A stretch of DNA of 41,497 bases from a virus (lineage: Duplodnaviria; Heunggongvirae; Uroviricota; Caudoviricetes): positions 128,001 through 169,497 of the IMG/VR virus record IMGVR_UViG_3300044675_001501. One strand, written 5' to 3'. The notes under the pieces were generated by a model. The model searched no databases and was not told the DNA's origin. It was given only the letters and a program-made list of their open reading frames with translations. Positions 1-41,497 of the stretch are shown here, in pieces (the first letter of the stretch is position 1; every line of letters starts with the position of its first letter). The position numbers and the translations under genes are program-made.

Positions 1-123
1 TTCACGTTGGTTAGTACGCTTGTATGCTTTCTTGCTGGTCTCTACACGCTTACGATATTTCGGAGTGCGCAGATCCATAGCAACAAAGTTGCGTGGTTTC
101 AAGTTTTTAACAGTTATCTTCAT
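1..123 (-). CDS. Small basic protein, ArfA-like; runs off window edge
   Basis: Manual translation from ATG at 123: MKITVKNLKPRNFVAMDLRTPKYRKRVETSKKAYKRTNQRE..., directly downstream of a sigma70 promoter; resembles the ArfA core LxxPxFRxRVExxKK. Confidence 0.55.
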   Translation of the reverse strand, partial: MKITVKNLKPRNFVAMDLRTPKYRKRVETSKKAYKRTNQRE

Positions 124-129
124 AGTAAT

Positions 130-158
130 ATTATACATCCAACGTGAATTAAAGGCAA
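130..158 (-). promoter_or_regulatory. Sigma70-type early promoter
   Basis: Minus strand TTGCCT-N17-TATAAT; ATG follows the -10 by 6 nt. Confidence 0.8.
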
Positions 159-170
159 GCGAACTTGCAA

Positions 171-521
171 TTATCTCCAAGTTCGATGTTCCTCTGCTAC
201 ATGTTCCAAACCATCATACTCTACGATATGCCAGTTTACATCTTCTGGAATTTCGCAAACCTTGAGACTAGACCATTTTCCATTTGCTTTCCCACCAAGT
301 TCTTCAACAGCTTGAACAAGAGCAGGATCGTCTCTAGAAATGTCATTGTCAAAGAAATAGTTATCTTCATCAATCTCATCTGTGTAGTAGTCGTAAGGGA
401 TAAGAGAATTATCCCTCTCAACTGAGATTAGTTTGATGCCTTTAATCTCAGCATAGCGAAGCATTGCTTCATGCGAAAGACCAAAGCCACCAAAGTCAAT
501 GTTAATTACAATTTTTCTCAT
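171..521 (-). CDS. Conserved phage hypothetical protein (116 aa)
   Basis: KIVINIDFGGFGLS...RDDPALVQAVEELG...EYDGLEHVAE pattern typical of a widespread phage family; ATGA overlap with upstream gene. Confidence 0.75.
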   Translation of the reverse strand: MRKIVINIDFGGFGLSHEAMLRYAEIKGIKLISVERDNSLIPYDYYTDEIDEDNYFFDNDISRDDPALVQAVEELGGKANGKWSSLKVCEIPEDVNWHIVEYDGLEHVAEEHRTWR

Positions 522-793
522 TTCGTTACCTTCACTGTATCCGATCTTAATTTCTCTAAATGTCGTGCGAGTTTGCTATATTCCTCTTCAGTAATATTAG
601 CAAATGGGTCATTTGCGTTTTGCGGATGACTTGCGAACAAGTTAAAACTCTCACGTGTAAAAATAGTAATCGGTTTCCAGTAGTTGGAAATAATGTTGTT
701 AATTACTACTGCGCAAACCACAATAGAAATTAAACCCAGCATTATAAGAATAGATGCGCCCAACCAGATTGCTGCTTGATCCATACCAATCAT
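518..793 (-). CDS. Hypothetical membrane protein (91 aa)
   Basis: N-terminal hydrophobic helix AAIWLGASILIMLGLISIVVCAVVI; coupled to neighbours by 4-nt overlaps. Confidence 0.7.
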   Translation of the reverse strand: MIGMDQAAIWLGASILIMLGLISIVVCAVVINNIISNYWKPITIFTRESFNLFASHPQNANDPFANITEEEYSKLARHLEKLRSDTVKVTK

Positions 794-2094
794 GTTATCT
801 CCTTAGAATTATCTGCACGATTTTTGTCTTCGCGGATTTCGATAAAGATGGGTAAGAACAAACTTTCTTCACCAAGTTTATTTTTAATCCGAGCATTGTA
901 TTTGACAGAGACAATCTTGCCCAAAAGATCCTTCTCCTTAAACGTCTTGCGATGTGTGTCATTGAATCCACTTCCCACGTTTACTTTAACAACACCATCG
1001 CTCGACTCACAAACGATAGCACCGAGCATACCTTCATACTTCCCAGTACCTTCTTCCACTGCAACAATCTTCAAATCGCATTCAAGTTCACCTTTGAATT
1101 TGATTTGATGCTTTGCTCTTTTATCTTCCCATGGACCAGAGCCATCTTTTAGAATGATACCCTCAAGACCTTGGGTGAGATATTTATTAAAGATTTCGTT
1201 GGCTTCGTCAAGTGTGTTAACGATATCACTAGTAACCAACCAAACCTTCTTATTCTTAGAACTCTGACCATCGATCAAAGTTTTAACTGAAGCAAACCGA
1301 GTGCTATATGGAGTGGGGCAATATCCGTCAACAAAATACATATACGGAATCACATCCCAAACAGTAGCGTGAACCATTGCTGCTTCTTTCGCAGAAATAG
1401 TTCCTTTGTTTGCTTTGTTCAAAATGCCATTACCTGTTTGACGATCTAGGAATTGGTATCCATCAGGATCCATTACCATGAGTTCACCATCAAACACGCA
1501 ATCAATACCATTAGCAAGAGCAGTAAACTCAGCCTCTAGATTACCAAGAAGCTGAATCTCTTTTCCATTACGTGAACGAAATTCTACCTTGCCTTCCCGC
1601 ACGATGGCGTTGAATCTCATACCATCCATCTTTAATTGGACGTATGCGGGGAATTTCACCTTGTCGATCAACTTCTGTTCGTAACCAGAGCACAGCATCA
1701 CTGGATACTCTTTGATTAACCCACCCCACACTGCGTTTGCGGTTGAGACTTGGACGCCACATTTTAGATCCTTTTGAATAATTCGTTCAATAACTTTAGC
1801 ATCATCAGCAGAAACAGAACTGAGTAACATACGGAGATACTCAATTGCTGCGTTACCAGTGACGATACGCTGGGACAACTCAAACAAACCACCGATTGCG
1901 TTTTGCAGACTGGTGATCTTGTCTGATGTTTCATAAGATGGAATCTTACGAATATAAAACTGAGTGAATGGATCGAGAGCCAAGCGCACAACTTCACGCA
2001 GGGTTTCGTTATCGCTGTTCTTTGTTAGTTGCTCGATTTTGAAATTGCGAGAACTGTTGGCAGCGAGGCTCTCAAGAAAAACATTTATGTTCAT
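790..2094 (-). CDS. gp30: ATP-dependent DNA ligase (T4 gp30-like)
   Basis: Motif I QLKMDGMR, FDGEL, EGIILK, KFK, OB-fold GSGF and LFLPIF; start set at MNINV (2094). Confidence 0.95.
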   Translation of the reverse strand: MNINVFLESLAANSSRNFKIEQLTKNSDNETLREVVRLALDPFTQFYIRKIPSYETSDKITSLQNAIGGLFELSQRIVTGNAAIEYLRMLLSSVSADDAKVIERIIQKDLKCGVQVSTANAVWGGLIKEYPVMLCSGYEQKLIDKVKFPAYVQLKMDGMRFNAIVREGKVEFRSRNGKEIQLLGNLEAEFTALANGIDCVFDGELMVMDPDGYQFLDRQTGNGILNKANKGTISAKEAAMVHATVWDVIPYMYFVDGYCPTPYSTRFASVKTLIDGQSSKNKKVWLVTSDIVNTLDEANEIFNKYLTQGLEGIILKDGSGPWEDKRAKHQIKFKGELECDLKIVAVEEGTGKYEGMLGAIVCESSDGVVKVNVGSGFNDTHRKTFKEKDLLGKIVSVKYNARIKNKLGEESLFLPIFIEIREDKNRADNSKEIT

Positions 2095-2095
2095 G

Positions 2096-2296
2096 TTATT
2101 TACCAAAGTAATTGTCAATCAGATAAGTAATTTTCTTCACAAGTTTCTTGTTCTTCTTCACATCTTCTTCATGAAGCCATTTACCTTGCGCATATTCATC
2201 GAGTTCTTTTTGAAGATAATCACGATGGTCTTTCAGCACAGTAAGGCAGATGCTATCAGCAGCTTCACATTCAATCCTATATCCGTGCTCAGGCAT
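2096..2296 (-). CDS. Hypothetical protein
   Basis: ORF fills the gap in the gene run; GGAG RBS before ATG at 2296. Confidence 0.65.
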   Translation of the reverse strand: MPEHGYRIECEAADSICLTVLKDHRDYLQKELDEYAQGKWLHEEDVKKNKKLVKKITYLIDNYFGK

Positions 2297-2627
2297 AATC
2301 AATCTCCATAAAATTTGTATCTTCAGCTAACATACTCATCAGGAAAGGAATCTCACCAGAGTTTTTCTGCTTGTTCCACTGATTGTATTTGTCTGACATA
2401 ATCATGTTAAGACCATACGCACCTTTGTGACAGCGATATACACTACCGCTAGAGCCATGGAAAAGATAGCACTGACCATCTTCCTCAACCTTAACAACTC
2501 CGCTGTTAAGTTTCCATGATTGACCCTCAAGGTAACTACCCGACCAACCAGCAAGAATCTTATACACAAGTCCTTCATCTGAATCGAATCTTAACATTAC
2601 CCAGCGATCAGGTGTATATTCATTCAT
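2289..2627 (-). CDS. Conserved phage hypothetical protein (112 aa)
   Basis: YTPDRWV...GWSGSYLEGQSWKLNSG...GSSGSVYRC pattern seen in large-phage early regions. Confidence 0.75.
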   Translation of the reverse strand: MNEYTPDRWVMLRFDSDEGLVYKILAGWSGSYLEGQSWKLNSGVVKVEEDGQCYLFHGSSGSVYRCHKGAYGLNMIMSDKYNQWNKQKNSGEIPFLMSMLAEDTNFMEIDYA

Positions 2628-2910
2628 CTGCTTTTACCTCTGTTTTGATATTAGACCATTTGTTGAGTTTCTCTGACTTGCGAACTTTCGCTTCCATAAC
2701 ACGCTGACCATCAATCACACATTCTGCCAGCAGCAAGTCAACCATACAAAGCAGATCGCCGATCTCTTCTTCTAAACTCGATAGATTGCTTTTACCTGTG
2801 GTTGGATGTTTGCTTGAAAAACCAAATCGGAAAACCTTGCTGATTGCTTGCGTTACCTCTGCGCATTCTTCTTGCGTGATCAATAGAATCTCATGTACGT
2901 TGTTGTTCAC
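2620..2910 (-). CDS. MazG-like NTP pyrophosphohydrolase
   Basis: QEECAEV...EEEIGDLL acidic motifs of the all-alpha NTP-PPase fold. Confidence 0.8.
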   Translation of the reverse strand: MNNNVHEILLITQEECAEVTQAISKVFRFGFSSKHPTTGKSNLSSLEEEIGDLLCMVDLLLAECVIDGQRVMEAKVRKSEKLNKWSNIKTEVKADE

Positions 2911-3140
2911 TTAATATACCTCATTTGAATGTGTCGCTTTGCATCAGAAACTCTATTGAATTTCTCCTTATCAATGGTAATTATACGTCCTTTGATAATT
3001 AAAGTAAAGGCATCGGTCTTGTATGTGTAAACCTTGTCTTTACCTTGCATACTTTTCTCTTTGGTGTAATTGAACCCACCGAAGAAAAGAGTTTCAACAA
3101 GTTCATCAGATGCCATCTTGGCTAGATATGAGTTGTTCAT
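2907..3140 (-). CDS. Hypothetical protein (77 aa)
   Basis: ORF translationally coupled on both sides. Confidence 0.65.
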   Translation of the reverse strand: MNNSYLAKMASDELVETLFFGGFNYTKEKSMQGKDKVYTYKTDAFTLIIKGRIITIDKEKFNRVSDAKRHIQMRYIK

Positions 3141-3835
3141 ACTACGAATCCTGTTTCATCTTTCTTGGCTTTGCCTTTGGCTTTCAGACCAACGACCACG
3201 TTTGACTCATCAAGGAATCGCAGGTCAGTTTCATCACCATTGATAACCTTGCGACCGAGATAAGTGCTAGGAACAACTTTGAACACCACAGCTACGTTCA
3301 TACCAGCACTCAAAGCGAGACGAACATCCATATCGTTACCATCTGCTTTAGAGAAAGTCAGGTGATAATTTTTGATGTCTGAAACCTTGCGACCACGTAC
3401 TTTCGTGTAGTCATAGAACTGCACTTCTGGGAAAATTTGGAAAATGTTAAGACCAGTACCGTTTACCTCATACTTTTCCCAAGCGAGATCGCTAGTGCCA
3501 TTCAAGCGGAACACGGGAATAAGACCCATCTTCTTTGCTTTAGTGATAGCACCATCAATATCGTTGGTCAAGTCATTGAAAAACTTTTCACGGTCTTCAA
3601 AGAACAACTTTGTACGACGAATACGTGCTTCTTGAATCTTGTTAGTAGTTTCACCTTTCTTCATGATACCACCACGACCAGCAGTATTCAAGCAAGCAGC
3701 AGTGCAGCCAGCAGTTCGTTTCGGGCAAACTTCCTTACCTGAAAGATCAGCGGGAGCCAAGTGAAGAACGAAAGACAGGTAGCCTTTCTTTTCGCCTTTG
3801 AGCAACTTCGGGTTACCAACAGTTAACAGCTTCAT
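3137..3835 (-). CDS. GP88-family phage protein (Cys cluster, possible Fe-S/radical-SAM-like)
   Basis: CPKRTAGCTAACLNTAGRG, RLNGTSD, FYDYTK, NYHLTFS, GDETDLRFLD motifs; AAGGA RBS before ATG at 3835. Confidence 0.75.
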   Translation of the reverse strand: MKLLTVGNPKLLKGEKKGYLSFVLHLAPADLSGKEVCPKRTAGCTAACLNTAGRGGIMKKGETTNKIQEARIRRTKLFFEDREKFFNDLTNDIDGAITKAKKMGLIPVFRLNGTSDLAWEKYEVNGTGLNIFQIFPEVQFYDYTKVRGRKVSDIKNYHLTFSKADGNDMDVRLALSAGMNVAVVFKVVPSTYLGRKVINGDETDLRFLDESNVVVGLKAKGKAKKDETGFVV

Positions 3836-3868
3836 AATATAGTCCTTATCATCAATCACTACACCGAT

Positions 3869-3897
3869 ATTATACACCGAATGTCAAATAAAGGCAA
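3869..3897 (-). promoter_or_regulatory. Sigma70-type early promoter
   Basis: TTGCCT-N17-TATAAT with TG before the -10; shares GCTTGCCTTTA with the promoter at 130-158. Confidence 0.85.
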
Positions 3898-3909
3898 GCA
3901 AAATGTAAA

Positions 3910-3934
3910 ATACCCCTACGGTTTGTAGGGGTAT
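3910..3934 (-). terminator. Perfect 10-bp inverted repeat; intrinsic terminator and/or operator
   Basis: ATACCCCTAC-GGTTT-GTAGGGGTAT, followed by T-rich sequence on the minus strand; lies at the end of the late membrane operon. Confidence 0.65.
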
Positions 3935-3941
3935 CTGTAAG

Positions 3942-4079
3942 TCATTGATTTATAAGGGTTTATTTTGAGGGAGGAGTTATCATCCTACATAGGTTTGCAA
4001 ACTCGTCCTTGCCCCCAATTATCTTATAAGGCAAGAACCACATCTCCAAATACAACTTTACCCAAAGATCAAAAAACAT
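3942..4079 (-). CDS. Small hypothetical protein (45 aa), absent from the ORF track
   Basis: TGATG overlap with upstream gene; MFFDLWVKLYLEMWFLPYKIIGGKDEFANLCRMITPPQNKTLINQ. Confidence 0.45.
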
Positions 4080-4324
4080 CACTTGGTATTCTCAGCTGCT
4101 TTCTTTTGAACAGCAGGTGGTGCCTTACGCTCAACCTTTGGTGGTTTCTTAACTCCAGGTCTTACGTCTGATGTTGGTGGTGCTTTACATTCTAATTTGC
4201 CAGCATTTTTCTTTTGCTTGCAATCAATCTTTGCTGGTGCTTTGTCAGCTGCGAATGCTGCTTTACCCAAAGGTAAGAACAGCAATGCTAGAATCATACC
4301 ACCAATTGCTAGTTCCTTCTTCAT
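4079..4324 (-). CDS. Small secreted Lys/Pro-rich protein (81 aa)
   Basis: GGAGG RBS; signal peptide MKKELAIGGMILALLFLPLGKAAFA; one Cys pair. Confidence 0.7.
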   Translation of the reverse strand: MKKELAIGGMILALLFLPLGKAAFAADKAPAKIDCKQKKNAGKLECKAPPTSDVRPGVKKPPKVERKAPPAVQKKAAENTK

Positions 4325-4325
4325 A

Positions 4326-4952
4326 TTAACCTCCGAAAATATGTACTGCTTCATTGAAGTGCTTAATACGATCATCAAGTCCAATCGTACCACCGTTGAT
4401 GCGTTTTGTCATGCCAACAAAATCACCTGCGTCAGCATAGGTATTTAGATCGTTAGCATACCAGAACCAGCAAGCTGAGTGAACAGCACCACGTGGTGTT
4501 TCTAAGTATTCTGCTGCATCTTCTGGGGAAATCTCAGCATACTCAGCGAAACGTGAGTAGTTGTCTTTACCAGTAAGTTGAATTAATCCACGACCACGAT
4601 ACTTCCAACCATCACCTGATGTCTCATCACCGTTACCCATACGATTGCGATAAGCACGATTAGCGATTGCTTGTGGGTTACGGTTGTACTTGCTTAAATC
4701 TACACCAGTGAAGTGCTTTGGCCAAATAGCTGGTAGTCTATCACCAGCATAGTTTAGATTCTCTGTTAAAGCACGATATCCACCAGACTCATGTGCTGTT
4801 TGCGCTACGAACGCAGCAACACGAGCTACTGATGTAACCTCAAATACTGGAAGCATTTCATTTAGTTCATTGAACCAAACATCAACTCCGTAAGCTGCGT
4901 TAGGAATAATTCTTCCCAACTTCTCTGCGGTAAAATCAAATTCAAAAGACAT
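4326..4952 (-). CDS. Glycoside hydrolase family 19 endolysin
   Basis: AQTAHESGG, ENLNY, GDGWKYRGRGLIQLTGKDNY, TKRINGG motifs. Confidence 0.93.
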   Translation of the reverse strand: MSFEFDFTAEKLGRIIPNAAYGVDVWFNELNEMLPVFEVTSVARVAAFVAQTAHESGGYRALTENLNYAGDRLPAIWPKHFTGVDLSKYNRNPQAIANRAYRNRMGNGDETSGDGWKYRGRGLIQLTGKDNYSRFAEYAEISPEDAAEYLETPRGAVHSACWFWYANDLNTYADAGDFVGMTKRINGGTIGLDDRIKHFNEAVHIFGG

Positions 4953-4954
4953 TG

Positions 4955-5461
4955 TTACTCTCCTGGTTTCTTAATTGAAGGGACACTTACCTTTGGTACT
5001 GGTGGTGTTTTAGGTGCTTCATCATCCATGTATGCATCTAAACCTTTTAATAGATCTTCTTTAGGTGCTGTTACAGGGGTAGTTGAAACTGTTGGCGTAG
5101 GCATCATTGGCTTTGGTGGTGTTGATGGAGAAGAACCACCGCCAGTTGGAGGCATTGGGCTTGGTCCACTTGGACGTGTCGCTGCTCCGATTGCTTGCGC
5201 TTTTAGATCTTTATCATTACCAGCTAACATAATACCAGATAGAGTACCAGTTAAGAATGTAGCGATAGGAATGATTAGTTCAAAGAACTTTTGATCAATT
5301 GGTGCCATTGCGTTTAGAGGCTGTGTTACAAAAATTAGAGAATATAACACAACGAAAACGATACCGACTAATGTTAATGCTAGGCAAATGCCGATGAAGA
5401 ACTTCAATCTCGCCATCAATTGTTCTTCAGTGTATAGAAATGATTCTTCTTTATTTTCCAC
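4955..5461 (-). CDS. Two-TM membrane protein with Pro-rich tail (holin candidate)
   Basis: AAGGAG RBS before GTG at 5461; TM segments FFIGICLALTLVGIVFVVLYSLIFV and LIIPIATFLTGTLSGIML; directly upstream of the endolysin. Confidence 0.65.
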   Translation of the reverse strand: MENKEESFLYTEEQLMARLKFFIGICLALTLVGIVFVVLYSLIFVTQPLNAMAPIDQKFFELIIPIATFLTGTLSGIMLAGNDKDLKAQAIGAATRPSGPSPMPPTGGGSSPSTPPKPMMPTPTVSTTPVTAPKEDLLKGLDAYMDDEAPKTPPVPKVSVPSIKKPGE

Positions 5462-5759
5462 AGTTTGCTCCTTTATCCAATGCCACAGGCGCAGCACCTG
5501 CTGGTGCAGGGGTTTGATTAATAGTTGTTTTAGGTAGTTCATCTTTTGGTGGTCCTAGTCTAGGGTCTCGCTGACCTTTAAAAATATGTTCAGGACAAGT
5601 TCTAGTCACGTCACAAGTCGGCAATTTGCATTGCTGAGAATCCCAATTCGCTGGATCTTGGCACGGATATCTAAATCTGTCCCCTCCAAATATTGCTAAT
5701 GCTAGTGGTGCTATTATTAATAACAACATCCATTTCGCCATCTTTTTGTCTGACTCCAT
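5451..5759 (-). CDS. Exported Cys-rich protein
   Basis: Hydrophobic N-terminus then DRFRYPCQDPANWDSQQCKLPTCDVTRTCPE (4 Cys). Confidence 0.7.
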   Translation of the reverse strand: MESDKKMAKWMLLLIIAPLALAIFGGDRFRYPCQDPANWDSQQCKLPTCDVTRTCPEHIFKGQRDPRLGPPKDELPKTTINQTPAPAGAAPVALDKGANCGK

Positions 5760-5779
5760 TCGCCATCCTTTCAAAACAC

Positions 5780-6310
5780 TTACTGATTTGCTAGAGGATT
5801 ATCTAACGCTCTTTTTATTTTTTTATCTACTTCACTTTGTACATTCTTAATTCCTTGATCAAGTTCTTTAGAGTTCTTTCTTAGTTCTGATTGAACCTCT
5901 CGAACTTGGGAGTCTACATCACGCTGTGCTTGTTTTTGATTTCTCTCTACGTTTTCAACAACACCTTCTAGTCTACGTAGATCGTTCTTTAAATCATTTT
6001 TAATATCACGTGTGTAATCTGCAGTTTTCTGTGAATTTTCTTCAATAACCGATAGTCTCTTATCAAACTCTGATAAATCTGGCGCTACATACTTGGCAAT
6101 CTTTTCCTTCATGTCCATATAATCTTTGTAAACCTCAAATGCTCCATAAAGACCACCAAGAACTGACGATACAATACCTGCGGCAATCATTAGTTTCGCT
6201 GGAGTGAATGAATATCCACCAATACTAATAACTGTGTTTTCGCTTAGGTATTTCTTTTTTGCTTCTTCTAGTTCATCAATCTTTTTGTTTACATCTGTTT
6301 CTTCTGCCAT
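5780..6310 (-). CDS. Membrane-anchored coiled-coil protein (176 aa)
   Basis: One TM segment (LMIAAGIVSSVLGGLYGAF) followed by a long heptad-rich region. Confidence 0.75.
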   Translation of the reverse strand: MAEETDVNKKIDELEEAKKKYLSENTVISIGGYSFTPAKLMIAAGIVSSVLGGLYGAFEVYKDYMDMKEKIAKYVAPDLSEFDKRLSVIEENSQKTADYTRDIKNDLKNDLRRLEGVVENVERNQKQAQRDVDSQVREVQSELRKNSKELDQGIKNVQSEVDKKIKRALDNPLANQ

Positions 6311-6324
6311 CTTTTTCTTTCCTT

Positions 6325-6642
6325 TTATTTTCTAGATGCCCATGCTGAGAAACCAACATACGCACCAACTATACCTCCAAGAGAAATCCAGTATAGTTCT
6401 AAGATACCATTTAATTGTGGTAATCTTGATTCGGGAACTAAGAACATTAAACAGAATCCTGAAGCGATTAATGCTACTAGAGAAAGCCAAGCCATTCTTC
6501 TTCTATTTTTCGCTTTCCTTTCATAGACCATCTGCTCATAACTGTCAACAGTGCCATCTTCGTTTAAGTCAATGTTCATGTTGTGGTTATCGTAGTTTGC
6601 TTCAGGTTCTCTTTTCGGTGATACTACTGGTATGTCTTTCAT
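6325..6642 (-). CDS. Two-TM membrane protein with EF-hand-like loop (holin candidate)
   Basis: DLNEDGTVDSYE fits the 12-residue EF loop; NRRRMAW basic patch followed by two TM helices. Confidence 0.7.
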   Translation of the reverse strand: MKDIPVVSPKREPEANYDNHNMNIDLNEDGTVDSYEQMVYERKAKNRRRMAWLSLVALIASGFCLMFLVPESRLPQLNGILELYWISLGGIVGAYVGFSAWASRK

Positions 6643-8318
6643 TTGCTCATCTCGTATTGTTTATTAACCATCTCTTCATAGCGAATATCGCTTTGTAAGT
6701 TTAATATTCTTTCTACTCTCTTGTTGTCTATGACCTTCTGATTCTTATAGATTTCTTTTGGTGCATACATGTTTCCATCAGTCAACTGACCCTTCAAGTA
6801 AGCATCAAATCCGACGGGAGTCTGTGTAAGAGCAGCTATGGTAGTTGCGGAATCCATTTCATTTGGCTCGCCCTTTCTTCTAGTAGTCTGGGTTTGCTTT
6901 TCGGACTCTGTAGATATATTTTGCTGCTTCTGATCAACGCCAGATAAATTATTTGCATTATTTAATTTAGGGTTTTCTTGTTTTGACTCATCCTGTCCAG
7001 TAGGATTTGCCGAAAAATTAGCCTGTAAACCGATGCCAGAGTTAGCCAAACTTAACCCTGTGCCATCAGATGGATTAGCATTCTCAGATCTACTTTCTTT
7101 TTCTGCTCTAGCTGCTACATCTAATGCTAGTTTATTTTCCCTCTCACGCTGATCTCTTAGTAGAGACATAATTAAAGAAGAAGGCGCTGCGGCAGACTTT
7201 TTATCTTCTGCTGCAGATTCTTTAACAACCTGAGGTATCCCGTCTGGAATAACAAGCGAGCCAGTAGTTGTTGTTTCTACACCACCAAGATCAACCCTCG
7301 TTGGTTCTTTAGTTGGATCCTCAGCAACTACAGCTGTTTGTGTTTGTTGAGTAGTAGGTTGCGTTGATGATGGTTCTTGTTTCTTTTGTTGCTGCTGCAG
7401 TTGTGCTGCCATAGCAGCGCCATAGCCAGAGCATTGAAAACTATAAAGGGGATTTGCGGTACACTGTTGTAGTAGGTACGCTTGAGCATATCCTGGGCAA
7501 GCAGGATCGTATAAAGAATTAATCGTACACTGTTGACTAAAATATGCCTGTTGATATCCTGGACATGTTGAATCGTATAAAGGATTTAAAGAACATTGAT
7601 AACTTTTATACGCCTCTGCATATCCTGGACAGGTTGTGCTATAAAGAGGGTTTAGTGCGCATTGGTCAACTGAATATCTTAAACTAAATGAAACATTGTT
7701 AACTTCTGGACCGTATGGACCAGCCCAACCGTTGTTATCTCTACCGATAAAACCATATTGAACTCTGCCTATCGATGTTGCTGAAAGTGGTGAGGCGAAA
7801 GTTTCGCTGTAGTTAAAGTTTGTCCAATCAAACTTATAATTTAAATTATAAGAAGTGCCGTATAATAAATTACCTGCTGCTTTATTACCAGTAGTGTCCC
7901 AGAATCTTACTAATGCTGATAATTGATCAACTCTGCCATCGTCCCAACCATTACCATTCTTAGCAGTAAATCCAAAGTTGTAACCAATGACTTTTAATCC
8001 AGTTCCTGAGTTTGGTAGTATAGATGCTATCGCTTGCTCTTGATACAAATATGTTGAGCCATAAGAAAAGTTGATATTATTTCCTGGTCTAACAATTGCA
8101 TTTGGACCACAGTATCCTGGCTGTCCACCAGACCAACATGTTAAGTTGTCTTGATAAACACCACCGACCCAAGGTGTTGTGCCACTACCAGCAACTGTTG
8201 GTAAAACAATGTTGCCAGTAGTGTATTCTTGCGTCGGATCTAATACTTGAGCATTAGAATAGTGCGAACATAAGGATGCCAAGAAGAGCACCCCAACCAG
8301 TTTTCTTATAGAAATCAT
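6639..8318 (-). CDS. Large secreted protein with Cys-rich 22-aa repeats (about 559 aa)
   Basis: Signal peptide MISIRKLVGVLFLASLCSHYSNA; Gly/Asn/aromatic beta-rich domain; four CxxNPLYxxxCPGY-type repeats; start placed at 8318. Confidence 0.75.
   Translation of the reverse strand: MISIRKLVGVLFLASLCSHYSNAQVLDPTQEYTTGNIVLPTVAGSGTTPWVGGVYQDNLTCWSGGQPGYCGPNAIVRPGNNINFSYGSTYLYQEQAIASILPNSGTGLKVIGYNFGFTAKNGNGWDDGRVDQLSALVRFWDTTGNKAAGNLLYGTSYNLNYKFDWTNFNYSETFASPLSATSIGRVQYGFIGRDNNGWAGPYGPEVNNVSFSLRYSVDQCALNPLYSTTCPGYAEAYKSYQCSLNPLYDSTCPGYQQAYFSQQCTINSLYDPACPGYAQAYLLQQCTANPLYSFQCSGYGAAMAAQLQQQQKKQEPSSTQPTTQQTQTAVVAEDPTKEPTRVDLGGVETTTTGSLVIPDGIPQVVKESAAEDKKSAAAPSSLIMSLLRDQRERENKLALDVAARAEKESRSENANPSDGTGLSLANSGIGLQANFSANPTGQDESKQENPKLNNANNLSGVDQKQQNISTESEKQTQTTRRKGEPNEMDSATTIAALTQTPVGFDAYLKGQLTDGNMYAPKEIYKNQKVIDNKRVERILNLQSDIRYEEMVNKQYEMSK
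7401..7664 (-). repeat. Four 66-bp intragenic tandem repeats
   Basis: QCALNPLYSTTCPGYAEAYKSY / QCSLNPLYDSTCPGYQQAYFSQ / QCTINSLYDPACPGYAQAYLLQ / QCTANPLYSFQCSGYGAAMAAQ. Confidence 0.85.
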
Positions 8319-9042
8319 CTTTCTTTGGTTCCTCTTTTGCTGGAATCTTTTCTGGGAAAACATTCCATAATGCTTTTGCTTTCTCTCCGATCTCACCCTC
8401 GAATGGGCAAGGAGTTCCTGCATTCCACATCGCATCCCAAACTCTACGATCTTGACATAGTGTTGCTACGGCAGCAACTTTCATACCCATATCGTAAAGT
8501 GTCTTAGCATTCTTAAGACGTTCGCAATTCATATCTCTTATTGTGCCACCACTAGAAATACCAAAGATTTGTGTTTGTACTGCTGCTGACGACCCAGTAG
8601 TACATAAATCGTTGTTACCACCACTCATCATTGCTGGAGCAATGGCAGTTGGTGGAGGAGAAATAACTTTTTGTTCTATCTTATTGTCGTTTATATTTCT
8701 ATTAGTAACATCACCGCTCATTATGTTTCTGTTGATGTTATCGCTAGTTGAGCTGTTTACATTGTTGTTATTGTTGGTGTTAGTATTAGCACTTGTAGTA
8801 TGCCCATTATTGATGTTTGTGTTTGTGCTGGTGCTGGTGTTTACGTTTGTGTTGAGGTTAGTGCTATTAACCGTTGTGGTGTTGATGTTGTTGTTTGTGT
8901 TAACATTATTGCTATTACTGTTAACTGTGCTGGTACTTGTAGACGTACTGTTCGTGTCTACTAAGGTTTTCGAATCATAAGTGGTTTGGGCTACCGCTTG
9001 TAACGACGCCATGACGAAGAAAATAGGTAATATTTTCTTCAT
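8254..9042 (-). CDS. Secreted Asn/Thr-rich protein with Cys-containing domain and C-terminal membrane anchor (262 aa)
   Basis: Signal peptide, about 90-aa N/T/S low-complexity tract, PPPTAIAP...DLC...NCERL...LCQD...TPCP, terminal hydrophobic helix. Confidence 0.8.
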   Translation of the reverse strand: MKKILPIFFVMASLQAVAQTTYDSKTLVDTNSTSTSTSTVNSNSNNVNTNNNINTTTVNSTNLNTNVNTSTSTNTNINNGHTTSANTNTNNNNNVNSSTSDNINRNIMSGDVTNRNINDNKIEQKVISPPPTAIAPAMMSGGNNDLCTTGSSAAVQTQIFGISSGGTIRDMNCERLKNAKTLYDMGMKVAAVATLCQDRRVWDAMWNAGTPCPFEGEIGEKAKALWNVFPEKIPAKEEPKKDDFYKKTGWGALLGILMFALF

Positions 9043-9134
9043 GATTTCCTTTTTATTTTATTTTTGTTAAGGATCGCATTTTATTGAATTGTGTGTTTAA
9101 GATTGCCATCTTTATCAATTCAACTCGGCTTGAT

Positions 9135-9142
9135 TATTTATA
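9135..9142 (-). promoter_or_regulatory. T4-type late promoter
   Basis: TATAAATA in the intergenic region upstream of the 262-aa gene. Confidence 0.75.
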
Positions 9143-9143
9143 A

Positions 9144-9920
9144 CTATTGACACTCTGCCCAGACTAAATTTGTCCACTTTTTATACAGCCAACTTCCCTT
9201 TGGTGGAACGCAGTTACCTAATTCTGGGTAACGCTCTATTCTGTATTGAATGACAGCATAAAACATCAAAAACAAGACTATGAGGAAGCTAAGCACTAAA
9301 CTATAACATGTAGCTTTATATACTAGACGCTTTTTCTTACGACGAGCAATCCTAGCAGCTTCCATTTGACGACGCATTTGATTAGCGATTGCTCCAGATT
9401 GTTCTTTGCCGACCTTCTTCATCATCTCTTCGACTTCAGTCCATAGCGCACCTAATTCTGGTGGACACTGATAGACCATAATTTCTCTTAACTCTTTACT
9501 CATAGCCTCTAGCTGTTTTTTCATCAAGACTCTCTGTAAGGCACGTTTGCCTATACTGTCTTCACCAGTATAGACTTCGTTCTTACTTCTTTTCTCTTCT
9601 TCTTCGAAGACAGCAAGACACTTGTAATAGTTGTCGAAATATGTTCCTAGATGATTGCCGATCTCTGTGTAGATATCGGTAGTCTCGCCCTTCTTTTTGT
9701 TAAGCTCGATTACACGATTCTTTTCTTGAATGTACTGATTCTTCTCAGCAACAGTTGGTGGTTTGCTTGGTGGGTGTTTTTTACTGAACTGATCCTCGAG
9801 ATCCTGTAAGATCCCCTTTATATCACCAGATGCACCTTTGATTTCTTTATATAACTCACAACCCTTTTTGACAGCTTGGACTGCTCCGTTTGCGAGCGCA
9901 AACAGGGTAAGTGGATCCAT
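9144..9920 (-). CDS. Helical protein with C-terminal TM anchor (258 aa)
   Basis: MDPLTLFALANGAV start, coiled-coil core, RRKKKR followed by one TM helix. Confidence 0.75.
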   Translation of the reverse strand: MDPLTLFALANGAVQAVKKGCELYKEIKGASGDIKGILQDLEDQFSKKHPPSKPPTVAEKNQYIQEKNRVIELNKKKGETTDIYTEIGNHLGTYFDNYYKCLAVFEEEEKRSKNEVYTGEDSIGKRALQRVLMKKQLEAMSKELREIMVYQCPPELGALWTEVEEMMKKVGKEQSGAIANQMRRQMEAARIARRKKKRLVYKATCYSLVLSFLIVLFLMFYAVIQYRIERYPELGNCVPPKGSWLYKKWTNLVWAECQ

Positions 9921-9989
9921 CTACTTCCCATTCTTATTATTTTTGTGAGGATTGGGGCGACCTAATTTGCCATCGGTCGCCCACGAGAC

Positions 9990-11213
9990 TTATTTATACT
10001 TTGGCGGTCTGCCAGATATTGGCTTTCTGACTATTTCTTTTGTGTCAGATGGTGGGGACAGTGTAAACTCATCTTCCTTTGCGGAAAACTCACTGGTTTG
10101 GACTATCTTAGTTTCTGGTAGAGGCTCTTCCTTAATTTCCTCTACTTTCTTTAAGAACTCTTGAGTCTGTTCTGGAACAGGGATACCTTCTACCTCTGCT
10201 CTCTTATAAATCTTCTCATCCCAGTCGTCAAAGATCTTTGGTTGTGGATGTGGTTCTTCTGGCTTTGCTACGATCGGTCCAACTGGATCTACACCAGGAA
10301 CTTTCCATACCCACTTCTTTCTAAGATATGCATGTTTATCAACTTCAGGTTGATCTTCAACAGTAACATGTTCTTGGTGCTTTTCTGGTATTGGTTCATT
10401 TTTATCCAATGCCTTAGCAACTTCTTTTGCGCGACTAAAGAATTCTTTTACTGCCATCTCATCATCTAAAGCATTCTTCTTCTCTCTGTTCCATGCAATT
10501 AACATAAGAACAGCAAGAGGATCAAATACTAGAACGATGAGGATAATAACCCAGCGAACAGCTTTCTCTAAAAGGTCTTGTCCTGGGTTATCACCATAGA
10601 TTAATGCTGCTATGTATTTAATCGGTCCAACTTCTGCTTCGACTTTTCTGACTTCGGCTGCGATTGGCGCACGTTCGTTATTGAGTCTAGCGATTTCTTC
10701 TTGGGCTTTTTGGATTTCTCCAATGAGTTGGTTTCGCTCTTTGGTTTGATTACGTCTAATTTGGACTGATCTTTCGGCTCCTCTATCGTCACTTGTTCGA
10801 CTGAGGGTTTGATCAACTTGCGCATCCAATTGAGCAAGAGCTTTACGAGCTGCATTTACATTCTCCTTTTGAGTTGTTATCTTTTGATCTATGATTTCAA
10901 GTTTAGAAACTACATCACCAGTAGGAATTGCTTGGTCTAAGTGTGCCTTTGACAAGTAACCAAAGATACCCATGCTTGTTAGTAACATAAGAATTACTAA
11001 AGCAGTGGTAAAATAAACTTTTAGGAGAACTGGAATCTCTCTCCAGTTGCGATATAGCCATGAGGCTACTACGAGTTTCGCTGCTTCCAGTGTTCCACCC
11101 ATAATTGCGATTGGGATTGCTGATGCAGCAAAAATTGACATGAGTCCAACAACTGCGTAGAACGCAGCAATAGAAGAAAGTGCTATCGCAATTAAAAATA
11201 ACAAATAACTCAT
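9990..11213 (-). CDS. Multi-TM membrane protein with coiled-coil loop (about 407 aa)
   Basis: Three N-terminal TM helices, TSMGIFGYLS, coiled coil, further TM (IVLVFDPLAV); start MSYLL overlaps the stop of the upstream gene. Confidence 0.8.
   Translation of the reverse strand: MSYLLFLIAIALSSIAAFYAVVGLMSIFAASAIPIAIMGGTLEAAKLVVASWLYRNWREIPVLLKVYFTTALVILMLLTSMGIFGYLSKAHLDQAIPTGDVVSKLEIIDQKITTQKENVNAARKALAQLDAQVDQTLSRTSDDRGAERSVQIRRNQTKERNQLIGEIQKAQEEIARLNNERAPIAAEVRKVEAEVGPIKYIAALIYGDNPGQDLLEKAVRWVIILIVLVFDPLAVLMLIAWNREKKNALDDEMAVKEFFSRAKEVAKALDKNEPIPEKHQEHVTVEDQPEVDKHAYLRKKWVWKVPGVDPVGPIVAKPEEPHPQPKIFDDWDEKIYKRAEVEGIPVPEQTQEFLKKVEEIKEEPLPETKIVQTSEFSAKEDEFTLSPPSDTKEIVRKPISGRPPKYK
9991..9998 (-). 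promoter_or_regulatory. T4-type late promoter
   Basis: TATAAATA overlapping the stop codon of the upstream gene. Confidence 0.7.
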
Positions 11214-11647
11214 TTTAGTCCCTTTACGTGTTTTCTGTGTGTCTTTACCATAATCCATTCATTATACCAATGTTCTTCAGTTAGAACATTATTATCAAAT
11301 TGTAACTTCGCTTCCCAATATGAACATTCACCTTTAGAAGCACACAACTTAACTATCTCTCGTTTGAAGTGTTCTTTACCTTCACGCTGAACATCTTCAT
11401 TCAATTCTTTATTAGAACCGTAATAGGTCTTCCAGTCACTTTCCTTTACGCTTCTTCTTCTACGTGTCTTTCCTTTCAGCGGTGGCTTACTAACCTTGCT
11501 GTAGAAAAACTTCTTACCAATATACTTCTTGTTGGATTTTAAATTTGTAATTATATAAACAAACCCATAGAAATCGTCAGGTGGATCTAATACTGCAGCA
11601 CCATCATATACCCATGGGTTCTCATAAAGTTCATTCGTCGTCGTCAT
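11210..11647 (-). CDS. GIY-YIG endonuclease (stand-alone, EndoII/DenA-like)
   Basis: YGFVYIITN...KYIGKK, YYGS, EAKLQF, WYN; no C-terminal DNA-binding repeats. Confidence 0.85.
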   Translation of the reverse strand: MTTTNELYENPWVYDGAAVLDPPDDFYGFVYIITNLKSNKKYIGKKFFYSKVSKPPLKGKTRRRRSVKESDWKTYYGSNKELNEDVQREGKEHFKREIVKLCASKGECSYWEAKLQFDNNVLTEEHWYNEWIMVKTHRKHVKGLK

Positions 11648-11789
11648 CGTCCAGTTCTTCGTCGTAAATGTCGTGCCCACAAACTGGGCAAAAGACTATA
11701 TCTTCATATTTATAGTCATCGCCCTTCACGACAATTTTACCAGAAGAACCGCAGTTATCGCAGTCGTAGTGTTTAGTAGTGTTTGCCAT
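11631..11789 (-). CDS. Small Zn-ribbon protein with acidic tail (52 aa), absent from the ORF track
   Basis: TAATG overlap with nrdB; MANTTKHYDCDNCGSSGKIVVKGDDYKYEDIVFCPVCGHDIYDEELDDDDDE (CxxC...CxxC). Confidence 0.8.
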   Translation of the reverse strand: MANTTKHYDCDNCGSSGKIVVKGDDYKYEDIVFCPVCGHDIYDEELDDDDDE

Positions 11790-12784
11790 TATGCAGCTTT
11801 ACCCCAAACATCATCCCAGTTACCAGACAATGCGCCTTTAGCATAATCGGTAACACGATTCTCGAAGAAGTTACCATGCGTTGGAGCATTGATCATTTCT
11901 TCAACCCATAGTAACGGATTCTTCTTAATCTTGAAGATTCCCTTAAGACCAAGCGAAATAAGACGACGGTCAGCAATATACCTAATGTACTTTTTAACGT
12001 CTTCAGCTGTAAGATCTGGCATGTCGCCCATACTAAAAGCAAGATCGATAAACTTATCTTCGAGCTCGACCATCTTCTCAGCAATCGTATAAATCTTAGA
12101 TTTAAGATCGTCGTTCCAAAGCTCACGATTCTCCTCTACGTATGTTCTAAACAACTTGATCATGTTCTCAGCATGCATCGTTTCATCAACGATTGACCAA
12201 GTAACGATCTGCCCCATGCCTTTCATTAAACCATGACGTGGGAAGTTCAGCAACATAATGAATGACGAGAATAACTGCATACCCTCAGTAAAAGCAGAGA
12301 ACGCAGCAATATTAGCAGCGACTGATTCAGCTGTACCGTTCTTACTTGAAAGATCCATGAAGTAATCATGTTTCTCTCTCATCTCAGCGTACTCTAAGAA
12401 CTCAGCATAAGTTGACTCTGGCATTCCTAGCGTTTCAATCAAGTGTGAATACGCAGCAATGTGTAGCGCCTCACGTGCTGAAAAGCCAAGAAGCATCATT
12501 CTAACTTCTGGCTGTTTAAAATATGGAAGATAGTTAGTAACATAACCACCAGCAACATCAATATCTCCCTGTGTAAAGAAGCGGAAGATATTAGTTAAGA
12601 AATGTTTTTGCGGTTCAGTTAGTTTATTTTTCCAGTCCTTTACGTCTTCAAGCATTGGGACTTCAGTGTGAAGCCAGTGTGCTTGTTCATGCTTCAACCA
12701 TGCTTCATATGCCCATGGGTAATGAAATGGCTTAAATGAGTTGCGCTCATCTGTTATTTTTAGTTTTTCTTTTCTCGGTGCCAT
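11789..12784 (-). CDS. nrdB: Class I ribonucleotide reductase beta subunit
   Basis: FFTQGD, EALHIAAY, FTEGMQLFSSF, DETMH, NFFENRVTDY. Confidence 0.95.
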   Translation of the reverse strand: MAPRKEKLKITDERNSFKPFHYPWAYEAWLKHEQAHWLHTEVPMLEDVKDWKNKLTEPQKHFLTNIFRFFTQGDIDVAGGYVTNYLPYFKQPEVRMMLLGFSAREALHIAAYSHLIETLGMPESTYAEFLEYAEMREKHDYFMDLSSKNGTAESVAANIAAFSAFTEGMQLFSSFIMLLNFPRHGLMKGMGQIVTWSIVDETMHAENMIKLFRTYVEENRELWNDDLKSKIYTIAEKMVELEDKFIDLAFSMGDMPDLTAEDVKKYIRYIADRRLISLGLKGIFKIKKNPLLWVEEMINAPTHGNFFENRVTDYAKGALSGNWDDVWGKAA

Positions 12785-12792
12785 CTTAGTCC

Positions 12793-13104
12793 TTATTTCA
12801 TCTTTCTCTTAAATGCGTCTACCATATCATGGAATGCAGTAAAGGCATCCTTATGCATATGGAATGTTGCTACTTCTTGATACTCTTTTTCTTCTTCGTC
12901 TGGTGTGTCTAAGATTTTAACTTGAGTAATTCCTATAACTTCATCATCAACAAATGTCATCATAAACTTATATTTCACATCAGAGTATTCAAAGGTGTCT
13001 GGATCACCAGCGCCAGTTTCCTGTCGAATAGGAACCAACTCACTTACTGTTTTTTCTCGCTCCATTAAATTATTGTCAAACGTCACCATTATATTATCCT
13101 CCAT
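12793..13104 (-). CDS. Hypothetical acidic protein (103 aa)
   Basis: ORF in the gene run with TAATG coupling. Confidence 0.65.
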   Translation of the reverse strand: MEDNIMVTFDNNLMEREKTVSELVPIRQETGAGDPDTFEYSDVKYKFMMTFVDDEVIGITQVKILDTPDEEEKEYQEVATFHMHKDAFTAFHDMVDAFKRKMK

Positions 13105-13304
13105 TATACGACTTTTAAAATATTCATAACAGCGAATTCTACTGCTGCTTTCATTTCCATATTTGATGCTTCTTCATAAACTTCATCAGTTCTGATGATA
13201 TCTTGTAATAATTCTTGTAGCTCTTCCTTACTAATCTCTCCATTATCATACATTACTTTATACGAATTAGCAAGTTGTATCTTTTCTTCTGCCCATGTGC
13301 TCAT
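13104..13304 (-). CDS. Hypothetical protein (66 aa)
   Basis: Abuts both neighbours; GEISKEEL short C-terminal-type helix motif. Confidence 0.65.
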   Translation of the reverse strand: MSTWAEEKIQLANSYKVMYDNGEISKEELQELLQDIIRTDEVYEEASNMEMKAAVEFAVMNILKVV

Positions 13305-13706
13305 TTACTTATTCCTTGATTGAAGTGCCTTTGCGATTGCATCAGCTTGTTTAGACATTAGAGTTACCTTAGCAAGACAAAATCCCTTGCTCATCTCTCC
13401 ATCTTTTGCTTTGTTATGCAACCCCAAAGAAGTTTCATTGAATGGACGAATAAGTTGCAAAACATCTTTACTCTTGCGAGTATCTGCGTAAATCCATAAC
13501 CACTCTTTTCTTTCTTCAATTTTTGTAGTTGTTTCTAACGCTGTCTTAGCATTAGTACAATCCATCTTACCAATCAGGTATCTGATATCAGTTACCGCTG
13601 CTGCTTCATTAGCATCCCAAGATGATGGGAGCATATCTTTCACCTTTTCAATAGCAGCGCACCCTGCTAATGATAGACTAATCAGTAGAATCGTTATTAT
13701 CTTCAT
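13305..13706 (-). CDS. Putative lipoprotein (133 aa)
   Basis: MKIITILLISLSLAGC: canonical LAGC lipobox. Confidence 0.8.
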   Translation of the reverse strand: MKIITILLISLSLAGCAAIEKVKDMLPSSWDANEAAAVTDIRYLIGKMDCTNAKTALETTTKIEERKEWLWIYADTRKSKDVLQLIRPFNETSLGLHNKAKDGEMSKGFCLAKVTLMSKQADAIAKALQSRNK

Positions 13707-14205
13707 TCGTTTCCTCTTCTAGATAGAAGGCTACCGTTGCCCTTGCTGTTACTGGTATAATTTCATATTTCTCATTAGATGACAAATATATAAGATCGCC
13801 TTGTTTTAGTTCTTTTGTTATCTTTGTCTCGCCTATATCAATCTCAATCTTAGCTGCACCTAATGCTTGCCAGAAAATAATATCTCTACTTATAGATTTA
13901 TTTCCAGTAGATTTTGAGCTAAAACTTAAAAGAATATCAGCACCGAAAATCTTTGTTCTTAAGAATGAGTTAAGATGTTCAATGTAGTAATTTATATCTC
14001 TTATGTTTTCAGCATGTGTTAACTGATAACTCATTGTGCCAATAGGAAATCCGATATTCTTTTCCTCATTATCTGCGCAATATTGTAGATAGTACACTGG
14101 TAAGTCCCAGCCGAACTCTGCTGGCATAACATCTTCAAGAACCAACCAAGACTTATTAACTAGAGATCTATTAAGGTCTATCTTATCAACTTCATTTAGT
14201 ATCAT
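13678..14205 (-). CDS. Cupin/JmjC-like protein, apparently degenerate
   Basis: DIIFWQALG...ELKQGDLIYL double-stranded beta-helix pattern; expected His ligands not visible; GAGG RBS before ATG at 14205. Confidence 0.5.
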   Translation of the reverse strand: MILNEVDKIDLNRSLVNKSWLVLEDVMPAEFGWDLPVYYLQYCADNEEKNIGFPIGTMSYQLTHAENIRDINYYIEHLNSFLRTKIFGADILLSFSSKSTGNKSISRDIIFWQALGAAKIEIDIGETKITKELKQGDLIYLSSNEKYEIIPVTARATVAFYLEEETNEDNNDSTD

Positions 14206-14845
14206 TATTATCCTCATACATAACAGTGTTTGTGTCGCCCAATGCCCATTTAGGATTTTGTTCAACTACATACTTCTTAGTTGCTACTCTAAAATCAGGG
14301 AATAGCATTTCTTTTGGGTTGCTCGCCGCATCTAAGAATAAGCAGCGATTATTAGGTTGAGCAGCATATTGCCCATTCTCTAATTCAATAAAGTTAAAGC
14401 TCTTATGATCCTCTGGCCATTCAGCATAACTTGTGTCAATAATATTTAAATCTGGCGCTGAATGATCAACAGTAAACATATAATTGCCAGAATAGAACTG
14501 CTTATCTTTCGCATAAAACTTTGCTGTTAGATTTCGAAGAAATGCTTTCTGAATAACAGTGAAATCATAACTAAAGCAGTCCCAAATCTGTAAAGTATCT
14601 AGAGGTAAAAACTTTGTAGGGTCAATATTCTCTGTGCGTGATACATACGCATGGAGAGGTAGTTTGTCATAAAGTGCGCCATAGTTCGGTAAGTAACTTT
14701 CTATTCTAAATGCTTGTCCGCGAATGCTTTTGATTGAAACCCAAATACACGGTTCGTATTCTCCATGACCTTTCTCAAAATCATAGAGAAATTCTTTACG
14801 AATATAACAGTGTACTGGTGGTATGTTAGCTACTAGATGTGCCAT
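14192..14845 (-). CDS. Conserved phage hypothetical protein (217 aa)
   Basis: ANIPPVHCYIRKEFLYD, QIWDCFSY, EDHKS, AAQPNNR pattern common in aquatic phages. Confidence 0.75.
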   Translation of the reverse strand: MAHLVANIPPVHCYIRKEFLYDFEKGHGEYEPCIWVSIKSIRGQAFRIESYLPNYGALYDKLPLHAYVSRTENIDPTKFLPLDTLQIWDCFSYDFTVIQKAFLRNLTAKFYAKDKQFYSGNYMFTVDHSAPDLNIIDTSYAEWPEDHKSFNFIELENGQYAAQPNNRCLFLDAASNPKEMLFPDFRVATKKYVVEQNPKWALGDTNTVMYEDNNDTK

Positions 14846-15476
14846 TCTCAATTAACCTATCTACGAATTTTAATAAGAGTTCATTGTGTCTTCCATTATG
14901 CCAGTGCTTTGGCATCCAACTGTGATAGTCATACCAATATCTTTGACTCTCAGGATGACAACCAATCAACCCAATATTCCCTTGTATAATCGCCATAGGA
15001 TCACCGTTGCTATAACTAGCCACAACGTCCACATTACCCCCAACCATACAAGCACCGTCATAGAAATACATCCTTTCTAATTGCCCTTCCCAACTGACCA
15101 ATTGTCCTTTGGCATGAGGACGTCTTGTGTCTGAGTTTGGTCTTGTGATATATTGTTCGACTCTGGTTTCGTCGAGAATATCGAAGCAAGACTTATCAGC
15201 CCAATAAGCACCCATGCAAATACCGAGGTACGGCTTCCCGTTTTTGACAAGAGTCCTAATGCTACGCACGTGCCTAGCAAGAAGTTTATCAAATCTATCG
15301 GCATCACCTACTCCTCCTGGGAAACAAATTAAATCAACGTCATCAAAGAAATCATCTTCAATCTCATGTTTTGAAAATAATTTAAATTTATACTTTGAAG
15401 ATAATGCTTTGATGACCCCATTCGCACACTGTATAGAACAGTTCGGATGTTGCACAAACAAAGCGATTGTCTTCAT
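14826..15476 (-). CDS. Class I glutamine amidotransferase-like (BPL N-terminal type) protein
   Basis: FPGG, YLGICMGAY (nucleophile Cys) and HPE triad residues. Confidence 0.8.
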   Translation of the reverse strand: MKTIALFVQHPNCSIQCANGVIKALSSKYKFKLFSKHEIEDDFFDDVDLICFPGGVGDADRFDKLLARHVRSIRTLVKNGKPYLGICMGAYWADKSCFDILDETRVEQYITRPNSDTRRPHAKGQLVSWEGQLERMYFYDGACMVGGNVDVVASYSNGDPMAIIQGNIGLIGCHPESQRYWYDYHSWMPKHWHNGRHNELLLKFVDRLIENGTSSS

Positions 15477-17273
15477 TTATCCCTCACATGCTAAACACTC
15501 AGCTCCTTCTGCCAATGCCTTTAAGTCGATCTCTTGGATAACTTCACGTTCAATTTTCCTAGCGACTTTATCTGCTTTGCCAATCTTCTCAGAACGGCAG
15601 TAGTACAATGTCTTTAGACCTTGCTTCCATGCTTGAAAGTGTACTGCGTGGAGATATTTGATATTTGAATCTGGTCTAAAGAATAGGTTGACTGATTGGG
15701 CTTGGTCGATATACTCTTGCCTGTCAGCTGCATGCTCAATGATCCATCTTTGGTCAATTTCCATTGATGTTTTAAAGGTATCTTTCTCAAGTTCTGTAAG
15801 GAACTCAAGATGTTGAACACTTCCATCGTTGGCGATAATACTTGACCAGACTTCGTTATAATCCAGCTTACTGTCTGCATCACACTTCTCCTTAATAATT
15901 TTATCCAGATAACGATTCTTGTTTAAGTGAGAACCCGATAGAGTGTCTTGGCGATAAGCATTAGCCCTATAAGGTTCAATACTAGGAGAGGTATTGCCCA
16001 TAATAATGGAAGAACTAGCATTGGGAGCAATTGCCATAAGATGGCTGAAACGATTGCCAGTACCCTTAGCATCTGGCGCTTCACCTCTTTCAGATCCAAG
16101 TTCGATATTAGCATCATCGAGTTTATACCTTATGTGCGAAAAGATTTGATTGTTTGAAACTTTAGCCATGACACCCTCGAAAGGTAAACCTCTCTTCTGA
16201 AGGTAAGCATGAAATCCTAAGGCACCAACGCCAATACTACGCTCAAGAGTAGCAGAGTGAACAGCCCTGGAAATGGCACTAGGTGCGTTATCAATAAAAT
16301 ACTGTAGCACGTTATCGAGCATTTCAGCAATATCGCGAAGGAATAGGGGATCTTTTCTCCAATCATCAAAGTACTCCAAATTAACTGACGATAAACAACA
16401 TACTGCTGTTCTCTCTTCATTCGTTGGTAGAATAATTTCGGAACAGAGATTAGATTGATTGATACGTAGACCTTTATCCTTCAACCATTGAGGCATCTTT
16501 CTATTAGATTGATCAATAAAATGAAGATATGGTTCTCCTGTTTGCATACGCAACTCTAAAATTTTCTGCCACAATTCGCGAGCAGAAACAACATCACGGT
16601 TCTCACCACTGTGTGGATCAATTAGTTGCCATGAGTCATCAGCATGCGGGTCAAGCATGCAGCGTTCAACGATTTCCATAAATGCGTCAGGGATATTAAT
16701 ACCATGGTGAAGGTTCAGAGCACGCATGTTCTGATCTCCAGTTGGTTTACGCATTTCTAAGAAAGGAATAATATCTGGATGGCTAATGTCGAGATAAGCA
16801 GCGTAGCTACCACGACGAGTCCTGCCTTGACGATAAGCCAAAGAAGACGCATCGTAAATCTTGAGGTGAGGCATAACTCCAGTGCTCTTGTCATCAGCCG
16901 AACGGATACCAAAGCCAATGCCAACACCGCCACCAAGCATAGAAAGCCAATTAGTTTCACTAAGATTATCAACTAAACCCTCCGCTGTATCTTCAATATA
17001 ATTTAAAAAGCAAGATATTGGAAGACCACGCTTACTACGACCGAATGATAAAATGGGTGTAGAATATGATAACCAATGTTTGCTGCTGTAGTCGTAAAGT
17101 CTTTGCGCATGTTCTGGATTGCTGCCGAACTTAGCACTAACATATGCGAATCTTTCTTGAGGGGAGGTTTCATCCTCTCTCATATAACTTTCTCTTAATC
17201 TAATCTTTCCTAGTTCGTCAAACAGTTCATCACGTGAATAGTCTACCTTGATGCCGTGAACAACACTCTCCAT
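15477..17273 (-). CDS. nrdA: Class I ribonucleotide reductase alpha subunit (short, no ATP cone)
   Basis: STPIL, ISCF, QGRTRRGS, SNLCSEI, VCCLSS, APNASSS, KTLYYCRS, C-terminal CLACEG. Confidence 0.95.
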   Translation of the reverse strand: MESVVHGIKVDYSRDELFDELGKIRLRESYMREDETSPQERFAYVSAKFGSNPEHAQRLYDYSSKHWLSYSTPILSFGRSKRGLPISCFLNYIEDTAEGLVDNLSETNWLSMLGGGVGIGFGIRSADDKSTGVMPHLKIYDASSLAYRQGRTRRGSYAAYLDISHPDIIPFLEMRKPTGDQNMRALNLHHGINIPDAFMEIVERCMLDPHADDSWQLIDPHSGENRDVVSARELWQKILELRMQTGEPYLHFIDQSNRKMPQWLKDKGLRINQSNLCSEIILPTNEERTAVCCLSSVNLEYFDDWRKDPLFLRDIAEMLDNVLQYFIDNAPSAISRAVHSATLERSIGVGALGFHAYLQKRGLPFEGVMAKVSNNQIFSHIRYKLDDANIELGSERGEAPDAKGTGNRFSHLMAIAPNASSSIIMGNTSPSIEPYRANAYRQDTLSGSHLNKNRYLDKIIKEKCDADSKLDYNEVWSSIIANDGSVQHLEFLTELEKDTFKTSMEIDQRWIIEHAADRQEYIDQAQSVNLFFRPDSNIKYLHAVHFQAWKQGLKTLYYCRSEKIGKADKVARKIEREVIQEIDLKALAEGAECLACEG

Positions 17274-17293
17274 ATATTTCTCCAATATTCTTT

Positions 17294-17956
17294 TTATTCT
17301 GAGATAAATTCCGTAGTCATAGGGAATACTTCAGCAATAACTTCTGCGCATGCCTTAGCAATTTCCATATGTTCCTTTTGCGTACCATTAGCGGAACGGA
17401 GTTCAATATAGTGAACCCAACTCCTCAAAGTTCCATTCATGTAAAGACGAGAGACAGTTAAACCTTCTGGTAAAACTGCTCTTGCTTGTTCTTTTGCGAT
17501 GCCATTATCAACAGCCCATTTATATGCTTCTCTTGCTGCAGATATAACATTTATTTGTTTAATTTTCCACTCATGTTCTAGCTCTTGATCCTCAGTCTCA
17601 ATACTGTTCTGTCTATTCTTAGGATCTTGTAGACGAGCTTCTCTAAGAGAAAAATCTAAATCTTTTGTTGGGTCAGCATAACGCTGAGAAAATTCTTGAA
17701 ACGAAAAAGAGCGATGACGTAACATTTGACGTGCAATGTCACGAGTAGTTTCAATTTCTAAGCAAGCACTTACCATCTCAAGAGGCGACCAGTGCTTGTG
17801 TTTGATTAAATAACGAATTAACTTTTCTGATGTTTCAGTATTTAACTGATTTGATGGATTACTAACTCGAGCGCAGAATGCGATTAATTCTTGAATATCA
17901 AGATTATCTCCCAATTCTTCTACCGCTTTAGAATAACTAATTAACTTCACATTCAT
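17294..17956 (-). CDS. thyX: Flavin-dependent thymidylate synthase
   Basis: HWSPLE and RHRSFSFQEFSQRY (RHRx7S) signature. Confidence 0.95.
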   Translation of the reverse strand: MNVKLISYSKAVEELGDNLDIQELIAFCARVSNPSNQLNTETSEKLIRYLIKHKHWSPLEMVSACLEIETTRDIARQMLRHRSFSFQEFSQRYADPTKDLDFSLREARLQDPKNRQNSIETEDQELEHEWKIKQINVISAAREAYKWAVDNGIAKEQARAVLPEGLTVSRLYMNGTLRSWVHYIELRSANGTQKEHMEIAKACAEVIAEVFPMTTEFISE

Positions 17957-18975
17957 ACTTTTCTCCAAGTTGCGAATCTAGCCAATGCATTTAAACCACT
18001 GTATGAGTTTTTATTTATGACGTCCAGGATTTCACTTTGCGTCATACCAGATAAAATCATCTCATTAATATCCTTTTGTTGGATTGTATCTGGAAACATA
18101 CATACAGTATAACCTACTTTAATATATTTTTCAAGCTGTTTAACAATGTCTTTGTTTCTTGGTTCATTATCCATAACAAGGACACAGTTAGTCTTAACCT
18201 TTTGAATCTCTAGAAGATCAAAAGAAGCGCCACTAACAGCAAGACAATTGGGAAGGAAAAGAGAATCAATTTGCCCTTCAACAACAAATACTTTCTTTCC
18301 CCAGTCGATCCTGTCCATACCATAAATTTTCTCCCTATCCTCATCAAGTTTAATCGTAATGTATTTCGGTTCTTCTTTACCGAATGCTCTTCCACTGTAT
18401 GCGAAGACCTTTCCTTCTGGTGTAAAGAAAGGGAATACCAAACGTGGAGCATCATTATCCTCATTAGTAAATTTGAACTTAATACTGTTCGACCATTTTT
18501 TAAATTTCTTACAAAAATAAATTAGATCGAGTTTATCCCTTGGGATTTTTCGATCTAAACAATACTGCACCGCAGGGTGAGTTTCGTCAAGTAAATCTAA
18601 CCTCTGAAGTTTAGACAAAACTTCATCCTCTAGTAACTCAGTTACCTGTTTCTCTTCTGGGATTACTGCGCTAATATCTTTGTGCGAGTTATATCTAACT
18701 GCACCAGACTTATATCGCTCGATCACATACTCATCATATAAATGTGTGTCTATCTGTTTGATCAGATTGCCAAGGTTTGAACCATAACCACAGTTATGAC
18801 ACTTGACAAACAAATCACTCTTCGCTCTATAAATGTATCCACGTGCTTTTATTTTATTCTTGGAACTGTCCCCACAGATAGGACAAGAAAAGTTCCAAAG
18901 ATAATCTTTCTTCTGCTTGAAATTCCTCAAACGAGATGAAAGCATGGATGCATATTTTGCGTCAATGAATAACAT
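17953..18975 (-). CDS. gp61: DNA primase (T4 gp61-like)
   Basis: Zn finger CPICGDS...CHNC, EPKYITIK, TOPRIM VEGQIDSLF, DNEPRN, KDINEM. Confidence 0.93.
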   Translation of the reverse strand: MLFIDAKYASMLSSRLRNFKQKKDYLWNFSCPICGDSSKNKIKARGYIYRAKSDLFVKCHNCGYGSNLGNLIKQIDTHLYDEYVIERYKSGAVRYNSHKDISAVIPEEKQVTELLEDEVLSKLQRLDLLDETHPAVQYCLDRKIPRDKLDLIYFCKKFKKWSNSIKFKFTNEDNDAPRLVFPFFTPEGKVFAYSGRAFGKEEPKYITIKLDEDREKIYGMDRIDWGKKVFVVEGQIDSLFLPNCLAVSGASFDLLEIQKVKTNCVLVMDNEPRNKDIVKQLEKYIKVGYTVCMFPDTIQQKDINEMILSGMTQSEILDVINKNSYSGLNALARFATWRKV

Positions 18976-19001
18976 AACAACTCCACAGTGAACATGATAT
19001 A

Positions 19002-19030
19002 ATTATACTACTATTTTAGATGTAAAGCAA
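19002..19030 (-). promoter_or_regulatory. Sigma70-type promoter for the primase-thyX-nrdA unit
   Basis: TTGCTT-N17-TATAAT, then GGAG RBS. Confidence 0.75.
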
Positions 19031-19031
19031 A

Positions 19032-19388
19032 TTACCCCAAAACTTTCAAGATTGTTGGGATTGCTGAAATAATCCAACCTGCAAGAACTGCGCCACCAAG
19101 AACCATCCACTTCCACTTTTCAAGAACACCAATTCTTCCATTGATTCTCTTGTCCATATCATTCATTCTTTGTAAGATTCCTTCATGCTGTTTATTTGCA
19201 TCATTAGATATGTCTACTAACTTTTCCATAATCTTTTCATTGCCCTCAGTAATTCTACCATGAACAACTTTCATTTCTTCTTTAAGTTCAGTAACATCTT
19301 CTTTTACAATTTCAACTGTCGTTTCAAGTTTAGCAACTTGAATCTCAACATTATCAACAGGTTCTCTTGCTGCAGCAACTCTAGCCAT
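19032..19388 (-). CDS. Coiled-coil protein with C-terminal TM helix (118 aa)
   Basis: Heptad N-terminus, LEKWKWMVLGGAVLAGWII tail; follows the spanin genes. Confidence 0.7.
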   Translation of the reverse strand: MARVAAAREPVDNVEIQVAKLETTVEIVKEDVTELKEEMKVVHGRITEGNEKIMEKLVDISNDANKQHEGILQRMNDMDKRINGRIGVLEKWKWMVLGGAVLAGWIISAIPTILKVLG

Positions 19389-19392
19389 TTTC

Positions 19393-19986
19393 TTAATTCC
19401 TATTGTAAATTTTTTCTTGTTCTTTTACCCACTCTTGTAGAGCTTTTAATTGCTCTCTTGTTTCGTGACAGGTTGTGTAGTTCCCTGCGACTGTTGTTGC
19501 GACGGTAGAGAGCGCAACTCCGCTGGGGTCTCCATCAGTGCTGCTGGAGGCTTTGGGAACTTCATTTTTACTGGCACTGTCGTGGAGCACGACGAAACCG
19601 TTAGGCACATCGCACTTAGCATCAGACTCTTTAGAAATAAACTCTGGCACTTTTTGAATGATAACATCACCTTTCTCCTTGACAACTACCAATTTATCTT
19701 TATACTTTGTTACAATCTTTTCAGTAACTTCGGCTGATTCTTGTTCTTTCTTCGCTACTTCTTCTTTGAATCTTTCAACTTCTGCTAGATATTCTCTCTG
19801 TGTCCATAGTCCACCAGTAATAAAAATACCAGCTGTAAATAATAACACACCAATAATTCTAGGAACAAATCTAGGAACTAATGGATGATTAACAAACAAA
19901 TAAGTTAAAAAACCTACGACCACTAGAGCGCCAGCGACTGCCTGGAACACCCACATTGGTAGTAGGTTTAGCATGAACATTAACAC
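19393..19986 (-). CDS. Inner-membrane spanin (Rz-like)
   Basis: N-terminal TM segments, coiled coil, IVTKYKD, CDVPNGFVVLHD, NYTTCH...LKALQEWV; contains a nested lipoprotein ORF. Confidence 0.8.
   Translation of the reverse strand: MLMFMLNLLPMWVFQAVAGALVVVGFLTYLFVNHPLVPRFVPRIIGVLLFTAGIFITGGLWTQREYLAEVERFKEEVAKKEQESAEVTEKIVTKYKDKLVVVKEKGDVIIQKVPEFISKESDAKCDVPNGFVVLHDSASKNEVPKASSSTDGDPSGVALSTVATTVAGNYTTCHETREQLKALQEWVKEQEKIYNRN
19446..19667 (-). CDS. Outer-membrane spanin lipoprotein (Rz1-like), embedded in the i-spanin gene
   Basis: Alternate frame MLSFKKCQSLFLKSLMLSAMCLTVSS-C lipobox, then Pro-rich STTVPVKMKFPKPPAALMETPAEL. Confidence 0.75.
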   Translation of the reverse strand: MLSFKKCQSLFLKSLMLSAMCLTVSSCSTTVPVKMKFPKPPAALMETPAELRSLPSQQQSQGTTQPVTKQESN

Positions 19987-20679
19987 TTAGAACTCCTCTA
20001 TTCTTGTCACCTGTAATGAGTTATCAAATTTAATTAGTTTAGTAGTCTCTTCACTCTTTAGAACCAAAATAGCATTTGGGTTCTTCTCAACATACTCATA
20101 GATCTTTAACATTTCCTGATCATTAAAGTCTAAGCATTCGCCAATATCAACTGGCTTCTTTTTCTTTTGAAATCTTCTAACAATGTCATTACCAACCTTG
20201 AAAGAACCGTATCTCTTTCCAAGTTTATTAACTCTTACTACTGGTTCATTAGTTGCTACTCCTGCTCCAGTAACATTAGCAACTTCTTCCAAGATCTCTT
20301 TTAGAAGAAGTTCTTCCTCAACAAATACAATATTCTCTAGATTAATCTTTTGAAGTATTGTCTTAAAGTTTTCTTCGAGCTTCGTTGGATTAATTCGCAT
20401 CTCATAAGATTCTTTAACCAACCAGAAAGCTGCGACGATAGACTTTAATTTACTCTCACCACCAGGAAGGCGATTAAGAATTCTTTTAACATTAAACACT
20501 AATCTATGAAGATATGTATATGCATCTTTCTCATCAACAGTCTTTAAAGAACTTGTCTTCTTTAAGTTATTACCTTTATCGTCAATGATTCCCAACTTAT
20601 ATGCTTTGGTCTCTTTGAATGGAGTAACTAGCATATAGAGCAATCTAAAAGCGATTAAGTTGTCAACAATTTTTGACAT
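19987..20679 (-). CDS. Conserved T4-like protein (gp61.1-like N-terminus)
   Basis: AFRLLYMLVTPFKETKAYKLGIIDDKG...YTYLHRLVFNVKRIL resembles the family found upstream of primase in T4-like phages (from recall). Confidence 0.55.
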   Translation of the reverse strand: MSKIVDNLIAFRLLYMLVTPFKETKAYKLGIIDDKGNNLKKTSSLKTVDEKDAYTYLHRLVFNVKRILNRLPGGESKLKSIVAAFWLVKESYEMRINPTKLEENFKTILQKINLENIVFVEEELLLKEILEEVANVTGAGVATNEPVVRVNKLGKRYGSFKVGNDIVRRFQKKKKPVDIGECLDFNDQEMLKIYEYVEKNPNAILVLKSEETTKLIKFDNSLQVTRIEEF

Positions 20680-21075
20680 TTATATTTTCCTTAGAGCCTG
20701 TATCATACCTTCATCTAGTGGGATATCTGAAAGTTTAACATCAGTATCTGGTATTTCTTCTGGCATTCTATTTAGATATAACAAAACAGTTGCCAGAATA
20801 TCCCAGTATTTCTTATCTATTTTATAGAACAACATTTTAGTTGCGGCATCACCAAAAACATTGTAAAGGATAATGATGTGATTCAATATCAATCTTTCTC
20901 TTAACTCATTATTAGTTCTGTATCTAGTGCAGAGTTTTTTAATGTAGAGAAATCTCTTCAAATCATCTTCGAATTCTTGTACGCTATGACATTGTGGGTT
21001 GTCATAATTGTGCATAGCGTACAAGACAAAGTTATCCTCACTCAACTTTTGATTCAGCAGCGTCAACTTTTTCAT
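20680..21075 (-). CDS. Conserved T4-like hypothetical protein (131 aa)
   Basis: NFVLYAMHNYDNPQC...EFEDDLKRF...ERLILNHIIILYNVFG. Confidence 0.75.
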   Translation of the reverse strand: MKKLTLLNQKLSEDNFVLYAMHNYDNPQCHSVQEFEDDLKRFLYIKKLCTRYRTNNELRERLILNHIIILYNVFGDAATKMLFYKIDKKYWDILATVLLYLNRMPEEIPDTDVKLSDIPLDEGMIQALRKI

Positions 21076-21253
21076 CCTTACTTAGTTCAGCTAGAATCTT
21101 TTCAGCTTGCTGTAAAGCTCCGCTTAATAAAGTAATTTCGGCTTGCAAGTTTCCAATCGCAGCACGATACTCTTCGAGTTTCGATTTGTTTTGTTGAATA
21201 CTCGCTTTATATTTTTCAATATCAGCCTTTAATGTATTTTGAATCTCATTCAT
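21038..21253 (-). CDS. Small coiled-coil protein (71 aa)
   Basis: Continuous heptad pattern; GAGG RBS. Confidence 0.65.
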   Translation of the reverse strand: MNEIQNTLKADIEKYKASIQQNKSKLEEYRAAIGNLQAEITLLSGALQQAEKILAELSKDEKVDAAESKVE

Positions 21254-21272
21254 AACGAAACCTCATTTCTAA

Positions 21273-21872
21273 TTAAGTTGTTGTATAACCATTACCACCA
21301 AGGATGTGCCATGCGTTAGCAAGGTAAATCAAAGTAACTGATTCACCAGCTGCGTTTAGAACGATGGTTGCATAACCATTACGCTGAGTTGGTGTAATTG
21401 TAACAGTTTGAGTTGCTGTCAACACCAAGTGCTTAACTTGACCAGCAACACCTGCTGCGATAGACAATGAAGATGTACCGTCAACAGAAACAACAGTAAC
21501 TGCTTTGGTTAGATCAACTGCAATGTTTGAACCAGAACCAGTAATAGTTTCTGGAGTTTGGTTTAGGCGAACGAAACCGCCAGAGATAGCAAGGTTACCA
21601 GCTACGTCTGCTTTTTCAGATGGAGCATTGGTACCGAAACCTACACGGTTGGTTGATGCGTCAACAAACATAGTATTCGCATCGGTGTCACCACGGAATT
21701 GAACATCGTTTGCTGGGTTTTGAACTTGGTTGAAGATAACTGGAGTGTTAAGGTTTCCTAAGAAATTCTCAACAGTTAGTTTCTTATTTGTACCACCCTG
21801 AACAATAGGGATTAAGTCTGCGGAAGCTGCGCTTGTTGCTGCGGTTAGTTCCGAAATTTTCTGATCTGCCAT
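21273..21872 (-). CDS. Fibre/virion structural-like protein (199 aa)
   Basis: MADQKISELTAA N-terminus, RVGFGTNAPSEKADVAG fibre-like motif, T/A/G-rich composition; GGAG RBS. Confidence 0.6.
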   Translation of the reverse strand: MADQKISELTAATSAASADLIPIVQGGTNKKLTVENFLGNLNTPVIFNQVQNPANDVQFRGDTDANTMFVDASTNRVGFGTNAPSEKADVAGNLAISGGFVRLNQTPETITGSGSNIAVDLTKAVTVVSVDGTSSLSIAAGVAGQVKHLVLTATQTVTITPTQRNGYATIVLNAAGESVTLIYLANAWHILGGNGYTTT

Positions 21873-21909
21873 TTATTTTCTCCTATTCGATTATAATGGA
21901 CTTAAAAAT

Positions 21910-21935
21910 TGGGATGCTTTGTAACAAACATCCCA
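21910..21935 (-). terminator. Hairpin with T-tract
   Basis: Minus strand TGGGATGTTTG-TTA-CAAAGCATCCCA-ATTTTT. Confidence 0.55.
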
Positions 21936-21959
21936 CACCTCTAGGTATGATATTTAGTA

Positions 21960-22526
21960 TTAGCTTACGAAGGTTAGTGTTGCTACGTTAGATGTAACTT
22001 CTGAAGCACCACCTGCCGATGTAATCTTAACACGATACTGGTCGCCACTGTTACCAACAAGTTGACCAGTTAAAGCCAATGATGCGGATGTCGCACCAGA
22101 TACGTTAGTCCAACGAGTTGAACCAACTGCTTTCTTCTGCCACTGATATGCTAATGCACCACCACCAGAAGAAACTGCCGCAGTAACTGAGAAAGTTGCT
22201 CCACCACTGCTGGTGTTCTGATCAGCTGGCTGACTGCTGATAGTAATGGTATATGTAGCATCTGCTGCTTTAGTGTCATCAGCACGATCACCAGCGTTAG
22301 CTGCTGTTTCTGCCATTGCTACTAAGCATTCTGTTTTATAACGTGTAGCTCCTGCTGCGTCAGTATAGGTGCTGTATAACCACCAACCTGCGCCAGTGAT
22401 ACCACGCTTCTTATTTGTTTCTTGCTGTGCTTCGGTAATATCTACAAAAATTGCCTTAGCAAGATCTGCAGTGCCCAAGTATTTTGGACGAGAAGCATCA
22501 GCGTCTGTTTTACCCCATAGTGCCAT
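21960..22526 (-). CDS. Ig-like domain virion protein (188 aa)
   Basis: ITISSQPAD...ATFSVTA...LAYQWQKK...GDQYRVKIT...SNVATLT Ig I-set pattern. Confidence 0.75.
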   Translation of the reverse strand: MALWGKTDADASRPKYLGTADLAKAIFVDITEAQQETNKKRGITGAGWWLYSTYTDAAGATRYKTECLVAMAETAANAGDRADDTKAADATYTITISSQPADQNTSSGGATFSVTAAVSSGGGALAYQWQKKAVGSTRWTNVSGATSASLALTGQLVGNSGDQYRVKITSAGGASEVTSNVATLTFVS

Positions 22527-22555
22527 TTGTTATCTCCTTGAAATGGATTGTATTA

Positions 22556-24247
22556 TTATTTAGGCTGTCTTCTTTTATAAGAGCCTACTGTTGACCCAGC
22601 CTTACGACCTCTTTTCTTTGGCTCTTCGTCATCGCCAGTTTCGCTCTTCTCATACTCACTCTTGCCACGATACCCATATGGCTTTAGTCTGCCAGTCTTA
22701 GGATCGATAGCATCATCGGAAGAGCTCTTAGGTCTTGGGTTTGCTTTTGCATGTTTCTGCATAGACTTTAGTAGATTGATGTCGAGTTCATCAATTCTTT
22801 CAGATTCATCTAATTCTTCTTCCTCTTTAACAGGAACACAGTTAGGAACCTTCTTTCCATTTTTCATCTTCATGCCAACTGCGGTATAACCTTTCCAGCA
22901 TGCATCTTTTAGGTCACCACTCGCTTTAGCGACTTCGTCTAATTCAGTTTCTTCTGGAAGTTTAGTATATAACTCTTCCATAAATTGTTTGTAAGATTTC
23001 ATTTCTACTCCTTCTTTCTTCATTCTGTCTGCTTGTAATTTTGCTGCGATTGCCATTTGGCGACGCTTCTCTTTACTCTTACCTGCAAACTGAGGAGCAT
23101 CTGATTTTTGGAAGTCTTTAATAACATCACCCATGTCAGCCTTAGACATGTTCATCTTTTCATCTAGTTCAGATTCTTCTTTACGCATCTTTGAAAGAAC
23201 CTCACCAGCCTTCTTTTGTTTTTGCGCTTGGTATTCTTTTTCTTTCTTGATTACATTTTTTACTATACCAACTGCACCGACAACAGCGCTTCCGATACCT
23301 TCATCTATCTCAACTTCTTCATTCTGAGACTTAGGTAAGGTGGAAGTTACTTTAAACTTGTGTAGTTTACCATCGCCAAGTTCTTTGTGCGCTTGAATGT
23401 GAACTTCCTTACCGTCGTTCTTCTTAACAACACCATGCATCTTGTCGCCAGTCTTGCTTGCGTAGAAGTCAACACCCTTACCACTAACTTTATGAATATC
23501 CATCTTAGCGTGATCTGGATGCATCACACCTTGCGAAGCATACTCACGACCATTGATAAACTTCTCATCTAAACCAGTTTCTTCTTTTAGATCACTATGG
23601 TTAACAACAGTTTTTCCACCATTGTTTGCTCCATGAAGATGAACTTTGTCGCCCATTCGTTTAGCTGTCCAGTGACGACCAGTCTCATCTTTGAACTTAT
23701 GTTCTTGATTGTCTTTTAATTTAGCAATTGCTTGATGGTGTTCTGGATGTAGAGGAACTGAAAATTCAGAACCATGGTGAACAGTTTTCATCGTTCCCCA
23801 TGAATACTTTTTAGTTTCGACTTTACCCTCACCCTTATGCATTGCTTCTTTTATATTATGTGGCTTATCTTTATAGACTGTCCCTAGATGCTTAGCACCT
23901 GCGCTTCGTAAAGAGTTACGACCACTAGAATTCATTGTATGATTTACATCATATCCACCAGATTTGTGCTTATAAATTTCGATTCCATCATCAGGATCTC
24001 TATGCGTTTTAACCTTTCCACTAGCGTAATCAGTAGCAGATTTTAGATCTTTAAATGGAGCAGCTTCATAAACTGTCTCTTCCATAGTAACTGAATTACA
24101 CTTTGGGCAACCACAGCCACAACCTGTTTCGGTTTCTTCTTTTTTCATTTTACGAAGAAGTTTAAAGTCGTGGGAATCAACCTTCCCATTCTTATTTGCG
24201 TCAATCTTATGTTGATTGCCTTTAAGCATCTCTGAAAATCTTTTCAT
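22556..24247 (-). CDS. Modular charged protein, internal head protein-like (563 aa)
   Basis: MKRFSEML start, internal MKSYKQFMEE, many LDE/IDE/LKE/IKE sites separating basic modules, CWKGY...PNCVP module. Confidence 0.65.
   Translation of the reverse strand: MKRFSEMLKGNQHKIDANKNGKVDSHDFKLLRKMKKEETETGCGCGCPKCNSVTMEETVYEAAPFKDLKSATDYASGKVKTHRDPDDGIEIYKHKSGGYDVNHTMNSSGRNSLRSAGAKHLGTVYKDKPHNIKEAMHKGEGKVETKKYSWGTMKTVHHGSEFSVPLHPEHHQAIAKLKDNQEHKFKDETGRHWTAKRMGDKVHLHGANNGGKTVVNHSDLKEETGLDEKFINGREYASQGVMHPDHAKMDIHKVSGKGVDFYASKTGDKMHGVVKKNDGKEVHIQAHKELGDGKLHKFKVTSTLPKSQNEEVEIDEGIGSAVVGAVGIVKNVIKKEKEYQAQKQKKAGEVLSKMRKEESELDEKMNMSKADMGDVIKDFQKSDAPQFAGKSKEKRRQMAIAAKLQADRMKKEGVEMKSYKQFMEELYTKLPEETELDEVAKASGDLKDACWKGYTAVGMKMKNGKKVPNCVPVKEEEELDESERIDELDINLLKSMQKHAKANPRPKSSSDDAIDPKTGRLKPYGYRGKSEYEKSETGDDEEPKKRGRKAGSTVGSYKRRQPK
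22557..22563 (-). promoter_or_regulatory. Late promoter variant CTAAATA
   Basis: CCTAAATA overlapping the upstream stop, about 30 nt before the Ig-protein start; the same variant occurs at 21951, 31821 and 32582. Confidence 0.5.
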
Positions 24248-24248
24248 T

Positions 24249-24698
24249 TTATTCCCCTGATCCCTTTAAATGTGCTCTAATCATCCAAGCATGTTTCTTA
24301 TGAGTATCTATTCTTCCAGCAACAAAGTCAGCAATACCATGCTCTTTTTGCGCTTCTGCTATCTCGAACAACTTATTTAGACTATCAATTACTTTGTCGT
24401 TTGCTTCTGCTAAGTTTGAGAGCATCTCTCTACAGCTCGCAGGTTTCGTTGAGTCTTCATCAATAAGTTTGTAATTATACAGTTCCATTAAACTTACTGG
24501 AGCATATGCGCCAATAATTCTAACTCTTTCTGCAATCTCATCAACTGAGCCATGAACATCTGCATAGATATCACCGAAGAAGTCATGTAACATAGCGAAA
24601 CGATCGCTCTCTACATTCCAATGATAGGAATGCGCTTTAAAATACATAACGAACTTGTTCGCTAGTACAATTCTTAATGCCATTAATAATTCATTCAT
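24249..24698 (-). CDS. dps: Dps/ferritin-like protein
   Basis: KAHSYHWNV, LHDFF, VDEIAERVRIIG, HAWMI ferroxidase-centre motifs. Confidence 0.9.
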   Translation of the reverse strand: MNELLMALRIVLANKFVMYFKAHSYHWNVESDRFAMLHDFFGDIYADVHGSVDEIAERVRIIGAYAPVSLMELYNYKLIDEDSTKPASCREMLSNLAEANDKVIDSLNKLFEIAEAQKEHGIADFVAGRIDTHKKHAWMIRAHLKGSGE

Positions 24699-24699
24699 A

Positions 24700-25188
24700 T
24701 TAACTTCCCACTGCGTTAGGGTTATCGTATGCACCAAACTGCGCTTCTTCTAGTTTAGATGCCCATCCTTCTTTTCTTAATCTTATAATACAATGTCCTG
24801 GTCCATCAAAGATTACTCTAATATCTTTATTGGCATAAACACGGTCTGAGAAATCAGCACCACCAAAGTCATGGTACCCTGCTCCAACAAAATAGTAATG
24901 ATTATGTAATGTTGGTACAGCTGGATCTATAATTCTTGTAAGGTCTAATTGTTTATTATTCTTCAATCCCCACCAGATTCCAGTAATCATAACTCTAGAA
25001 CCAGTATAGTCGAAGAAACCACCACCAGTTTCATTCGGTACAGATGTTGGGGCTACATACGCCTGAGATGCAGATTTAGTGCAGTCATTCTGAACACTAA
25101 TATCAATAGATCCACCGTCAGAAGTTGTTGTATAACACTTAAAGATTATTTCATAATCAGTGTTTTTTAAGATGTGTTTTAGCGCCAT
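24700..25188 (-). CDS. Hypothetical protein (162 aa)
   Basis: ORF in the gene run, 2 nt after the upstream stop. Confidence 0.65.
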   Translation of the reverse strand: MALKHILKNTDYEIIFKCYTTTSDGGSIDISVQNDCTKSASQAYVAPTSVPNETGGGFFDYTGSRVMITGIWWGLKNNKQLDLTRIIDPAVPTLHNHYYFVGAGYHDFGGADFSDRVYANKDIRVIFDGPGHCIIRLRKEGWASKLEEAQFGAYDNPNAVGS

Positions 25189-25190
25189 GA

Positions 25191-25718
25191 TTAGCAGTCC
25201 CAAGCTCTACGAGACCAGTAATTAGCACTAGTCTTGTCGTTTAAATTTCCTTGACCAGAAGATCTAGCGCAATAACTTCTTTTTCTTGCTGGTATATTTT
25301 TCTTTATTGAAAGATTTTTGTCGCCGAAGTTTACCTTCTGCGCCTTACCGTCACCATCTGGATCAACATATACTTTTGACTTCTTAACATCACCCTTCAT
25401 TGGTTTGTTAAGAGGAACAGTCTTTCCCTGATATGTTGCTTCATCAAGATCTAGTTCCTCATGCATCATACCAACATGTTCAGAACCATGAACCTTGTAA
25501 CCCTTCTTTCTAAAGTGGGCTTCACCACGCTTCTTGGCTTCTTCTTCACTATCATTGTGATGAGTAACACGAACAAATTTCTCTTTAGTCTCATCACGCT
25601 TAGAAACCATTGGATGGTCTGGCTCAGAAACTGTTACAGAAATGCGATGAACTTTTGGGGCTGGTGCAACTGGAGCCTGTTCCTCAACAGTTGACACCCA
25701 ATCTGTAAATGAAATCAT
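25191..25718 (-). CDS. Hypothetical virion-associated protein with basic C-terminal module
   Basis: KVNFGD...PARKRSYCAR...SANYWSRRAW module common in aquatic phages; MISFTDWV N-terminus; LDE junction. Confidence 0.7.
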   Translation of the reverse strand: MISFTDWVSTVEEQAPVAPAPKVHRISVTVSEPDHPMVSKRDETKEKFVRVTHHNDSEEEAKKRGEAHFRKKGYKVHGSEHVGMMHEELDLDEATYQGKTVPLNKPMKGDVKKSKVYVDPDGDGKAQKVNFGDKNLSIKKNIPARKRSYCARSSGQGNLNDKTSANYWSRRAWDC

Positions 25719-28153
25719 TTTCTAATCCTATCTCTTTCTAGTCTGCGAACTCTAGGAGCCATACGCATAGCAATTCTATTCAAGACTGGCTTCATTCTTT
25801 GGATTCTTTGCTCTAGTCTTTCTTTCTCAGCAACCGAAAGTTTATTTAGTGGCTTCTTAGCAAGTCTTTGCTTAATGGTTTTAATAGCCATTCTTCTTGC
25901 TCTGTTATTGATAGTCTTAGTGTCAGAAGTTTTTCTTAGGGCAATTTGTAATCTGCGCTCACGTTTTGCTTCTGTTCTTTTGAATCTAGCTTTTGCTTTA
26001 ATTCTCTCGATACGAGATAAGACTTCCATAAGATTGGATTCTTTAACTGGGTCTAGATTATTTTCGTCATCGATCTCGATCTCTTCACCAGTGTCAGCAT
26101 CAACAACTGCTAGTTCTTCATCGTCATAACCATGCTCTAAGATATCCTCATCAGTCATGCTGTTAACAATAGCATCAATTTCCTCATCAGTCATTTCCTC
26201 GAAATCCTCAGATCCTTCTGGAAACTGCGCATCAGCATGCAGTGGTAGAGCTTCTTTATTAATCTCTTCTTCGTCAATAACTCTTTGCGCCCACATCTCT
26301 TCGTTCTCAAGAACTGGAATATCTAAGTCTTCATTTGTTTTAGTTACTACTTTAGCAGTTCCTACCATCTGATCTTTTGGTTCAATTGGTTTATAATTTT
26401 TCTCTTGCTCTTTACGCTTCATCATAGCGTTATATGCAACACTGCCTTTACGTGGCTTCTTAGCGCCATAAGAAAAAGGACCTGCTTCTTGAATCTCAGT
26501 TTCTTCTTTATTCAATTCCTCGCCAACTTTGATTCTATGCGCACGAACCTTTTTACCAGAAGGAGACAACTTATAATCAGAAGTATCCATTTCGCCCTCA
26601 CCTAATTGGTAATTGCGCTTCATCTTTCTTAGATGATCCTTCTTGTGAAACTCTCTGAATTTTAGAATATTTTGCATAGCTTCTTCTTCTTGTAGTTTAG
26701 ACTGTAAAAGTTTTTCATCGTAATCAATACCAACGTCATCGGCTAAGTCGAGCATTCTCTTGACGATAGCAACTGAGTCGGGATTAAGTGTTCTGCTCTT
26801 TAGTTTTCTTAAACCAGCGTCAACTAATAAGTCAGGATCAGACATTGATTCTGGATTCTCAACACCAAGCATAGCTGCGATAACTCTAGCAACTTTAATC
26901 TTATCGGTTGGTTTAATTGTTTTACTTGTTAGTGGCTGATCTTCTTCGCTTAGTATTGCGCCTCTAACACCTTTAGAGAAATCGTATTCGTCTTGCATCT
27001 CGCCCTTACCAAGTTCTTTAAAGTTGCTTAGCATATCTTGCAGTTCATGTAAATGCATATGCCAGTAATCTTGATGATGAACAAATTCGTTCAGTCCTTC
27101 AAGAAGCATTCTTGCTCTTTCGTGAGCAAGAATCCACATTTCTAGTTCTTCTGGATTTGGCTTCTTATCGGTGTCAATATGAACATCGTTAAGACCCATA
27201 TAAGTGTCTGTTGCTTTTATTGCTTCAAGAACTTCTTGCGGATGAGTGTTACCAGATCTTTGAATTGTCATCTCAAACGCTTTTGAGACATAGTCGTGGT
27301 GATGGAAGTTCTTTGTTGTATAACCGCCAAAGGTAATTTCAGTTGGAGTATAACCAACCTGAACATCTTCAACGAACTGAACTTCATGAATCCACTTTGA
27401 ATGTAATGAACCATCTTCAGCTTTCACTAGAAGATGGTTAGAACCTCTTTTAACAATAGAGAATGTTTCTTCGTTACATGTAACCGTGTCGCCTACATTA
27501 AAGATCTCTCCTCTAAAATACTTTTCTCTAAGTTCATCAACAACAATGTTTAGGGATTCTTTAACTGGCTGTAGACCTGACGCTTTTCTAAGTTCGTTCA
27601 TTAAACGACGAGCATCTAGATCAGTAATCGTATGCGGTAGTCCTGTTTTGAATAGCTTGAAGTCGCCTTTCTTAGCAGCTTCGCGCATCTTAGTTCCTGA
27701 CATTCCTGAAGCATCATCAGCATCTGGATCACGTTCGCCAGCGGAGACAACTTCAATGGAATCGAAGTTAAAATCTTTGCCGTTATATGTGGTTAGAAGT
27801 TTCTTGTATTCAGCAATACGATCGCTACCAGCGACCATTACAATATGCTTATACTTTTTGTTTAGAGCAGCAGCAACTTCCATGAAAGTTCTTTGCTGGT
27901 CTGTAGCAGGAGCGAAGTTCATACCTGGAAACATGCGCTTCAGGTAATATATTTTTCTTTCTACTGCTAGGGGATTCTTTTTGGCGTCTTGAGTTTTAGA
28001 CGCATAGATGACATGGTCAGCTGTTGTTCCAGCTATCTTTTTGACTGTCTTTACTAGAAGTTCGTGACCTATCGTTGGTGGCTGGAAGCGACCAAAGGCA
28101 AACACTATCTTTTTAGGAGGTAGCCCCTCCATTAACTGTTTAAACTTTTTCAT
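25715..28153 (-). CDS. HIGH-superfamily nucleotidyltransferase domain fused to acidic/basic modules (812 aa)
   Basis: FGRFQPPTIGHELL, VAGSDR, SAGERDPD, MSGTKMR: cytidylyltransferase-like family of T4-like aquatic phages. Confidence 0.8.
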   Translation of the reverse strand: MKKFKQLMEGLPPKKIVFAFGRFQPPTIGHELLVKTVKKIAGTTADHVIYASKTQDAKKNPLAVERKIYYLKRMFPGMNFAPATDQQRTFMEVAAALNKKYKHIVMVAGSDRIAEYKKLLTTYNGKDFNFDSIEVVSAGERDPDADDASGMSGTKMREAAKKGDFKLFKTGLPHTITDLDARRLMNELRKASGLQPVKESLNIVVDELREKYFRGEIFNVGDTVTCNEETFSIVKRGSNHLLVKAEDGSLHSKWIHEVQFVEDVQVGYTPTEITFGGYTTKNFHHHDYVSKAFEMTIQRSGNTHPQEVLEAIKATDTYMGLNDVHIDTDKKPNPEELEMWILAHERARMLLEGLNEFVHHQDYWHMHLHELQDMLSNFKELGKGEMQDEYDFSKGVRGAILSEEDQPLTSKTIKPTDKIKVARVIAAMLGVENPESMSDPDLLVDAGLRKLKSRTLNPDSVAIVKRMLDLADDVGIDYDEKLLQSKLQEEEAMQNILKFREFHKKDHLRKMKRNYQLGEGEMDTSDYKLSPSGKKVRAHRIKVGEELNKEETEIQEAGPFSYGAKKPRKGSVAYNAMMKRKEQEKNYKPIEPKDQMVGTAKVVTKTNEDLDIPVLENEEMWAQRVIDEEEINKEALPLHADAQFPEGSEDFEEMTDEEIDAIVNSMTDEDILEHGYDDEELAVVDADTGEEIEIDDENNLDPVKESNLMEVLSRIERIKAKARFKRTEAKRERRLQIALRKTSDTKTINNRARRMAIKTIKQRLAKKPLNKLSVAEKERLEQRIQRMKPVLNRIAMRMAPRVRRLERDRIRK

Positions 28154-28185
28154 CTTTACCCATCTACAAAACTTACATTTACATC

Positions 28186-28193
28186 TATTTATA
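28186..28193 (-). promoter_or_regulatory. T4-type late promoter
   Basis: Intergenic TATAAATA about 32 nt upstream of the 812-aa gene. Confidence 0.75.
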
Positions 28194-28199
28194 TGTTTT

Positions 28200-29429
28200 T
28201 TATCTTTGCCAACCCTTTATAACGTCGGCTGAGAAGTTCGCCTTGGAGAACTCCATACGATTAACTATCTTTACAGCACCACCTGTTAGATGGTCGATAG
28301 CAACGAATCCCTCAACTCCAGTTACCTTAAACCCATTAGAGGTCTTAATGAAGGTAGAGATATGACCAGCTTGGTTCATCTTAGAAACAATCTGGTTCTT
28401 AATATCCGTAAGCATATTTGCTATGTCGAATATCTTCACGATTTCTCTCTTATCGTGGTTGGCGAAAAAAGCCATAATCTTCTTACGCTTGTCTTCCTGA
28501 GCAGACTTACCCTTCTCGGTTTTCTTAGAGTCTATCTCTTTTTGGTATTTATCGTGAATATAGTTGAATAATCCAGTAACATGGGCATTGGTGTCAGAGA
28601 TTAACTGCCCAGCCCTGATCTTTGTATTGTTGTATGTCTTAACCAGAGTTAGAAGATCATCGTCATTGGATATAGCATTTAATGTGATGGAATCCATTGA
28701 CTTGAACAGCGCACCAACATTGGAAAGTTGAGATGTTACATGATCAGTTTCTGCCTTTGTAAAGGTGGCAGTTCCAGAATAATCTTTGTAGTTTGCGTCA
28801 TCCATCCAGACAGTTGGTGGGTGGCTAAACTTAGAAACGATTGGTTGCCCAAATGAAGCAGTCATCGTATCAAAAGATTTTCCAGTGTAGGTTGTATGCC
28901 AGACGACTCCAATTTTAGCACTGCGTATTTTACGACCAAGATCGCTATCATAAGGAACAGCATAGACAATAGTATTAGGATGAAAGGTTATATACTTTTC
29001 GCCATCAATAGTTTCGACTTTCGTGTCATCAGTGAACATTAAGTCGCCTTGATAGACTCCCGATTTGATTCCAAACTTCTTAAATTCCTGGAGAGCAATC
29101 TTTAGCTTAGTTGCTAGTTCGCCAGTTGTATCAGCATCTATTTCAGCTGGCGTCTTATAAACCTTTGGGTCTTTATTAAAGACACCCTTCTTTGCTACAA
29201 AAAATTTACCATCACGTGGATCAACGCCAGCAAACACAGCTGGTGCGCCATCCCACTTAACAGTCGTAGTAATCTTACTTGTAGAATGACCAGCGAGCAT
29301 ATCACGCAGGTCTCTTAAGAAATTAATCGCTTTACGTGTCCCAGCTACACCTTCATTGAAGACCAAATCTTCAAGGTGTTCCATATGGACATTCTTTTCT
29401 TCTTTAATAAAGTCTTTTAATTTTTTCAT
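28200..29429 (-). CDS. Ligase/nucleotidyltransferase-fold protein (DUF6267-like by recall; 409 aa)
   Basis: HMEHLED, TVKWDGAP (KxDG motif I), YQGDLMF, EGFVA, VKIV: motif order of the RNA/DNA ligase superfamily. Confidence 0.6.
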   Translation of the reverse strand: MKKLKDFIKEEKNVHMEHLEDLVFNEGVAGTRKAINFLRDLRDMLAGHSTSKITTTVKWDGAPAVFAGVDPRDGKFFVAKKGVFNKDPKVYKTPAEIDADTTGELATKLKIALQEFKKFGIKSGVYQGDLMFTDDTKVETIDGEKYITFHPNTIVYAVPYDSDLGRKIRSAKIGVVWHTTYTGKSFDTMTASFGQPIVSKFSHPPTVWMDDANYKDYSGTATFTKAETDHVTSQLSNVGALFKSMDSITLNAISNDDDLLTLVKTYNNTKIRAGQLISDTNAHVTGLFNYIHDKYQKEIDSKKTEKGKSAQEDKRKKIMAFFANHDKREIVKIFDIANMLTDIKNQIVSKMNQAGHISTFIKTSNGFKVTGVEGFVAIDHLTGGAVKIVNRMEFSKANFSADVIKGWQR

Positions 29430-30043
29430 CTTATTGTCTTAATTTTCCCATCAGGATAAGCGAAGTATGCTTCAAACTTAACATCAGGGAATTCAGTTTT
29501 TAACTTTAGAAATTCTTTTAGGTTGCTCATTGCGTCATCAAACAATCTAACCTTAGAGAAGGTTCCAACTCTTAGATAGTTTCTAATGATAATTGCTTTC
29601 TTGAACGCAGGTATAAACTCACCACTGATATTTCCTGCACGTTCAACTCTAACCTTGTCGATATCAAATCCATGTTTGCGGAAAGTTGCTAAGAACTTTT
29701 CTTTATCGTCAAAGTTTGCTCTAGCAGTAACGATAACAACTTTACTTAGAGGATTCTTCTGAGCATTTTTTAGAATTATCTTCGCCTTCTCTAACATTCG
29801 GGCAATAGGTTTAGACTCAGTATAGAATTTATGAGCATCTCTAAATTCAGAAAAGTCGAAAGTTTCGCCAGCTTCCAACTTGTAAGTATTGAATTCATTG
29901 TTTGTTAACTTTTTAATAACATTTCCATTTTTGACAACAGCGATTTGTGCAGTTGTATGGAACAGGGTATCATCGATATCAAATATCGTCAGGCTACCCC
30001 TATTGTCTGTCTCTTCAGCTAGATATTCTTTAAACCTTATCAT
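29426..30043 (-). CDS. HAD-superfamily phosphatase (polynucleotide 3'-phosphatase-like)
   Basis: FDIDDTLF motif I, VTAR motif II, conserved K, LFDD motif IV. Confidence 0.85.
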   Translation of the reverse strand: MIRFKEYLAEETDNRGSLTIFDIDDTLFHTTAQIAVVKNGNVIKKLTNNEFNTYKLEAGETFDFSEFRDAHKFYTESKPIARMLEKAKIILKNAQKNPLSKVVIVTARANFDDKEKFLATFRKHGFDIDKVRVERAGNISGEFIPAFKKAIIIRNYLRVGTFSKVRLFDDAMSNLKEFLKLKTEFPDVKFEAYFAYPDGKIKTIR

Positions 30044-30049
30044 ACCTTT

Positions 30050-30078
30050 ATTATACCTTATTCTTGTATTAATGTCAA
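30050..30078 (-). promoter_or_regulatory. Consensus sigma70 promoter
   Basis: TTGACA-N17-TATAAT; ATG follows the -10 by 6 nt. Confidence 0.9.
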
Positions 30079-30080
30079 GG

Positions 30081-30105
30081 ATACCCCTACCGCCAGTAGG
30101 GTTAT
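30081..30105. repeat. Inverted repeat CCCTAC-N5-GTAGGG, second copy
   Basis: ATACCCCTAC-CGCCA-GTAGGGTTAT; arms nearly identical to 3910-3934. Confidence 0.75.
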
Positions 30106-31412
30106 TGTAGGATCGTGTAAAGGCAAGCGCCAGTGGTCAACTTCTTTGAACTGAAGTAACAGTAAGTCATGACCTCTTGGAACTGTTTTGCGTTCTTTGG
30201 CAAACCAACGATAGCATAAAGGTAAGATATGATATTAGCGAATCGATCTTTAGTCAAACTGTCTGCTTTCTTAAAAAGCAGTTCAGCATCTTTATATGTT
30301 CCGATTGTGTTAGATAGTCTTGGCTGTTTAGCGAACAATGTTTTGAGTTCAGCCATAGCAAGTTTCTGGTCGTTAGCTGTTACGCCTATTCCGCTTCTTA
30401 GATCATAACCAAACTTCTCTTTAATCCAAGGTCCAAAAGTTTTAGCATCAACAGCACCTAGCTGATAACCAGCACCAATAAACCTTCCTTCTAGAGACAC
30501 GTTTAGTGTTGTAGCAGACGCTTTAAATCCGCAACGAACAGCGAATCCAGATTTAGTTTGAACAATGAAGTTAGCGAATGTGTCTGAGAGATCAACTTTC
30601 TCGAAGTTAAAATCGTATTCTAACTTCTGATTCATTTGCGATGATGCATCAATCACACTAAATGTTGACTCGGGTGAAGTGACTTGTTTTAGAGAGACAG
30701 GATAGACCTCTCCTTTTTTATAAGCATTAGCGATACTGTTGTTTAATTCGTCTAAAGAGTTAGCCCCAGTAATTTTAGTCATATTAAAAGTCTTTTTGAT
30801 TAACCAGACATCAGCAGGATTCCAGTTATCGTTAGACTTCTTTGAGTACAGTCTACCTAGTTTATAGACTTCTTCAGTTTTATCTTTACCTTGACGTTCG
30901 TAGTGGAAGCCTTTAGATTTTATCTGCTTCTTCAACGCTTTTGTCTGTTTAAGAGCACTCTCATAATAGACAGTGTCGTAATACTTTTCTTTATCTTTAC
31001 CGAGCTTATCTCTAATTTGATCTTCAGTTAGTGTTTTACCATTTTCAATAGCAGCTTCAAACATGTACATACTGATGAGTTCTTTAATCTCAGTTAGTAG
31101 ACCAGTATTACTTTTTGAGTTTTCGCTGTAGTGATTGAAGATATTGTCTAGTGCGCTGGCAGATCCACTGAATAGAACAACCTTATTTTTGTTGTCCTTC
31201 ATGTAGATGATATCATTACCAGCAGTAATTGCTATGCTCTTAGCAACCTTTATAGTCTTAAGATTGTTTCTTACAATGGAGAATATTGATTGCCCTGGAA
31301 CATAGCCAGCTTTAGTTAATACGGATTTTGCTGTGGCTGACATCTTGCTACCTTCTTTTAAGATAACCTTATGTCCTTCTCCATATTTTGCTGAACCAAC
31401 TATCGAAGCCAT
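30102..31412 (-). CDS. Hypothetical protein, possible PD-(D/E)xK-type nuclease (436 aa)
   Basis: KELIS...DNWNPADVWL...VSLKQ could form the E..PxD..xLK catalytic pattern; GGAGG RBS before ATG at 31412. Confidence 0.45.
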   Translation of the reverse strand: MASIVGSAKYGEGHKVILKEGSKMSATAKSVLTKAGYVPGQSIFSIVRNNLKTIKVAKSIAITAGNDIIYMKDNKNKVVLFSGSASALDNIFNHYSENSKSNTGLLTEIKELISMYMFEAAIENGKTLTEDQIRDKLGKDKEKYYDTVYYESALKQTKALKKQIKSKGFHYERQGKDKTEEVYKLGRLYSKKSNDNWNPADVWLIKKTFNMTKITGANSLDELNNSIANAYKKGEVYPVSLKQVTSPESTFSVIDASSQMNQKLEYDFNFEKVDLSDTFANFIVQTKSGFAVRCGFKASATTLNVSLEGRFIGAGYQLGAVDAKTFGPWIKEKFGYDLRSGIGVTANDQKLAMAELKTLFAKQPRLSNTIGTYKDAELLFKKADSLTKDRFANIISYLYAIVGLPKNAKQFQEVMTYCYFSSKKLTTGACLYTILQ

Positions 31413-31437
31413 CAAACCTCCAAACAAATTAATGCTT

Positions 31438-31468
31438 CTTCGCCAGACAACTGGCGAAGTCGCCAGTT
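31438..31468. repeat. Triple TCGCCAG element forming alternative hairpins
   Basis: CTTCGCCAG-ACAA-CTGGCGAAG and AACTGGCGA-AG-TCGCCAGTT share the central arm. Confidence 0.7.
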
Positions 31469-31473
31469 AACAA

Positions 31474-31788
31474 TTACTCATAATCTTTCATAGACTTCTT
31501 AATTGCATCTGGGTGATGGTGCCCATGATCATGCAATCTCATAACAGGCGCACTTGATGCTCCTGGTTCAGAAGTGTGTAATAAAGTCGATGGCTTTCCC
31601 CTATGGGTTGTGTGCCAAACTTTATGATGAGCGCCATGTTCATCTTTCCACTCATGTGTTGGTTTATTCGTCGAAGCATGCTTTTGATGTTTGCTTTCTG
31701 CTTCATCAGATTCGCCAACGTCAACTTCTTCAACCAAAGACGGTTTTGTGTTTAGATAGTCTATTGTAGCTTCAATTAATTTACTCAT
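31474..31788 (-). CDS. His-rich hypothetical protein (104 aa)
   Basis: GGAG RBS, CTAAATA upstream, LVEE site followed by a His-rich module. Confidence 0.65.
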   Translation of the reverse strand: MSKLIEATIDYLNTKPSLVEEVDVGESDEAESKHQKHASTNKPTHEWKDEHGAHHKVWHTTHRGKPSTLLHTSEPGASSAPVMRLHDHGHHHPDAIKKSMKDYE

Positions 31789-31819
31789 AAGATCTCCTAT
31801 TGAAAAATAGATTGTAACT

Positions 31820-32536
31820 CTATTTAGGTTTATAGTGTGCACGAATTTGTCGTTCGTACTTTCGCTCCCATTTCATAATTTGTGTAAACAATTTAGGGAT
31901 AGCGTGGTTGTTTCTAGAATCGAAATTAAATGTCTTTAAGAAATAGCGAAGAGTCTGGGAGTCCCTCTTATACTTTGATCTTTGTACTAGCGTCTCTGTT
32001 GGAACTGTAGGAACATACTGTTTAAATTCTAAGAGAACGCAGTGCGCATATGCCTGTATCTCATCAAACTCAGAAAGGTATTTTCTTTCTTCGTTCTTCT
32101 TCTCTTGGCGCACCTTCTTATATGGAAGAACGTAATTAGACCACTCATCATTTCTTCTGTCAAACTGCATAAAGTGAATCAACTCATGCATAGTTACTTG
32201 AATTAAACGAAACTTAAATTTACTCCAAGTATCTTTTCTAAACTTAAATGTGTCAAAGTGGTCAGTGTATATGTGGATTGTAGACTGACGTAAGGTAGGA
32301 TCGTACTCTCCACCACAAGCAACCTTAACATTGTATATGTTGGCTTTAGAAGGTTCCTTTCGGAACTCTATCTTTGTTCGCCATTTCTTAAAGTAATTAG
32401 ATAAACCTTTGCTGTCGTTCTTGTAACTGTCTAAGTCCACCCACACTTTTGCTGGAATGAACTTGGCTCTGAATGGACGCTCATAGAAATTGAGCATCTC
32501 CATCCAGTCAAAGTTACATTTTTCTAGGAAGTTCAT
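31820..32536 (-). CDS. HExxH zinc-metallopeptidase-like protein (238 aa)
   Basis: MHELIHFMQ plus downstream DEIQAYA (gluzincin-like third ligand). Confidence 0.65.
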   Translation of the reverse strand: MNFLEKCNFDWMEMLNFYERPFRAKFIPAKVWVDLDSYKNDSKGLSNYFKKWRTKIEFRKEPSKANIYNVKVACGGEYDPTLRQSTIHIYTDHFDTFKFRKDTWSKFKFRLIQVTMHELIHFMQFDRRNDEWSNYVLPYKKVRQEKKNEERKYLSEFDEIQAYAHCVLLEFKQYVPTVPTETLVQRSKYKRDSQTLRYFLKTFNFDSRNNHAIPKLFTQIMKWERKYERQIRAHYKPK

Positions 32537-32542
32537 GGTATT

Positions 32543-32572
32543 ATTATACTCCCTGAAATGACAAAAAGTCAA
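32543..32572 (-). promoter_or_regulatory. Sigma70-type promoter
   Basis: TTGACT-N18-TATAAT; ATG follows the -10 by 6 nt. Confidence 0.75.
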
Positions 32573-32625
32573 GACACCTGTTATTTAGGGTATCCTGACT
32601 TTTTTGTATTTTTCGTAATGCGAAA

Positions 32626-33975
32626 TTAGCCAAAGAACGAGTCTAAGGTCGCCTCCTCAACTGGCTCAAAGTGGCTTTCCCACAGGTTATTGCCATTGGT
32701 AACTGCCCTTGGATCTCTGGTCAAAGAACCAGTGTCGTTCTCTGGATAATATCCAGCGTTCTTACCCATAGCCAAATCAACATACTGCTGGGCGATTATT
32801 CTTCTGTCGAACAGCTTGAGAACTTCATAGTTTCTCTGGACGATCTCTTGATACTTGTCCTCACTAATAGCCATGTAACAATTGATCATGTCGCCAAACT
32901 GTTTTGGCGTTGCGTCGTGAGGAATCATAAGATAGTTTTCATCAACCTTAAACAAGGTTCCGTTGCCATGCTCATGATCTGAAACTCCAAGATTTCTAGC
33001 AATAGGAACTACGCCAACTCGCATAGCATCTACGATAACACGATTAAAGTGTTCACCGTAAGTTGTAGTCCAAGAAGTGTCGATTAGAAACTTAGATTTC
33101 TTTAGAATACTATCACGCTTTTGCTCAGTGATGAATCCGATATAAGCCATATTTCCAGTAGCCATAGCATTATCCCAGATTTTCTTACCGATCATATCGT
33201 CAGTAGCATTAGGATCTTTTTCTTTGCTGCAGAAATATTCTGGCTTACACTTATCAGGAGAAGTCATATAAGCACGTTCCATACCATCACCAGCAACAAT
33301 AATCTTACCGTTGATATAAGGAACAGCAGCAACAAGTTCATCAACACGCTTCCATCTCTTAAATGTTTGTAGAGATAGAATTACGTTTTCTCTTTTATCC
33401 CATGCTCCTGGTGTCGGCAGAACTGTTAGATCCTGCGGATTAAGAATCATGTTTCTAGGAACAGGCATAAAGTCAGCAGACTTATACGCAGCTGGGTGAA
33501 CGCATGCGATACCAGAAAACTTATGAGAGAATTTATGGATCCAGCTGTATAGTTTCTTTAGATTACCGTCATGAATAATAACTACCTGTTTGGCAGTTAG
33601 TTCCTCAACCATTGGAATCCAGTCAGTAAACTTCTCAGTCTCTGAGTTCTTAAACCCGAAGATAGATTGCCAGATAACAATGTCATGCTTGTTAGCATCT
33701 TCAACAAACTTACGAATACTATTCTGGTTCTTAAGAGAATAGTATGGAGCAATCCAACCTTTACCTTGATGAACAGGAAATCCAGTTCCAGCACCAAACT
33801 CATAACCTTCTGGGCAAACAGTTGTATCTACTGGTCTAGGATCAGTTTGCGTTGGTTTAATATAAGCAAAAGTTACATCATGACCCAAGTCTTTCAGACC
33901 AGCAATCAATTGCTCATTATGATTAATGATACCTCCAAAATTATTGAAGGTATGCATGGGAATAAAAATCTTCAT
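32626..33975 (-). CDS. GT-B fold glycosyltransferase (GT4-like), probably DNA-modifying
   Basis: N-terminal FGGIINH...LKDLGHDV, KRWKRVD, VAGDG, EHFNRVIVDAM..G; C-terminal TLDSFFG clamp-type peptide. Confidence 0.8.
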   Translation of the reverse strand: MKIFIPMHTFNNFGGIINHNEQLIAGLKDLGHDVTFAYIKPTQTDPRPVDTTVCPEGYEFGAGTGFPVHQGKGWIAPYYSLKNQNSIRKFVEDANKHDIVIWQSIFGFKNSETEKFTDWIPMVEELTAKQVVIIHDGNLKKLYSWIHKFSHKFSGIACVHPAAYKSADFMPVPRNMILNPQDLTVLPTPGAWDKRENVILSLQTFKRWKRVDELVAAVPYINGKIIVAGDGMERAYMTSPDKCKPEYFCSKEKDPNATDDMIGKKIWDNAMATGNMAYIGFITEQKRDSILKKSKFLIDTSWTTTYGEHFNRVIVDAMRVGVVPIARNLGVSDHEHGNGTLFKVDENYLMIPHDATPKQFGDMINCYMAISEDKYQEIVQRNYEVLKLFDRRIIAQQYVDLAMGKNAGYYPENDTGSLTRDPRAVTNGNNLWESHFEPVEEATLDSFFG

Positions 33976-34382
33976 TCTGCTTTTACCCTTTGTCTCAGTT
34001 CTGTTGTAGAGAAAGTATGTTCACGCTTATTAAAGTATAACTCGATTCCTCTTTTAAGGCAAATTTCTTTCCCAGTAAAATCTTTGTTTTTGTATTCTTC
34101 ACCAAGAATTCTAATATTGATGTCAAGAATCTTCAGCAAATCTTCTAAGTCTTTCTCGGTTTGATAAACAATAATTTCATCAACCCATCTTACTGCCTTT
34201 AATTGTATGTAGCGTTCAACAATACTCTGAACAGGTTTGTTCTTGGTGTCTGGTCTGTCAATTGTTGGATCTGTTTGTAATCCAACAATCAACTTATCAC
34301 AATGCTTCGCTGCCTCAGCCAGCATAAGAATATGACCAGCATGAAGCAAATCAAATGTTGAGCAAGTAAATCCCTTCTTCAT
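33972..34382 (-). CDS. TagD-like (glycerol-3-phosphate) cytidylyltransferase
   Basis: TFDLLHAGH, LIVGLQTD, ERYIQL, RILGEEY, FSTTELR. Confidence 0.88.
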   Translation of the reverse strand: MKKGFTCSTFDLLHAGHILMLAEAAKHCDKLIVGLQTDPTIDRPDTKNKPVQSIVERYIQLKAVRWVDEIIVYQTEKDLEDLLKILDINIRILGEEYKNKDFTGKEICLKRGIELYFNKREHTFSTTELRQRVKAE

Positions 34383-35698
34383 GCGAAGAATTCCTCTAGT
34401 GAAGTTTTCTGCGACTCAGGATGATACTTAACGAGAGTATCCTGACCTAGTTTACTTCCAAGATAATCGTACCATTCCTGGCTAGACCACATTCCTGGAG
34501 AAACACCATTCCACAGTTTGCGCCATTCAGGATGCTCTTTGTTTGTTCTCCTACCCTCAACAAACTCATAACGAGCATCTTCATACTCTTTGCTACCAAG
34601 TTCAAGCATATTCTCACGAAGATATACAACAAGAGACACACGCTCTGAGCCTTCTTCACAAACGATAGGTGTATTACCATGAATAATCTCATGATTATTA
34701 ACAAGAAGCAAATCGCCTGGACGAACATTAACTGCTACTCTAATCTCTGGGAAGATAAGATAACCACCACTGTATCTACCATCATTAGATAAGGTCAACA
34801 GATTAGACATACCCTTGGTAAAGTCACCAGCATCTCTGTGCGCTGCTGTTCTGAAAGTTTTATTAACAGTAACAGTAGTAAATGGAGTTTTAGGAATAAC
34901 AAATCTAGAATCAATACTGTCAGTTGCTGCTTTCTGAGCAGCATATCTTTCAGGTAGCAGTTCTTTGAAACCTTTAGCAAGATGTTGTAAGAATGGATAT
35001 GCCATCTTAAACTTGTCAAAGTTATCACGAGTGTAAGTTGTTGCTCGACCATAGGGGATACGAGGATAACGATCGAACCAGCCAGCAATACCAGAGTCAA
35101 CTGGATTGCCATAAGAAGTTTCAGAAACCATCTTCATAGTTTCTTCAGTAGCCTTTGCTCGCTCTTCACGATTCAATGGCTTGATAGAATCAACCCACTC
35201 ATCAAAGTTAAACTTGCCACGGAAGCGAGAGATAACCCAAACATTATTCTTACCTGAACCCAATGCCTTCAGACGAGATTCTTCAGTAGGATATTTCGCA
35301 CGCAGAACATCAATAATATCTTCGTTTACGATAGCAGCATCTCTAGCATCAAGCAATCCCTGTAGAAGTTCTTCTTGATAATTAGTTACCCACTCACGAC
35401 CTTCGCCATTGACTGAAGTTCCTGCTTTAATACCTGAAGCAAGACCACGATTTTCAGTTCTGACTGCGGCATCTCGAAGTCCAGCATATGCTGCGTCTTG
35501 TTCTTCTTTGCCGAAGAAGTTCTTTCTAAACTTGAAAGCAATTCTAGATTCATCAACAACTGAATCAGCACCGAATGATGCTGGAAGATAACAATCCATA
35601 TCTTCTTCAACTAGAATGTCATAATGTTGCTCATCAAGAAACAAGCCAAGCAAATGCTCGCTCTCATAATATTTTGGTGCTACGTATACCTTTACCAT
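34379..35698 (-). CDS. TET/JBP-family 2OG-Fe(II) 5-methylpyrimidine dioxygenase
   Basis: PFTTVTVNKTFRTAAHRDAGD (HxD), HGNTPI, ERVSLVVYLRE (2OG-binding Arg): TET/JBP signature. Confidence 0.8.
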   Translation of the reverse strand: MVKVYVAPKYYESEHLLGLFLDEQHYDILVEEDMDCYLPASFGADSVVDESRIAFKFRKNFFGKEEQDAAYAGLRDAAVRTENRGLASGIKAGTSVNGEGREWVTNYQEELLQGLLDARDAAIVNEDIIDVLRAKYPTEESRLKALGSGKNNVWVISRFRGKFNFDEWVDSIKPLNREERAKATEETMKMVSETSYGNPVDSGIAGWFDRYPRIPYGRATTYTRDNFDKFKMAYPFLQHLAKGFKELLPERYAAQKAATDSIDSRFVIPKTPFTTVTVNKTFRTAAHRDAGDFTKGMSNLLTLSNDGRYSGGYLIFPEIRVAVNVRPGDLLLVNNHEIIHGNTPIVCEEGSERVSLVVYLRENMLELGSKEYEDARYEFVEGRRTNKEHPEWRKLWNGVSPGMWSSQEWYDYLGSKLGQDTLVKYHPESQKTSLEEFFA

Positions 35699-35709
35699 TT
35701 TATTCTCCG

Positions 35710-37098
35710 TTAAAATTGAAACCCTGACGCATCTATAGAGCTTCGTTTACCAAACTTACTTTTGTCGAATAATGGCGTATCATCTTGCTCACCAGAGTCA
35801 GCGATATCTTCCTGCGCTGACATCTCGACATTATATAACTTCATCTTAGACCTGTCAATACCAACAATGAATCTCTTATAATAATTTGGGTCACTATAAC
35901 GATTCTTCAACTGCTTGACCATAATCTGATTAAGTTGTTCCATTTCCTCAGTACTAATCAACGCAAACATAAAGTCAACTGTCGCTGGTAGACCAAACGA
36001 TTCAGAAGTATCTTCAAGTCCAGGATCACTGCTTGTGAAACCAGAACGAGTTGTTTGAGTTGCGCTGAGAATCGGAACATTATATTCAACCGCCAATCCT
36101 CGAATCTCTTCTGCGATGCTCTTGATATATGTATATGAATTAACATTTGACCCCTGACGAAGTCTTTGAGAAGCACAGATATTAAGATAGTCAATGACTA
36201 CCAAATCTGGAACAAACTCTCTCTTCATCTTGAGTTCTTCAAGCAAAGCACGGAAGTGACCAGAGTGCGCAGTTGCTGTTGGATATTCCTTGATGATAAG
36301 TTTACCTTTGGTCTTACTCGCAAGTTTAGCGACACGATTATCAAAGATATCTTTATCAATTGCTTTCAATTCATCCATGCTTAGGTTCAGCAAGTTACAA
36401 TCAATCCTCTCAGCGATGCGTTCTTCAGCCATCTCCATAGTTATGTATAGAACATTCAAATTCTGAAGTAACGCTTGAGCAGAAACGTGACACATAAACA
36501 AAGATTTACCAACACCTGTACCTGCCAATGCGACATTCAAGGTTTTCTTTGAAAGACCGCCCTTAGTGATTTTATTAAGGAGATCAATATCGAATGGTAT
36601 TTTCTCTTCAATCCTATGATAAAAATCATAGCGTTCATCTGAATTCTCAATATAGTCGTGACCGATATGATTATCAAATGAAACGGCAAGAGCATCAGAA
36701 AGAATAGATGGTATAGCATCTTTTGTGTGTGCAACATCACGACCCTCAATAATTTTGATTGAATCCATAATCGCCAGATACACCGCACGATCTTTACAGA
36801 ATTTTTCAGTGTGTTCAATTAACCAATCTTTATTGATTTCTTTCTGCTCTATCTCATGGATTGTTACCTGAAGATCAGCGTGCTCTTTATCCGTGATATC
36901 AGTTCTGTTAGAAACTTCGATACCAAGGATTTCTTTAGTAAGAGGTTTATTGAACTTGGAGAAGAACTGAACAATCGTTGAAATGATTATTCTTTCTTTC
37001 TTCTCCGCAAAGTATTGATCTTTTAAAAACGGTATAACTTTTCTGCAGTACTCTTCATCAAAAATCAAATTACTAATAATAGACTGCTCAATTCTCAT
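35710..37098 (-). CDS. gp41: Replicative DNA helicase (T4 gp41-like)
   Basis: LAGTGVGKS, ITMEMAEE, IIKEYPT, IDYLNIC, SATQTTR, TSESFGLPATVD, QLKNRY. Confidence 0.95.
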   Translation of the reverse strand: MRIEQSIISNLIFDEEYCRKVIPFLKDQYFAEKKERIIISTIVQFFSKFNKPLTKEILGIEVSNRTDITDKEHADLQVTIHEIEQKEINKDWLIEHTEKFCKDRAVYLAIMDSIKIIEGRDVAHTKDAIPSILSDALAVSFDNHIGHDYIENSDERYDFYHRIEEKIPFDIDLLNKITKGGLSKKTLNVALAGTGVGKSLFMCHVSAQALLQNLNVLYITMEMAEERIAERIDCNLLNLSMDELKAIDKDIFDNRVAKLASKTKGKLIIKEYPTATAHSGHFRALLEELKMKREFVPDLVVIDYLNICASQRLRQGSNVNSYTYIKSIAEEIRGLAVEYNVPILSATQTTRSGFTSSDPGLEDTSESFGLPATVDFMFALISTEEMEQLNQIMVKQLKNRYSDPNYYKRFIVGIDRSKMKLYNVEMSAQEDIADSGEQDDTPLFDKSKFGKRSSIDASGFQF

Positions 37099-37391
37099 TC
37101 AGTTCCACCTGTAAAGATAAGTTCTTTATGTTCGATTGCTTTCCGTATAACTTCAACGAGGATGTTTCCGATAGTGGTTTCGTATTCTTTCTTGGAATCT
37201 TCACCACCGCTATCGCCTTCTAAATGATTGTATTCAAAAGAAAGGATAGGTTCATTCTCATTAGGGAATTCTACCTTACCGAAGTTAAAAAGGCAACCAT
37301 TGAATTTGCCAGACAAGATTTTTATTTTGTAAAAACCATCTTCAGTCGCTTCTGGCAAAACTTCGTAGTCTTCAAACTCCTTCTGGCTCAT
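37095..37391 (-). CDS. Small acidic protein at the T4 gp40 syntenic position
   Basis: Lies between uvsX and gp41; the assignment rests on synteny only. Confidence 0.5.
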
Positions 37392-38430
37392 CTTCAAGTT
37401 CCTCATCTGTTACAACAACATCACTACCAAACTTGTATTTGACAGCACAATATTCATCAATGCGCTTCATAATATCTTCAGTGAAATATGTTGTTGGGTT
37501 TTCATTAATGTTCTTACCGAATAGTTTTTTACCATCTTCTAATTCAATACGACCACCTTGAGATTTCCAGATACCAGCTTCAACAGCAAGATCAAGCAAT
37601 CCATGATAACGATCTAGACCTGTACTAAAAGAAAGTTTAGTTTCAACCATAGATTGTTCTTTAGTGAACCTAGACTTCTCAAGTTTGCACTTGATAATGT
37701 TACCAATCACCTCAGTGCCATCCTTATCTTTAGATTTAGACAGGAACACGATAGTGGATGCTGCATACTTCAGACCATCACCACCGCCCATTGTCTTTGT
37801 TGGAACATATGCACCGACGACAGCGTAAGTATGGTTAGTAACAATCATTGCGATATCAAGTTTCGCCAACTTCAATGATAGAACACGGAACGCACCACGA
37901 ACAAGTTGAGCACGAGTCATATCACGAGTCTCTTTACCCTCAGCGATATCTTCCATCTCTTTAGTAGTTGAAAGCATACCCAATGAGTCAAGACACATCA
38001 GTAATGGTGGGCGACTATCTTTCTTTTCTTTCTCATACGCATCAAGAATCTTAGTAGCTTGAGTTCTAAATTCTTGAACTGTTGACACAGGAACAATAAC
38101 AAAACGGCGAGTGTCAATACCTCGCTCAGTTAACATATCCTTTGTTAACGCACCTTCAGTTTCAAAGTAAACAACACCTGCTTTTGGGTTACTGTTTAAG
38201 AAATGCTTACAGATACCAAGAGCATAGAAAGTTTTACCTGTTGATGATTCACCAGCAAGTGCTGTTACTTTGTTAGATGGCAAACCACCATGTATTGACC
38301 CTGAAAGCAGTGCATTAAAGGCATAACTACCAGTATCGATAAACCCAGCAGTGTCACCAACAACACCATCATCAGCAAGACCCGCATATTCATTATCTAA
38401 TTCCTTGACGATTGTCTTTAAAAAATCCAT
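37372..38430 (-). CDS. uvsX: RecA-like recombinase UvsX
   Basis: AGESSTGKT Walker [31 protein letters not shown]; GGAGG RBS. Confidence 0.95.
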
Positions 38431-38450
38431 AATATCCTCCAAATAATTTA

Positions 38451-38479
38451 ATTATACCGCTGGGTTGTGTATTTGTCAA
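38451..38479 (-). promoter_or_regulatory. Consensus sigma70 promoter upstream of uvsX
   Basis: TTGACA-N17-TATAAT. Confidence 0.9.
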
Positions 38480-38904
38480 TTGCACCAAGATGATTTTTTC
38501 TCTCCAAAGTATGGTCTTGCAAGACCAGCTGCAATTAACAACTCAGATAAACGCTTACCATCCAAGATTACATCACCCAAAACTCTACCACCAAACTTGT
38601 CATGCTCTTTTAGTTCGATTTGAATTTTCTTTGCTTCGGCAACTTGTTTCTTTGTAAAGGCAGTTGCCATTGCGCCCATCTTTGCTTCTTGCTCACACTG
38701 CGCACGTCCACCTTTTTCTGGTGTATCAACACCAAGAACACGAATAACCAATGTTGGTTTTAGTGGTGGTGGCATAAACTTTGCTTCGAACTCAACAGTG
38801 TCGCCATCAAGAACACGTGTTACTTTATAGTCATATGGGTTTGCCTTTGCTGGTAGAGTTAACACCAAGAAAAGAAATCCAACTGCTGCATAAAATTTAT
38901 TCAT
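38476..38904 (-). CDS. Thermonuclease (SNase-fold) with signal peptide
   Basis: RVLDGDTV, IRVLGVDTPE, DKFGGRVLG, GLA; signal peptide ending AKA. Confidence 0.88.
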   Translation of the reverse strand: MNKFYAAVGFLFLVLTLPAKANPYDYKVTRVLDGDTVEFEAKFMPPPLKPTLVIRVLGVDTPEKGGRAQCEQEAKMGAMATAFTKKQVAEAKKIQIELKEHDKFGGRVLGDVILDGKRLSELLIAAGLARPYFGEKKSSWCN

Positions 38905-38912
38905 ACCTACTC

Positions 38913-41405
38913 CTATTCGAAAAATGATTCAAGGGTGACTTGTTCTTCGACATGCCAACCCAAAGGTTCTATTACGTTTGACAGAGGATCAAGGAAAACC
39001 TTTTCAAACTGTTTATCGTAATCAATATACTTATGTAAATTTAGATCACGAGGTAAAGTTCCCAAGAAAGAAATAACATCTTCATTGATTGGGTTTGGTG
39101 TTTTCAAATAAACAAACTTAATCTTCTCTCCGTCTTTAATAAGCTGGTGTATGTGTGTAAGTTTCTTCTGTTTAATATAATGATTATAAAGCAACGCTCC
39201 CCTCACATGAATCGGTGTTGACTTAGCATAGACAGAGCTGGTTCCTGCATATGTTTTAATTCCATTCACACCACGTGGGAAAGCAATCTCTTCAACAGAC
39301 ATATTATTAAACTCTTCTCGGAAATCCATAACATACTTATGTAGTATAGATTCATCACCAGCAAGAATAACTTTAATAGAGTCTTTTAATTTATCACGAA
39401 TAACAGCTGGGGTTGAAGATTTAACCATCTCAAGTCCCATGACTTTAATCTTCGGCTCAGCATATTGAACACCCTCAGAGTTATGCACATTCAATATGTA
39501 GCGTTTCTTTGCAGTCCAGATACCTTTATCCGCAAGAACTTCACGCTTCATCTGCATCTTCTGCGAATAAGCATTCATCATAGATGCTAGTTCATTATAA
39601 CATCCATCAATAAATGGTTGAACCTTGTCTTCACAGAAACGATCCATAAAACTAATCGTCTTATCGACAGGATGATCTGGGTAATATGTGTCAACAAGTT
39701 TCTCAAATGTGACATAGATAGAATCGGTGTCAACTGCAATAATATAATCAGCATCTTTAGTCTTTAGAACTTTGTTCATAAACGCATTCATCTTGTCATG
39801 AATCCAGCGAATAGACAGCTGTCCCGAAGTCGTAATACCTTCAGCCATGCGAATATCAAAGTAGCGAAAATATTGGTTACCCATCGCACCATAAGCGGAG
39901 TTCAACGCAATCTTCATAGCCATCTGCAGATTATTCAGACGAGAGATTTCTTTCAGCAAAGATTTCTCTTTGGTCTTCTCATACTCTTGCTGAACTTTCA
40001 ACATCTGTTTCTTAAACTTGCTTCGGTTAGCATACATTTCTTCCATCAATGCTGGCATAAAACCTTGCTTGCTCTTATCATAGCAAACACCATTAGCAGT
40101 CATTGTTAGATCGCGATCGATAAGCATCTGAGTATCAACAGTACCAGCAAGAAGTCGCTCAACATTAGTTTGAACTCTGCCAGGTTTGAGAGTCTCAGGC
40201 GAAATGTTATACTGCATAATCAAGTGCGGATATAGCGAGTTCAAGTCAAAAGACACGACCCACTTATGTAGACCAAGCAAAGGATCTTTAACATACGCAC
40301 CTTCAAACGCAGAGTCTTTCTTATTACCACTGTTAGGTGGGATAACAATGTTCTTATCACGCAAATGATTATAGATGATTGCGTCCCACATACGAACCTG
40401 ACTGAAGACATCTACGTAATTGATCTTAGCGTTATACGCCATAGTCAATTGAAGTTCAATCAAGCGCATCTTATCTTCTAGTTTGTCAACTAGACGAACG
40501 TCATGAATGTTATATTCTACGAACTCATTCCAGTAATTTGTGTAGAAATCTTTGAAGGAATCGCCAGGATTTTCTTTCTTCTTCTCGCCGAGTTCAATGT
40601 ATGCGATATGATCAAGTTTATATGATTCTTGAGCAGAGTAAGTATATTTGCGATAGAGGTCAAGATAGTCAAGAGAACTGATGCCAGCGATGTCGTAGCT
40701 AATTTCTTCAACACCCTTAACAACAATTCTGCGTTCATTGATAAGTCCCCAAGGAGAAATCTTTTTAGCCTGCGCTTCTCCTAGAACATTAATAATTCTG
40801 CGGATGAGATAAGGAACGTCAAAGAACTCGATGTTCCAACCAGTGATAACATCAGGTGGACTTAGACGCCAGAAAGAAAGGAACTCCCTCAGTAGATGTT
40901 CCTCGCTCTTACACTGAATATATTTAATCTTATGATCAAGACCAAGTACAGGTCCAACACCGAAGGTTGTTATTTCTTTTGTGTTATTATCTTGAACAGT
41001 AATTAGAAGAAGTTCTTCATTGGCTGTTTCCATGTTAGGAAAGCCATCTTCAGTTTTAGTTTCAATGTCAATAGAATAGATCTTGATTAGTTCACGATCC
41101 CATCTAACTTCACCCTGATGCGTGTCGCTGATATATTGTGCGACATAGTTTGTGTTTCCGTAGATTGGGAAACCTTCAATGTCTTTATATTGATCAATAA
41201 AATCTCTGGTGTCTCTGATAGATCCAGGTTTGACTGGATAAACAAGAGTTCCCTCAAGAGTTTTATGTGGTGACTGCTTTTCCTTAGAGGAAGTTACAAA
41301 CACTGTTGGTTGAAAGTCAACCTTGAAAGAAACAGGGTTGTTACCATCGTACCCACGAACGAGTAGATTATTTCCCTGCATGTAAACATTAGTATAGAAA
41401 TCCAA
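38913..41405 (-). CDS. gp43: Family B DNA polymerase (T4 gp43-like)
   Basis: DIET exonuclease motif, DLNSLYP, KIALNSAYG, DTDS, KKRY; TTG start; C-terminal TLESFFE. Confidence 0.97.
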   Translation of the reverse strand: MDFYTNVYMQGNNLLVRGYDGNNPVSFKVDFQPTVFVTSSKEKQSPHKTLEGTLVYPVKPGSIRDTRDFIDQYKDIEGFPIYGNTNYVAQYISDTHQGEVRWDRELIKIYSIDIETKTEDGFPNMETANEELLLITVQDNNTKEITTFGVGPVLGLDHKIKYIQCKSEEHLLREFLSFWRLSPPDVITGWNIEFFDVPYLIRRIINVLGEAQAKKISPWGLINERRIVVKGVEEISYDIAGISSLDYLDLYRKYTYSAQESYKLDHIAYIELGEKKKENPGDSFKDFYTNYWNEFVEYNIHDVRLVDKLEDKMRLIELQLTMAYNAKINYVDVFSQVRMWDAIIYNHLRDKNIVIPPNSGNKKDSAFEGAYVKDPLLGLHKWVVSFDLNSLYPHLIMQYNISPETLKPGRVQTNVERLLAGTVDTQMLIDRDLTMTANGVCYDKSKQGFMPALMEEMYANRSKFKKQMLKVQQEYEKTKEKSLLKEISRLNNLQMAMKIALNSAYGAMGNQYFRYFDIRMAEGITTSGQLSIRWIHDKMNAFMNKVLKTKDADYIIAVDTDSIYVTFEKLVDTYYPDHPVDKTISFMDRFCEDKVQPFIDGCYNELASMMNAYSQKMQMKREVLADKGIWTAKKRYILNVHNSEGVQYAEPKIKVMGLEMVKSSTPAVIRDKLKDSIKVILAGDESILHKYVMDFREEFNNMSVEEIAFPRGVNGIKTYAGTSSVYAKSTPIHVRGALLYNHYIKQKKLTHIHQLIKDGEKIKFVYLKTPNPINEDVISFLGTLPRDLNLHKYIDYDKQFEKVFLDPLSNVIEPLGWHVEEQVTLESFFE

Positions 41406-41406
41406 A

Positions 41407-41497
41407 TTAAACTCCGTACATAAGCATCATAGCATCATAGGCGCAATCATGAATAGGATTGTGCTTGATTACATTGTGTCGTTTGAATGTTGGGTGA
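41407..41497 (-). CDS. C-terminal fragment of a DexA-like 3'-5' exonuclease
   Basis: Manual translation HPTFKRHNVIKHNPIHDCAYDAMMLMYGV*; HxxxxD ExoIII motif. Confidence 0.6.
   Translation of the reverse strand, partial: HPTFKRHNVIKHNPIHDCAYDAMMLMYGV

Follow-up and report, generated by a model that had tools for sequence, protein, structure and literature searches.

A predicted thymine oxidation and glycosylation operon whose DNA-acting enzymes end in polymerase-like tails in a T4-like lake phage

We analyzed a window of 41,497 nt (IMGVR_UViG_3300044675_001501:128001-169497) from an uncultured T4-like lake phage, whose 169.5-kb genome was assessed as 100% complete by CheckV. Three minus-strand genes were found directly after gp41, in the order TET/JBP dioxygenase (34379-35698), nucleotidyltransferase (NT; 33972-34382) and glycosyltransferase (GT; 32626-33975). 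The earlier note had described them as translationally coupled, and both the gene boundaries and the two ATGA stop/start overlaps (TET/NT and NT/GT) proved exact when read in the sequence. On the 5' side of the TET gene, Pfam searches identified a gp41-type replicative helicase (DnaB_C; 35710-37098, minus strand) and uvsX (RecA; 37372-38442), with a 103-aa ORF between them. The location downstream of the uvsX promoter was also correct, as uvsX is preceded by a sigma-70 promoter that matches the consensus at 12 of 12 positions (38479-38451). A second 12/12 match, missed in the first reading, lies within the 3' end of gp41 (TTGACA-17-TATAAT; 35858-35830, minus strand), approximately 130 nt before the TET start. 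Beyond the GT stop codon, folding revealed an intrinsic terminator (32563-32604, minus strand) with a 16-bp hairpin, a 10-nt loop and a U-run (dG -22.8 kcal/mol, z -7.4), and none of 200 shuffled sequences folded equally well. The three genes therefore form a self-contained early operon with its own sigma-70 promoter, translational coupling and a terminator. Their order is not an assembly artefact, because contigs from other lake-water runs bridge GT, NT and TET with 0-18 differences.

The first gene encodes a 439-aa protein that matched PF12851 (Tet_JBP) over residues 234-362 with 86.2 bits (cut-off 34.9) and was covered over its full length by phrog_24024 (E 3e-144). The Fe(II) triad HxD...H and the 2-oxoglutarate Arg (H287, D289, H340 and R353) were invariant in 25 orthologs with 55-81% identity. 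Its AF2 model (pLDDT 80.8) showed a TET-type double-stranded beta-helix fold, and Foldseek ranks 1-26 were all occupied by TET-family DNA dioxygenases such as CcTet, NgTET1, TET2 and CMD1 (E 2e-10 to 8e-8), the first non-TET match being FTO (E 7e-5). Thus, the proposed TET/JBP-family Fe(II)/2-oxoglutarate dioxygenase was borne out by family, catalytic residues and fold. The GT-B fold proposed for the product of the third gene (449 aa) was likewise confirmed by an AF2 model with two Rossmann domains (pLDDT 89.2, pTM 0.88), whose best Foldseek matches were HepE, glycogen synthase, GlgM, BshA, PimA and MshA (E 7e-13 to 1e-10), and phage DNA alpha-glucosyltransferases also appeared among its structural matches. 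The protein matched PF00534 (Glycos_transf_1; 31.2 bits, cut-off 26.4) and not PF04464, the TagF/TagB family, and neither TagF nor TagB was present among its top 50 Foldseek matches. According to the list of residues invariant in 48 homologs, E308 and D316 lie eight residues apart and would represent an E-x7-D variant of the EX7E motif. Judged by its modeled fold, the transferase is a GT4-type retaining NDP-sugar enzyme rather than a TagF-like one. A total of 338 metagenomic homologs were found, whose family is named 'glycosyltransferase involved in cell wall biosynthesis' by JGI.

The second gene encodes a small HxGH nucleotidyltransferase (136 aa) that matched PF01467 (CTP_transf_like; 56 bits, cut-off 21). 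Comparison with relatives revealed that TET and GT are the conserved core, and that NT, probably a donor-supply enzyme, is accessory, being neither necessary nor specific. The GT gene was located at most 1.1 kb downstream of the TET gene at approximately 30 of some 87 TET loci, and this pairing was seen at two positions in the genome, following either gp41 or gp46/gp47/pdf. In three relatives (L005, L006 and L099), TET was directly adjacent to a GT 82-86% identical to that of the window, and two complete genomes possessed the TET-GT pair and no small PF01467 protein. On the other hand, NT was present in a 99% complete genome devoid of TET, and 78 of the best 80 viral-contig NT homologs lacked a TET or GT gene within 6 kb. 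Members of the NT family are very numerous and usually solitary, as in the interval between uvsW and gp47/gp46, and in cyanophage S-B43 a homolog adjoins the genes for dTDP-glucose dehydratase and epimerase. All of this would fit a simpler explanation, in which TET and GT constitute the whole pathway using a host NDP-sugar such as UDP-glucose, and NT, a mobile auxiliary gene often carried by T4-like phages, has no part in it and happened to land between them. However, NT is translationally coupled on both sides in the window, its ATGA coupling to GT recurs in two relatives, and at least five independent cassette variants place it directly 5' of GT irrespective of the other genes in the slot (including TET-NT-GT, TET-277aa-NT-GT and TET-282aa-48aa-NT-GT). 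Moreover, a donor enzyme has already been described beside a DNA GT, in the metavirome pathway of contig 53, where the CTP-transferase-like enzyme was essential (bioRxiv 10.1101/2023.12.21.572611). We therefore regard the two-gene explanation as unlikely, although it still deserves serious consideration. The expected co-occurrence of the trio across relatives held in part: NT was repeatedly coupled to GT in several cassette variants, whereas its presence did not follow that of the other two genes.

The identity of NT bears on the nature of the donor. The earlier note considered NT to be a TagD-type enzyme that makes CDP-glycerol or another CDP-polyol, with the GT-B enzyme acting as a TagF-like phosphotransferase, which would result in a glycerol- or polyol-phosphate base. 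NT is indeed an HxGH enzyme of a size similar to TagD; its RWVDEI is similar to the cytidylyltransferase motif RYVDEV, and its REHTFSTT keeps the R and STT of the TagD signature RTEGISTT. In a phmmer search of PDB, TagD (1coz, 49.2 bits) and the S. aureus enzyme (2b7l, 48.5 bits) ranked below human ECT (62.6 bits) and above Burkholderia HldC (5x9q, 32.4 bits). In addition, NT homologs are annotated as glycerol-3-phosphate cytidylyltransferase or TagD by both JGI and GenBank, and any host supplies glycerol-3-phosphate. However, the best-scoring model was TIGR02199 (heptose-1-phosphate adenylyltransferase), at 82.8 bits against an equivalog cut-off of 181.5, ahead of TIGR01518 (TagD), at 57.8 bits against a cut-off of 165.4. 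PGAP-named rfaE2/hldE references also matched better (E 1e-11 to 3e-12) than tagD (E 3e-7 to 1e-5), and both indels of NT are common to RfaE2/HldE domain II and not to TagD. In a three-clade unrooted tree, NT formed its own phage clade (support 86/81), from which the path to the rfaE2 clade (4.3 changes per column) was shorter than that to tagD (5.6). A TagF-type partner was also missing: three of the four PGAP-annotated reference tagD genes adjoin a PF04464-type CDP-glycerol glycerophosphotransferase, whereas NT has no such neighbor and the GT is GT4-like by predicted fold. Moreover, NT is absent from relatives with a GT 82-86% identical, even though CDP-glycerol is not known to be common among the metabolites of Gram-negative hosts. 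The phage presumably infects a Gram-negative or cyanobacterial host, which likewise sets it apart from the TagD/TagF teichoic-acid pathway. Thus, the CDP-glycerol donor was not supported and appears quite improbable. On the basis of its sequence, NT, which stands in a separate phage clade, appears to resemble heptose-1-phosphate adenylyltransferases more closely than TagD, and our best guess is that its substrate would be a sugar-1-phosphate, as for HldC. On the other hand, the known ADP-heptose transferases belong to GT9 or BAHT and not to GT4.

With regard to the oxidized base, the C5-methyltransferase said to be absent from the window proved to be absent throughout the complete genome: PF00145 gave no match, in a search whose positive control was detected in 12 of 14 control genomes, and no combination of C5-methyltransferase or SAM-methyltransferase motifs was present in any frame of at least 150 aa. 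Also without a match in the complete genome were PF00303, the ThyA family of dCMP methylases and hydroxymethylases, and PF02195 (ParB), which marks the ParB-dependent thymine dioxygenases. Two groups of relatives contained similar dioxygenases. In L100-L103 the identity to the window enzyme was 80%, and that of gp41 90-97%; in L128-L135, which also carry GATase and GNAT genes, the dioxygenase identity was 70%. In both groups, TET is followed by an unannotated protein of 290-300 aa and then, wherever the contig reaches, by AADT (PF18724), which was seen on three contigs, L102, L128 and L133 (E 5e-21 to 2e-24). These orthologs, 70-80% identical, head cassettes of the kind known from the published TET_JBP + 5-HMUDK + AADT metavirome contigs, which have been interpreted as converting T to 5hmU (Lee et al., NAR 2021/22, PMC8989533); in the window phage, the amino-acid branch is replaced by NT and the GT4-like GT. 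Phage thymine dioxygenases have also been demonstrated by O'Toole et al. (PNAS 2026, PMC13229309), who found a C5-methyltransferase in just 6% of 5mYOX pathways. Because the genome lacks a C5-methyltransferase, the ThyA family and ParB, and because close orthologs of its dioxygenase precede AADT genes for thymidine hypermodification, thymine, previously raised as a possible substrate, is likely to be oxidized rather than 5mC. Alternatively, the dioxygenase might act on 5mC provided by the host or by an unrecognized methyltransferase, and GT might glycosylate 5hmC, a route already described for phage TET pathways of clades A and B. It is true that 5mC is the starting base in all phage TET+GT glycosylation pathways reconstituted experimentally so far, and that some phage thymine dioxygenases also oxidize it, but the gene content of the complete genome and the link of close orthologs to thymidine-specific AADT cassettes make 5mC a highly improbable substrate here.

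Both the dioxygenase and GT were found to end in a peptide resembling the C-terminus of the phage's own gp43-type DNA polymerase (TLESFFE; 38916-38936 in the gene at 38913-41405, minus strand), namely SLEEFFA in the dioxygenase (34382-34402, minus strand) and TLDSFFG in GT (32629-32649, minus strand), whereas NT has no such tail. Among the 888 ORFs of the genome, [ST]L[DE]xFF terminates only these three proteins, and it did not occur elsewhere in any ORF of at least 100 aa. The tail was kept in 108 of 120 GT homologs and 22 of 25 TET orthologs, and was also present in TAGT and AADT, the alternative downstream transferases; in L005 and L006, the sources of the nearest GT relatives, the TET tail has diverged. 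When the polymerases of four other phages were inspected, those of DLP6, C48C1 and the L005 phage matched the pattern and that of Cr30 did not. In T4 and RB69, the known ligands of the gp45 sliding clamp are the C-terminal tails of gp43, gp55 and gp33 (PMC2988020), which are short, acidic and hydrophobic, the same type as the polymerase tail that serves as our reference. Since both DNA-acting enzymes carry the polymerase's peptide, they are probably recruited by gp45 to fresh DNA, and the tails suggest clamp-tethered modification of newly copied DNA. We also modeled three copies of gp45 together with residues 410-449 of GT; this complex prediction scored 0.57 (best control 0.00), its runs shared at least 54% of their contacts, and the pLDDT of the partner was 40 or higher. 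The outcome is rated as weak support. Of the 80 solved complexes, 58 attained the pass mark, as did two of 110 mismatched pairs, and passes at or below 0.60 comprised seven of the 80 solved complexes and both mismatches. This pass may reflect likeness only, because a solved RB69 clamp-peptide complex exists. Finally, the idea that GT and NT modify a non-DNA target (a host envelope glycan or protein) next to an uninvolved dioxygenase would agree with the JGI family name and with the lipids, glycans and small molecules that are the usual GT4 targets, but can be given very little credence in view of the polymerase-like tail on approximately 90% of GT homologs, the strict TET-GT pairing in two genome positions, a GT slot that TAGT and AADT, both known to be DNA transferases, can occupy instead, and the phage DNA alpha-glucosyltransferases among the structural matches.

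Taken together, these results support a module for DNA hypermodification in which a TET/JBP enzyme is combined with a transferase, and we propose, with somewhat more confidence than doubt, that the operon modifies the phage's own DNA after replication. First, the TET/JBP dioxygenase would hydroxylate the methyl group of thymine in DNA to give 5-hydroxymethyluracil. Second, the GT4-like enzyme would move a sugar from an NDP-sugar to this hydroxyl, producing a base-J-like O-glycosyl-5hmU. Third, and least certain, NT might make or boost the nucleotide-activated donor, helpful but not essential, which is probably an ADP- or NDP-sugar formed, like ADP-heptose by HldC, from a sugar-1-phosphate of the host. 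TET and GT, and not NT, would probably be brought to freshly replicated DNA by the gp45 clamp. The gene order, domains, catalytic residues, folds and tails, together with their distribution in relatives, were observed directly, and the base, sugar and linkage of this scheme are deduced.

A similar route from T via 5hmU to O-glycosyl-5hmU on finished DNA is known from kinetoplastid base J (JBP1/2, then the glucosyltransferase JGT). However, JGT is GT-A-like and unrelated to the GT-B, GT4-like enzyme of the window, and the predicted setting here is a phage, probably with genome-wide and replisome-coupled modification. The description of this module as a new pathway was overstated, as TET+GT clusters, thymine dioxygenases and a pathway combining TET, a CTP-transferase-like enzyme and a GT-B transferase have all been published. 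The last of these, that of contig 53, contains TET in a C5-methyltransferase context, a bifunctional HAD/APH protein, the CTP-transferase-like enzyme and a GT-B DNA GT, and yields mono- and di-heptosyl-5hmC (bioRxiv 10.1101/2023.12.21.572611). Compared by description, both systems have a PF01467-type NT adjoining a GT-B DNA glycosyltransferase downstream of TET/JBP, with a donor made, or in our case probably made, by the phage. In contrast, the window phage has neither a C5-methyltransferase, and therefore thymine is its likely base, nor a kinase/phosphatase partner; its GT is GT4-like, whereas that of contig 53 was called T4-beta-GT-like; and it is a T4-like phage with putatively clamp-tailed enzymes and an NT dispensable in relatives. 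What is distinctive here is that TET and GT, the two enzymes predicted to act on DNA, share the C-terminal peptide with which the polymerase would hold the clamp.

A broader and more tentative possibility, which we would not yet favor, is that hypermodification is replisome-coupled in a large freshwater T4-like clade, where a thymine dioxygenase and the following transferase (GT4-like GT, TAGT or AADT) would dock on gp45 and the clamp would replace ParB; in the present phage, the product might be a new O-glycosyl-5hmU, possibly heptosyl, with a donor from a phage HldC-like enzyme. Among phage thymine dioxygenases, 5mYOX97 is ParB-independent and 5mYOX176 ParB-dependent (PMC13229309). The window enzyme resembles them in its TET/JBP fold, the lack of a C5-methyltransferase and the association with GTs or with GATase/kinase/AADT genes, but its genome has no ParB, and its polymerase-like tail, a feature unmentioned in that paper, may tether it to DNA. 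If so, the clamp would have the DNA-tethering or activating role that ParB has for other phage thymine dioxygenases, and clamp docking would account for the lack of activity seen when clade C1 enzymes without ParB were produced on their own in E. coli. Unlike the known gp45 ligands of T4 and RB69, the candidate peptide of this clade is found on base-modifying enzymes (TET, GT4-like GT, TAGT and AADT). The GTs of T4 have no such obvious tail, and a reported interaction of T4 alpha-GT with gp45 was not reproduced in a 2025 preprint (10.64898/2025.12.06.692756). The survey of O'Toole et al. also includes helicases among the frequent neighbors of 5mYOX genes (PMC13229309), and the gp41-type helicase is kept as the upstream neighbor of the dioxygenase in most relatives of the window phage.

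Located in the final 41.5 kb of a 169.5-kb IMG/VR virus record of 100% completeness (CheckV), the three genes belong to a phage whose DNA polymerase shared no more than 55% identity with any cultured-phage polymerase, T4-like cyanophages being the nearest. All three lie on the minus strand: a TET/JBP dioxygenase gene (TET; 34379-35698, 439 aa; PF12851, 86.2 bits), a nucleotidyltransferase gene (NT; 33972-34382, 136 aa; PF01467) and a glycosyltransferase gene (GT; 32626-33975, 449 aa; PF00534). Pfam, the two ATGA overlaps that connect them and contigs from other lakes bore out the earlier note's report of three coupled genes. Upstream are gp41, a 103-aa ORF, uvsX and the gp43 polymerase, with a perfect sigma-70 promoter ahead of uvsX. 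A second sigma-70 promoter (35858-35830, minus strand; 12/12 consensus) was found within the end of gp41, and the GT stop is followed by a 16-bp hairpin and a U-run (dG -22.8 kcal/mol, z -7.4). Therefore, the trio is a discrete early transcription unit. The next promoter (32543-32572, minus strand; 11/12 consensus) is interlocked with the GT terminator: its -35 box falls within the terminator's 3' arm and U-tract, and 6 nt separate its -10 element from the ATG of the following gene.

The trio had no megablast match among 50,697 phage records, and the same stretch was detected nearly unchanged in lake-water metagenomes of at least 10 studies from 2020 to 2025. Contigs from other lakes spanned all three genes, including one of 2.9 kb that covered 32300-35046 with 18 differences. 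No joint deleting NT was seen in contigs tiled from four lake runs, a variant that contigs cannot exclude.

Analysis of the dioxygenase revealed that H287, D289, H340 and R353 were unchanged across 25 TET orthologs, and Foldseek matches 1-26 of its AF2 model (pLDDT 80.8) were all TET-family DNA dioxygenases. Full-length orthologs were present in the cultured T4-like phages DLP6, C48C1 and Cr30 (47%, 43% and 41% identity, respectively), where they are mis-annotated in GenBank as 'SNF2 DNA repair protein'. Adjacency of gp41 and TET was the rule among 89 related loci, and the genes after TET were modular. Downstream of the closest TETs (80% identical, in phages whose gp41 was 90-97% identical) lay an unannotated 302-aa protein and then, on the contig that was long enough (L102), an amino-acid:DNA transferase (AADT; PF18724, E 5e-21). 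After TETs of 70% identity came a GATase, an unannotated 294-aa protein, a GNAT protein and AADT, and in other related loci the alternative transferase TAGT was located downstream of TET. AADT chemistry is thymidine hypermodification from 5hmU, and contigs carrying TET_JBP plus AADT have been read as T -> 5hmU (Lee et al., PMC8989533). The study of TET/JBP-initiated hypermodification in phages is recent: T-dioxygenases were demonstrated only in 2026, with a C5-methyltransferase in only 6% of 5mYOX pathways (O'Toole et al., PMC13229309). A pre-replicative hydroxymethyl-pyrimidine route was rejected because the genome contains no PF00303 member. Considering that no C5-methyltransferase, ThyA-family enzyme, ParB or methyltransferase motif was found in the complete genome, together with the AADT and TAGT wiring of the orthologs and the published T-dioxygenases, thymine is the likely substrate of TET, which the earlier note had mentioned as a possibility. 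By orthology and the absence of other routes, TET likely makes 5hmU.

GT had no relative in cultured phages (tblastn, 50,697 phage records) and 338 metagenomic relatives, the best 120 of which were full-length and at least 56% identical, on contigs of up to 173 kb. Its AF2 model (pLDDT 89.2, pTM 0.88) adopted a GT-B fold, with retaining NDP-sugar transferases of the GT4 type as its closest matches (HepE, archaeal glycogen synthase, GlgM, BshA, PimA and MshA); viral models matching this fold included phage SP-15 GTs and DNA alpha-glucosyltransferases. An EX7E-like pair (E308 and D316) and a basic stretch, FKRWKR, were among the invariant residues, and Pfam gave no TagF/TagB (PF04464) signal.

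NT reached the equivalog cut-off of no curated family, the best model being heptose-1-phosphate adenylyltransferase (82.8 bits, cut-off 181.5) and the next TagD (57.8 bits, cut-off 165.4). PGAP-named rfaE2/hldE references outscored tagD references against NT, and single-sequence comparison with PDB chains ranked TagD over Burkholderia HldC. In the alignment, NT had both indels common to RfaE2/HldE-II and kept the RYVDEV-like and R...STT cytidylyltransferase motifs. The phylogenetic tree contained three clades with long branches, which leave NT assigned to neither the TagD nor the RfaE2 clade; it fell in the third, phage-only clade, with bootstrap support not settled. The TagD score, the lack of PF04464 in GT and its GT4-like fold argue against the TagD-made CDP-glycerol donor previously proposed. 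We lean toward a sugar-1-phosphate as the NT substrate, given that NT is paired with a sugar transferase and that the only analogue in the literature, the metavirome pathway of contig 53 with a CTP-transferase-like protein and a GT-B enzyme, installs heptose (bioRxiv 10.1101/2023.12.21.572611).

TET and GT form a conserved pair, observed in approximately 30 of 87 or so loci and at two genomic positions. NT was absent from two complete genomes of relatives that possess TET-GT (G011 and G012) and present in a 99% complete genome devoid of TET (G007); these searches were validated against the window phage's own genome. Five partial genomes (G001-G005) also lacked NT, which carries little weight at 11-57% completeness, and its absence from three metagenome loci (L097-L099) was judged within their flanks only. 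Among the 80 best viral-contig NT homologs, 78 had neither TET nor GT within 6 kb. Inside TET cassettes (the window, L010/L011, L189, L190 and L191), NT was always directly upstream of, and overlapping, GT, even when a 277-282-aa protein was also in the slot between TET and GT. NT is neither required by nor exclusive to the TET-GT pair, yet it is linked to GT; on the synteny check suggested in the earlier note the result was mixed, NT and GT keeping together within TET cassettes and the trio as a whole not. We read NT as an optional, repeatedly recruited donor-supply gene, and the host would supply the donor where NT is missing. The slot itself was variable, being empty or occupied by NT or unknown proteins (197 aa; 277-282 aa; 128+114 aa), and resembles a naturally assembled library of genes for donor tailoring.

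Both enzymes of the conserved pair carry a C-terminal tail of the kind found on gp43 polymerase. The motif [ST]L[DE]xFF ends only three of the 888 genome ORFs of at least 40 aa, namely the polymerase (TLESFFE), TET (SLEEFFA) and GT (TLDSFFG), and occurs nowhere else in ORFs of at least 100 aa. It was retained in 108 of 120 GT homologs and 22 of 25 TET orthologs, agreed with the tail of the same phage's polymerase in DLP6, C48C1 and the L005 phage, and was also present on TAGT and AADT transferases; NT and other metabolic slot proteins did not have it. In T4, the known ligands of the sliding clamp gp45 are C-termini of this acidic, hydrophobic kind on gp43, gp55 and gp33 (PMC2988020). Complex prediction of a gp45 trimer with the last 40 GT residues scored 0.57 versus 0.00 for the best control, which lends weak support, as passes at or below 0.60 are unreliable by the tool's calibration and the model may remember the solved RB69 clamp-peptide complex. 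A 2025 preprint using C-terminally tagged GTs (10.64898/2025.12.06.692756) failed to reproduce a reported interaction between T4 alpha-GT and gp45. No description of clamp tails on enzymes of TET/JBP pathways turned up in a full-text literature search. The shared tail raises the question of whether the sliding clamp recruits or activates DNA-modifying enzymes; if it does either, this would explain the genome-wide reach of post-replicative enzymes and the silence of some metavirome TETs in E. coli, and would parallel DNMT1-PCNA in eukaryotes. In L005 (4655-6004) and L006, whose GTs are closest to the window GT (83-86%), the TET tail has diverged (ending in NLMEMDL), whereas GT (LDEFFG) and polymerase (LEEFFG) keep theirs.

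The earlier reading of a TET/JBP-initiated, transferase-completed DNA hypermodification was right in kind, with thymine the probable base, and very probably wrong in its TagD/CDP-glycerol step. Pathways of this type have been published before; the novelty lies in the form taken here, a cassette in a T4-like replication operon that combines a predicted DNA GT of GT4-like type, a putative donor enzyme (HldC-like and optional) and clamp tails resembling that of the polymerase. Literature search found no glycosylated 5hmU from a TET/JBP-initiated phage pathway, and the trio offers a compact three-gene cassette, clearly bounded by promoter and terminator, in which to seek a phage 'base J analogue'.

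Several other gene arrangements were observed. The 277-282-aa family (L190:2526-3374, L191:2671-3504, L098:4002-4850 and L104:8407-9240) occupies, in many relatives, the slot that separates TET from NT/GT, and has neither a Pfam match nor a clamp tail; an Atlas search with the 282-aa protein returned viral hypothetical clusters only, with recognition under the useful level. It may be a donor-tailoring enzyme. In the window, an 812-aa protein (25715-28153, minus strand) with long homologous ORFs in G011 (973 aa) and G007 (684 aa) contains a second PF01467 HxGH nucleotidyltransferase domain of weaker score (23.5 bits), and is unrelated to the small NT. The cultured T4-like phages C48C1 and DLP6 pair a common TET family with differing sugar genes: an unknown 344-aa protein and UDP-galactopyranose mutase in C48C1 (L003, 7353-9385), and TAGT and a 563-aa NTP_transferase-domain protein in Stenotrophomonas phage DLP6 (L001, 3057-7347). 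In Caulobacter phage Cr30 (L002, 6001-12474), the TET ortholog shares its block with inositol-1-phosphate synthase, a dATP/dGTP diphosphohydrolase, AADT (E 1e-52) and a weak TAGT, and a TagD-like gene is located ~90 kb away, beside rnh and polymerase; literature search on Cr30 and DLP6 yielded no paper about modification of their DNA. Finally, the TET cassette of L139 (2449-4715) contains a GATase, an Amidoligase_2 protein and a second 2OG-Fe(II) oxygenase (PF13640), followed by an AADT-like protein.

Follow-up and report, generated by a model that had tools for sequence, protein, structure and literature searches.

Polymerase-type C-terminal peptides on a Tet/JBP-family dioxygenase and a glycosyltransferase of a tailed phage: candidate docking signals for the gp45 sliding clamp

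Background

Post-replicative DNA hypermodification is a protection of phage genomes against CRISPR and restriction enzymes. It raises two questions (PMC13229309): how do the modifying enzymes single out phage DNA, and why do phages take a post-replicative route at all? We analysed a 41,497-nt stretch (the window; positions 128,001 to 169,497 of IMG/VR record IMGVR_UViG_3300044675_001501) of the 169-kb genome of a T4-like tailed phage. Three minus-strand ORF products in the window share a C-terminal peptide: a DNA polymerase, a dioxygenase and a glycosyltransferase. Why should two putative DNA-modifying enzymes end in the same way as the polymerase? The features concerned are the following.

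38913..41405, minus strand: family B DNA polymerase, gp43-type (Pfam DNA_pol_B and DNA_pol_B_exo1; T4 gp43 alignment)
38916..38936, minus strand: polymerase C-terminal tail TLESFFE, then stop at 38913-38915
35830..35858, minus strand: sigma-70-type promoter-like site (12/12 consensus matches; consensus match only)
34379..35698, minus strand: Tet/JBP-family Fe(II)/2OG DNA-base dioxygenase (5mYOX), long form, 439 aa (PF12851, phrog_24024)
34382..34402, minus strand: dioxygenase C-terminal tail SLEEFFA, then stop at 34379-34381
33972..34382, minus strand: small HIGH-motif nucleotidyltransferase, 136 aa, tail-less (PF01467, phrog_7878)
32626..33975, minus strand: GT-B (GT4-like) glycosyltransferase, 449 aa (PF00534, AF2 model)
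32629..32649, minus strand: glycosyltransferase C-terminal tail TLDSFFG, then stop at 32626-32628

The tail-bearing genes sit in the replication module, and the nucleotidyltransferase gene overlaps those of the dioxygenase and the glycosyltransferase by 4 nt each. The promoter-like site precedes the dioxygenase start by about 130 nt and falls within the gp41 helicase gene, at its 3' end; the region as a whole contains no more sigma-70-type sites than chance would give.

A C-terminal peptide common to three enzymes

The initial annotation had proposed a common [ST]L[DE]xFFx end for the three enzymes, and the ORF translations bear this out: the polymerase ends QVTLESFFE, the dioxygenase KTSLEEFFA and the glycosyltransferase EATLDSFFG. 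Over the whole 169-kb genome (193 non-overlapping ORFs, 52,050 aa), [ST]L[DE]xFF occurs exactly 3 times, always at positions -7 to -2 from the C-terminus, one residue ahead of the stop. About 5e-4 C-terminal matches are expected by chance among the 193 ORFs, and the probability of at least two such matches besides the polymerase is 1.3e-7. A relaxed pattern adds gp55 (SNSLEDLIKGEE), which is a plausible match. The other matches to the relaxed pattern were treated as false positives: several small ORFs lying over real genes, and a head-tail adaptor whose C-terminus is PLEFFMG.

The Leu, Phe and acidic codons differ among the three tails, the stop codons that follow all differ (TAG, TGA, TAA), and the downstream DNA is unrelated. 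All six Leu codons are used for the tail across homologs. The differences in codons and stop codons among the three tails indicate that selection acts on the peptide, not on a repeated DNA element.

Correspondence with the T4 clamp epitope

The polymerase is 830 aa long from a TTG start, or 822 aa from an ATG located 8 codons downstream. It aligns to T4 gp43 (9e5y, E-value = 4e-134) up to the last residues, where TLESFFE pairs, residue for residue, with the T4 tail SLDFLFG (EEKASLDFLFG). In T4, the C-terminal epitopes of gp43, gp55 and gp33 bind the sliding clamp gp45, are interchangeable, and are carried on divergent linkers (PMC2988020). The T4 gp43 ends SLDFLFG and the T4 gp55 SLDFLYEAND. 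Looser versions are found on the other putative clamp clients of the present genome, its gp55 ending SLEDLIKGEE and its gp33 ATLDV.

A gp45 gene was found in the genome (C1:4497-5159, minus strand) with PF09116, and its product matches RB69 gp45 (1b77/1b8h) with an E-value of 2e-26. A search with PF02916 (gp45 N-terminal domain) gave no match, and its controls were uninformative. The tails resemble those of gp43, gp55 and gp33 in T4 and RB69 (RB69 clamp-peptide complex 1B8H) in being acidic-hydrophobic peptides of the form [ST]-L-[DE]-x-hydrophobic-F-x at the extreme C-terminus, behind a variable linker, in a genome with a cognate gp45 and with the motif on the cognate polymerase. They differ in that FF takes the place of LF as the hydrophobic pair, that the linker is shorter, and that the carriers are a dioxygenase and a glycosyltransferase (TAGT and ADDT in relatives) instead of replication or transcription proteins. 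The dioxygenase linker, 3-6 residues against about 17 in T4 gp55, counts against a docking role.

Conservation of the tails

The tails are conserved in homologues, behind a variable linker. In related loci, 39/39 polymerase homologs have a tail of the TLESFFE type. About 70/80 IMG/VR loci (54-80% identity) retain the dioxygenase tail, and about 119 of the 120 best glycosyltransferase homologs retain theirs; of these 120, 114 fit the pattern, 4 have F for L, 1 has five extra residues after the motif, and 1 is truncated. The information content is 3.6-3.9 bits at Leu, about 3.0 at Asp/Glu and 1.3-2.1 in the linker. In the related loci, UvsX, gp41, an SNase-family nuclease and neighbouring genes never carry the tail. 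The gp41 and UvsX proteins have conserved C-terminal tails of their own.

The dioxygenase tail is lost or degraded in lineages L021, L041 and L044-L048, and two long-form relatives are without it. Its absence from some lineages means that the tail is not indispensable. Among 150 representatives of the dioxygenase family, it is present in about 21/26 of the closest long-form members versus 3/124 of the others. Within genomes, co-variation of the polymerase, dioxygenase and glycosyltransferase tails exhibits a weak trend (p = 0.055, 0.18, 0.025) that is confounded by ancestry, and we therefore left it out of the evidence.

The same tail is borne by TAGT and ADDT enzymes adjoining the dioxygenase in related phages. 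In total four unrelated DNA-modifying families bear it, and pathway nucleotidyltransferases never do. Phage DLP6 has an FF tail, and phage Cr30 an LF-type tail, on the polymerase, the dioxygenase and a TAGT-like protein; no tail is found on the Cr30 ADDT or the Melnitz C5-methyltransferase. Both gp45 and the dioxygenase tail are present in the window phage, DLP6, Cr30, C48C1 and Melnitz, and both are absent from S-CBWM1, HTVC112P and P12024L. The tail tracks gp45 in 8/8 phages (Fisher p = 0.018), in a small test on phylogenetically non-independent phages where a very divergent clamp could escape detection. For the siphovirus P12024L, a search directed at a host beta-clamp analogue yielded two relatives only.

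The dioxygenase, the nucleotidyltransferase and the glycosyltransferase

The dioxygenase matches PF12851 with 86.2 bits (cut-off 34.9; E-value = 1.8e-24) and phrog_24024 with an E-value of 3e-144. The HxD...H iron triad (H286, D288, H339) and the 2OG-binding arginine (R352) are invariant in 33 homologs. Its AF2 model (pLDDT 79.5) is a double-stranded beta-helix resembling CcTet, NgTET1, TET2 and CMD1; the best Foldseek matches are CcTet (8jkk), NgTET1 (5cg9) and TET2 (7ne6), with E-values of about 1e-9. The tail sits behind the variable linker, which follows a KYHPEA element, and pLDDT is about 54 across the final 8 residues. In the complete genome we found no C5-methyltransferase, no ThyA-type hydroxymethylase and no ParB. 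Since a C5-methyltransferase is missing, and by analogy with the enzymes of PMC13229309, thymine is favoured over 5-methylcytosine as the putative substrate base and would be converted to 5-hydroxymethyluracil (5hmU).

The nucleotidyltransferase matches PF01467 (E-value = 6e-15) and phrog_7878 (E-value = 3e-36). Its best matches are TIGR02199 (rfaE_dom_II, heptose-1-phosphate adenylyltransferase, RfaE domain II; E-value = 2e-23) and then TIGR01518 (TagD; E-value = 1e-15), both below their cut-offs. The protein had been described as a small cytidylyltransferase devoid of the tail. The tail is indeed absent (the sequence ends RQRVKAE at its stop codon); the name reflects the Pfam family name only and is not retained. 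The gene is not conserved in related loci, and we presume that its product makes an activated donor.

The glycosyltransferase matches PF00534 with 31.2 bits (cut-off 26.4). A Pfam scan gave PF00534 and PF13692 only, and none of the T4 alpha-GT (PF11440), beta-GT (PF09198) or TAGT (PF20691) families. The AF2 model (pTM 0.80) exhibits a GT-B fold of two Rossmann domains and loses confidence over the final 8 residues. A likeness to known DNA glycosyltransferases was not borne out by the fold search, which returned generic GT4 enzymes (PimA, HepE, BshA; E-values of about 1e-11). As this fold gives no pointer to a DNA acceptor, we base the proposal that the enzyme acts on DNA on the tail and the gene context. 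In 3/3 look-ups started from the glycosyltransferase, the gene directly upstream was a Tet_JBP gene. No cultured phage was matched in the glycosyltransferase protein search, and a nucleotide search of a phage collection returned distant cyanophage helicase matches only.

Proposed role of the tails

We consider that the tails are probably clamp-docking peptides, by which a thymine-to-5hmU-to-glycosyl pathway would be anchored to DNA that has just been replicated. The dioxygenase and glycosyltransferase tails belong to the same class of short linear motif as the C-terminal peptide of the polymerase. In the scheme that we infer, from clamp binding and place of action to substrate base and glycosyl donor or sugar, each enzyme would dock through its tail on the trimeric gp45, a clamp for which phage DNA must be replicating or nicked to be loaded. 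The docked dioxygenase would oxidise a 5-methylpyrimidine in the newly made duplex. The glycosyltransferase would transfer a sugar to the product from a donor activated by a nucleotide, and the tail-less nucleotidyltransferase may help to supply this donor.

The initial annotation had both modifying enzymes riding the clamp at the replication fork. The tail alignment, the gp45 gene, the conservation, the TAGT and ADDT tails and the eight-phage comparison argue for a gp45-docking peptide, as predicted from sequence. As to the place of action, the same data fit the fork and clamps remaining on DNA already copied equally well.

More tentatively, and with slightly less confidence than would carry an even bet, we suggest that T4-like phages may use gp45 as a general platform onto which enzymes of post-replicative DNA hypermodification are loaded. 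Several unrelated families (Tet/JBP dioxygenases, GT4-type enzymes, TAGTs and amino acid:DNA transferases) would each have acquired the polymerase peptide, and gp45 would be to the tailed dioxygenases what the ParB clamp is to the ParB-dependent ones. Such a platform would account for the lack of activity of some ParB-less phage 5mYOX enzymes when E. coli expresses them on their own, and would confine modification to phage DNA that is replicating. No earlier description of clamp tails on phage TET, 5mYOX or GT enzymes came up in a literature search.

Relation to known systems

The nearest precedent is the T4 alpha-GT, which co-purifies with gp45 (PMC13216743), an interaction attributed to Sommer et al. 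2004 as cited and reconfirmed in that paper. Like the present glycosyltransferase, for which the association is predicted, it is a phage DNA glycosyltransferase physically associated with the clamp and proposed to modify DNA alongside replication. The T4 alpha-GT differs in its GT family, in its C-terminus (FDIITK, not a tail of the polymerase type), and in acting on 5hmC made before replication, with no dioxygenase involved.

The ParB-dependent phage thymine dioxygenases (5mYOX) belong to the same superfamily as our dioxygenase and need or use a DNA-bound partner, as proposed here; the ParB homologs are themselves DNA sliding clamps (PMC13229309). HTVC112P has a short, ParB-linked form, which is without the tail. 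In contrast, the present genome has no ParB, and we propose that the dioxygenase reaches the replication clamp by way of its C-terminal peptide.

In eukaryotes, the PIP box of DNMT1 binds PCNA and brings a DNA-modifying enzyme to newly replicated DNA (reviewed in PMC9690074). That system differs in its clamp, in its motif (the PIP box, which is internal), and in serving methylation and the maintenance of an epigenetic mark. The probable chemistry, thymine to 5hmU to glycosylation, is that of the trypanosome base J pathway (JBP1/2 and a glucosyltransferase), with substrate and sugar being putative in our case. We know of no clamp tether in the base J pathway.

Alternative explanations

The tails might bind gp45 and yet serve another end: as competitors of the polymerase or of the late sigma factor they could regulate clamp availability, or they could time activity, with catalysis being independent of the clamp. 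Several observations fit such a role: T4 clamp partners compete for one common epitope (PMC2988020), expression and enzyme activity, more than affinity for the clamp, have been given as the main determinants of the T4 alpha/beta glucosylation ratio (PMC13216743), and some lineages live without the tail. The distribution of the tail over four unrelated DNA-modifying families, to the exclusion of nucleotidyltransferases, is better accounted for by substrate tethering, and we regard a purely regulatory role as unlikely.

Binding to gp45 is predicted, and the tail could instead recognise another replication partner (gp32, the clamp loader or the helicase) or join the three proteins together; the conserved tails of gp41 and UvsX suggest that several tail codes exist in the module. 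This is decidedly unlikely, given that the gp45-binding epitope of T4 gp43 has its positional homologue in the polymerase tail, that the other known gp45 clients gp55 and gp33 bear related tails, and that the tail is missing where gp45 is missing. Bacterial protease tags can be hydrophobic C-terminal tails, and a stability or degradation signal common to early proteins would look similar; we judge it very improbable, as the tail is limited, among 193 ORFs, to the polymerase and DNA-modifying enzymes and matches the known clamp epitope in register. Chance likeness (P of about 1e-7) or a promoter, terminator or recombination site conserved over three gene ends, ruled out by the differing codons, stops and flanks and by the six Leu codons across homologs, has a negligible probability.

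Implications

If clamp docking holds, the clamp loaded by the phage's own replisome would deliver the modifying enzymes. In vitro or in a heterologous host, the tailed enzymes would then be fully active only together with gp45 and its loader. Such a dependence would matter for characterising phage 5mYOX enzymes and DNA glycosyltransferases or using them as tools. The tail may also provide a sequence signature for DNA-acting enzymes among the generic "cell-wall" glycosyltransferase annotations of T4-like phages. Cultured phages with the present arrangement are DLP6 of Stenotrophomonas and Cr30 of Caulobacter.

The shared C-terminal peptide

The 169,497-bp virus record is complete (CheckV), the window being its last 41.5 kb, and belongs to a distant T4-like phage; a nucleotide search with the window returned remote cyanophage matches only. 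The minus strand of the window encodes, in order, gp43, an SNase-family nuclease, UvsX, a 103-aa protein, the gp41 helicase, a Tet_JBP dioxygenase, a nucleotidyltransferase and a glycosyltransferase (GT), with a 4-nt overlap at each junction of the last three genes.

38913-41405, minus: gp43 polymerase (ORF and profile)
38476-38904, minus: SNase-family nuclease, between polymerase and UvsX
35710-37098, minus: gp41 helicase, ending DASGFQF
34379-35698, minus: Tet_JBP dioxygenase (ORF and profile)
33972-34382, minus: nucleotidyltransferase, 136 aa (ORF and profile)
32626-33975, minus: GT1-family glycosyltransferase (ORF and profile)

As the initial annotation stated, the polymerase, dioxygenase and GT end alike (TLESFFE, SLEEFFA and TLDSFFG, each directly followed by its stop codon), and the nucleotidyltransferase, whose C-terminus was read from the window ORF, lacks this tail. 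A scan of 193 non-overlapping ORFs (52,050 residues) for [ST]L[DE]xFF gave these three matches and no others, each spanning positions -7 to -2. By chance one would expect about 5e-4 C-terminal matches, and finding two in addition to that of the polymerase has a probability of about 1e-7. A DNA element at the gene ends is ruled out as the source of the likeness: the leucine, phenylalanine and acidic codons differ, the stops are TAG, TGA and TAA, and the flanking DNA is unrelated. Since all six leucine codons are also in use at the tail leucine across homologues, the tail is a selected peptide.

A head-tail adaptor (phrog_211, E-value = 4e-42; whole-genome contig C1:29802-30557, minus strand; locus L089:1803-2549) ends PLEFFMG, near the T4 LDFLFG. 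As this is a structural protein, we put its fit to the relaxed pattern down to chance.

Correspondence to the gp45-binding epitope

The C-terminal motifs of T4 gp43, gp55 and gp33 are short, hydrophobic and acidic, bind the gp45 sliding clamp, and are freely interchangeable, hanging on linkers that diverge and vary in length (PMC2988020, a late-transcription review). T4 gp43 ends EEKASLDFLFG and T4 gp55 ends SPSLDFLYEAND. The window polymerase aligns over its full length with T4 gp43 (PDB 9e5y), to the last residues ('...eeqvtlesff' against '...eekasldflf'); its tail thus sits at the T4 epitope position. The genome encodes gp45 (C1:4497-5159, PF09116) adjoining the clamp loader, with a full-length match to RB69 gp45 (1b77/1b8h, E-value = 2e-26). 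The phage's own gp55 ends SNSLEDLIKGEE and its gp33 homologue (PF16805, E-value = 1e-18) ends SATLDV; among the gp43, gp55 and gp33 endings, the dioxygenase and GT tails most resemble the polymerase version. AF2 models are confident overall (dioxygenase pLDDT 79.5, pTM 0.70; GT pLDDT 77.6, pTM 0.80), but the final eight residues of both score about 52-54, as would be expected for an exposed linear motif. The sequence would fit enzymes working at the fork as well as enzymes working on clamps that remain on DNA already replicated.

Conservation in relatives

Conservation of the tails in homologues, which the initial annotation had named as a check on its proposal that both modifying enzymes ride gp45, was borne out for most dioxygenase and GT homologues and all polymerase homologues scanned. 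Among 80 IMG/VR loci with dioxygenase homologues at 54-80% identity, the dioxygenase tail or an LF, FL or FW variant is kept in about 70; the tail is present on 39/39 polymerases and 20/22 GT homologues, and on none of UvsX, gp41, the nuclease and neighbouring unknown proteins. In the dioxygenase alignment a linker of 3-6 residues, variable in sequence and length, separates the conserved KYHPEA element from the tail (leucine 3.6-3.9 bits, acidic residue about 3.0 bits, linker 1.3-2.1 bits). The best 120 GT homologues from a collection of 5.8 billion proteins (56-100% identity) show the pattern in 114 cases; four have F for L, one is truncated, and one carries five extra residues after the motif, as in gp55. 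When 1.84 billion representatives were searched exhaustively, the dioxygenase tail was found in about 21 of the 26 nearest long-form relatives (down to about 39% identity) versus 3 of the next 124, mostly short forms. Two long-form relatives lack it, and some lineages have lost it; in five such loci (L044-L048) the adjacent TET-associated glycosyltransferase (TAGT) still has a tail. Within single genomes the tails co-vary only weakly.

Across eight phages, gp45 with tail versus neither gives a clean 5/3 split (Fisher p = 0.018 for a small sample, n = 8, that is not phylogenetically independent).

Table. gp45 and dioxygenase tail in eight phages
Phage; gp45; dioxygenase tail
Window phage; present; SLEEFFA
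DLP6; present; ATLGDFFV
Cr30; present; GATLF (short LF form)
C48C1; present; ISLEEFFV
Melnitz; present; NLNDFLGE (variant)
S-CBWM1; none detected; none
Pelagibacter HTVC112P (short form beside ParB); none detected; none
Nonlabens P12024L; none detected; none

The siphovirus P12024L (L085:3815-6080) has neither gp45 nor a T4-type polymerase. Its TAGT ends NSNQLEIF (NQTQLF in a relative, L096:3134-4759; two relatives were found for this comparison) and its N6/N4 DNA methylase ends QSQQTLF. The bacterial beta-clamp motif is QL[SD]LF. Judged by sequence, the C-terminal Q-x-x-[LI]-F resembles this motif and is possibly the equivalent of the gp45 tail for a host clamp.

Other DNA-modifying carriers

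The other strict-tail ORFs in related loci fall into two families, both adjoining the dioxygenase: TAGT (PF20691) and amino acid:DNA transferase (ADDT, PF18724). Stenotrophomonas phage DLP6 has FF tails on polymerase (ATLDSFFA), dioxygenase (ATLGDFFV) and TAGT (SDLSSFFN); Caulobacter phage Cr30 has LF tails on polymerase (ADLSSLFD), dioxygenase (GATLF) and a TAGT-like protein (SDLSKLF; weak, sub-threshold TAGT match). Another T4-like contig has tails on dioxygenase (HLDEFF), TAGT (DLSDFF) and gp33 (NLDAF), and none on its NTP-transferase, gp32, RNR and RNA ligase. The same ending has been gained by four unrelated families of DNA-acting enzymes, and soluble donor-making enzymes are without it. 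The Cr30 ADDT and the Melnitz C5-methyltransferase (C5-MT) lack the tail.

Methylophilales phage Melnitz (L093:749-6886) encodes, in order, polymerase (TLEDFFG), C5-MT, a short TET homologue (NLNDFLGE) and a 427-aa protein, the C5-MT and the last being tailless; the tail is on only some enzymes of one pathway.

Clamp-binding tails, the clamp 'tool-belt', DNMT1-PCNA and T4 alpha-GT-gp45 are already known. T4 alpha-GT co-purifies with gp45, and the authors see expression and enzyme activity as the main determinants of the alpha/beta glucosylation ratio in T4 (PMC13216743); unlike the window GT, alpha-GT has no polymerase-type tail, yet is gp45-associated. We found no description in the literature of clamp tails of the polymerase type on Tet/JBP dioxygenases of phages or on partner transferases; where papers on phage TET, T-dioxygenases, DNA glycosyltransferases or related hypermodifications refer to the clamp, they do so as a nearby gene or in its ParB meaning.

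Predicted activities

The HxD...H triad and an arginine are invariant in the dioxygenase, whose model fold matches CcTet, NgTET1, TET2 and CMD1. The whole genome encodes no C5-MT, no ThyA-type hydroxymethylase and no ParB. C5-MTs occur in only 6% of phage pathways with dioxygenases of this Tet/JBP class (5mYOX), most of which are inferred to make 5hmU (O'Toole et al. 2026, PMC13229309); following that logic, the lack of a C5-MT would make thymine the likelier substrate. The GT model has a GT4-type GT-B fold, like PimA, HepE and BshA, and by Pfam profiles belongs to none of the T4 alpha-GT, beta-GT and TAGT families. We infer that it acts on DNA from the tail it carries, from the translational coupling with the dioxygenase, and from three look-ups started from divergent GT homologues, all of which had a Tet_JBP gene immediately upstream.

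The nucleotidyltransferase best matches heptose-1-phosphate adenylyltransferase (RfaE domain II), then TagD, all below trusted cut-offs. In Synechococcus phage S-CBWM1 (L092:6058-7139) a dioxygenase homologue is followed by an annotated phosphoheptose isomerase and a sugar-1-phosphate nucleotidyltransferase. The best match and this gene order hint that heptose may be the sugar placed on DNA in some such pathways. Other genes take the place of the nucleotidyltransferase in relatives, in many a conserved 276-282-aa protein with neither Pfam match nor clamp tail.

L012:11530-12357, plus: 276-282-aa protein between dioxygenase and GT
L105:5002-5850: the same
L007, L018, L029, L030: the same

Other features of the block

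Perfect (12/12) sigma-70-type promoter-like sites lie at 35830-35858 (minus), about 130 nt upstream of the dioxygenase start and inside the gp41 3' end, and at 38451-38479 (minus), upstream of uvsX. The SNase-family nuclease (38476-38904, minus) has a signal-peptide-like N-terminus, MNKFYAAVGFLFLVLTLPAKA, and homologues in eight related loci with a conserved ending, ...SWC[NKD]. The gp41 homologues in 62 related loci retain a C-terminal F-x-G-F-[KQN]-[FV]; the replication module therefore has another conserved tail code, perhaps for helicase-loader or primase contact.
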